The notes under the pieces: generated by a model
Seen by the model: the letters and a program-made list of their open reading frames with translations, nothing else
What the model was told of the DNA's origin: nothing
The model's database searches: none
Made by a program: the position numbers and the translations under genes
Origin: Candidatus Omnitrophota bacterium
Lineage (GTDB): Bacteria; Omnitrophota; Gorgyraeia; DTHP01
Assembly (NCBI GenBank): GCA_037442605.1
Contig: JBBIPY010000003.1
Location: 1-35,736 of the forward strand
DNA: 35,736 nt
Direction: 5' to 3'
Shown: in pieces, positions 1-35,736 of the stretch
Position numbering within the stretch: position 1 is the first letter of the stretch
How the letters are laid out: each line of letters begins with the position of its first letter

Positions 1-1
1 C

Positions 2-550
2 ATGGGGACGCTTACTATCGGCTATTGGAAGACCAATCCCCATTATGACCATTTGGCGCAGATTTTAGCCGAGAACACAATTACCATCGGCGGAGTGCAT
101 ATAGAAATACCGGAACAGGCATATGAGATATTCTGGGGTGCTAATTCTAAAGACCCCTATAGCATGCTGGCAGCGCAGTTGTTGGCCGCCAAATTGAATA
201 TCGCTAACGGTGCCGCGCCTCCCTCGGGCAGTCTTATTGAGGATGCGGATGCTGCTTTGATGGACCCATCTGCGGATAGAGCATATCTATTGTCTTTGAA
301 AGACGCCCTGGATGGATATAACAATTCCGGGCATTCGGGAGAGGGAAGTTCTACCGTTACCTCGAACGGAACCGGTTCAACCGGCAATAAACCCGGTGGG
401 TCTCCTGGACAGGAGAAGAAAGGTGATGACTGGACTCCGCCCGGACAAGGCGGAACACCGCCTGGACAGGAAAAGAAAGACGATGACTGGACCCCACCCG
501 GTCAGGAAGAGGACGAAAAGGATAAGCCGGGCAAGGGACCGAAGAAGTGA
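2..550 (+). CDS. Probable 3' part of a secreted/surface protein (5' end likely outside window) with a Lys/Asp/Pro-rich repeated tail
   Basis: The frame is open to the window edge. There is no signal peptide after the ATG at 2. The C-terminus carries GQEKKGDDWTPPGQ...GQEKKDDDWTPPGQ repeats. Confidence 0.45.
   Translation: MGTLTIGYWKTNPHYDHLAQILAENTITIGGVHIEIPEQAYEIFWGANSKDPYSMLAAQLLAAKLNIANGAAPPSGSLIEDADAALMDPSADRAYLLSLKDALDGYNNSGHSGEGSSTVTSNGTGSTGNKPGGSPGQEKKGDDWTPPGQGGTPPGQEKKDDDWTPPGQEEDEKDKPGKGPKK
404..507 (+). repeat. Two ~47-nt near-identical coding repeats (404-450 and 461-507)
   Basis: cctggacaggAgaagaaagGTgatgactggacTccGcccgg vs cctggacaggAaaagaaagACgatgactggacCccAcccgg, compared by eye. 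Confidence 0.8.
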
Positions 551-665
551 ATTCGTAATTGGTAAGTGAAGCGTAAAGCTCAAAGCGAAAAGCGAAAAAT
601 GTAATCAACTTGATAACTACAGGCGCCGCTTCTTCAGTAACACTGTAACAAAAAAAAGGTCTGGA

Positions 666-3392
666 ATGAAGAGATTTTTTAGTGGTTTTTTAGCCGTAAC
701 CGTTATCCTATCATCGGTTATTTTTCTTGCGCTGAACTCAGTCTTCGCTGCCACTGTTACGCTCAACCCCAATGCTGTGGGAAATTTTGACCAGTGGACG
801 CTGGGTGCAGGGGCAGATAAATTGGCTGCAGTTTCCTCAGATGACGGAGATAGTAGCTATATTAAATCCTCAACCCAAGGGCAAAGGCAAACATATGCTT
901 TTCCGGGTGCGGGTGTTCCGACAGGGTCAACCATAAATTCGGTAACCTTGACTGTTAGGGCGAGGAGAGCGCAAAGCGCAGGGGCTAATATTAATTTGAT
1001 AGTCAATAAGGGAGTAGTTGCGTCTGATGAATCAGTTGGGGATAATATTAACCCTAACGACACCTATCAGACTATATCAAGAGTTTTGACTATAAGTCCT
1101 TTTACAACCTCACCTTGGACTGTATCTGAAGTCAATAACTGGAAAACGGAAGGTAACTCTATATATTTTGGAGTGCGGCATAATCAATCTCAGTCCGGAA
1201 GAGAAGGCAGGGTTACCCGGATTTATATAGTAGTTGATTATACCCCTCCCGCTGCCGACACCGCTCCACCCACAAACCCCACAGTAACCAGCCCCAGCCA
1301 TACTGTAAGCACCTGGTCAAATGACAATACTGTGGATGTGCGGTGGTCTGGCGCTACTGATAATGTAGCAGTTGCAGGGTATTCAATACTCTGGGATACT
1401 AATCCTGCGACGGTTCCTGATACTACTATTGATGTAGTGCATTCTACTGACCCGCATAGCGCAACCAGCCCAGCCCTGGCAAGCGGGAATAGCCACTATT
1501 TCCATTTAAGAACTGGGGATACCGCGGGGAACTGGACGAGTACAGTGCATTTAGGACCTTTCTTTATTGATACCACGGAGCCGGATACCTCGATTACCTC
1601 AGGTCCTGCGGAGGGAAGTTTTTCTAATAGCAACTCCGCTACCTTTGAATTCAGTGGTACAGATGCTCATTCGGGAGTAGCAGGTTTTGAATGTAAGATT
1701 AACGGGGGAAGCTTTGACATCTGCACAAGCCCAAAAGAATACACTGGACTACGCGATGGTTTGCATACTTTTCAAGTTAGGGCAGTGGATAATGCAAATA
1801 ATAAAGATTCCTCTCCTGCCATTCGCACCTGGACCGTAGACACCACTCCTCCGAGCGCAAGTATTGATGCCATTGTGAAGGAGGGGACTTCCTACCCTGC
1901 CTGTGTGGATATAGGAGGAACATGTTTCATCCGCCAGAAAGTGCAGATTCAGGGGACGGTGAGCGATGTTAATTTGGATCCTAGTAGTATTTCCATTAAG
2001 GTAACGACTAACGATGGAGGTATTACAGATACGGATTTGGTAATTACTGCTTATAATGCAGGAACTTCGGTAACACCCTGTGATACAAACTCATGCGACG
2101 TTACGGCTGATTTCGACACCATCAATGATACTAATGACGGGCCCAATCAGATTACATTAAGTGCAGATGACTTAGCTACAAATGAGGGTTCAGACGATAA
2201 AATGGTGATGGTGGATAATAACTCACCGGTAATTGGCAGCCTCACGCTTGATAAAAGCGAATACCTTGTGCCTGAGCCAATTATAGTTACTGCCTCGGGT
2301 GTTCAAGATGATCTGCCCGGCGATGCCTTAGATGATATTAATGGCGTCTCTCCCGCGCCTTCAGGAATTGAAGGAGTGGGAGCGAAGGTGAAGACAACTG
2401 CCGGAATCCAGCCTGAAGAAGGAAACGGAAATTTCCTTGATGACTTCTGGAAGTTATTGGCTACTCTTATTTCGGGAAAGTTTGAAAGTGGTGATGCGGA
2501 TACTACTCCGTTCTCAGCAGATGCAGCCGGTCCGATTACTGCCACGGCAAAGGCAATTGATAATGTCGGTAATCAAAGCGAAAGCGTAACTACAGTTGCC
2601 GTCGGCCTTGACCCGACAAACCTCATCTGTGAAAGCGATTCCTGCGTTTCGGGTAGGACCGCAACCCTTTTCTTAGGAACTTTGGTGAATACGACCCCTG
2701 AGCTGGATGAGCCGGTAGAGGGTGAAGAGGTGAAGGTAGAGATTTATGATAGCGCAGATGCTCTGGTATTCAGTGATATGGTAACTACCGATAGCGAAGG
2801 CAAAATATATGTCACCAATACCTTTAACCTATCACACGGAGGTTATAGGTTAGTTTTGACCTATGAAGGTTCGGAAACCTCTTATCTTGGCGCATCATCC
2901 TGCGATATTAACCCCGGACTTCTCATATACAGCCTTGCCAATGGCGGGGGCTACATTGCACTGGGGAATAATCCCAAAACAGGTAAGCCTTTTAAGGGAA
3001 CCTTCGGTTTCTTCTTGGAGGTTACGGGCGGATTTGCGGATAATGAGGATGACGGGTTCTTGAATGACCCTGCTGAACCGGTTAATGTTGGCGGATTTAA
3101 CTATGTTGACCACGAGATAAAGGAACATATCCAGTCCCTGACTGTTGACTCTGTGGTTATTGGGGAGAATTTTGTAGAGTTTAGCGGTGTTGGTCGCGCC
3201 AAGAGACCGCGAGTTTCCTGGTTAAGTATGGCTTATGAGGTAAAAGTCGTGGATAACGGTGAGCCAGGTAATTTGAAAGCAATCACTTCTTCGGGAGCGG
3301 AACGGGAACCGGATACTCTTGAGTTATGGGTAGGTGGAGGCTTAAGCATTGGACCTGAACCGTTGCAAGGCGGAAACATTGAGGTACGTTAA
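666..3392 (+). CDS. Large secreted multi-domain surface protein (beta-sandwich/Ig-like modules)
   Basis: N-terminal signal peptide MKRFFSGFLAVTVILSSVIFLALNSVFA|ATV. Successive modules are separated by DTAPPTNP / DTTEPDTSI / DTTPPSASI linkers. The ATG follows an A-rich leader containing aaaggtctgg. Confidence 0.7.
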   Translation: MKRFFSGFLAVTVILSSVIFLALNSVFAATVTLNPNAVGNFDQWTLGAGADKLAAVSSDDGDSSYIKSSTQGQRQTYAFPGAGVPTGSTINSVTLTVRARRAQSAGANINLIVNKGVVASDESVGDNINPNDTYQTISRVLTISPFTTSPWTVSEVNNWKTEGNSIYFGVRHNQSQSGREGRVTRIYIVVDYTPPAADTAPPTNPTVTSPSHTVSTWSNDNTVDVRWSGATDNVAVAGYSILWDTNPATVPDTTIDVVHSTDPHSATSPALASGNSHYFHLRTGDTAGNWTSTVHLGPFFIDTTEPDTSITSGPAEGSFSNSNSATFEFSGTDAHSGVAGFECKINGGSFDICTSPKEYTGLRDGLHTFQVRAVDNANNKDSSPAIRTWTVDTTPPSASIDAIVKEGTSYPACVDIGGTCFIRQKVQIQGTVSDVNLDPSSISIKVTTNDGGITDTDLVITAYNAGTSVTPCDTNSCDVTADFDTINDTNDGPNQITLSADDLATNEGSDDKMVMVDNNSPVIGSLTLDKSEYLVPEPIIVTASGVQDDLPGDALDDINGVSPAPSGIEGVGAKVKTTAGIQPEEGNGNFLDDFWKLLATLISGKFESGDADTTPFSADAAGPITATAKAIDNVGNQSESVTTVAVGLDPTNLICESDSCVSGRTATLFLGTLVNTTPELDEPVEGEEVKVEIYDSADALVFSDMVTTDSEGKIYVTNTFNLSHGGYRLVLTYEGSETSYLGASSCDINPGLLIYSLANGGGYIALGNNPKTGKPFKGTFGFFLEVTGGFADNEDDGFLNDPAEPVNVGGFNYVDHEIKEHIQSLTVDSVVIGENFVEFSGVGRAKRPRVSWLSMAYEVKVVDNGEPGNLKAITSSGAEREPDTLELWVGGGLSIGPEPLQGGNIEVR

Positions 3393-3461
3393 TACAGAAC
3401 ACGAATTATCATAAATTGGAAACCCGTAACCCCGTGCTACTGAACTGATGGAGAACTGAAG

Positions 3462-4766
3462 ATGGAGTATGAACTAAACGAAAATATCCGGAATCTCCCG
3501 GGCAACATCAAAAGCCAGCAGAAGGAGGCTATTGAGAAATATCTCTTTGAGATGTCAGCGGCTTACTATGTTGCCAGAGAAGCCACTACCTGCGTAGATT
3601 TAGATGAATGTCTGGATATACTGGTAAATAGAATCGCCGACCTGATGTCTGTAGAGATTGTGTCAATCATACTCAAAGAGGATGAAACCGGTATTTTAAG
3701 GATAAAATCCGCCCGGGGAATCGGTGAGGAGATAATTAAACATACCGCCGTAAAAGAGGAAGATGAACCCCAAAGCGTTAGCGGCTGGGTGGTAAGGACA
3801 GGTAAGTCACTTTTAATAGAAGACCTTGCCAGAGACGGGCGTTTCTTGCTTAGAGAAGGAAGGTATTTTAATAACTCCCTTTTGAGCGTTCCCCTGAAGG
3901 AAAGAAGCGGGGTCATCGGGGTAATTAATGTGAATAATAAATCCTCCAGGGAGGTCTTTACTACAGACGATTTGAGTCTATTGACGAAATTAGCGGATTT
4001 TGCCGCTGCGGCTATTGAAACCGTCCGTCAGCAGCGCAGGGATAAGGCCTTAGACAAGATTAGAAAGGAGCTGGTTTCTCATATCTCCCACGAATTCAGG
4101 GTGCCCATTACGGTAATTGACGAGGTCATAGAGATGTTACTGGATGAGATATCCGCTTCGACAAACGAGCGACAAAAGAGACTTCTCGTATTGGCAAAGC
4201 AGAGCACAGAACGCCTGAGGAGGATGATTGATGATTGGCTGGCTTATGTGAAGAACGGTTCCCAGGAAATAGAAGCCAAAGAGAAGTTTTTCAACCTTAT
4301 CTCCACCGCCAAACATGTGATCTACTCCATGGATATCCTGGCGCGCAACAAGGGGGTGGTGATCAGGGGGATGTTCCCTTACGATTCCGAACTGAAGATA
4401 TGGGGCAATGAGGACGAACTGACCCAGGTCCTGGTCAATCTCCTGCACAATGCCGTAAAATACAATAAAGACAACGGCAGAGTGGAGGTGCGCTTTGAGG
4501 CCATCGGCAATATAACCAAGATATACATTTCCGATACGGGGATAGGCATTCCTGAGGAATCGCTGGATAAAATTTTCAATAAATATAATCGGGAAGGAGC
4601 AGCGATAGAAAATAATTTTGAAAGTTACGGCTTAGGACTTTATATCTCCAGAGAAATTGTGCGCAGGCATGGCGGAGAAATATCGGCAACCTCGCAACTC
4701 GGGGAAGGAAGCACTTTTGTGGTAACCCTTCCCAATCCTCAGCCCTCGGCGTATAAAATGCGATAG
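3462..4766 (+). CDS. Cytoplasmic GAF-domain sensor histidine kinase
   Basis: No TM segments. GAF-like region (VSGWVVRTGKSLLIEDLARD...GVINVNNK). H-box SHISHEFRVPIT, N-box LLHNAVKYN, G-boxes DTGIGI and GLGLYISREIV. Confidence 0.85.
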   Translation: MEYELNENIRNLPGNIKSQQKEAIEKYLFEMSAAYYVAREATTCVDLDECLDILVNRIADLMSVEIVSIILKEDETGILRIKSARGIGEEIIKHTAVKEEDEPQSVSGWVVRTGKSLLIEDLARDGRFLLREGRYFNNSLLSVPLKERSGVIGVINVNNKSSREVFTTDDLSLLTKLADFAAAAIETVRQQRRDKALDKIRKELVSHISHEFRVPITVIDEVIEMLLDEISASTNERQKRLLVLAKQSTERLRRMIDDWLAYVKNGSQEIEAKEKFFNLISTAKHVIYSMDILARNKGVVIRGMFPYDSELKIWGNEDELTQVLVNLLHNAVKYNKDNGRVEVRFEAIGNITKIYISDTGIGIPEESLDKIFNKYNREGAAIENNFESYGLGLYISREIVRRHGGEISATSQLGEGSTFVVTLPNPQPSAYKMR

Positions 4767-4815
4767 TGGGTGAGGAGTTCGGAAAGAACCTTATAAGTTG
4801 AGATACATAATTTTG

Positions 4816-4865
4816 CCCTCACCCCGACCCTCTCCTCTATAGGAGAGGGTTTAGGGTTAGAGGGG
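4816..4865. repeat. REP-like C-rich/G-rich hairpin element, copy A
   Basis: ccctcaccccgaCCCTCTCCtctataGGAGAGGGtttagggttagagggg. Intergenic between the kinase and its response regulator. Confidence 0.75.
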
Positions 4866-4884
4866 ATAAAGGCGTGAAAAAATA

Positions 4885-5289
4885 ATGCCCCAACTACCCA
4901 AGAGGAAAATCCTGGTGGTTGATGACGAGCCTGAGGTGACAAAGGCAGTTAAGACGGGTCTGGAATCCTACGGATATGAGGTAAGCATTGCCTATGATGG
5001 CAGAGAGGGTCTGGACAAAATCCATCGCGACAGTCCCGATCTTGTTATACTAGATTTGATGTTACCCGAGATAAGCGGTTATAAGGTATGCCGTCTGCTT
5101 AAATACGACAAGAGATATAGCCGGATTCCGGTTATCATGTTCAGCGCCCGTGCAGATAGAACTGGACAGCAACTGGCTAAAGAAGTGGGGGCGGATGTCT
5201 GGATTACCAAGCCGTTTAATGTCAGCACGATGGCGCAGACGATAGAGAATTTACTCGCGGGGAAAATAGAGCGGGAATCTAAAAAATAA
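4885..5289 (+). CDS. Stand-alone receiver (CheY-like) response regulator
   Basis: 134 aa containing only a REC domain: VVDDEP, DLVILDLMLP, TKPF. No output domain. Confidence 0.85.
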   Translation: MPQLPKRKILVVDDEPEVTKAVKTGLESYGYEVSIAYDGREGLDKIHRDSPDLVILDLMLPEISGYKVCRLLKYDKRYSRIPVIMFSARADRTGQQLAKEVGADVWITKPFNVSTMAQTIENLLAGKIERESKK

Positions 5290-5504
5290 TCAGTGTAAGA
5301 TAGTTAAATTTCTCCTTTTGTCTTCAAACCCCAAATCCCAAACAAATCCACCTTGTGCCGAGGAGTCCCATCAATGTAGGGCATTCGGTGCGAGACAAAA
5401 CCCCAATTTTCCCAAGATTAATCTGTATAATCTAAATTTAATCTTTGCAATCAAATTCTATCTGCTTTGATACAAACTTCGGGGAAAGGAACTCTGTTTT
5501 TTAA

Positions 5505-5533
5505 TTGACTTGGTTAGAAGAAAAGAGTATCAT
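5505..5533 (+). promoter_or_regulatory. Candidate sigma70 promoter upstream of the second kinase operon
   Basis: TTGACT (5505-5510), 17-nt spacer, TATCAT (5528-5533). Confidence 0.3.
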
Positions 5534-5552
5534 TCTTTCCAGCAGAAAGCAT

Positions 5553-5660
5553 CCCTAATCCCTCACCCCCCCCGCCTTTGGCCAGCTTTCGCCGAGCAAG
5601 GCGAGGCTCGCCTTTAGCGGCCTGTCCTCTCCTCCAAGGAGAGAAGATTTAGGGTAAGGG
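5553..5660. repeat. REP-like hairpin element, copy C (expanded by an internal insert)
   Basis: ccctaatccctcacccccc...ctgtCCTCTCCtccaaGGAGAGaagatttagggtaaggg. It has the same arms as the other copies plus a ~45-nt GC-rich insert. Confidence 0.6.
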
Positions 5661-5697
5661 TCAAAAGAGCTAACTTGGACAGTAATGGCAAAGGGCA

Positions 5698-7035
5698 ATG
5701 ATGACAAGAGAAAAACTACTGAAGGTTAAAGAATTCAGCGAGTTATTAATCTGGCTCCTAATATTTACCGCCGTTATATTACTCAATCTATCACCTCATC
5801 TTATAAGAATAGAACGGATTCATTTTATAGCGATTTTTTCTTCTCTGCTTCTTATTTTCGTTTTTGACCGCCTTATTTCAAGACGCATTGTCCGCTGGAA
5901 AAGAAATATCATCAGGGCGTTTGTCTATCTGGCGTGCATATTAATCATTTATTATATTCTCAGGTTTCCCAAATATAGCGTCTGGTTTTTTTATTTCTCT
6001 CCGCTGTTTCTTGCCTTTTCTCTATCACTTACATTTATTACCCAGCCCCGGGTGTTTACTGTTTTGTTAGTTGCGGTTTCGGTATTTCTACTGGGTGATT
6101 TATACTGGGAGTCGCATGTATCTTACGACACCGCACGGGTTGTGATGCCAATTGTTTTGGCAAAAGTACTTGCCCTATCGCTTTTATCGGTGTTCGGCTA
6201 TTATCTATACCGCAATCAGATAGCAGCCACAAAACAGGCAGAAATTTACAGCCAGAACCTTAAGATATTAAACCAGCAACTCAGCGCAAAGACAGATGAA
6301 CTGGAAAAGACAAATAAGCGCCTTAAAGAACTCTCAGAGGCAAAATCGGTGTTTGTGGCTACCGTATCGCACGAATTAAGGACCCCGCTTACGGCGATCC
6401 TTAATTCGTTAAAGTTAATTGAATATGAAACCAGAGATAGTAAGGCGGTCAATGAGTATATGGACATTATAAAGAAAAATATAGAACGCCAGGCAATTAT
6501 GATTGATAACCTGCTGGATACGGCGCGCATCGAGCGCGGCTCTCTTCAGGGCAGTCGCACTAAGTTCGAATTGAATTACCTTCTGCAAGAGGTCGTGGAT
6601 GCTTTGAGTAATCAGGCCTCAGAGAAGAACATAGGTATAAGTCTTCATCCTATGAAAGAAGATTCTTCTCTCTGGGGTGAACATGAGCAATTGAGGCGTG
6701 TGTTTATTAATTTAGTTGACAATGCCATAAAATTTACCCCTGCCTCGGGAAAGATTGAAATTTCCCTTGCTCCCGAAGAGTCAAATATAAAGGTAGCGGT
6801 TGCCGACAACGGTTGCGGGATACCGAAAGAAGAGCAGGAAAGAATCTTTGAAGCCTTTGTCCAGGTAAGCCAGCAGGAACCCCAGGGCTCTAAGAAAGGT
6901 ATAGGGTTAGGCCTGACTATTGTCAGGGAGATTGTCCACAGGCACAGGGGAAAGGTGCGGGTTGAATCCGAGGTAAATAAAGGAAGCAGGTTTTATGTTT
7001 TATTACCAGTTGATTTAAGGAAAAGCAACAGATAA
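5698..7035 (+). CDS. Membrane-bound sensor histidine kinase
   Basis: About 5 hydrophobic segments in the first 180 aa, then a coiled coil. H-box SHELRTPLTAI, N-box LVDNAIKFT, G-boxes DNGCGI and GIGLGLTIV. Confidence 0.85.
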   Translation: MMTREKLLKVKEFSELLIWLLIFTAVILLNLSPHLIRIERIHFIAIFSSLLLIFVFDRLISRRIVRWKRNIIRAFVYLACILIIYYILRFPKYSVWFFYFSPLFLAFSLSLTFITQPRVFTVLLVAVSVFLLGDLYWESHVSYDTARVVMPIVLAKVLALSLLSVFGYYLYRNQIAATKQAEIYSQNLKILNQQLSAKTDELEKTNKRLKELSEAKSVFVATVSHELRTPLTAILNSLKLIEYETRDSKAVNEYMDIIKKNIERQAIMIDNLLDTARIERGSLQGSRTKFELNYLLQEVVDALSNQASEKNIGISLHPMKEDSSLWGEHEQLRRVFINLVDNAIKFTPASGKIEISLAPEESNIKVAVADNGCGIPKEEQERIFEAFVQVSQQEPQGSKKGIGLGLTIVREIVHRHRGKVRVESEVNKGSRFYVLLPVDLRKSNR

Positions 7036-7406
7036 TGGGAAAGAAGATTTTTCTTATAGAGGATGAAGAGGATATCGTAAAGACATTAGAGATTATTCTT
7101 ACCAGAGAGGGCTTTAGCGTTGTCTCTGCGCGTGATGGACTAGAGGCCTTAAATAGACTGGATAAAGAAACCTTTGATTTGATAATTCTGGACCTAATGT
7201 TGCCTAAATGGGATGGCTTTAAACTCTGTAAGACAATAAAGCAGCACAAAATTTATAAAGATATCCCGGTAATTGTTTTGACCGCTATGGCCCAGGAAGA
7301 AGACCGCGAAAGGTGTCTCTCTTATAGAGTGGAAGAATATATGAAGAAACCCTTTGAGGCGGATGTATTGATTGCCAAGATAAGGAGACTGATTAAGAAT
7401 AATTAG
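7035..7406 (+). CDS. Stand-alone receiver (CheY-like) response regulator
   Basis: 123 aa, REC only (IEDEED, DLIILDLMLP, KKPF). The start overlaps the kinase stop (TAATG). Confidence 0.85.
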   Translation: MGKKIFLIEDEEDIVKTLEIILTREGFSVVSARDGLEALNRLDKETFDLIILDLMLPKWDGFKLCKTIKQHKIYKDIPVIVLTAMAQEEDRERCLSYRVEEYMKKPFEADVLIAKIRRLIKNN

Positions 7407-7427
7407 TCACTACTGAAAAATAGATTT

Positions 7428-7479
7428 CCCCCTCACCCTTACCCTCTCCCCGGAGGGGAGAGGGTTTAGCCAAGGAGGG
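7428..7479. repeat. REP-like hairpin element, copy B
   Basis: ccccctcacccttaCCCTCTCCccggaggGGAGAGGGtttagcc. It lies between convergent genes (RR and secretin) and probably also acts as a bidirectional terminator. Confidence 0.75.
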
Positions 7480-7537
7480 CTGCCTGTAGTTTGTAATCTC
7501 TCTAATCTTCGCTTCTCAATCTGCGTAATCTTTGTTA

Positions 7538-9199
7538 CTAGTCCTGAAACAGCCTGCGCCAGCGTTCAATAAGACCCTTCCCCTGTTTTTTCTTCAGGAC
7601 TACCTCCTCTTTCTTCAGGGCTTCAGCGGAATCTATGTTAGCGGCTGCTTTTTGTTCTGCCTCGTTCATAATAGCCGATTCGATAATGTAGGCGCGGAGG
7701 AAGATAACGAGGTCGATTTTTTCAGTGTCCACGGTTTTTCTCTGGAATAAAAGTCCTATGAGGGGAATGCTGCTTAAGAGAGGAATACCGATTTTCCCCT
7801 CCTTTAAGACATCTTTAAGCAATCCTCCGATAACTATGACTTCACCGCTTTTCATCAGGATTTGCGTCTCGGCCTCGCGGGTGGTAATGACGGGATATTT
7901 GGCAAGGGTTATATTTCCGCTTCCCTCAACCGTTAGATATTCCGCAATTGAGGTTACCGCCGGGTGAATAATCATATTAATGTGGTTGTCAGCGCTGATC
8001 TGAGGGACTACGTTCAGCTGTATGCCGATATCTTGATAATAATCTAAAGTGGAAGTAGTGGTTGTTGTATCGGTCCCGGCAACGTTGGTTCTTAATATAG
8101 GGTATTTTGTTCCCACCAGAATGGTGGCTTCCTGATTGTCGATGGTCATAATGCGGGGAGAAGAGAGGGTATTTGCCTGCACATCTTCCATTAAGGCATG
8201 TAATATTACCTCGAACTGCGCGCCGGTAAGTTTTCTGTAGGCGAGTTGTAACCCGGTATCGAATGGTATGACTCCGGAGATGCCCGAGGTCTTGGGGTCA
8301 AACACAGAAGGTTTATTCTGCGACCCCAGGCTGTGTCCGGCAACGCTGCCGGTCTCTTTGCCTCCCTGTTCTTTACGGGTAACTCCTATATGGGTTAGAG
8401 TAGAGGATTCTGCGCCGGTGGTTCCGGTTCCCCAGTCCAGCCCATAATCCTTGAGTTTATCGCGATTTACTTCGATTATCTTGGCTTCAATGAGGACCTG
8501 ACGGGGCATTATATCAATACCCTTAATGATATCCCTTACTCTCTCGATAACCGGAGGGATGTCGGAGACAATCAGTATTTTCGATTTTCCCTCGGTTGTG
8601 GTAGTTGCTGTCGTGGTAAGGCGCTCCCGTTTTGCCAGCCCGCTCTCTCCGCCAAAAGCCCAGCCGCGCTGGCCCCTGACCTGCACCACGGAAATCTTAC
8701 CCCGGGGAGAAAGCTGGGGGGTGATTGCCGTCTTTGCGTCATTGGCATCCAAGCTCTTTAAGTTAAATATTTCCGTAATGATGGGCTGGATATCGGAAAG
8801 CTCCGACTCGGCCTTACTGCGGCTCGCCAGTTTCTCAAGGCTGGTTACGGTGATGATGTTGCCTTCCCGCTCGTAGCCGTAGTTGTTTATTTTAAGTATT
8901 GATTTTAATGCTTTTTCCCAAGGGACATCCACGAGTCGCACATTTACCGTTCCAGTTACTTCTTTTCCGGCTATTATGTTTACCCCGCCTTTATAGGCAA
9001 GAAGTTCAAGAACTGCCCGCAAATCGGCGTCCTTGAAATTCATAGTGAGATTTCCTGTTTTGGTTTCGGATATTTCTCCTACTACCTGCTGAGAAGAGGT
9101 ATCGTTTTCTGCCGAATTTAGAATCCGTTGTTGAATTAGTATAAGAGAAAATACCATTACCGTGCTCAAAAACATCTTTGCCCCTCTACTTTTTAACAT
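7538..9199 (-). CDS. pilQ: Type IV pilus / T2SS outer-membrane secretin (PilQ/GspD family)
   Basis: N0-like domain NLTMNFKDADLRAVLELLA...VPWEKAL. C-terminal secretin motif GIPLLSSIPLIGLLFQRK. I place the start at ATG 9199 (MLKSRGAKMFLSTVMVFSLIL), which follows GGAGGTG. The ORF-track start at 9304 looks like an upstream extension. Confidence 0.85.
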   Translation of the reverse strand: MLKSRGAKMFLSTVMVFSLILIQQRILNSAENDTSSQQVVGEISETKTGNLTMNFKDADLRAVLELLAYKGGVNIIAGKEVTGTVNVRLVDVPWEKALKSILKINNYGYEREGNIITVTSLEKLASRSKAESELSDIQPIITEIFNLKSLDANDAKTAITPQLSPRGKISVVQVRGQRGWAFGGESGLAKRERLTTTATTTTEGKSKILIVSDIPPVIERVRDIIKGIDIMPRQVLIEAKIIEVNRDKLKDYGLDWGTGTTGAESSTLTHIGVTRKEQGGKETGSVAGHSLGSQNKPSVFDPKTSGISGVIPFDTGLQLAYRKLTGAQFEVILHALMEDVQANTLSSPRIMTIDNQEATILVGTKYPILRTNVAGTDTTTTTSTLDYYQDIGIQLNVVPQISADNHINMIIHPAVTSIAEYLTVEGSGNITLAKYPVITTREAETQILMKSGEVIVIGGLLKDVLKEGKIGIPLLSSIPLIGLLFQRKTVDTEKIDLVIFLRAYIIESAIMNEAEQKAAANIDSAEALKKEEVVLKKKQGKGLIERWRRLFQD

Positions 9200-9339
9200 C
9201 TCTACACCTCCCTTAATGATCCCCCGCCGTTTTGCTTTTGGCAGCAAGACGAAGCAGCGGGGAATAGTTAAACCCCCATAGATTTGCTTCGCAAAACGAA
9301 GCATTGGCGGGCAGATTTATCCCTCTTTCATTTGTGAAA

Positions 9340-9384
9340 CCTTCTCCCCTCACCCCTTCCTCTCCCCGCTGAGGTGGAAGAGAA
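9340..9384. repeat. REP-like hairpin element, copy D
   Basis: ccttctcccctcaccccttCCTCTCCccgctgaGGtGGAAGAGaa, inside the 194-nt gap upstream of the secretin gene. Confidence 0.6.
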
Positions 9385-9393
9385 TCTGCATCT

Positions 9394-9867
9394 CTATTTG
9401 AACAAAACATTTTTATTCTCCAGCGTTTCTAATTTCAGTTCAATAATTTGGTTATCCGAACTCAATTTTATCTTAGATTCTTCAATTGAGATGATTTTTG
9501 CTCCGTCTACTTCTGAGCCCACCTCAACAACCTGGCTATTAACTATAGCCATTGGCTGGGTCTCATCCCATAAAATTGCGCTTAATTTAAACACATCTTC
9601 ACCAAATTTGCTTTCCTTTTCTTCTTTTAACGGACCGCCTAAGACAAAGGGGTCCTTGAATTTCTTAATAGAGGCAAAGGTTTTCTCTATATCGGCCGGG
9701 GTGGGGAGCGTTTTCTCACCTTGCCTGTCGGTGGTGGTCCGCATGGCTACCTTGCGACGTTTATTTATCCTTGCCCTGACCCTGAATACACTGGAAAGGA
9801 TGCTTAAGGCCAGGATAATAATTAATATAAAAAGAATGATTATTCGCTGATTATTTGTTTTTATCAT
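9394..9867 (-). CDS. Bitopic inner-membrane pilus protein in the PilP position, with a GspB-like C-terminal domain
   Basis: N-terminal TM segment IIILFILIIILALSILSSV. The C-terminus KLSAILWDETQPMAIVNSQVVEVGSEVDGAKIISIEESKIKLS parallels the C-terminus of the 18435-18944 product. Confidence 0.55.
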   Translation of the reverse strand: MIKTNNQRIIILFILIIILALSILSSVFRVRARINKRRKVAMRTTTDRQGEKTLPTPADIEKTFASIKKFKDPFVLGGPLKEEKESKFGEDVFKLSAILWDETQPMAIVNSQVVEVGSEVDGAKIISIEESKIKLSSDNQIIELKLETLENKNVLFK

Positions 9868-9870
9868 CTT

Positions 9871-10470
9871 TTAGATATTTATTCGAGAAAGATTATAGAC
9901 CGATATTTCTAAATCCACCTTGAGGTTATCCGATTCAAACATAAGACCATCTGCCTTGCGAATTGTCATTTTCTCTAATTTAACTGTGTTGGGAAGCCCG
10001 GGTAGCTCCTCAACAAATTTCATGAGATGAGCGAAATTTGTTCTTAGATTAAGCTTGATAGGTGTCCTGAATAGATTTCTTTCGCCCACGGCGATACTCT
10101 TTTTCTTCAGGTCCTGAGCAATTTCTTTTTTTCCGGGAGAAATTGACGCCAGCTCAATATTAAGTTTATGGCAGAGCCTTGAGATATTGTTGATAGATTC
10201 GGTCTCAAGCAGGGAAAGCCTGCCTTCTGTTTCCCCCAGTCTTCCCGCCAAGGCTTCCAAGGCCTCTTGTATCTCCTTCTCTGATAAATCAGATTTCGTG
10301 ATGTCGAATTGGATTAGGGTATTTTCATATTCTTTGGATTCGTTTTTGAGTGATAGCAATTTTTTATGAGATGGCAGATATATTCCTGAATAGACAAAGA
10401 GGAGCATAAGGGGGAATATTAATAAGGGAAGAAGCCCGCGGTATTTTTTTACCGGCAATTTAAGTTTCAT
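9871..10470 (-). CDS. pilO: PilO-like pilus alignment-complex protein
   Basis: Single N-terminal TM segment, coiled coil, then a C-terminal alpha/beta region. The start overlaps the pilMN stop (ATGA). Its position is between pilMN and the PilP-like gene. Confidence 0.5.
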   Translation of the reverse strand: MKLKLPVKKYRGLLPLLIFPLMLLFVYSGIYLPSHKKLLSLKNESKEYENTLIQFDITKSDLSEKEIQEALEALAGRLGETEGRLSLLETESINNISRLCHKLNIELASISPGKKEIAQDLKKKSIAVGERNLFRTPIKLNLRTNFAHLMKFVEELPGLPNTVKLEKMTIRKADGLMFESDNLKVDLEISVYNLSRINI

Positions 10471-12068
10471 CGCAATCCTATGATGAGTTTAAACTCCGTT
10501 TTATCAGGCGAATCAGGGTTTTTTCTCATCGCATCAAGTCGGCCGTCTTTTAAAATAAGCGAACCCTCTATTTGACGGATGATTGTAGTCAGGGTGTTTT
10601 CAGGAAAATTAGTATAAAAGATTATCCCTTTAAGTTCAAGGAGTCTTTTTTCATTATCAAGATTAAACTCGCTAAGCATCACGTTAGAAGGCATTATTCG
10701 GGAGATTTCTTTTAAGACCCAGGAAAAATTGATGTCGCCTTCCCTGATGAGAGTTTCTGCTTTTAAACGCGCCTTGAGCTCTATATCTATTTTTTTAAGC
10801 TTAGCGAAACTTTCTTTTTGCTTCCGGAAGAAAGGGAGGCGTCTATTATAGACCATTGTCTTTGAAATCGACGTAAAGGAAAAAACAAGAAAAAATATGG
10901 AGATGATAACAGAACCGGTGCACAGGACATTTTTTAGACCTCTGATTTCTGCCAGGCGGTATTCTTTGGGAAGCAAGTTGGCTTTAGAACTCCTAGCAAG
11001 CATGTTGCCGATTGCCGGGCCGGCGATGGCGCTATCGCGAGAGGAGACAGTTATACCGCTCGTCTCAACTTTAAGCGGTTCAATGGGCAGGCTTGTGTTC
11101 TGGGATAAGAATTTAACCATCCCGCTTATAGCCGATCCTATTCCCGAAACAAATATCTTTTCTACATCTCCTTCATTGAGGGTGGAGGAGAAATACTGAA
11201 GCGAGCGGTTTAATTCCATAGACAGGCGCTCTAATCCCGGGCGCATCAAGACGGTTAACTGGGAAAGGGGAAATCCTTCCCATTCGCCTGAATGTCCATC
11301 GGGAATACCTACCTCTTTTAAGGCCTTATAGGCCTTTTCTTCGGTTAAGGATATATGATTACCGTTATATACTATTGAGGTTTGGAGTGTATGGATGAAG
11401 CTTTTTATTCCTGTGGGTATAATACGGGGAAAGATTAGTTTTTTCTGCCGATAGAAGGAGATATTGCTTGACTGCCAGCCGAGCTCAAGAATAGCATAGA
11501 TTTTTTCCATCTCTAAGTTTCGAGCCAGATTGAGGAGGTGGGCGTTGCTGAAAGGAGAGATATTTATTTTTACAGGATGGAGTTTACATTTCTCCATAAA
11601 ATTGCAGACCTCTTCAACCTCCTTATTCTGCGCAAACGCCAGCAGGTAATGGTTGCTTCTGGTACCGTCGGTCTCCTGGACCTGTTTGATAAAGTCAAAA
11701 TCCAGAATGATTTCCTCAGGAGGAAAAGAAACTTTACCTTTAACCTGCCAGAGTAAGGCATTGGGGATTTCTGAGGTAGGCATGGGAGGGAGTATATGTC
11801 TACCTAAGCAGAGAGAAGGGCCGCGAAAGGAAACATATACTCCCCGCGCAGAGACCTGGAACTCTTTGAGGGCACGGACTATTTCTTGGGTAAGGTAATC
11901 TTCTTTTTCTTCGGCTCTTACCCCTATCAATTCAATAACTTTCAGTCCGCGGAGATTTATGCCAGAGTTATCTTTCCTGGCATACACTAAAGAATTTATA
12001 TCTCCATCAAGGTCGACAGATAGGATATCTTTATTTTTGATTTTTTTGGCTAAGATATTCTTCTTCAT
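10467..12068 (-). CDS. pilM: PilM-PilN fusion protein (actin-like ATPase fold + PilN)
   Basis: PilM-like N-terminal ~360 aa (ILSVDLDGD..., ILELGWQSSNISF, FVSGIGSAISG). This is followed by the PilN signature NLLPKEYR, one TM segment (VLCTGSVIISIFFLVFSF) and a PilN-like periplasmic part. Confidence 0.75.
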   Translation of the reverse strand: MKKNILAKKIKNKDILSVDLDGDINSLVYARKDNSGINLRGLKVIELIGVRAEEKEDYLTQEIVRALKEFQVSARGVYVSFRGPSLCLGRHILPPMPTSEIPNALLWQVKGKVSFPPEEIILDFDFIKQVQETDGTRSNHYLLAFAQNKEVEEVCNFMEKCKLHPVKINISPFSNAHLLNLARNLEMEKIYAILELGWQSSNISFYRQKKLIFPRIIPTGIKSFIHTLQTSIVYNGNHISLTEEKAYKALKEVGIPDGHSGEWEGFPLSQLTVLMRPGLERLSMELNRSLQYFSSTLNEGDVEKIFVSGIGSAISGMVKFLSQNTSLPIEPLKVETSGITVSSRDSAIAGPAIGNMLARSSKANLLPKEYRLAEIRGLKNVLCTGSVIISIFFLVFSFTSISKTMVYNRRLPFFRKQKESFAKLKKIDIELKARLKAETLIREGDINFSWVLKEISRIMPSNVMLSEFNLDNEKRLLELKGIIFYTNFPENTLTTIIRQIEGSLILKDGRLDAMRKNPDSPDKTEFKLIIGLR

Positions 12069-12073
12069 GAAGT

Positions 12074-12433
12074 TTAAGGAGCCTCGCCAGTAGGCTCAGA
12101 AATACATGTGAATGATCCGTTCGTAGAATCATACGCATAAACTCCGCTTGCCGGACCGGTGTATCCAGCATCACTTCCCGACCAGCCATCGGGAGTTTCG
12201 TTAAGCACAACATCGAAAACAGTAGCTGTGGTTAACGAAGCAGGAAGCATTTTATTTTTTCCCAAATAAATCTGAATGCCTGCCCGTACTGCGCCTACGG
12301 TTCCTTGCTCGGCAGATATTCTGGCTTCCCTTTGCAAATCCAGATACCTGGGAATGGCAATCGCTGCCAAGATGCCGATAATTACAATGATGATCACCAG
12401 CTCAATCAAGGTAAAACCACTTTTCTTAAACAT
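12074..12433 (-). CDS. Type IV pilin / major pseudopilin
   Basis: Class III signal MFKKSG|FTLIELVIIIVIIGILAAIAIPRY. Strong RBS AAGGAGGTGA 8 nt upstream. It has its own promoter. Confidence 0.85.
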   Translation of the reverse strand: MFKKSGFTLIELVIIIVIIGILAAIAIPRYLDLQREARISAEQGTVGAVRAGIQIYLGKNKMLPASLTTATVFDVVLNETPDGWSGSDAGYTGPASGVYAYDSTNGSFTCISEPTGEAP

Positions 12434-12473
12434 CTTCTATCTCACCTCCTTTCGTCATATATGCCCGGTATAG

Positions 12474-12502
12474 ATTATACCAAAAATAAACTTGGTTTAC
12501 AA
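12474..12502 (-). promoter_or_regulatory. Candidate sigma70 promoter for the pilin gene
   Basis: The minus strand reads TTGTAA (12502-12497), 17-nt spacer, TATAAT (12479-12474), about 40 nt upstream of the pilin ATG. Confidence 0.5.
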
Positions 12503-12529
12503 ATATTTTAAATCATGCGTTTCCAAGAT

Positions 12530-12583
12530 CTCCTCCCTCGCCTCTGCCCTCTTCCCTATGGGGAGAGGATTAATGATGAGGGG
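12530..12583. repeat. REP-like hairpin element, copy E
   Basis: ctcctccctcgcctctgCCCTCTtCCctatggGGaGAGGattaatgatgagggg, between the pilC stop and the pilin promoter. Confidence 0.6.
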
Positions 12584-12620
12584 ATAAAAGAGTAGTGTAG
12601 TTGGGTATTTAAAGGGTCTT

Positions 12621-13841
12621 TTAGCGTTTAAAAAGATAGATCAAATTCCACATAGGAAGAAATATCGAAAGTGCCATAAACAAAACCGCGCCTCCCAGGA
12701 CTAAGAGCAGTATCGGCTCTAACAGCGTGGTCAGGTTTTTTATTATATAGTTCACCTGATAATCGTAGTAATCGGATACTTTAATCAGAAGGTCGTCTAA
12801 TTTTCCGCTTTCTTCTCCGATATAGACCATCTGCACGACCATCGGCGGGAAAATCTTATTTTTATTCATTGCCTCATTCATTGCCTCACCGGCATTTATC
12901 TCTGTTTTGATATCTTCAACTGCCTTAGTCAAGACGGTATTGCCGATAGTCTGGCCTACCAAATCCAGGGTCTGGATAATGGGAATTCCGCTTTTGATTA
13001 AACTGGCGGTAATGCGGGTAAAACGGGATAAGGTTATCTTTAAAATAAGCGGACCAAATACGGGCGTTTTTAGTTTCAGCCGGTCAAAGATGGCTTTCCC
13101 GTGCCTGGTTTTAGAGAACCTAACCAGTAAAATAATGGAAATAGCCGCAACCACAAGTAATTGCAGTCCGTAGTGAGTAAAGATGTGGTTGATAGCTAAA
13201 AGTATTCGGGTGGGCAGGGGGAGCTTGGTATGGAAGCGGCTAAATATCTTGGCAAAACGGGGCAGGACGAAGGTAACCATTAATATAAACGCCGAGCCGA
13301 GAGCGGTGATAACGATAATAGGATACATCGTTGCCGAACGGATACGCGACTGCATTTCCTCCTCATGCTCACCCATGGTTGCCAGACGGTCAAGGGCTTC
13401 GTCAAACTTGCCCGAGGCCTCTCCTGCCTTAACTATGCTTCTGTAAAGGGCATCGAAATGCTTAGGATGTTTCCCCAGTGCATTAGAAAAGCTCATCCCT
13501 CCGCGGATGTCTGAGATAATCTCCCCGATTATTTGTTTAAAATAATAGTTTCCAATCTGTTGAGAAAGGGATTCCAGAGAATTAATTATGGGAACCCCTG
13601 CGTCCATCAGAACAGAAAGTTGACGGCTAAAAAGGACAATTTCGCTTTTTCTTATTCTTTTGAAGGAGAGGCTAAGGCCGAGATCTATTTTTTTAAAAGA
13701 GAGTTTCTCAGGTTTGACATTCAGAGGTGTCAATCCCATAATCTGGAGTTTATCACCTGCAGATATTTCAGACAGAGCCTCCAGTTTACCGTTCAGAATC
13801 CTTCCGAATTTATCCCGTGCACGATAGATGTATGTTGCCAT
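12621..13841 (-). CDS. pilC: Pilus/T2SS inner-membrane platform protein (PilC/GspF family)
   Basis: Two GspF-type repeats with 3 TM segments. The N-terminus MATYIYRARDKFGR is typical, so the start is probably ATG 13841 rather than 13862. Confidence 0.85.
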   Translation of the reverse strand: MATYIYRARDKFGRILNGKLEALSEISAGDKLQIMGLTPLNVKPEKLSFKKIDLGLSLSFKRIRKSEIVLFSRQLSVLMDAGVPIINSLESLSQQIGNYYFKQIIGEIISDIRGGMSFSNALGKHPKHFDALYRSIVKAGEASGKFDEALDRLATMGEHEEEMQSRIRSATMYPIIVITALGSAFILMVTFVLPRFAKIFSRFHTKLPLPTRILLAINHIFTHYGLQLLVVAAISIILLVRFSKTRHGKAIFDRLKLKTPVFGPLILKITLSRFTRITASLIKSGIPIIQTLDLVGQTIGNTVLTKAVEDIKTEINAGEAMNEAMNKNKIFPPMVVQMVYIGEESGKLDDLLIKVSDYYDYQVNYIIKNLTTLLEPILLLVLGGAVLFMALSIFLPMWNLIYLFKR

Positions 13842-13905
13842 ATTTAAATTCAGGCAAAACAAATAAGTTATCTTGCCCTGCGAACTCCATAACCCATGGC
13901 TTCAT

Positions 13906-15600
13906 TTACTTCTCTATATGCGTCAAGCGGATAACTTCCTCTAAAGTAGTCATCCCCCTTTTTACTTTCTCTATCCCGTCTTTCATAAGCGTGGTCATAC
14001 CTGATTGGATGGCGGTTTGTTTTATCGCATCAGCCGATGTCTTGGAGATGATTAACTTTCGTATCTCTTCGTCCACCATTAAAATCTCAAATATGCCGCG
14101 TCTACCTGTGTAGCCTGTTCCTTTACAGTTATCACAACCCCTTCCTTTATAAAATCTTAAATCCTTCTGCCCCTCTAACTTTAGACTTTTAAGCAGGTTC
14201 GACGGAGGGACATATTCGTCTTTACAGTGGAAACATATAATACGGACAAGACGCTGGGCGATTACGCCAATGACCGAACTGGATATTAGGAAAGGTTCCA
14301 CTCCCATATCGATAAGACGTGTAAGGGCGCCTGAAGAGTCGTTGGTATGCAGGGTAGAAAAGACGAGATGTCCGGTGAGTGCCGCCTGGGTAGCAATATC
14401 GGCGGTTTCTACGTCACGGATTTCTCCTACCATAACGATATCGGGGTCCTGACGCAGGATACTTCTTAAACCCGTGGCGAAGGTTAATCCTGCCTTAGGG
14501 TTAATCTGCGTTTGGCGTATGAGAGGAATCTGATATTCTACAGGGTCCTCTATGGTGATGATGTTTACCTCTGGGGAATTAATCTCGGAAAGCGCCGCGT
14601 AGAGAGTGGTGGTTTTGCCGCTTCCTGTGGGACCGGTGACCAGGATTATTCCGTAAGGCGAGCGTATGAGGGAGTTAAATTTAGATAAATCCCGTTCGCT
14701 GAATCCCAAATCCCTTAAATTTAGCAGAACACTGGACTTATCGAGAATCCTTAAAACCAGGTTTTCTCCGTGAATAGTGGGAAAGGTGGAGAGACGGATA
14801 TCTATTTCTCGATTTTCCATATCCATGCGGAGACGGCCGTCCTGGGGTTTTCTACGTTCGGCAATATCAAGCCCCGCCAGAATCTTAATACGTGAGGTAA
14901 CCAAACCCAGCAGGTGGTGGGGTAGTTTGTATGCCTCGTAGAGAATTCCGTCTATACGGTAGCGTATCCTTAAGACATCTTGCTCCGGCTCAACATGGAT
15001 ATCGCTCGCCTTTGACTTAACCGCCTCATATATCAGCATATTAACCAGTTTTATCACTGGTGTCTCTTCGGATATCTCGGCAAGACGCTGATGGTCTATT
15101 TCTTCCGGAATCTTACGCAGCTTAGAGATATCGATACCTTCAATTATTGTCTCTATGCTTCCCAACTTACTGTAATATTGATTGATAGCATTCTCAATCT
15201 CGGATTTACTGGAGACTACGGTGTCAATATATTTAAAATTCGTCCTCATCCTTAACTCATCAAGGGCAATGATGTCTTGAGGATTTGCCATTGCCACGGT
15301 GAGATTATCTTCAATTTTAAAGAGGGGGATTAGTTTATGTCTGCGGGCTAACTCCTCGGGAACAAGGTTGATTACCTCAGAGTCGATAAGATAATTCTCC
15401 AGTTTTATATAAGGGATAGAAGTAAGCGTGGCAATTGTACTTACGATAATATCTTCCGTAACGAAGCCAAGACGGATAAGCGTACTTTCGATATCCATCC
15501 CGCTTTTCTGGGCTTCCCGGCAAGCGTGTTCTAATTGTTCTTGGGTGATGAGTCCTTCGCTGAGCAGGATTTCTTCAATGGGTCTGTCCATTTTCGTCAC
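13906..15600 (-). CDS. pilB: Pilus assembly / T2SS ATPase (PilB/GspE family)
   Basis: Walker A GPTGSGKTTTLYA, Walker B-like ITIEDPVEY, His box, C-terminal tetracysteine CFHCKDEY...CDNCKGTGYTGR. N-terminal GSPII-like domain. Confidence 0.9.
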   Translation of the reverse strand: MTKMDRPIEEILLSEGLITQEQLEHACREAQKSGMDIESTLIRLGFVTEDIIVSTIATLTSIPYIKLENYLIDSEVINLVPEELARRHKLIPLFKIEDNLTVAMANPQDIIALDELRMRTNFKYIDTVVSSKSEIENAINQYYSKLGSIETIIEGIDISKLRKIPEEIDHQRLAEISEETPVIKLVNMLIYEAVKSKASDIHVEPEQDVLRIRYRIDGILYEAYKLPHHLLGLVTSRIKILAGLDIAERRKPQDGRLRMDMENREIDIRLSTFPTIHGENLVLRILDKSSVLLNLRDLGFSERDLSKFNSLIRSPYGIILVTGPTGSGKTTTLYAALSEINSPEVNIITIEDPVEYQIPLIRQTQINPKAGLTFATGLRSILRQDPDIVMVGEIRDVETADIATQAALTGHLVFSTLHTNDSSGALTRLIDMGVEPFLISSSVIGVIAQRLVRIICFHCKDEYVPPSNLLKSLKLEGQKDLRFYKGRGCDNCKGTGYTGRRGIFEILMVDEEIRKLIISKTSADAIKQTAIQSGMTTLMKDGIEKVKRGMTTLEEVIRLTHIEK

Positions 15601-15635
15601 AATTTATTTCTTGCTGAAAAACTTCATCTAAAACA

Positions 15636-15733
15636 ACGCAGATTTTCGCAAGTCTAACACGGATTCACGCGGATTTTAGCAACGGGATAACCTGCGCGAC
15701 CATCTGCATGAAATCTGCGTATACCTGTGTTAG
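15636..15733. repeat. Interleaved inverted repeats in the pilB / minor-pilin intergenic region
   Basis: ACGCAGATTT (15636-15645) / AAATCTGCGT (15711-15720) interleave with CTAACAC (15654-15660) / GTGTTAG (15727-15733). Confidence 0.6.
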
Positions 15734-15754
15734 AAGATGCCTTCTTGCTGATAT

Positions 15755-16831
15755 TCAATAAACCTCTTTCCAGTTAGAGGTAGTTACTGTGGTTGAGGAA
15801 GGGTCGTTAGTGATATAGGAGATAAATTGCTGGACACAGGGATGATAGCTTAGACTGAAACTGCCGCTAAACTCGTTGATATTACCTGAAATTATCTCTC
15901 CCTTTACAGTGGCATTACCACCCGTGAAGCTCGGTTGGCTTCTTAGTTTGCCTTTTACGATGGTTACTTCTCCCTTAGCATATATAAGACCAGTAATAAC
16001 GATATTTCCCTCTAACGTAAGGTTTCCCTTAACAACGAGAAATACAGGATTATTTGTAGTGCCAATTGTGCCGCCTGTTATCTTCGCGTCCTTTTCGCTA
16101 TATATACAGCCGGTTTTACCGTCTAACGACTTTGATTGTGAAGGACCGATGCCGTTGGGGAAATAGAGACCCGCGTTCTCGGCATTGGATTTTACACGTT
16201 CCATATCAATGGTAGGGATGAAACCGTGCGTATCGTACCATTGTTTACCAGGGACATTTTCTGGCTTCTGGATTTCTATCGTTGCATTGGGGTTGGTTTG
16301 CATAATTTCCCCATTTATGCGTGCATTTCCACCAACTTCTATATCGCTGTTTGTATATAAGGCTACATCCAACGCCCCGGGGGATTTCTCAATCAAGGCG
16401 CTTGTTTTACGCTGTGCCTGGTTGTATAGTCCGGTTGAGGTTACGGAGACACTTCGATTAGAAACAGGAGTAACGCTGCTTAAAGAAAAGGTTCCGCCCC
16501 CCACGCTTCCTGCCCGAACTGCGGAAAAATTAAATCCGCTTTTCCAGGTCCCCCCTGTCCAATCCCATTGTTCCTTGACTAGCCTTAAGGCAACCTGGAA
16601 TCCTGCCTCGGCAATATGGAATGCCTTTTCCGAATCCAGATAATCCGAGGACCTCTGTGTGGTTGAGGAAAGCATCGATAAAGCAGCATAACCAAAGATA
16701 GCAAAAAACATGAGTGTAAGTATAACCGCAATAAGCGAAACCCCCCTTACGTTTAAGTTTCTCTTCGCGCTTCTCTCGGATACATCTTGAGTTCTTTGCG
16801 GTTGCGCTTTTGCCTGTATTATTTTCTGCAT
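15755..16831 (-). CDS. Large minor pseudopilin (PilX/GspK-like N-terminus) with a beta-helix-like C-terminal region
   Basis: N-terminus ...RGVSLIAVILTLMFFAIFGYAALSML (PilX_N-like, no Glu5). C-terminal G/N/T/I-rich repeats: VGGNARINGEI, KGNLTLEGNIVITGLIYAKGEVTIVKG, GGNATVKGEIISGNI. Confidence 0.6.
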   Translation of the reverse strand: MQKIIQAKAQPQRTQDVSERSAKRNLNVRGVSLIAVILTLMFFAIFGYAALSMLSSTTQRSSDYLDSEKAFHIAEAGFQVALRLVKEQWDWTGGTWKSGFNFSAVRAGSVGGGTFSLSSVTPVSNRSVSVTSTGLYNQAQRKTSALIEKSPGALDVALYTNSDIEVGGNARINGEIMQTNPNATIEIQKPENVPGKQWYDTHGFIPTIDMERVKSNAENAGLYFPNGIGPSQSKSLDGKTGCIYSEKDAKITGGTIGTTNNPVFLVVKGNLTLEGNIVITGLIYAKGEVTIVKGKLRSQPSFTGGNATVKGEIISGNINEFSGSFSLSYHPCVQQFISYITNDPSSTTVTTSNWKEVY

Positions 16832-16844
16832 CGCATCTCCTTTT

Positions 16845-17342
16845 CTATATATTGCGCGGCCTAACCATGCTTTGCATATTCACAGGATTATTGCCTTTGT
16901 TGGTGGTTAGGGATACCTTTATCTTACGGATATCTGTCGGCGAAGGGCTGACCCTTGGAATAGATATTATGTTACCATTATTATCTAAATATTGCAAGGT
17001 AAAATTTGTTACCCCCGAAAGCAGCGGGATGCCGTTACGGTAAACGGTTGTTCCAGAGAGGTTGTAGGTTACGGAGTTATTGTCGATATCGATAAAGGCG
17101 ATGACGGTTGAGGTTGCAATAGTTATGCTGGTTGGGTTTTTGATATATCTTAATTCACGGACTATGCGGTTCAGGGCGTAGGGCATCTGGGTCATCAAAT
17201 CGGCTCTGTCTACCACAAAATACCAGGATTCCACTCCCTTATTTATTACGCCGGCTAAAAACAGGGCAAGGATGGCTACCAGAATCATGACGATGACCAT
17301 CTCGATCAGGCTAAATGCCTTTAGATAATTAGACATTCTCAT
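16845..17342 (-). CDS. Minor pseudopilin (PilW/GspJ-like)
   Basis: Prepilin-type N-terminus MRMSNYLKA|FSLIEMVIVMILVAILALF, with Ala instead of Gly at position -1. Confidence 0.65.
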   Translation of the reverse strand: MRMSNYLKAFSLIEMVIVMILVAILALFLAGVINKGVESWYFVVDRADLMTQMPYALNRIVRELRYIKNPTSITIATSTVIAFIDIDNNSVTYNLSGTTVYRNGIPLLSGVTNFTLQYLDNNGNIISIPRVSPSPTDIRKIKVSLTTNKGNNPVNMQSMVRPRNI

Positions 17343-17355
17343 GCCAGATTTGTTA

Positions 17356-17748
17356 TTATGGTTTTGAGATGAGGGTGACTAAATTTGACTGCATCTCAGA
17401 TACTATATTATTGGTTACTACCACCACAACACGTTTATAATTGGTTACCGTGGGGTTAACGCTTAGGTCATAGTTAGGGGGACTGACATAATAAACCGTT
17501 ACAGAATAGCTGTATTGGCTAAATGCTCCGGAGAAAGACCCTGTTTGATTTACCAGATTGGTAAAAGAAAGCGTTTTTAAGTCCTCCATTTTTTCATTTG
17601 CCAGGTTGACAGAGTTAAGCATTACTTCGGTAGCTACGGAGTTCTGAACAGAGTTATAGGCAATGATTAAGAGAGGAGGCAGGGCAATTCCTGCTACTAC
17701 CATAAAGATTACCAGACCAATTAAACTAAAACCGCTATTATTTTTCAT
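17356..17748 (-). CDS. Minor pseudopilin (PilV/GspI-like)
   Basis: MKNNSG|FSLIGLVIFMVVAGIAL: prepilin-type N-terminus with Gly instead of Glu at +5. Confidence 0.65.
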   Translation of the reverse strand: MKNNSGFSLIGLVIFMVVAGIALPPLLIIAYNSVQNSVATEVMLNSVNLANEKMEDLKTLSFTNLVNQTGSFSGAFSQYSYSVTVYYVSPPNYDLSVNPTVTNYKRVVVVVTNNIVSEMQSNLVTLISKP

Positions 17749-17877
17749 ATTTTATCAAAAATCAAAAAGCTATTTACCATTTGCTATCCCGAATGAAGTT
17801 GCTTCTTAAGAGACGCTTCGGGATCCCGATGTTTTTCTTCGCAGTAGTACTACTTTCGGGATTTGCCATTTGCCATT
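17749..17877. repeat. Structured intergenic insert inside the minor-pilin gene string, flanked by CCATTTG heptamer motifs
   Basis: tatttaCCATTTGctatCCCGAA...TTCGGGAtCCCGA...TCGGGatttgCCATTTGCCATTc. There are several CCCGA/TCGGG stems. Confidence 0.6.
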
Positions 17878-18387
17878 CTACCAGCTTATATTTCCGGTTT
17901 CTGGACTGATGATTACGTTCTTTGAGTTTGTTCCGCATACCAGGTTTATGCTCCCCCCCGAAAACAATAGATTATAGTTGCCGTCATAAGGCCTGCCCAA
18001 AGCATCAAAGACAATTCCCGATGTAGAATTGATATTTACCGTATTTATGGTTACTCCGCTTATCTCCGGTTCAGTATCGTAGTCTACAATGTAATCATTT
18101 GGGCGATTATTAGGGTCTTTTATCTTAGTGGCGGGGGTACCCCGGAATAGAAAATAGAGGTTATTGGCAGTATCAAAACGTACCCCGTGGAATACCTGTG
18201 TAGTAATAGCTAATTGTTGGGCATAGGCAATATCAGCAGACATTTTACTTGCAGATGCGGCTACCTTTATATTGTCAAAGGTTACAAACTTGACCATGGT
18301 CGTTACCGATAAAATCGCAAGCAGAACCAATATTATCACTAATTCAATAAGGGTTATGCCTTTTGAGCGTCTTTGGCTTTTAAACAT
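17878..18387 (-). CDS. Minor pseudopilin (FimT/GspH-like)
   Basis: MFKSQRRSKG|ITLIELVIILVLLAILSV. 169 aa. First pseudopilin gene of the string. Confidence 0.7.
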   Translation of the reverse strand: MFKSQRRSKGITLIELVIILVLLAILSVTTMVKFVTFDNIKVAASASKMSADIAYAQQLAITTQVFHGVRFDTANNLYFLFRGTPATKIKDPNNRPNDYIVDYDTEPEISGVTINTVNINSTSGIVFDALGRPYDGNYNLLFSGGSINLVCGTNSKNVIISPETGNISW

Positions 18388-18434
18388 TTTATTGTAGTTA
18401 ACGTAAAAGAAACCCTAGGCTTTCTCAGCAAGAA

Positions 18435-18944
18435 CTATTGTAAGTGAAGGACGAGTTCTTCACCTTTATAGCTTAGTTTAACGCTATAAGGTTGTATGTC
18501 CAGAATTCTGGCTTCGCCAATCTGCGAACCCAGACCGACCATTTTCCCATTTATTATCGCCAGCGGCTTGGTGCTATCGAATAATATTCCCGAGAGCAGG
18601 AATTCTTGGCCCTCTTGTTTATGTCCTGGTACCTCTGCCAGTGTAGCCGTCGCTGGCCTGCTGCTGGTCGGGATTAGCTCTTCTTTATCATGAACCGAGC
18701 CTCTTAACTTCGCAAAGAGATCATCGGGGGGGAAGGATAATTTCTTGGTTATGATGAAAAACACAATCCCGCTGACGGCTAAAATTAACATTAGAGAAAA
18801 AATAACCTTTTGTCCTTTCTTTGATTTTTTCGCTGTTTTTGTTACGCCCTGCAACGGCAGCATTGAAGAAGGGTCAACCTTTGATTTTGTGGACAATCTT
18901 TTTTCTTCTTGTGCCTTTTTCAAGGCATCGCTGATTATACTCAT
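18435..18944 (-). CDS. gspB: GspB/ExeB-like secretion/pilus accessory protein
   Basis: N-terminus MSIISDALKKAQEEKR resembles the GspB family N-terminus as I recall it. One TM segment. Conserved C-terminal domain LLSGILFDSTKPLAIINGKMVGLG... The start overlaps the exeA-like stop (ATGA). Confidence 0.6.
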   Translation of the reverse strand: MSIISDALKKAQEEKRLSTKSKVDPSSMLPLQGVTKTAKKSKKGQKVIFSLMLILAVSGIVFFIITKKLSFPPDDLFAKLRGSVHDKEELIPTSSRPATATLAEVPGHKQEGQEFLLSGILFDSTKPLAIINGKMVGLGSQIGEARILDIQPYSVKLSYKGEELVLHLQ

Positions 18945-19753
18945 GCTATAATCCCTTCTAATTCGTCTATAGCTTTTTTGACGATTTCGGCAGCTATGTT
19001 GTTTGTTTCACGACTATAGGCGCAGAGCAATGTCTTATCACAGAGGGCGTTAATTAAGCGGGGGACACCTTGGCTGTAGCAATATATTTGTTCCAGCGCC
19101 TGAGGTTCAAAATTTACCGATTCTTCGTTTCCCGCTACTTTTAAGCGATGTCTGATATATAAAGGAACCTCTTCTTTTTCTAAAGGTTGAATATGGTAAC
19201 GCACGGTAATGCGCTGGCGTAGTTGCCTCAATTCTGGGGAGTTAAGTTTTTCTTTTAATTCAGGTTGACCCACCAGGATAATCTGAAATAATTTCTCTTT
19301 TTCCGTCTCTAAATTAGAGAGAAGTCTTAGGTGTTCCAGATGGAGTGGTTTAATATTCTGTGCCTCGTCGATTATCAATATGCAGTTGTTGCCTTTTGCC
19401 AGTTCATCAAGCAGAAATCGGTTGAGTGCCTTGACCATACTCAGACGGCTGCGTCTTGTGATGGGGATATGGAAGTCCTCCAAGATGTTTTCTAAGAGTT
19501 GAAGTTCCGAAAGGGCAGGATTGAGAATAAGAGCAGTTTTTGTAGAGGAGTTAAGGCTGTTTAAGAGGACACGGCAGATAGTGGTTTTACCGGTTCCTAT
19601 CTCGCCCGTAATCTGAATAAATCCTTTACGCGATTCTATGCCGTAGCGCAGATGGTTTAGCGCCTCTGTGTGTCGGTGACTTAAAAATAAATAAGCAGGG
19701 TCGGGGGTAACGTTGAAGGGGTTCTCCTTCCATTTAAAATATTCTGTATACAT
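18941..19753 (-). CDS. gspA: ExeA/GspA/MshM-like AAA ATPase
   Basis: Walker A GEIGTGKTT, Walker B LILIIDEAQN, family-typical N-terminus FKWKENPFNVTPDPAYLFLSHRHTEAL. First gene of the operon. Confidence 0.8.
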   Translation of the reverse strand: MYTEYFKWKENPFNVTPDPAYLFLSHRHTEALNHLRYGIESRKGFIQITGEIGTGKTTICRVLLNSLNSSTKTALILNPALSELQLLENILEDFHIPITRRSRLSMVKALNRFLLDELAKGNNCILIIDEAQNIKPLHLEHLRLLSNLETEKEKLFQIILVGQPELKEKLNSPELRQLRQRITVRYHIQPLEKEEVPLYIRHRLKVAGNEESVNFEPQALEQIYCYSQGVPRLINALCDKTLLCAYSRETNNIAAEIVKKAIDELEGIIA

Positions 19754-19807
19754 GGTATCTTTTTAGTCCCCTCTGCGAATCTGAAGGCCTATGATTTCTT
19801 GCATAGA

Positions 19808-19836
19808 ATTATATAATATTTCCCTATCTACTTCAA
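19808..19836 (-). promoter_or_regulatory. Candidate sigma70 promoter of the pilus operon
   Basis: The minus strand reads TTGAAG (19836-19831), 17-nt spacer, TATAAT (19813-19808), about 55 nt upstream of the exeA-like ATG. Confidence 0.5.
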
Positions 19837-19843
19837 GCAAATA

Positions 19844-21259
19844 AAACATCGGGTTAAACATGCACGAGTTGAGAGAGAGGGGGGAGGGATTTGCCCTTGT
19901 ACTTCAGGTATTGGGTCAGCAGGCGATGTTTATATAGATGAAACAAGTGGGGATTTAAACACCTCCCAGATTATCACCTTAAGCACTGCAGGAGCTTCAA
20001 CCCAGACTGTTCAGATAAGAAACACTTCAGGGGTAGTTAATGTTAATTCGGGTACCTTAAATGCTGGCAACGATAATCTTACTCTAGCAGCTACTAATGT
20101 TGCCGGTCGAAATATCAACTTTACCGGCGGCGCGCTCACTACAACAGGCAATATAACCTTAAATTCTACAGGAGCGATAAGCGATGACAATGCGACGAAT
20201 GATATTACTGCAGCTACGCTTAGCCTGTCTGCGGTAAGCGGTATTGGCACAAGTTCCAATCTCTTGGATACCACAGTTACTACCTTAAACGCGGCAACCA
20301 CAGGAGCGGGCGCAGGGATATATATCAACGAGACGGATAATCTCGTAGTGGACGTAGTCACGGCAGGGCCAGCCGGCAACCGCGGCGATGTGGTGATTAC
20401 TGCCGGCGGCTGGATTAGAGACCTTGAGGAAGCAAATACGATTTATGCAAACACCTTAAGCCTGGTTGCAGTTACTGGCATCGGGACAAGCGGGAATTAC
20501 TTAAATACAGCGGTGGATAATTTATCTGCCGAGACTACAGGTGAAGGAGCGGATATCTATATTGAGGAATTAGATGGCATTGATATAGATGAATTGACCG
20601 CAACCGGTTCGGCAACCATAACTGCCAATGGTTCAAGTGTTTTAGGTTCAATTACCACGGGTGGAAATTTTAACTTTACTACTTCCACCGGGGCAATATC
20701 TGTGCTTAGCGGAACTATCGAGTCCTTAACCGGAGGAGTTAATCTTAGCGCCCTGGGTGGCTCAATCCTGGCCTTAGGTCCGGGACCGCATCTGATTGCC
20801 AGCGCGGATTCTCTGCTTCAGGCAGGAGGAGTTATTGCCAACTTAGTTCAACCGCTGGATGTTCTTCTCTCCGCAGGAAATCTTAGCGTAGATATCGGCA
20901 ATGCTATTGGCGGGGTAAGCGGTGTGCTTACGGGAACAACTCCCTCGGGAACATTGGTAGTCAGGAACCTGCCTCCGGGCATTGTCTATTTTAACGCTAC
21001 TCAGATATATCCCCCTGCCGGCGCAGGAGGGCCTTCCCCCGAGCTCATCTCTCAGAGCTCCTATCTATTGTTCTGGAGAATGATTCTGCCGATGCTGGAG
21101 AATTTAGCCCGTTACAATAATCCCTTTACTCCGGGAGGTCCGGTGTTCTTCTACCATCCCCTGACTGATGTGGACTGGTCGGCATTTGACCAGTTTGTCT
21201 TAGAAGAAGGCGCTTATGAGTTTATTGAGGAGGAAATTCGCAGAAGGAGCGGTAGATAA
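19844..21259 (+). pseudogene. Repeat-rich beta-helix/adhesin-like ORF lacking an in-frame start codon (ORF track begins it at TTG 20264)
   Basis: The frame is open from the TAA at 19841-19843. Repeat units such as TLSLSAVSGIGTSSNLLDTTVTTLNAATTGAGAGIYINETD and TLSLVAVTGIGTSGNYLNTAVDNLSAETTGEGADIYIEELD continue upstream of 20264. No ATG/GTG/TTG occurs in frame between 19844 and 20263. Confidence 0.55.
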
Positions 21260-21261
21260 TA

Positions 21262-21301
21262 CACGAATTACCACGAATTTTATTCGAATTACCACGAATT
21301 A
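21262..21301. repeat. CACGAATT short tandem motif (4 copies, ~10-11-nt period)
   Basis: cacgaattaccacgaattttattcgaattaccacgaatt. Related cacgaat/attcgtg motifs occur at about 3400, 23538, 23602, 24213 and 27800. Confidence 0.7.
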
Positions 21302-21306
21302 ATGAA

Positions 21307-21336
21307 GGGGGCGGAGAAATTCGCCCCCCTTTTTTA
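21307..21336 (+). terminator. Rho-independent terminator, member 1 of a reused hairpin family
   Basis: GGGGGCGgagaaattCGCCCCCcTTTTTTaTTTTT. Confidence 0.75.
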
Positions 21337-21371
21337 TTTTTACACGGCCGAGCCGTCTCCCAAAATAAAAC

Positions 21372-21401
21372 TTGACAAGACAAGACTTGTCATGATATAC
21401 T
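21372..21401 (+). promoter_or_regulatory. Sigma70 promoter with an overlapping palindromic operator for the RHH-doc cassette
   Basis: TTGACA (21372-21377), 18-nt spacer, TGaTATACT extended -10 (TATACT 21396-21401). Inverted repeat TGACAAG (21373-21379) / CTTGTCA (21386-21392). Confidence 0.6.
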
Positions 21402-21421
21402 TCAATATGGAGGTGATAGCA

Positions 21422-21646
21422 ATGTCCACAGTTCAATATTCTACTAAGCTCACACCAGAGCAAGTAAAGACTTTACAGGATATCTCAGAGAAGACCCATA
21501 TTCCTCAAGCTGTATTAGTCAGACAGGCAATAGACATACTCATCAAAACGTTAGGTAAAAGAACTGTCTCTCGAGGTTTCCTTAGTCTCGTAAAGAAAAA
21601 GGTCAAGGAGGATAAAGAGCTTCTCAAGAGGTTAGCCACTTCATGA
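21422..21646 (+). CDS. Ribbon-helix-helix (CopG-like) antitoxin
   Basis: MSTVQYSTKLTPEQVKTLQDISEKTHIPQAVLVRQAIDILI. GGAGGTG lies 7 nt upstream of ATG 21422. The stop overlaps the doc start (ATGA). The ORF-track start at 21302 would run through the terminator and promoter. Confidence 0.7.
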   Translation: MSTVQYSTKLTPEQVKTLQDISEKTHIPQAVLVRQAIDILIKTLGKRTVSRGFLSLVKKKVKEDKELLKRLATS

Positions 21647-22028
21647 ATTATCTCAACATAAATCAGGTCTTAGCTATTCACAATGAGGTAATAGAGCAGA
21701 TAGGTGGATTGCAAGGGATAAGAGATATGGGGCTACTTGAGTCTGCTGTAGCCAGACCCAGGCTACCTTTGGAGGAGAAGATCTTTATCCCGATATTTTT
21801 TCAAAGGCAGCTTGCCTTGGACATTCTCTTATCCTAAATCATCCCTTCATTGATGGAAATAAGCGCACCGGCTATATGGCCATGAGGATCTTTTTGAATA
21901 TTAACGATTATGAAATTAAAGCCCCACTGGAAGAGAGATATAAATTTGTGGTGGAAATAGCTGATAAGACAAGGAAAGAGAAATCTATATCTGAGTGGTT
22001 AAAAGAACATAGCCAAAAGATGAAATAA
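21643..22028 (+). pseudogene. doc: Doc (Fic-fold) toxin gene interrupted by a 1-nt frameshift
   Basis: Frame 1 gives MNYLNINQVLAIHNEVIEQIGGLQGIRDMGLLESAVARP. Frame 0 continues with FGGEDLYPDIFSKAACLGHSLILNHPFIDGNKRTGYMAMRIF...KMK*. The switch is at the CCC run 21757-21759. Confidence 0.8.
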
Positions 22029-22047
22029 ACCCACTACTAAAGATGAA

Positions 22048-22076
22048 GGGGGGCGAAGAAATTCGCCCCTTTTTTA
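22048..22076 (+). terminator. Rho-independent terminator, member 2 of the reused hairpin family
   Basis: GGGGGGCGaagaaattCGCCCCTTTTTTat. Confidence 0.75.
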
Positions 22077-22079
22077 TCC

Positions 22080-22108
22080 TTGACATTGTTCCTTAGCCGG
22101 GCTATACT
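22080..22108 (+). promoter_or_regulatory. Sigma70 promoter of the second TA cassette
   Basis: TTGACA (22080-22085), 17-nt spacer, TATACT (22103-22108). Confidence 0.6.
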
Positions 22109-22115
22109 TTATATA

Positions 22116-22142
22116 GAAGTAAGAATGTAAGGAAGTAAGAAT
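22116..22142 (+). promoter_or_regulatory. Direct-repeat candidate operator (GAAGTAAGAAT x2)
   Basis: GAAGTAAGAAT at 22116-22126 and 22132-22142, between the -10 element and the RBS AAGGAGGTG. Confidence 0.45.
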
Positions 22143-22160
22143 AGAAGGAGGTGTGCGAAG

Positions 22161-22424
22161 ATGACCATAGTTGAAACTGCCAAACTTACATCGAAGGGGC
22201 AGGTTACCATTCCTAATCGCATTAGAAAGATTCTGCATTTAGAGGCAGGCGCCTCGATAGCCTTCGGGATAAGTAAGCAAGGCATAACCATGCTTCCCTG
22301 CAGAGTAACTGTTAAGTCGCCGTACTCTCCTCAGGAATGGGAGAAAATTGAAAGATTAGCTTCTGCAAAAGGGAAAGTTTATAAAAGCGTCAAAAAAGCC
22401 AGGAAACATATTGAGGCTTTATGA
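22161..22424 (+). CDS. AbrB/SpoVT/MazE-fold antitoxin
   Basis: N-terminus TAKLTSKGQVTIPNRIRKILHLEAGASIAF is a swapped-hairpin beta-barrel signature. The stop overlaps the next ATG (ATGA). Confidence 0.75.
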   Translation: MTIVETAKLTSKGQVTIPNRIRKILHLEAGASIAFGISKQGITMLPCRVTVKSPYSPQEWEKIERLASAKGKVYKSVKKARKHIEAL

Positions 22425-22699
22425 GATTTGAATTTAAGCCCTCTTTTGATAGGTCCATTAAATTTTTTTCCAGCCCAGAGAAAGAAGAATTAAAGAGAAT
22501 TGCTATTCAGACGATTGATATATTATCTCGCGATAGAATAGTACATAAAGGAATAGGTTTAAAGCGCCTCCAAGAAAATTTTTAGGAGATTCGCAAGGGA
22601 CTTAAAGCAAGAATTCTCTTCAAATGGGAGGGAGATTTAGTGGAGTTTGTTCTTGCTGGTGACCATGATGATATTAAACGCTATTTGAGAAATATTTAA
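22421..22699 (+). pseudogene. RelE/ParE-superfamily toxin gene with an in-frame TAG
   Basis: MRFEFKPSFDRSIKFFSSPEKEELKRIAIQTIDILS...LKRLQENF*EIRKGLKARILFKWEGDLVEFVLAGDHDDIKRYLRNI*. The TAG at 22583-22585 sits where family members usually have Trp (TGG). Confidence 0.65.
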
Positions 22700-22730
22700 A
22701 TTTAATACCCCCCATTACGCATAAGTAGAA

Positions 22731-22765
22731 GGGGGCGAGAAAATTCGCCCCTGTTTATTTTTCTC
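22731..22765 (+). terminator. Rho-independent terminator, member 3 of the reused hairpin family
   Basis: GGGGGCGagaaaattCGCCCCtgTTTaTTTTT. Confidence 0.7.
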
Positions 22766-22779
22766 CTGCCCTTTTTGCG

Positions 22780-22808
22780 TTGACACAGCCTGTAACGTCT
22801 GGTATATT
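22780..22808 (+). promoter_or_regulatory. Sigma70 promoter upstream of the lipoprotein gene (about 160-nt leader)
   Basis: TTGACA (22780-22785), 17-nt spacer, TATATT (22803-22808). Confidence 0.55.
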
Positions 22809-22970
22809 AAATATCACAAAACTATATGGCTACCGTATCCGAGATAAGGCATAATCATTTCAGGCGTTCCGGAAATTCCGCTAAAAGTACTTAAATCGCT
22901 TGCCAGAGGAAGGCGAAGTGAGAAGAAATAGTTTTGAGCAACCCACACTTATTATAGGGGAGGTGTAAAA

Positions 22971-23537
22971 ATGAAGCAAAATTATATCCTTATCAGCATC
23001 GGTCTGGGTGTTCTGTTAGTCATCTATGGCTGTGAGCAGAAAACGAAGTCAATAAAACTGGCAATCAAGGTGAATGATTTTCAGATGTCCGCCCAGGAAT
23101 TTGAACAAGAATTCAAAGAGGCGCCGGCGAGCCTCCTGGGACCGGAGAATCAAAAAGAGAAGTTCCTGGAGAATCTGGTGAGCCGGAAATTAATCCTGCA
23201 GGAGGCAGAGCGCCTGGGCATGAATCGCGAGAAGGACTTTCTTAAGGCAATTGAACGGTTCTACGAGCAGAGCTTATTGAAGCTCGTGGTTGATAAGAAA
23301 AGCAACGAATTTGCTTCTAAGACCCAGGTTAACGACCGTGAGATCGAAACCTATTATAACGAGATGAAAGAAAGAGGGTTGGTTGAGAAACCCCTATCCG
23401 AGGTCTATAAAGAAATTAAATGGCAGCTCTTGCGCCAGAAACAGGCCCGGGCTTTTGAGATATGGGTGGAGGGGCTGCGTCAGAAAGCCCGTATTGAGAT
23501 AAATAAAAAGACCCTGGGTATAGAGGGCACAAATTAA
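22971..23537 (+). CDS. Lipoprotein with a SurA-N/PpiD-like chaperone domain (no PPIase domain)
   Basis: Lipobox-like LLVIYG|C. NLVSRKLILQEAERLGMNREKDF...EQSLLKLVV resembles the N-terminal chaperone module of SurA/PrsA-type proteins. RBS GGGGAGGTG. Confidence 0.55.
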   Translation: MKQNYILISIGLGVLLVIYGCEQKTKSIKLAIKVNDFQMSAQEFEQEFKEAPASLLGPENQKEKFLENLVSRKLILQEAERLGMNREKDFLKAIERFYEQSLLKLVVDKKSNEFASKTQVNDREIETYYNEMKERGLVEKPLSEVYKEIKWQLLRQKQARAFEIWVEGLRQKARIEINKKTLGIEGTN

Positions 23538-23612
23538 CACGAATTTCACACAAATAGACACAAATCTAAAATTTGTGACAATTAGTGTGTAATTTGTGAC
23601 AATTCGTGTAAA
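23536..23612. repeat. Long imperfect intergenic hairpin built from ACAAAT/ATTTGT and ACACGAATT/AATTCGTGT units
   Basis: aACACGAATTtCACACAAATagaCACAAATctaaaATTTGTGacaattagtgtgtaATTTGTGacAATTCGTGTaa. Confidence 0.7.
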
Positions 23613-23625
23613 TAAGGAGGAGAAA

Positions 23626-24210
23626 ATGGATATCAAGAAGGTAAACAGGAGGCGGATTTATTTTATTGAGAAGAGGTTTCAGGCAAGATTCATCGTTAAG
23701 TTTTGTCTCCTGGTTATTTTAGGCGCTATGGTAACGGGTGCCCTGCTTTATTTATTAAGTGTGGGTTCAACCACGGTTACCTTTGAGAATCTGCGGGCAA
23801 AGGTTTTTACCACCGCGGATTTCCTTTTTCCGCTGTTAATTCAGACCCTTCTCGTGGCTACGGTAGTTGTGGGTCTTGCCACCATAATCTTGACCCTGTT
23901 TATTTCACATAAAATCGCCGGGCCTTTATATCGCTTCAAGAAAGAACTGGGTTCAGTTGAATCGGGCGACCTGAGTCGGAATTTTAATATCCGCAAGAAT
24001 GACCAGTTGCAGGATTTGGCTGTAAGTATGAACAATATGATCAATAAATTAAGGGATAATCTTTCAGAATTAAAGAAAAAATATTCTATCCTCAAGACCT
24101 CCTGGGATAAATCTATAAGACCAACTATTTCCCATGATAGCAAGACGGTTGAGGATATAGAGAAGACCATCGAGGAAATCAGTCAGAAACTGGAGTATTT
24201 CAGAACCTGA
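23626..24210 (+). CDS. Two-TM membrane protein with a HAMP domain and short coiled coil, no output domain
   Basis: Start at ATG 23626 after AAGGAGGAG. Two TM segments. HAMP-like SHKIAGPLYRFKKELGSVESGDLSRNFNIRKNDQLQDLAVSMNNMINKL. Confidence 0.65.
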   Translation: MDIKKVNRRRIYFIEKRFQARFIVKFCLLVILGAMVTGALLYLLSVGSTTVTFENLRAKVFTTADFLFPLLIQTLLVATVVVGLATIILTLFISHKIAGPLYRFKKELGSVESGDLSRNFNIRKNDQLQDLAVSMNNMINKLRDNLSELKKKYSILKTSWDKSIRPTISHDSKTVEDIEKTIEEISQKLEYFRT

Positions 24211-24282
24211 GACACGAATCCCGCGCGAACAGCCGCGAATTATTTAATTTGACAAATAGAGTTCAACTTAAAGTGTAAAGTT

Positions 24283-24825
24283 ATGAGGGGATGGCAGAAA
24301 AAAGCGGTTTTTTTTGCCTTTTTTTTATCGGCGACGAGCGTTATTTCTGCTCAAGAGAGAAGAATCGATGGGACTTATTTTAGCATCTATTATCAGACCG
24401 GCCTTGACCCCTTAGAGATAGCCCGTCAACTTGACTTTTCCTCCCCCCATCTCCTGACAGGGGTTTACAGCAGTAATCCCGAGAGCACCTTAGCTAAAAC
24501 AGTGGATGCCCTTTTTTTAGAGGTTTCAGATATTTTAGATATCCATCTGTATAGTTTTAAAGGCAACCTAAGAATATTTCGTGACTTCCAGGCATTAAAT
24601 GCCGCCTTCTACGGGTTATATCGCCAGAGCCTGAAGACTTCATCTTTCTATGTTTACGATACAAATACGATTTATATTGCTGCGGATAATCTAAGGGTAG
24701 GCATTCTGGGGCATGAGATGGCCCACGCCATTATAAACCATTATTTTGTCGTTTCCCCTCCCGTGAAGGTCCAGGAGGTCCTTGCCGGTTATGTGGAATA
24801 TATACTTAACAAAAAAGCCAAGTAG
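24283..24825 (+). CDS. Exported HExxH-motif protein (putative small zinc metallopeptidase)
   Basis: Signal peptide MRGWQKKAVFFAFFLSATSVISA|QE. Motif GILGHEMAHAIINHY. Confidence 0.5.
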   Translation: MRGWQKKAVFFAFFLSATSVISAQERRIDGTYFSIYYQTGLDPLEIARQLDFSSPHLLTGVYSSNPESTLAKTVDALFLEVSDILDIHLYSFKGNLRIFRDFQALNAAFYGLYRQSLKTSSFYVYDTNTIYIAADNLRVGILGHEMAHAIINHYFVVSPPVKVQEVLAGYVEYILNKKAK

Positions 24826-24826
24826 C

Positions 24827-24848
24827 AAAAGGGGTCAGACCCCTTTTT
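24827..24848 (+). terminator. Rho-independent terminator
   Basis: aaaaGGGGtcagaCCCCTTTTT immediately after the stop codon. Confidence 0.7.
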
Positions 24849-24915
24849 GGGAATAGATAGGCATAGATGGGAATAAAGAAGCGTTTGGCTTTCTTTTGGA
24901 AGGAGATTATAAGAT

Positions 24916-25734
24916 ATGAAGACCGGAACGGATAAATTCTTAGAAGTGGCTATTCGCTCAGCAGAAAGGGCAGGAAAAATTTTAAAAGAAAATTTTGGCA
25001 GGGTAAAAAAGATTCAATCCAAAGGCAACCAACAGCTGGTGAGCAATGTGGATTTAGAAGCGGAGCGGGTGATTATCGAGACGATAAAAAAACATTTTCC
25101 TGGACACTCCATCCTCTCGGAGGAAAATCCCCGGCTGAATGCCTCGGACTACAAATGGATTATCGACCCGTTAGATGGAACGCACAATTTTGTGAAAAAT
25201 ATCCCCATCTTCGGCACCTCTATTGCCTTAGAATATAAAAAGGCAGTGATTATGGGCGTGATTTATTTTCCTTTGGATAAAAGGCTCTATTGGTCAGAAA
25301 AAGGCAAAGGTGCCTATCTAAACGGTAAAAGATTGCGTGTATCTTCCCGCAAATTATCCGATGCCACCTGTGTCTATGACAGTTCCATTAGATATAATCC
25401 TGAACCGATGACTCTGGTTTTAAGGAATTTATCCACGAAATTATTTAATCTACGGATGTTTGGTTCAAGCGCTGAACATCTGGCTTTAGTCGCTGAGGGG
25501 AGAATTGATTTGGATATCGAATTCAATGATAAGCCCTGGGACTTTGCGGCCGGCGCATTATTGGTTAAAGAGGCGGGGGGTGAATTTACCGATTTTCAGG
25601 GGAATCCCTGGAATGCCTCTATACCTAACTATGTTGCCTCCAATGGCATAATTCATCGGGAGGTACTTGAGGTTATAAAATCCGGCTTAAGTTTACCCCG
25701 AACCACAGAAAGCCACGGCTGTAAACCCCGTTAG
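24916..25734 (+). CDS. suhB: Inositol monophosphatase family protein (SuhB-like)
   Basis: Motifs LSEE, WIIDPLDGTHNF, WDFAAG. The last ~16 codons (LSLPRTTESHGCKPR*) are encoded by the 98-nt repeat element. Confidence 0.85.
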   Translation: MKTGTDKFLEVAIRSAERAGKILKENFGRVKKIQSKGNQQLVSNVDLEAERVIIETIKKHFPGHSILSEENPRLNASDYKWIIDPLDGTHNFVKNIPIFGTSIALEYKKAVIMGVIYFPLDKRLYWSEKGKGAYLNGKRLRVSSRKLSDATCVYDSSIRYNPEPMTLVLRNLSTKLFNLRMFGSSAEHLALVAEGRIDLDIEFNDKPWDFAAGALLVKEAGGEFTDFQGNPWNASIPNYVASNGIIHREVLEVIKSGLSLPRTTESHGCKPR

Positions 25735-25809
25735 AAATTTTTATTTCTAACGGGGTAAAGCCGTGGTTCGGGGTTTACACTTTAGTCCGTGACTGAAATG
25801 TAAACTTAG
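25687..25809 (+). mobile_element. MITE-like palindromic element, copy 1 (98-nt core 25687-25784 plus a ~25-nt related tail)
   Basis: Identical to 26297-26394 over 98 nt. Terminal inverted repeats are TTAAGTTTACCCCGAACCAC and, on the reverse complement, TAAAGTGTAAACCCCGAACCAC. The inner stem is a perfect 14 bp: ACCCCGTTAGAAAT-tttt-ATTTCTAACGGGGT. Confidence 0.65.
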
Positions 25810-25844
25810 AAAAGGGGCTGCTAGGTTGATGAAAGGAGGGGGGG

Positions 25845-26198
25845 ATGGATGAGAGATTGGTTTTAGAGAGCGAAGAACTGGAATTGCATAGACAGAGGCT
25901 GATGTCAGAGGCAGAGAAACTGGTTGCGGTAGTGCGGCAGAGAGAAGAGAAAATAGGAGGCATTGAGAAGGAACTTAATGATGCCCAGTGGTATTTGGGA
26001 GAAGAGAGAACGAAAAGGGCAGACTTGGAAAATAAAATGAGATGGCTTGAGCAGAAATGCCAGGATTTTGAATCTCAGATTCACCACCTGAGGACGGAGT
26101 GCGAGCGCCTCCAGAAGGAGCTCTCCGATAGCCAATGGTATCTGGGCGAGGAGCGCGCCAGGAGACAGGAAATAGAAAGCCGACTTAAGAGTGCTTGA
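25845..26198 (+). CDS. Small coiled-coil protein with an internal QWYLGEER repeat
   Basis: Strong RBS GAAAGGAGGGGGGG before the ATG. Heptad-rich sequence. ELNDAQWYLGEERTKRADLENK and ELSDSQWYLGEERARRQEIESR are repeated. Confidence 0.6.
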   Translation: MDERLVLESEELELHRQRLMSEAEKLVAVVRQREEKIGGIEKELNDAQWYLGEERTKRADLENKMRWLEQKCQDFESQIHHLRTECERLQKELSDSQWYLGEERARRQEIESRLKSA

Positions 26199-26296
26199 TA
26201 GAGAATGCCTGCTCAGAAGCGGATTTAACCCATTAGGTGGTTTTATATCTAACGGGGTTTTGCGTTAACTTCAAATCCGAGTTGCGGGCTGTAATA

Positions 26297-26419
26297 TTAA
26301 GTTTACCCCGAACCACAGAAAGCCACGGCTGTAAACCCCGTTAGAAATTTTTATTTCTAACGGGGTAAAGCCGTGGTTCGGGGTTTACACTTTATTCCAT
26401 GAATGAAATGTAAAGTTAG
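26297..26419 (+). mobile_element. MITE-like palindromic element, copy 2
   Basis: 98/98 identity with copy 1, then 21/25 in the tail. The tail reaches the stop codon of the convergent minus-strand gene. Confidence 0.65.
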
Positions 26420-27657
26420 GGAATCGGGAGATAATCAAGGCCTAACTGCCGTAATCTTTGTTCGAACGCTTGAATCCATTCGCTTAAAGACTTAAGTGCC
26501 ATATATAAATCTCCTCGGATTGCCAATTCTTGTTCTATATCTGTGACTCCCACTGAAACTATACGGTTTACGGCCTCACTTATAGTTTTTTCTCCCAGGG
26601 TTATATCAAGGGGTGCAACCTGATTTCCCCAGACTTTTTCTTCAAAATATCCTATACGCAAGCCTGCCTCTAATATGCGTTTCATTAATTTGAAATGCCA
26701 ATACATTTCATTGTTGAACTTCTGAGACAACTCGTGAAGACGATATTCTTCTTCCTCGCTGAGGTTTTCCCGTTTTCTTAGCGCAAACAGCTCTTCTGTT
26801 TCTTCCTTTGCGAGTTTGTTTGCCTGGAGTTTCTCTCCCATCAAATAAGCACTTCCAATCATATCTTTTATAGAGGCATGCCATGCCCATATAGGAGGGC
26901 TGTCCATTATCCAAGCCGTGCCGCCAAGGGTTATTCCCAAACCTCTTATAGACATGGCAGCCAGGATTGTTTGTTGGTTGTGAGGGTTTTTATAATCTAC
27001 GCCTGCCTGGGTAAGGCGTTTATCGCCAATTATAATAATGCTTAAAAGAGGCGGTGCGCGGGGATTGTCCCCAAAGAGGAATTTTCTGTCCTCAGGGGTA
27101 AGCTCACGTCCAACTTTTTTATATACATCGGAGTCTTTTAATATTATTACAAGATCAAAATCATTAGGAACAGATACCTCTTCGACAGGGTTTTGTGTTT
27201 TAAATCCCCAGAGAAAGCTGCCCTCTAGCATAACACTTAATATCTTGCCCTCTACATCTTCAAGCGTCTCTTTTATGGGTTCACCTGTGATGGCACCGCG
27301 CATATTTCTATTTAGCCATTGTGCGAGCTTCTGGGGGAATTGCTGCAAATTAATAGAGAGGATTCTTTTTTCTACCTCATTTTTTGCAGTCATCTCAAAT
27401 ATATCCCAGTAGTAATTATTAGATTCGAGTGTCCGGTGTATCTCTTCGGGCGAGATAGGGATTAAACCCCGATTTTCAGAAGAGGGTTTTAAAATCCAGG
27501 CTTGATGGATATCCCTGGTTCTTCGGAACTCTGAATAATATTTTGCGGAACTGAAATGCGATGGGATGCTTTCAGCATGGGGTATGGGATGGGATATGCA
27601 TTTAAGAGAAAACAAAAATAATGAGAAGTATCCGATAAAAAGATATTTTTTCCTCAT
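26416..27657 (-). CDS. Exported hypothetical protein with a possible Pol-beta-type nucleotidyltransferase motif
   Basis: Signal-like N-terminus MRKKYLFIGYFSLFLFSLKCISHPIPHA. LEGSFLWGF...(x)...NDFDLVIIL resembles G[GS]...DxD. The C-terminal half is helical. Confidence 0.35.
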   Translation of the reverse strand: MRKKYLFIGYFSLFLFSLKCISHPIPHAESIPSHFSSAKYYSEFRRTRDIHQAWILKPSSENRGLIPISPEEIHRTLESNNYYWDIFEMTAKNEVEKRILSINLQQFPQKLAQWLNRNMRGAITGEPIKETLEDVEGKILSVMLEGSFLWGFKTQNPVEEVSVPNDFDLVIILKDSDVYKKVGRELTPEDRKFLFGDNPRAPPLLSIIIIGDKRLTQAGVDYKNPHNQQTILAAMSIRGLGITLGGTAWIMDSPPIWAWHASIKDMIGSAYLMGEKLQANKLAKEETEELFALRKRENLSEEEEYRLHELSQKFNNEMYWHFKLMKRILEAGLRIGYFEEKVWGNQVAPLDITLGEKTISEAVNRIVSVGVTDIEQELAIRGDLYMALKSLSEWIQAFEQRLRQLGLDYLPIP

Positions 27658-27735
27658 CTTATTTGCCCTTTCTAATTCCCCTTCTACAATAAATATAACA
27701 CATTCTTCTTATTTTTCAAGGGCATCCGCTTTTAT

Positions 27736-27765
27736 TTGACATGTCTTTTATTTCTCTGCTATACT
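27736..27765 (+). promoter_or_regulatory. Sigma70 promoter upstream of dprA
   Basis: TTGACA (27736-27741), 18-nt spacer, TGcTATACT extended -10 (TATACT 27760-27765). Confidence 0.55.
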
Positions 27766-27826
27766 CTACACAATCCTTATTCGTGGTCATTAGATAAAAA
27801 TTCGTGGTAATTTGTGTATATCGACG

Positions 27827-28918
27827 ATGGAAGAGCTCGAAGCCCTAATTATCCTGAATTCTATTGAAGGCGTTGGCTTTGTAAAACTGAAACGTCTGAA
27901 AGAGAATTTTGGCAATTTTGCCAAGGTCGTTTCCCAAGGCGAGGGGGATTTAGCTAAAATTGAAGGGATAACCAAAACTTTGGCAGCAAAGATTAAAAAA
28001 GCTTTCAGGGATTTTGATTTAACAAAGGAATTTAAACTGATTAAAGAGAACGGCGTTTCTCTCCTGACTCCGGAGGACGAAAATTATCCCGATAATCTAA
28101 AAGAGATCTACGACCCGCCTTATCTGTTATATATAAAGGGAGAAATAAAAAAAACCGATAAAAATGCCCTGGCGATTGTGGGCTCGCGTCGGGCTTCTTA
28201 TTATGGGTTATCAACAGCGGAGAAATTTGCTTTCGCGCTTGCGTCCCGCGGTATCACCGTTGTTTCGGGGATGGCGCGGGGAATCGATACCCAGGCGCAT
28301 AAAGGCGCACTGAAGGCGCAGGGGCGGACCACAGCAGTCTTGGGAAGCGGCCTGGCAAATATCTATCCGGAGGAAAACAGAGAGTTAGCCGAAGAAATCA
28401 CGCAACAGGGAACTCTGGTCTCGGAATTCCCTATGGAGGCTGTTCCTTTCAGGCAGAATTTTCCCCGGCGCAATCGGGTAATCAGCGGCTTATCCAAAGG
28501 CGTGATTGTGGTAGAGGCAGCGGATAAAAGCGGGGCATTGATTACCGCTGATTTTGCCCTGGAGCAGGGCAGGGATGTTTTTGCGGTGCCGGGCAAGGTG
28601 GATTCCTTTACCTCCCGCGGAACGCATAGCCTGATCAAACAAGGAGCTAAACTGGCATCCTCCGTGGGAGACATACTGGAAGAATTAAGGCTTGACATAT
28701 TTTCTCCTAAAGGAGAAAATAATAAACCTGTCTATGAGGTAGTCTTAGAAGATAGAGAGAAAAAATTTTTTGAACTCCTGAGCGACGAGCCAAAACACAT
28801 TGATGAGCTCACAAGAGGATCCGGCCTGGGCATAACTGAGTCGTCCGATATTTTATTAAAATTAGAACTCAGGGGTTTAATCCGGCAGCTTCCGGGAAAG
28901 ATGTTCGTGAGAAAATGA
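27827..28918 (+). CDS. dprA: DNA-processing protein DprA (Smf)
   Basis: Motifs VGSRRASYYG and SGMARGIDTQAHKGAL, with a C-terminal winged-helix-like tail. ATG 27827 is preferred over TTG 27812. Confidence 0.85.
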   Translation: MEELEALIILNSIEGVGFVKLKRLKENFGNFAKVVSQGEGDLAKIEGITKTLAAKIKKAFRDFDLTKEFKLIKENGVSLLTPEDENYPDNLKEIYDPPYLLYIKGEIKKTDKNALAIVGSRRASYYGLSTAEKFAFALASRGITVVSGMARGIDTQAHKGALKAQGRTTAVLGSGLANIYPEENRELAEEITQQGTLVSEFPMEAVPFRQNFPRRNRVISGLSKGVIVVEAADKSGALITADFALEQGRDVFAVPGKVDSFTSRGTHSLIKQGAKLASSVGDILEELRLDIFSPKGENNKPVYEVVLEDREKKFFELLSDEPKHIDELTRGSGLGITESSDILLKLELRGLIRQLPGKMFVRK

Positions 28919-28977
28919 TAGAAATAGTTTACAGTTTGACCGTACACTGTAAACTTTTCGCCTGAAGGGAGGAAGTA

Positions 28978-30969
28978 GTGGCAAAGGCATTGGTGATTGT
29001 CGAGTCGCCGGCAAAGGCAAAGACAATAGATAAAATTATCGGAGAAGGATATATTGTGGAGTCATCAATGGGCCATGTTGTTGACCTGAGGGGCAGTTCT
29101 ATGTCGGTGGATATAGAGCACAATTTTACACCCCAATACCATATCCTGCCGGGCAGGAAAAAGATAATCAACAGACTGAAAAAAGCGAGCAAAGATAAAA
29201 AAGAGGTTTATTTAGCCACCGACCCCGACCGCGAGGGCGAGGCAATCAGTTGGCACATTGCCAATATTCTCGGCAAGGGCAAGAATGTTCGCCGAGTAAT
29301 TTTTCACGAAATTACCCCCGATGCAGTAAAGGAGGCATTTAAACACCCCATAGCGATTAATATGAATCTGGTCAATGCCCAGCAGGCAAGGAGAATCCTG
29401 GACCGGATTGTGGGATACTCCTTGAGTCCTTTGCTCTGGAGAAAGGTGGGACGCGGTTTGAGCGCAGGCAGGGTTCAGTCGGTTGCGGTGAAATTGATTG
29501 TCGTCAGGGAGAAAGAGATTAAAAGTTTCATCCCTCAGGAATACTGGGAGATTGAGGCGGAGTTGAAAAAGCTACAAGCTACAGGCTACAAGCTACAGAC
29601 TACCGAACAGTCAATGTTTATGGCGAAACTGGAGAAGATTGGGGAGGAGAAAGTCCAGATAAAAAATAAAGAAGATGCCGAGGGATTAGTAGCGAAGATA
29701 AATAAAGAAAATTTTATCGTTAGCCAAATTGAAATAAAGGAAAAGAGGAAAAATCCACAGGCGCCTTTTACCACAAGCAAGCTTCAACAGGAGGCCTTTA
29801 ATAAGTTGCGTTTCTCTGCGCAGAAAACAATGAAAATCGCCCAGGAACTCTACGAGGGATTGGATATAGGAAAACAAGAGACAGTGGGTTTGATTACCTA
29901 TATGCGCACGGATTCGGTGCGGGTCTCTGGAGATTCCCTCAAGGAGGTGCGCAGGTTTATTAAGGAGAGATTGGGGGAAAGGTTCCTTCCCGAAACCCCT
30001 AATCAATATAAATCCAAAAAGACTGCCCAGGAGGCACACGAGGCAATCAGACCGACCTCGGTGTTCCGTACGCCTGATAAGATAAAAGGATATCTTAACC
30101 CTGACCAGTATAAACTCTACGAGATCATCTGGAGAAGATTTGTTGCCTCGCAGATGAATCCGGCAGTCATAGAAGTCACTTCAGTGGATATAAAGGCAGG
30201 CATTTATGGTTTTGGTGCCAGCGGTTCAAAGATAGTTTTTCCGGGTTATCTGAGCATATATCCGGAAGAGGAAAATAAGGATAATATTCTGCCTGTCCTG
30301 GAAGAAGGCGAACGCTTAGAACTCCTTAGCCTGATTCCTTCACAGCATTTCACCAAACCGCCGCCGCGTTATTCCGATGCCTCTTTAGTCAAGGCGTTGG
30401 AGGAAGAAGGGATTGGTCGGCCTTCAACTTATGCCCCGATTATCCAGACCATCGTTGCCCGCGATTATGTACGTCGAGACCAGGGATACTTCTATCCTAC
30501 GGAGATGGGAACCATTATTACCGAACTGCTCGAGGAGTCCTTTCCTGATATCCTGGACTTGCGTTTTACCGCAGAAATGGAGGAGGATCTGGATGAGGTC
30601 GAAGAGGGTAAGAGGGAATGGGTGGCATTGCTACACGATTTCTACCAACCTTTTAAAAGAACGCTTAATATTGCCCAGGTATCCATGCGTAATGTAAAGA
30701 AGGAGACCTTTTCCACAGACCAGGTCTGTGAACAATGCGGCCGGCCGATGGTGATTAAATGGGGAAGAAAAGGCAAGTTCTTGAGTTGTTCCGGCTATCC
30801 GGAGTGTAAAAATGCCAAGTCCATTACTACAGGAGTGAAATGTCCTAACGAAGGATGTGGAGGCGAGCTGGTAGAGCGTAAATCCCGCCGGGGATTCTTC
30901 TACGGTTGTTCCAACTATCCTAATTGTAAATTTACATCCCGTAAATTACCCACTAAAGAAGTTGGTTAG
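28978..30969 (+). CDS. topA: DNA topoisomerase I
   Basis: GTG start after GGGAGGAAG. Toprim VIVESPAKAKTI...DPDREGE. Active-site region GLITYMRTDS. Two C-terminal Cys4 zinc ribbons. Confidence 0.92.
   Translation: MAKALVIVESPAKAKTIDKIIGEGYIVESSMGHVVDLRGSSMSVDIEHNFTPQYHILPGRKKIINRLKKASKDKKEVYLATDPDREGEAISWHIANILGKGKNVRRVIFHEITPDAVKEAFKHPIAINMNLVNAQQARRILDRIVGYSLSPLLWRKVGRGLSAGRVQSVAVKLIVVREKEIKSFIPQEYWEIEAELKKLQATGYKLQTTEQSMFMAKLEKIGEEKVQIKNKEDAEGLVAKINKENFIVSQIEIKEKRKNPQAPFTTSKLQQEAFNKLRFSAQKTMKIAQELYEGLDIGKQETVGLITYMRTDSVRVSGDSLKEVRRFIKERLGERFLPETPNQYKSKKTAQEAHEAIRPTSVFRTPDKIKGYLNPDQYKLYEIIWRRFVASQMNPAVIEVTSVDIKAGIYGFGASGSKIVFPGYLSIYPEEENKDNILPVLEEGERLELLSLIPSQHFTKPPPRYSDASLVKALEEEGIGRPSTYAPIIQTIVARDYVRRDQGYFYPTEMGTIITELLEESFPDILDLRFTAEMEEDLDEVEEGKREWVALLHDFYQPFKRTLNIAQVSMRNVKKETFSTDQVCEQCGRPMVIKWGRKGKFLSCSGYPECKNAKSITTGVKCPNEGCGGELVERKSRRGFFYGCSNYPNCKFTSRKLPTKEVG
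29571..29605 (+). repeat. Heptanucleotide tandem repeat inside topA (GCTACAR x4 plus one degenerate unit)
   Basis: gctacaa gctacag gctacaa gctacag actaccg, encoding KLQATGYKLQTTE. Confidence 0.85.
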
Positions 30970-31068
30970 TAGATAGTTACTTAGTAGCTTAGTGCGTAGT
31001 GGTTTAGTTTCTATTCAACTAAAAACTAACCAACTAAACACTAAAAACTAACAAACTAAACTACTAAT
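30965..31068. repeat. About 100-nt imperfect hairpin made of TTAGT-type repeats and their complements (ACTAA)
   Basis: Left arm ttagtagatagttacttagtagcttagtgcgtagtggtttagttt. Right arm aactaaaaactaaccaactaaacactaaaaactaacaaactaaactactaa. It fills the topA-xerC spacer. Confidence 0.7.
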
Positions 31069-31072
31069 AAAA

Positions 31073-31939
31073 ATGGAACGCTATATCGAGAAATTTATCA
31101 ATTACCTAAAGATTGAAAAGAACTATTCCGAGCACACCGTCATTAATTACGCTCTTGATTTAAGAATTTTCTCGGCGTTTCTAGAGGGGAAATCCATAGA
31201 AGAAATAGAGCATTTGGATATAAGAAGATTTTTAGCCGAGTTAAAAGCCAGGAATCTCTCCAAGAAGACCATCGCCAGACGGGTATCCTGCCTGAGAAGT
31301 TTCTTCAGGTTCTTGGTGAGAGAGGGTTGCATTAAGAGCAATCCTGCCTTATCTCTGCGCGCCCCTAAGATGGATAAGAAATTGCCCCTCTTTTTGACCG
31401 TAGACGAAGTAACCCGGTTAATAGAATCTCCCGAAAGCGACTTATCGGGCCTGCGGGATCGGGCGATTATGGAAACTATTTATAGCACAGGGATGCGGAT
31501 TTCGGAATTGATGGGGTTAGATATTGAGGATGTGGATTTTATCGGAGGGGCGGCTAAGGTCAGAGGTAAGGGGAAAAAGGAGCGCCTGGTGCCCATTGGC
31601 GACCGGGCGCTGAAGGCAATAAAGGATTATCTGGAAGCAATGGCCCCCGCTTTTAGAGACAATAAAGCGCTCTTCCTGAATAATCGGGGAAGAAGGATTA
31701 CGGTGCGCGGTATACGCCTAATCCTGGATAAGTATGTTATAAAGACCGCCTTGAGAGAGAAGATTTCCCCTCACACTCTGAGACACTCCTTTGCCACACA
31801 CCTTTTGGAAAGAGGCGCAGACCTGCGTTCGGTTCAGGAACTCTTAGGACACGTCAATCTTTCTACTACCCAGATTTATACCCATGTTACCACGGAACGC
31901 TTAAAGGCAGTCTATGAAAAGGCGCATCCGCGGGCATGA
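31073..31939 (+). CDS. xerC: Tyrosine site-specific recombinase XerC/XerD family
   Basis: Catalytic signature ARRVSCLRSF, HTLRHSFATHLL, LGHVNLSTTQIYTHV. Lies in a dprA-topA-xer context. Confidence 0.85.
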   Translation: MERYIEKFINYLKIEKNYSEHTVINYALDLRIFSAFLEGKSIEEIEHLDIRRFLAELKARNLSKKTIARRVSCLRSFFRFLVREGCIKSNPALSLRAPKMDKKLPLFLTVDEVTRLIESPESDLSGLRDRAIMETIYSTGMRISELMGLDIEDVDFIGGAAKVRGKGKKERLVPIGDRALKAIKDYLEAMAPAFRDNKALFLNNRGRRITVRGIRLILDKYVIKTALREKISPHTLRHSFATHLLERGADLRSVQELLGHVNLSTTQIYTHVTTERLKAVYEKAHPRA

Positions 31940-31942
31940 GTA

Positions 31943-31998
31943 GCAAATGGCAAATGGCAAATGGCAAATAGCAAATGGCAAATGGCAAATGGCTAATG
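31943..31998. repeat. Heptanucleotide tandem array (GCAAATG x8)
   Basis: gcaaatg x3, gcaaata, gcaaatg x3, gctaatg, between the xerC stop and the waaA start. Confidence 0.9.
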
Positions 31999-32005
31999 GT
32001 AGGAT

Positions 32006-33307
32006 ATGTGCGTCCTGTATGATCTAATCTTTGCTTTGTTTTCTCTGTTTTATCTTCCATATTCTATCCTGAAGCGGAAGTATCACAAAGAATTTCTGCA
32101 ACGCCTGGGAATCTTGCCGCAAATTATTTCTCAGAAATTAAAAAATAAAAGAATTATCTGGATGCATGCGGTGAGCGTGGGAGAGGTAAATGCAGCCTTG
32201 CCTTTATGGAAAGCCATACGTGAGAGATTTCCGCAATGTAGAGTTGTTTTCTCCACGATTACTAAAACGGGAAATAATCTGGCTCAGAAATTTGCCCGGT
32301 CGGATGAATTAGTCGTATATTTCCCCCTTGATTTCAGTCTCGTCGTTCGCAAGGTAATAAAAGTTATCCAGCCGCACCTTGTGATTATCTTGGAGACCGA
32401 ACTCTGGCCCAATTTTATTGCTCGATGCAAAAAATCTGTGGTTCCGGTGATTTTAGTAAATGCCAGGATATCCGATAGTTCATACAAACGTTATAAATTA
32501 GCAAGGCCGTTCTTAAAACCTGTTTTGGGAAAAATAGATCTGATCCTGGCACAGTCAGAGAAAGGCGCAGCAAGGTTAATTAGTTTAGGGGTTCAAGAAG
32601 AAAAGGTAAAAGTTACGGGGAATATGAAGTTTGATAATATTGATTACAGTGATAAAAACGTTGATTACAGTGATAGACTTAGGTTATTGTTAGGCCTTGG
32701 TAAGCAGGATAAGTTATTAGTGGCGGGAAGTACGCACAGGGGGGAAGAGGAGATTATTTTAGCGGTCTATAAAGAATTATTAGCACAATTCTCGAATTTA
32801 AGGCTACTGATTGCCCCCCGTCATCCCGAGAGAACTCCCGAGATAGAAAAAATAATAGTCCAGAGTAATTTTATACCCGCAAGAATTACCTCTTTAGAGC
32901 ACCAGGCACCAGGCACCAGGCACCAGGCACCAGTTTTTATTCTTGACACCATCGGTCAACTCCGTGATTTTTATGCAATTGCCGATATTGTTTTTGTGGG
33001 CGGAAGTCTTATTAAAAGAGGGGGCCATAACATCATTGAGCCGGCAATATTTTCCAAACCCGTTATCTCGGGAAAATATTTCTTTAATTTTTCTGATATC
33101 TTCAGATTATTTATAGATAACCAGGCAATTATCATCTCTCAGGATGGAGGGGGGCTAAAAAGAATGATTCGGGATTTGTTAAATAATCCTGAGAAAGCAG
33201 ACAGGTTAGGGGAGAGAGCGAAGGAGGTGGTTCTGAGACAGCGGGGAGCAAGCCGGAAAAATTTAGAGTGTATTTATGAATATCTTGACAAAAATTCCTT
33301 TTTCTGA
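32006..33307 (+). CDS. waaA: 3-deoxy-D-manno-octulosonic acid (Kdo) transferase
   Basis: N-terminal membrane anchor LYDLIFALFSLFYLPY, motif WMHAVSVGEV, C-terminal GT-B half (FVGGSLIKRGGHNIIEPA). Confidence 0.85.
   Translation: MCVLYDLIFALFSLFYLPYSILKRKYHKEFLQRLGILPQIISQKLKNKRIIWMHAVSVGEVNAALPLWKAIRERFPQCRVVFSTITKTGNNLAQKFARSDELVVYFPLDFSLVVRKVIKVIQPHLVIILETELWPNFIARCKKSVVPVILVNARISDSSYKRYKLARPFLKPVLGKIDLILAQSEKGAARLISLGVQEEKVKVTGNMKFDNIDYSDKNVDYSDRLRLLLGLGKQDKLLVAGSTHRGEEEIILAVYKELLAQFSNLRLLIAPRHPERTPEIEKIIVQSNFIPARITSLEHQAPGTRHQAPVFILDTIGQLRDFYAIADIVFVGGSLIKRGGHNIIEPAIFSKPVISGKYFFNFSDIFRLFIDNQAIIISQDGGGLKRMIRDLLNNPEKADRLGERAKEVVLRQRGASRKNLECIYEYLDKNSFF
32899..32933 (+). repeat. Heptanucleotide tandem repeat inside waaA (GCACCAG x5)
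   Basis: gcaccag x5, encoding EHQAPGTRHQAPV just before the conserved FILDTIGQL segment. Confidence 0.85.
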
Positions 33308-33381
33308 TAGTATAAATGAGGACATAAGTTATGGAGCTTTCTATTAGGATGGTGGCGACATAACTTATCTGTCCGAATTTA

Positions 33382-33514
33382 CCCCCACACCAATTGCAAT
33401 AGAACGCCGTTATTACGCAGTTGGTGTGGGGGTTCAATTCGCAGACCCCTTGACATCAAAGATGTCAAGGGTATGATTTATGTCGTCCGCCTTCGGCGGA
33501 CTTCCATAAATCAT
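33382..33514 (+). other. Three consecutive strong hairpins in the waaA-thi4 spacer (thi4 leader)
   Basis: CCCCCACACCAATTGC...GCAGTTGGTGTGGGGG (33382-33432). CCCTTGACATC-aaa-GATGTCAAGGG (33447-33471). ATGATTTATG[GTCCGCcTTCGgGCGGAC]CATAAATCAT (33473-33514) with a cUUCGg loop. The RBS AAGGAGG follows 9 nt later. Confidence 0.7.
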
Positions 33515-33537
33515 CTGCTCATTTAAGGAGGTAAGCA

Positions 33538-34365
33538 ATGGTTAAATTTGAGAAGGTTTCGGAGGACAGGATTACCAAGGCGATTGTCAAGGATTTCTCG
33601 GACGAGTTTATTAAAAACTTAAGTCCGGATGTTTTAATCGCCGGCGGCGGCCCCTCGGGTCTTATGGCAGGAAAAAAATTATCTGAGGCAGGGGCGAGGG
33701 TGTTGATTGTGGAATCCAATAACTATTTGGGAGGGGGCTTCTGGATTGGCGGGTATCTGATGAATACCCTGACGGTGCGCTCACCGGCGGAGAGATTGCT
33801 GGAGGAATTAGGAATTCCCTATAAAGAAGTGGAGAAGGGTTTATTTACTGCCCTGGCTCCCCATGCCTGCGCAAAATTGATTGCCTCTGCCTGCGATGCG
33901 GGAGTAAAAATTCTCAATATGACTAAAGTAGACGATGCGGTGGTTAAACAGGGCAACCGTGTGGCCGGGCTGGTGATAAACTGGACCGCAGTTTCGGCGT
34001 TGCCCCGGCAGATAACCTGTGTTGACCCCGTAGCCCTTGAGGCGAGGGTAGTCATTGACGCCACCGGTCACGATGCCGTGGTTTGCGAGGCCCTGAATAA
34101 GCGCGGGCTGTTGAAGATTAAAGGTATGGGACCGATGTGGGTGGAGGCATCCGAAGATCTGGTAGTTGAGAAGACCGGAGAGGTTCATCCCGGATTAATT
34201 GCCTGCGGTATGGCAGTGGCAACTGTTTACGGTCTGCCGCGTATGGGTCCTACATTCGGAGCAATGCTGTATTCAGGGATTAAAGCGGCAGAAGAGGCAA
34301 AGAGGTTATTGTTTTTGGAGCAGATAAAAAACGGTGCATTTGTAAAAGAGAAAGCCGTGGTGTAG
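33538..34365 (+). CDS. thi4: Thi4-type thiazole synthase
   Basis: Dinucleotide-binding motif IAGGGPSGLMAG, NWTAV...ITCVDP, DATGHDA, GLPRMGPTFGAMLYSG. Strong RBS. Confidence 0.85.
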   Translation: MVKFEKVSEDRITKAIVKDFSDEFIKNLSPDVLIAGGGPSGLMAGKKLSEAGARVLIVESNNYLGGGFWIGGYLMNTLTVRSPAERLLEELGIPYKEVEKGLFTALAPHACAKLIASACDAGVKILNMTKVDDAVVKQGNRVAGLVINWTAVSALPRQITCVDPVALEARVVIDATGHDAVVCEALNKRGLLKIKGMGPMWVEASEDLVVEKTGEVHPGLIACGMAVATVYGLPRMGPTFGAMLYSGIKAAEEAKRLLFLEQIKNGAFVKEKAVV

Positions 34366-34391
34366 TTTCGCCTTCCTAAATTAAGTGACTA

Positions 34392-34440
34392 CCCCTCCTC
34401 CTAAGATGATTCTTCTCCTGGGAGGAGGGGTTTCTTTTTT
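34392..34440 (+). terminator. Rho-independent terminator after thi4
   Basis: CCCCTCCTCC-(19 nt)-GGAGGAGGGGtTTcTTTTTT. Confidence 0.75.
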
Positions 34441-34450
34441 CAAAAATCCC

Positions 34451-34478
34451 TTGCCTAAAACTTCTTTTATGCTATAAT
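34451..34478 (+). promoter_or_regulatory. Sigma70 promoter, copy 1 of a reused promoter block
   Basis: caaaaatcccTTGCCT, 16-nt spacer, TGcTATAAT (TATAAT 34473-34478). Confidence 0.6.
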
Positions 34479-34551
34479 CTTCTGCAATGATTCTCCAGAG
34501 TAAATAATCTATCGGCGAGACCATTTTTTAGAAATCTGCGCAGTCTAAACC

Positions 34552-34890
34552 ATGGAGATAATTACCAAAATACTGGAACTGGATAGGCTTAAAAAGATGG
34601 CTGCCGACACATTTGGTAATGTAGTTAAGGCAGTTGTAGATATTGATAGAGAGATTGTTGCCGTTGATGCCGAACTGCATTCTGATTTAGAAGCGCTTCT
34701 CCTGGATAATGGTTCGAAACAGAAGAACCTCTGGGGTATTAATTTCTATCCGGATATTAAAGGAGAAGGGTTTATTGAATTCGATTCCGTAATAAATGTA
34801 CGACCCTCACAGAGTAACAGAAGCCGTGACGTGGAAGATAAAGAAATACGCAAGAAGATTATCGAAATCGTTGCTAAAAGGATTAGATGA
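34552..34890 (+). CDS. Small conserved-looking hypothetical protein (resembles a DUF family, from memory only)
   Basis: 112 aa with segments FGNVVKAVVDIDREIVAVDAELHSDLEALLL...NLWGINFYP...IEFDSVINVRPSQSNRSRDVED. The stop overlaps the next start (ATGA). Confidence 0.55.
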   Translation: MEIITKILELDRLKKMAADTFGNVVKAVVDIDREIVAVDAELHSDLEALLLDNGSKQKNLWGINFYPDIKGEGFIEFDSVINVRPSQSNRSRDVEDKEIRKKIIEIVAKRIR

Positions 34891-35222
34891 GTAGTTACCA
34901 GCATAAAAATCTTGCCGCGGGAAACTGGAGCAAATTATCATTTGTTGAACAGATGGCAAATATTGGGAGCGAAGTTGAGCGTGCGCTAAGCTGGAAGGCA
35001 AAGAATAATGCCGACTATTGTAAACAGGCTTTCGAGCGTTCTCTGGAGTTAATAGACCTTACGCTGGACAGCGTTAAAGGTTTTTCCCGCCTTAAAGAAC
35101 TCGCCCGTTTACGCGAGGCGATTGCGGAATATTTTCTAGGGACAAACCAGTTTATGTACACAGATGCGTCTTTGAGAAAATATTTCGCAAATTTTATTTA
35201 CGCCTCCCGCAGAAACTGTTAG
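34887..35222 (+). CDS. Small all-helical hypothetical protein, translationally coupled to the preceding ORF
   Basis: 111 aa. 4-nt ATGA overlap. No recognisable motif. Confidence 0.5.
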   Translation: MSSYQHKNLAAGNWSKLSFVEQMANIGSEVERALSWKAKNNADYCKQAFERSLELIDLTLDSVKGFSRLKELARLREAIAEYFLGTNQFMYTDASLRKYFANFIYASRRNC

Positions 35223-35236
35223 CATTCTAAGTGAGA

Positions 35237-35259
35237 TTGCCAACCTGCGAGGTTGGCAA
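35237..35259 (+). terminator. Hairpin after the two-gene unit (no clear U-tract)
   Basis: TTGCCAACCTgcgAGGTTGGCAA. Confidence 0.45.
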
Positions 35260-35319
35260 GTGGTTGAGTAATATAAATTTTTTCATTGCGCAATCTTTGA
35301 ATTGTCTATCAAAAATCCC

Positions 35320-35347
35320 TTGCCTAATCCTGTCTTTATGCTATAAT
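35320..35347 (+). promoter_or_regulatory. Sigma70 promoter, copy 2 of the reused block, driving tRNA-Phe
   Basis: caaaaatcccTTGCCT, 16-nt spacer, TGcTATAAT (TATAAT 35342-35347), 44 nt before the tRNA. Confidence 0.6.
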
Positions 35348-35390
35348 CTTTCTCACTATTGGCTATAAGTTATTTGCCATTAGCCAACAT

Positions 35391-35463
35391 GCCGAGGTAG
35401 CTCAGATGGTAGAGCGGCGGACTGAAAATCCGCGCGTAGGCGGATCGATACCGCCCCTCGGCA
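35391..35463 (+). tRNA. tRNA-Phe (anticodon GAA), no encoded CCA
   Basis: Cloverleaf folded by hand. Acceptor GCCGAGG/CCTCGGC, D-stem GCTC/GAGC, anticodon stem GCGGA/TCCGC with loop CTGAAAA, T-stem GGCGG/CCGCC. Confidence 0.85.
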
Positions 35464-35612
35464 TTTATTATCGCTTGAAGGCGGTATCGGAAAAAGAGGG
35501 TTTCAGGGAGAAAAAGATTTTTTCTCCCTGAGGAGATAGATCTTACTGCGGAAGGAAGGAAAATATTAAAAGGAAACCATCAGGGTTTCCTTTTAAGGAG
35601 GCCGCAGGCCGA

Positions 35613-35635
35613 CGATACCGCCCCTCGGCATTTAT
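35613..35635 (+). repeat. Second copy of the tRNA-Phe 3' end (23-nt direct repeat of 35446-35468)
   Basis: CGATACCGCCCCTCGGCATTTAT occurs at 35446-35468 and 35613-35635. Weaker similarity extends about 8 nt further 5'. Confidence 0.8.
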
Positions 35636-35736
35636 GTTTTTTAGGGGGTTTTCGCAACCCCACTCGCTAAATTCTCACATCTTTGAATTGATTTCATCCT
35701 ATCCCACACATCCAGTCGTAATTATTTTTAGCCCAG

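Follow-up and report, generated by a model that had tools for sequence, protein, structure and literature searches.

A small palindromic element, probably a MITE of a new low-copy family, inside two host hairpins of an Omnitrophota genome

Bacterial MITEs of the Correia/NEMIS (Neisseria), RUP (Streptococcus pneumoniae) and ERIC/IRU (enterobacteria) types target the dinucleotide TA. Some insertion sequences, among them IS1397, ISKpn1 and IS621, insert into REP/BIME palindromes. REP and REPIN elements themselves usually occur in tens to hundreds of copies and are marked by a 5' GT[AG]G. The definition of MITEs, the extension of gene 3' ends by such repeats, and the use of palindromes (REPs) as insertion targets have been described (PMC3184786). 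In the IS200/IS605 family, IS608 inserts 3' of the tetranucleotide TTAC without duplicating it, and the donor joint left by excision keeps TTAC. An AAAG guide just 5' of the hairpin foot reads TTAC, and cleavage occurs 19 nt 5' of the foot on the left and 10 nt 3' of it on the right (PMC5027513, PMC3201880).

The window (the whole 35,736-nt stretch of Candidatus Omnitrophota DNA that was analysed) contains a pair of repeats that can be compared with these systems. A repeat search of the window revealed direct repeats at 25687-25809 and 26297-26419, 123 nt long and 97% identical, with 4 mismatches in 123 by blastn. The first 98 nt match at 98 of 98 positions and the following tail at 21 of 25, in agreement with the preliminary description, which had reported 98 identical nucleotides and a tail of about 84% identity. 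The two repeats lie 610 nt apart in the same orientation and are the only copies in the window. The features of the locus are as follows.

24916-25734, + strand: suhB-like inositol monophosphatase gene
25687-25809, + strand: H1, a 41-nt host palindrome split by E1 (left part 25687-25696, TTAAGTTTAC; right part 25778-25809, CACTTTAGTCCGTGACTGAAATGTAAACTTAG)
25692-25695 and 25774-25777: TTTA flanks of E1
25696-25773, + strand: E1, a 78-nt palindromic non-autonomous element, CCCCGAACCAC...GTGGTTCGGGG, identical to E2 and with family members elsewhere
25707-25716: 10-nt asymmetric bulge of E1, AGAAAGCCAC
25725-25756: 14-bp inner hairpin of E1
25845-26198, + strand: 117-aa coiled-coil gene with the motif WYLGEE(R/K) twice, resident, with orthologues in the same neighbourhood
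26226-26262, + strand: T, a degenerate solo hairpin followed by TTTTG, 3' of the 117-aa gene
26297-26419, + strand: H2, a diverged second copy of the 41-nt palindrome, split by E2 (left 26297-26306, right 26388-26419)
26302-26305 and 26384-26387: TTTA flanks of E2
26306-26383, + strand: E2, a second identical 78-nt copy, with an empty site in one sister strain (L022) and an occupied one in two other assemblies (L001, L032)
26416-27657, - strand: convergent 413-aa gene without a known domain, its stop codon in the H2 tail

Each repeat is nested, with a younger element (E) inside an older host hairpin (H). E forms a single long hairpin whose termini, CCCCGAACCAC and GTGGTTCGGGG, make a perfect 11-bp inverted repeat. 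Several internal structures proposed earlier were found as proposed: the perfect 14-bp inner stem with its TTTT loop in both copies, the 12-bp outer stem ACCCCGAACCAC/GTGGTTCGGGGT, and the alternative pairing CCACGGC/GCCGTGG, which is used in the minimum-free-energy fold of the RNA. DNA folds of the repeat mix the outer-stem and CCACGGC/GCCGTGG pairings. The limits of the unit had to be redrawn, however. The mobile unit is not the 98-nt (or 123-nt) repeat but 78 nt with TTTA(C) flanks (78-82 nt), and both the sequence that had been taken for its outer terminal inverted repeat, TTAAGTTTAC, and the hairpin of the 3' tail are parts of a separate 41-nt host palindrome split by E.

H is host sequence and is older than E. 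It is AT-rich and is found after suhB, where the start of H1 lies within the last suhB codons, and after the 117-aa gene, where the last 4 nt of H2 overlap the stop codon of the 413-aa gene. The reconstructed empty H1 site folds at -17.9 kcal/mol (z = -3.2). H2 differs from H1 at 4 positions, and one pair of these differences is compensatory (AGTC..GACT vs ATTC..GAAT). In the 230 kb of sequence examined H was found at these two sites only, and the search for it elsewhere returned just a half-match at 24269-24284. H itself probably arose by an old local duplication. Both H copies would have received E at one and the same TTTAC of their left arm, with TTTA(C) now on either side of it. The run of 98 identical nucleotides followed by a diverged tail is explained by this difference in age, since the E copies are recent (100% identical) and the H tails are older (4 differences). 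The recent event that had been read from perfect identity concerns the insertion of E, and not its flanks. Similarly, an old duplicated hairpin with diverged copies, the scenario that the preliminary description had set against mobility, applies to the outer 41-nt H but not to the core E.

Further evidence came from other assemblies. In the sister-strain assembly GCA_964623505.1 (L022), which is 99.5% identical to the window over 1427 nt, E is precisely absent from an otherwise intact, unsplit H2. Here 82 nt are missing (26307-26388, equivalently 26301-26382), one (G)TTTAC is kept, and the site reads ...ATATTAAGTTTACACTTTATTCC.... The E2 site is occupied in GCA_964555025.1 (L001) and in the Logan assembly of SRR11582151 (L032). 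Instead of being ancestral, the empty site of L022 could also have arisen by a precise deletion. No empty H1 site was found, all other assemblies ending before H1; E1 is spanned by the window contig only, and the break of the other assembly at E1 is expected for a repeat.

Relatives of E were found at unrelated loci. Among 185,579 representative genomes a single intact copy was matched, while a metagenome scan gave 18 matches, 11 of which are E relatives; these make up about 8 sites with unrelated flanks, one of these sites and the MAG match being a single locus (L002 = L007). The remaining 7 of 18, together with a viral match, were rejected as unrelated perfect palindromes which share only the arms (L003, L006, L011, L014, L016, L017, L019, L021). 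That viral match is a GC-rich palindrome; a scan of viral contigs with one-arm 18-mers found none, and BLAST of the 123-nt unit against phages and plasmids gave no match. The search for core copies elsewhere, as suggested at the outset, was thus positive for about 8 other unrelated sites (metagenomes and one MAG), but intact copies in representative genomes were limited to one. The copy number of E per genome looks low, and nhmmer with the family profile found no further copies over all loci examined (about 204 kb).

The family comprises two subfamilies, of 65 nt and 78 nt, which differ in their inner hairpins, and no member has an ORF of its own. That the 11-nt arms do not vary within the family is a consequence of the search pattern. 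In contrast, the TTTA flanks, the AGAAA bulge and TAAA are conserved although the pattern does not impose them. TTTA is present on the left of 9 of 10 E sites and on the right of 8 of 10. The copies are intergenic or at gene ends, stand in either orientation relative to neighbouring genes and have no neighbour gene in common. The other host contigs have a GC content of 32-36%, compared with 44% for the window, and the family therefore crosses lineages. In the short type, changes resemble decay, with 8 unpaired cells and 0 compensatory pairs, so many copies may be dead. Inspection by eye of the decayed copies found no strand preference of G·T over A·C mismatches.

With this combination of traits, E most likely represents a new low-copy family of a well-known kind of element, the MITEs, nested here in host hairpins. 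It is shorter than ~400 bp and lacks a transposase gene, and it has inverted termini, a target repeat and dispersed copies. Like the Correia/NEMIS, RUP and ERIC/IRU elements, E is small and non-coding, has a short direct target repeat on both sides and forms a long hairpin at intergenic or gene-end sites; it extends a gene 3' end and is present or absent between strains (definition in PMC3184786). The MITE-like character given to the repeat core in the preliminary description is thereby borne out by the precise empty site and by the relatives scattered over unrelated loci. There are differences as well. Most MITEs described so far are longer than E. E lacks a known parent insertion sequence, seems to be present in few copies, and targets TTTA(C) in an orientation fixed relative to the internal asymmetry of the element. 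It is found in Omnitrophota, an uncultured phylum, and in other metagenome lineages of low GC content. E does not agree with the REP/REPIN class at least in the one representative MAG that has it, where a single intact copy was found; this 35.7-kb contig has 2, and GTGG begins the right arm only. As with the palindrome-targeting insertion sequences, E occupies a fixed position in a pre-existing host palindrome (the same TTTAC in both H copies). However, the inserting E is here a hairpin without genes, H (seen at only two sites in 230 kb) is not demonstrably a multi-copy REP family, and none of the other E sites that were checked has a palindromic target.

The movement of E would depend on a transposase supplied in trans from elsewhere. 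No transposase for E was found in the window, and no autonomous insertion sequence with matching ends in the 230 kb of loci examined. An IS481-family transposase beside the L002 copy was considered as the parent and rejected, as it has no matching ends. For the chemistry of movement, a strand-specific HUH/Y1 route (IS200/IS605- or RAYT-like 'peel and paste' beside TTAC) is slightly favoured over DDE transposition and may be held as a tentative working model. This is because TTTA(C) lies on the same strand relative to the internal asymmetry in all independent copies and an unpaired AAAG stands just 5' of the hairpin foot. In 9 of 10 sites the left end of E directly follows TTAC, always on the strand with the AGAAA bulge (two-sided sign test for 9 sites, p ~0.004). 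AAAG immediately precedes the CCAC...GTGG stem in 6 of 10 unique copies, perhaps by coincidence, and all 10 keep AGAA(A). Against this route, E has true terminal inverted repeats in one long hairpin, where IS200/IS605 elements have two distinct ends, left and right. None of the loci examined yielded a Y1 or RAYT gene, with Pfam run on four E-flanking ORFs only and the window ORFs partly annotated. A GC-skew orientation test for lagging-strand bias was uninformative (5 positive and 4 negative contigs).

Cut-and-paste by a DDE transposase, with a 4-5-bp target duplication, is a possible route too, though it is put forward with some reserve. The single TTTAC at the empty site fits a MITE target repeat, but abutment to a fixed target in the manner of IS608 would look no different. 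What argues against DDE is a target that has no palindromic symmetry and keeps one orientation with respect to the element in 9-10 of 9-10 sites. A more specific and rather doubtful version of the HUH/Y1 route would make E a minimal single-hairpin substrate, in which one AAAG guide reads TTAC at both ends. A hairpin of 77-82 nt would then carry all that is needed for 'peel and paste', landing 3' of TTAC on one strand. Set beside IS608 and the PATEs of the IS200/IS605 group, E reads TTAC, 12 nt, AAAG, the CCAC...GTGG hairpin, 8 nt, and TTAC. This arrangement always lies on one strand, and, as in IS608, the precise empty site keeps one TTAC; unlike IS608, the two putative cleavage sites share one tetranucleotide and there are no separate left-end and right-end hairpins. 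Copies in which the putative guide is mutated (AAAA in L004, AAAC in L002) keep their TTAC flanks.

The folds of the repeat also raise a rival explanation. In this, selection would have kept a functional RNA structure or a regulatory hairpin (a terminator, an attenuator, an mRNA stabiliser or an sRNA) that was duplicated locally, its alternative pairings acting as a switch. The RNA fold reaches -61.6 kcal/mol (z = -8.9, equalled by 0 of 200 shuffles), and folds are very stable on both strands. Moreover, both subfamilies conserve the two mutually exclusive pairings, two compensatory pairs are present in the long type, and secondary effects on transcripts are known for bacterial MITEs and REPs (PMC3184786). 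Nevertheless, such a module, which had been entertained earlier, is improbable. The best Rfam scores at E were 13-23 bits, against cut-offs of 42-376 bits and from generic hairpin or miRNA-like models only. In the window scanned at gathering thresholds only a tRNA elsewhere passed, and permissive E-values added noise only. Covariation was no better than in shuffled alignments: for the long type 89 of 500 shuffles attained the observed value, for the short type 322 of 500. The RNAalifold consensus of the family retains only the outer stem, itself imposed by the search. The short type has broken pairs, none of them compensated, and the orientation of E and its distance to flanking genes vary, with no shared neighbour. 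Presence or absence of E between 99.5%-identical strains also speaks against selection for such a function. No U-tract follows E or H and a terminator scan found no intrinsic terminator at either, on either strand; the TTTTG in this region follows the T hairpin only. A secondary co-option of E as a terminator is conceivable and would be compatible with the MITE reading.

Local tandem duplication of the 123-nt segment, gene conversion or an assembly error, without transposition, would account for there being only two copies in the window, close together and in direct orientation, and for the breaks of other short-read assemblies at the repeat; H itself was probably duplicated in this way long ago. 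For the repeats as a whole this is quite improbable. The divergence of the tail (4/25 to 4/31) makes perfect identity over 82-98 nt unexpected (0.87^82 ~1e-5), the empty H2 of L022 removes exactly E between TTTAC repeats, and E-type elements are found at unrelated loci without H. An empty H1 and an occupied H2 would share only ~10-16 nt of k-mer overlap, too little for assembly to have created E1. In addition, the arrangement is not an assembly artefact, as the junctions between the ORF, E2 and the 413-aa gene recur in L001 and L032.

The genes around the repeats bear on whether the 117-aa gene is cargo. As first described, this gene (25845-26198) has a consensus ribosome-binding site (AGGAGG) and a hairpin of its own downstream; over 30 nt, this T hairpin and the inner hairpin of long-type E share 80% identity. 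Direct repeats bracket exactly this one small gene, and the gene content between suhB and the 413-aa gene varies among relatives, which together would suggest a composite mobile cassette with the repeats as ends of an E-ORF-E or H-ORF-H unit. Such a cassette is very improbable. Orthologues of the gene (42-50% identity, with the same WYLGEE repeats) occupy this neighbourhood in Omnitrophota relatives without E and H; they are encoded downstream of suhB in L025, L026, L027 and L035, and the 413-aa gene is the orthologue of a 408-aa gene which adjoins dprA-topA in relatives. In L025 the order is suhB-SBF-WYLGEE-DUF498, followed by the convergent 408-aa gene, dprA and topA, with E and H absent. 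Compared with these relatives the window has lost the flanking SBF and DUF498 genes and has not gained the ORF. Furthermore, L022 keeps the 3' flank of the ORF and the T hairpin beside its E-less H2, so the gain or loss of E2 was independent of the ORF, and all other members of the E family are solo copies. Judged by its orthologues, the 117-aa gene is an ordinary resident gene and not cargo.

E1 would also alter its upstream neighbour. The last 13 codons of suhB (25696-25734, PRTTESHGCKPR plus the stop) are read from E1. Without E1 the product would end ...KSGLSLHFSP*, while those of relatives end ...QKSLIK* at 258-260 aa. Insertion of E1 would therefore have rewritten the last residues of SuhB, and both E copies would add very stable intergenic hairpins.

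Integron-type attC sites flanking a gene cassette (a CALIN, without integrase) can be dismissed as extremely improbable: the repeats do resemble attC in being imperfect ~80-120-nt palindromes with bulged bases, ~600 bp apart around a small promoterless-looking ORF, with a tyrosine recombinase gene 4.6 kb downstream, but they have no R''/R' boxes (RYYYAAC...GTTRRRY) at their ends and only a GTTAGAA/TTCTAAC pair in the wrong order by the inner loop, the recombinase is XerC (366 bits against a cut-off of 335 for the NCBIfam equivalog, compared with 151 against 265 for integron integrase), and E is solo at scattered loci while the ORF is resident in its neighbourhood.

Taken as a MITE nested in host hairpins, the structure that had seemed the hardest in the window to explain has an ordinary cause, and neither a cassette nor a riboswitch-like RNA should be annotated here. 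E breaks short-read assemblies of this lineage. It also marks recent transposition in uncultured, streamlined Omnitrophota, in which mobile elements are poorly catalogued. If the strand-locked reading of TTAC and AAAG is true, E would offer a natural and very compact substrate on which to study how HUH transposases choose targets by a guide. If it is also a single-hairpin HUH substrate, it would bridge IS608-type ends and REP/REPIN elements, in Omnitrophota.

The repeat at issue is a 123-nt direct repeat (25687-25809 and 26297-26419), found by a repeat search of the window. Alignment with blastn placed all four mismatches between the copies within the last 25 nt, which bears out the identity claimed in the preliminary description. 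The 14-bp inner stem with its TTTT loop, the 12-bp outer stem and the alternative CCACGGC/GCCGTGG pairing described there were all found, as was a 117-aa ORF with an AGGAGG ribosome-binding site between the copies. On both strands, and with RNA as well as DNA folding, the repeat is much more stable than shuffled sequences. The features are as follows.

24916-25734 (+): suhB
25687-25809: H1, 41-nt host palindrome split by E1
25696-25773: E1, 78-nt palindromic element with TTTA(C) flanks
25845-26198 (+): ORF, 117-aa coiled-coil gene
26226-26262: T, solo hairpin
26297-26419: H2, host palindrome split by E2
26306-26383: E2, second copy of the element
26416-27657 (-): 413-aa gene

The division into E and H comes from a sister strain. 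The 413-aa protein has a single near-identical relative (P0001, 99% identity), encoded on a 1524-nt contig of GCA_964623505.1 (L022) that shares 99.5% identity with the window. Over the second repeat this contig reads ...GGGCTGCAATATTAAGTTTACACTTTATTCCATGAATGAAATGTAAAGTTAGGG... and lacks exactly 82 nt of the window (26307-26388); a single TTTAC is left in place of the flanking pair found in the window. The repeat therefore splits into two units. E is the mobile unit, with a 78-nt core (CCCCGAACCAC...GTGGTTCGGGG) plus its TTTA(C) flank, and H is a separate 41-nt palindrome interrupted by it. The outer inverted repeat TTAAGTTTAC, previously read as the termini of the element, is present but together with the 3' tail hairpin makes up H. 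H occurs twice, and H1 and H2 have four differences, including a compensatory pair (AGTC..GACT and ATTC..GAAT). The identity pattern of the repeat would be explained if E had inserted recently, and in identical form, at the same TTTAC in each of two H copies that are older and have diverged. Under a single duplication of the whole 123 nt, 82-98 bases would stay unchanged, at the divergence of the tail, with a probability of ~1e-5 by our own calculation. Elsewhere, ATAACTTTACACTTTA at 24269-24284 (-), just upstream of an ATG at 24283, agrees at 14/16 positions with the left half of H in its uninterrupted form (TTAAGTTTACACTTTA) and may be a half-H relic.

The 35.7-kb window holds no further copies of the repeat, and relatives were sought with a pattern scan for the two arms of E. 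Among 185,579 representative genomes there was one match (L002, a MAG labelled Planctomycetia). The scan matched 18 metagenome loci, seven of which were rejected as unrelated GC-rich perfect palindromes; the other 11 represent about eight distinct sites, one locus (L007) being the same as L002. Beyond what the pattern required, both arms of these relatives are directly flanked by TTTA, only the left arm contains an unpaired AGAAA(G)CCAC block, and the inner hairpins are CCCCG...CGGGG followed by TAAA. They form a 65-nt and a 78-nt subfamily, and the window copies are of the second, long type. Their flanks are unrelated, their sites are intergenic or at gene ends, and their orientation to neighbouring genes varies. 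The host contigs have a GC content of 32-36% against 44% in the window, so the family crosses lineages. Every locus but the window carries one copy, and no H-like palindrome was found at the other insertion sites. The E copy in L002 is separated by 196 nt from an IS481-family DDE transposase gene (3679-4638 (-); rve, LZ_Tnp_IS481), and no ends common to the two were detected. The solo hairpin T (26226-26262) comes after the ORF and is followed by TTTTG. Over 30 nt it shares 80% identity with the inner hairpin of long-type E, the L015/L009 version being the nearest; in L022 a G replaces the window's A, which makes for a better stem. T may be either a remnant of the inner module of E or its origin.

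By the definition of MITEs (PMC3184786), the preliminary comparison was apt. E is small and non-coding, has terminal inverted repeats and a short direct repeat at both ends, folds into a hairpin, and has dispersed copies as well as an empty site in L022. E is a new family of bacterial MITE, nested in host hairpins; in this placement it resembles some insertion sequences that target REP palindromes.

The arrangement was also checked for assembly error. The order ORF-T-E2-H2-413-aa gene recurs in GCA_964555025.1 (L001), and the right junction of E2 in the Logan assembly of SRR11582151 (L032). E1 is spanned by the window contig only. GCA_964555025.1 breaks there, one contig (L028) ending at window position 25605 and the other (L001) starting at 25778, one base inside the right TTTAC, which is the behaviour expected of a repeat and not of a unique, empty H1. 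Moreover, the overlap between H1 without E and H2 with E would be only 10-16 nt, and a k-mer graph could not create E1 from so short a match. L032 starts at 26359, and breaks occur at or inside E copies, including at the inner-hairpin loop; such fragmentation is seen in independent short-read assemblies of this organism.

It had been suggested that the copies bound a composite mobile cassette. SuhB homologues place the window in Candidatus Omnitrophota, and in a relative whose SuhB is 79% identical (L025) the order is suhB, an SBF-like transporter, a 95-aa protein, DUF498, a convergent 408-aa gene, dprA and topA. The 95-aa protein is 42% identical to the ORF product and has the same two WYLGEE(R/K) repeats, and the 408-aa and 413-aa proteins are 48% identical. 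L026 and L027 share the order suhB-SBF-[WYLGEE]-DUF498, and DUF498 also follows the nearest ORF homologue (50% identity). Neither E nor H was found in these relatives' loci. From this gene order, the window lineage kept the ORF and lost its two neighbours, the SBF-like transporter and DUF498 genes (25735-25844 and 26199-26415 versus L025 6784-8549). H1 and H2 sit exactly at the two deletion junctions. With the ORF resident in relatives, and its 3' flank adjoining an E-less H2 in L022, the ORF as cargo of a composite cassette is ruled out. The protein family itself is small and mostly from Omnitrophota, with coiled-coil proteins of 84-175 aa carrying (Q/H/N)W(Y/F)LGEE(R/K) twice and no Pfam match above cut-off. 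Its gene adjoins DUF498 in all four relatives' loci examined and lies downstream of suhB in three. Family loci are listed below.

WYLGEE-type family loci
window 25845-26198
L025 7878-8165
L026 7753-8031
L035 235-585

The insertions also touch neighbouring genes. SuhB of relatives has 258-260 aa and ends in ...QKSLIK*, whereas the window protein has 272 aa, ...KSGLSL being followed by PRTTESHGCKPR read from inside E1; without E1 the stop would fall inside H1 (...LSLHFSP). The stop codon of the 413-aa gene lies inside the H2 tail. Extension of gene 3' ends by repeat elements is already known (PMC3184786).

Other repeats occur in the window. Three related GC-rich hairpins about 700 nt apart (21304-21338, 22046-22080 and 22728-22762), two followed by a T-run (GAAGGGGGCG..GAAATTCGCCCCC TTTTTT), sit among small genes, including RHH_3 and PrlF-antitoxin-like ones, and look like a reused terminator. 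A 42-nt repeat (34440-34481 and 35309-35350, 88% identical, ending in GCTATAATCTT) lies upstream of a DUF5674 gene and of a tRNA gene; it is probably a promoter that has been used more than once. At the extreme end of the contig lie two exact direct copies of a 23-nt sequence (35446-35468 and 35613-35635). The first copy overlaps the 3' end of this tRNA gene (35391-35463), a configuration like that of att sites generated by integration into tRNA genes. The 14-nt unit TGGCAAATGGCAAA is repeated in tandem at 31941-31996, in a short array between xerC-like and glycosyltransferase genes.

As to how E moves, the flank TTTA(C) is non-palindromic and lies on the same strand relative to the internal asymmetry of E in all 9-10 independent sites. 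Such strand-locking is hallmark behaviour of IS200/IS605 elements. IS608 inserts 3' of TTAC without duplicating it, and on excision the donor is resealed with TTAC kept; the TTAC is read by an AAAG guide just 5' of the hairpin foot, and cleavage falls 19 nt 5' and 10 nt 3' of the hairpins (PMC5027513, PMC3201880). Laid out in this style, E runs from the boundary after TTAC through 12 nt, AAAG, a CCAC...GTGG hairpin and 8 nt to a second TTAC and its boundary. We tentatively propose, at a little short of even confidence, strand-specific HUH transposition next to TTAC with the transposase supplied in trans. Against this, E consists of one long hairpin, its termini being true inverted repeats, and no Y1 or RAYT gene was seen at any locus examined, with four of the ORFs flanking E copies run against Pfam; orientation relative to GC skew gave no usable signal. 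A DDE cut-and-paste route with a 4-5-bp duplication is a serious possibility, if somewhat below an even prospect, but a non-palindromic flank found on one strand only is odd for a symmetric DDE transposase. The proposal that E is a structured-RNA module did not hold up: no Rfam family reached threshold, compensatory change at two pairs in long-type E was equalled in 89/500 shuffles, and no T-run follows E or H. The short type, with no compensatory pairs and several broken, looks like decay. E could conceivably have a secondary use as terminator or stabiliser, which is not needed to explain the data. An integron attC site was rejected as the identity of the repeat unit, E having no R boxes and the nearby recombinase being XerC. 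The reading as a gene cassette was rejected as well.

In practice, E is one cause of broken contigs in these MAGs. Only its strand-locked TTAC/AAAG geometry is out of the ordinary, and this turns the idea of E as a minimal single-hairpin HUH substrate into a possibility that can be tested.
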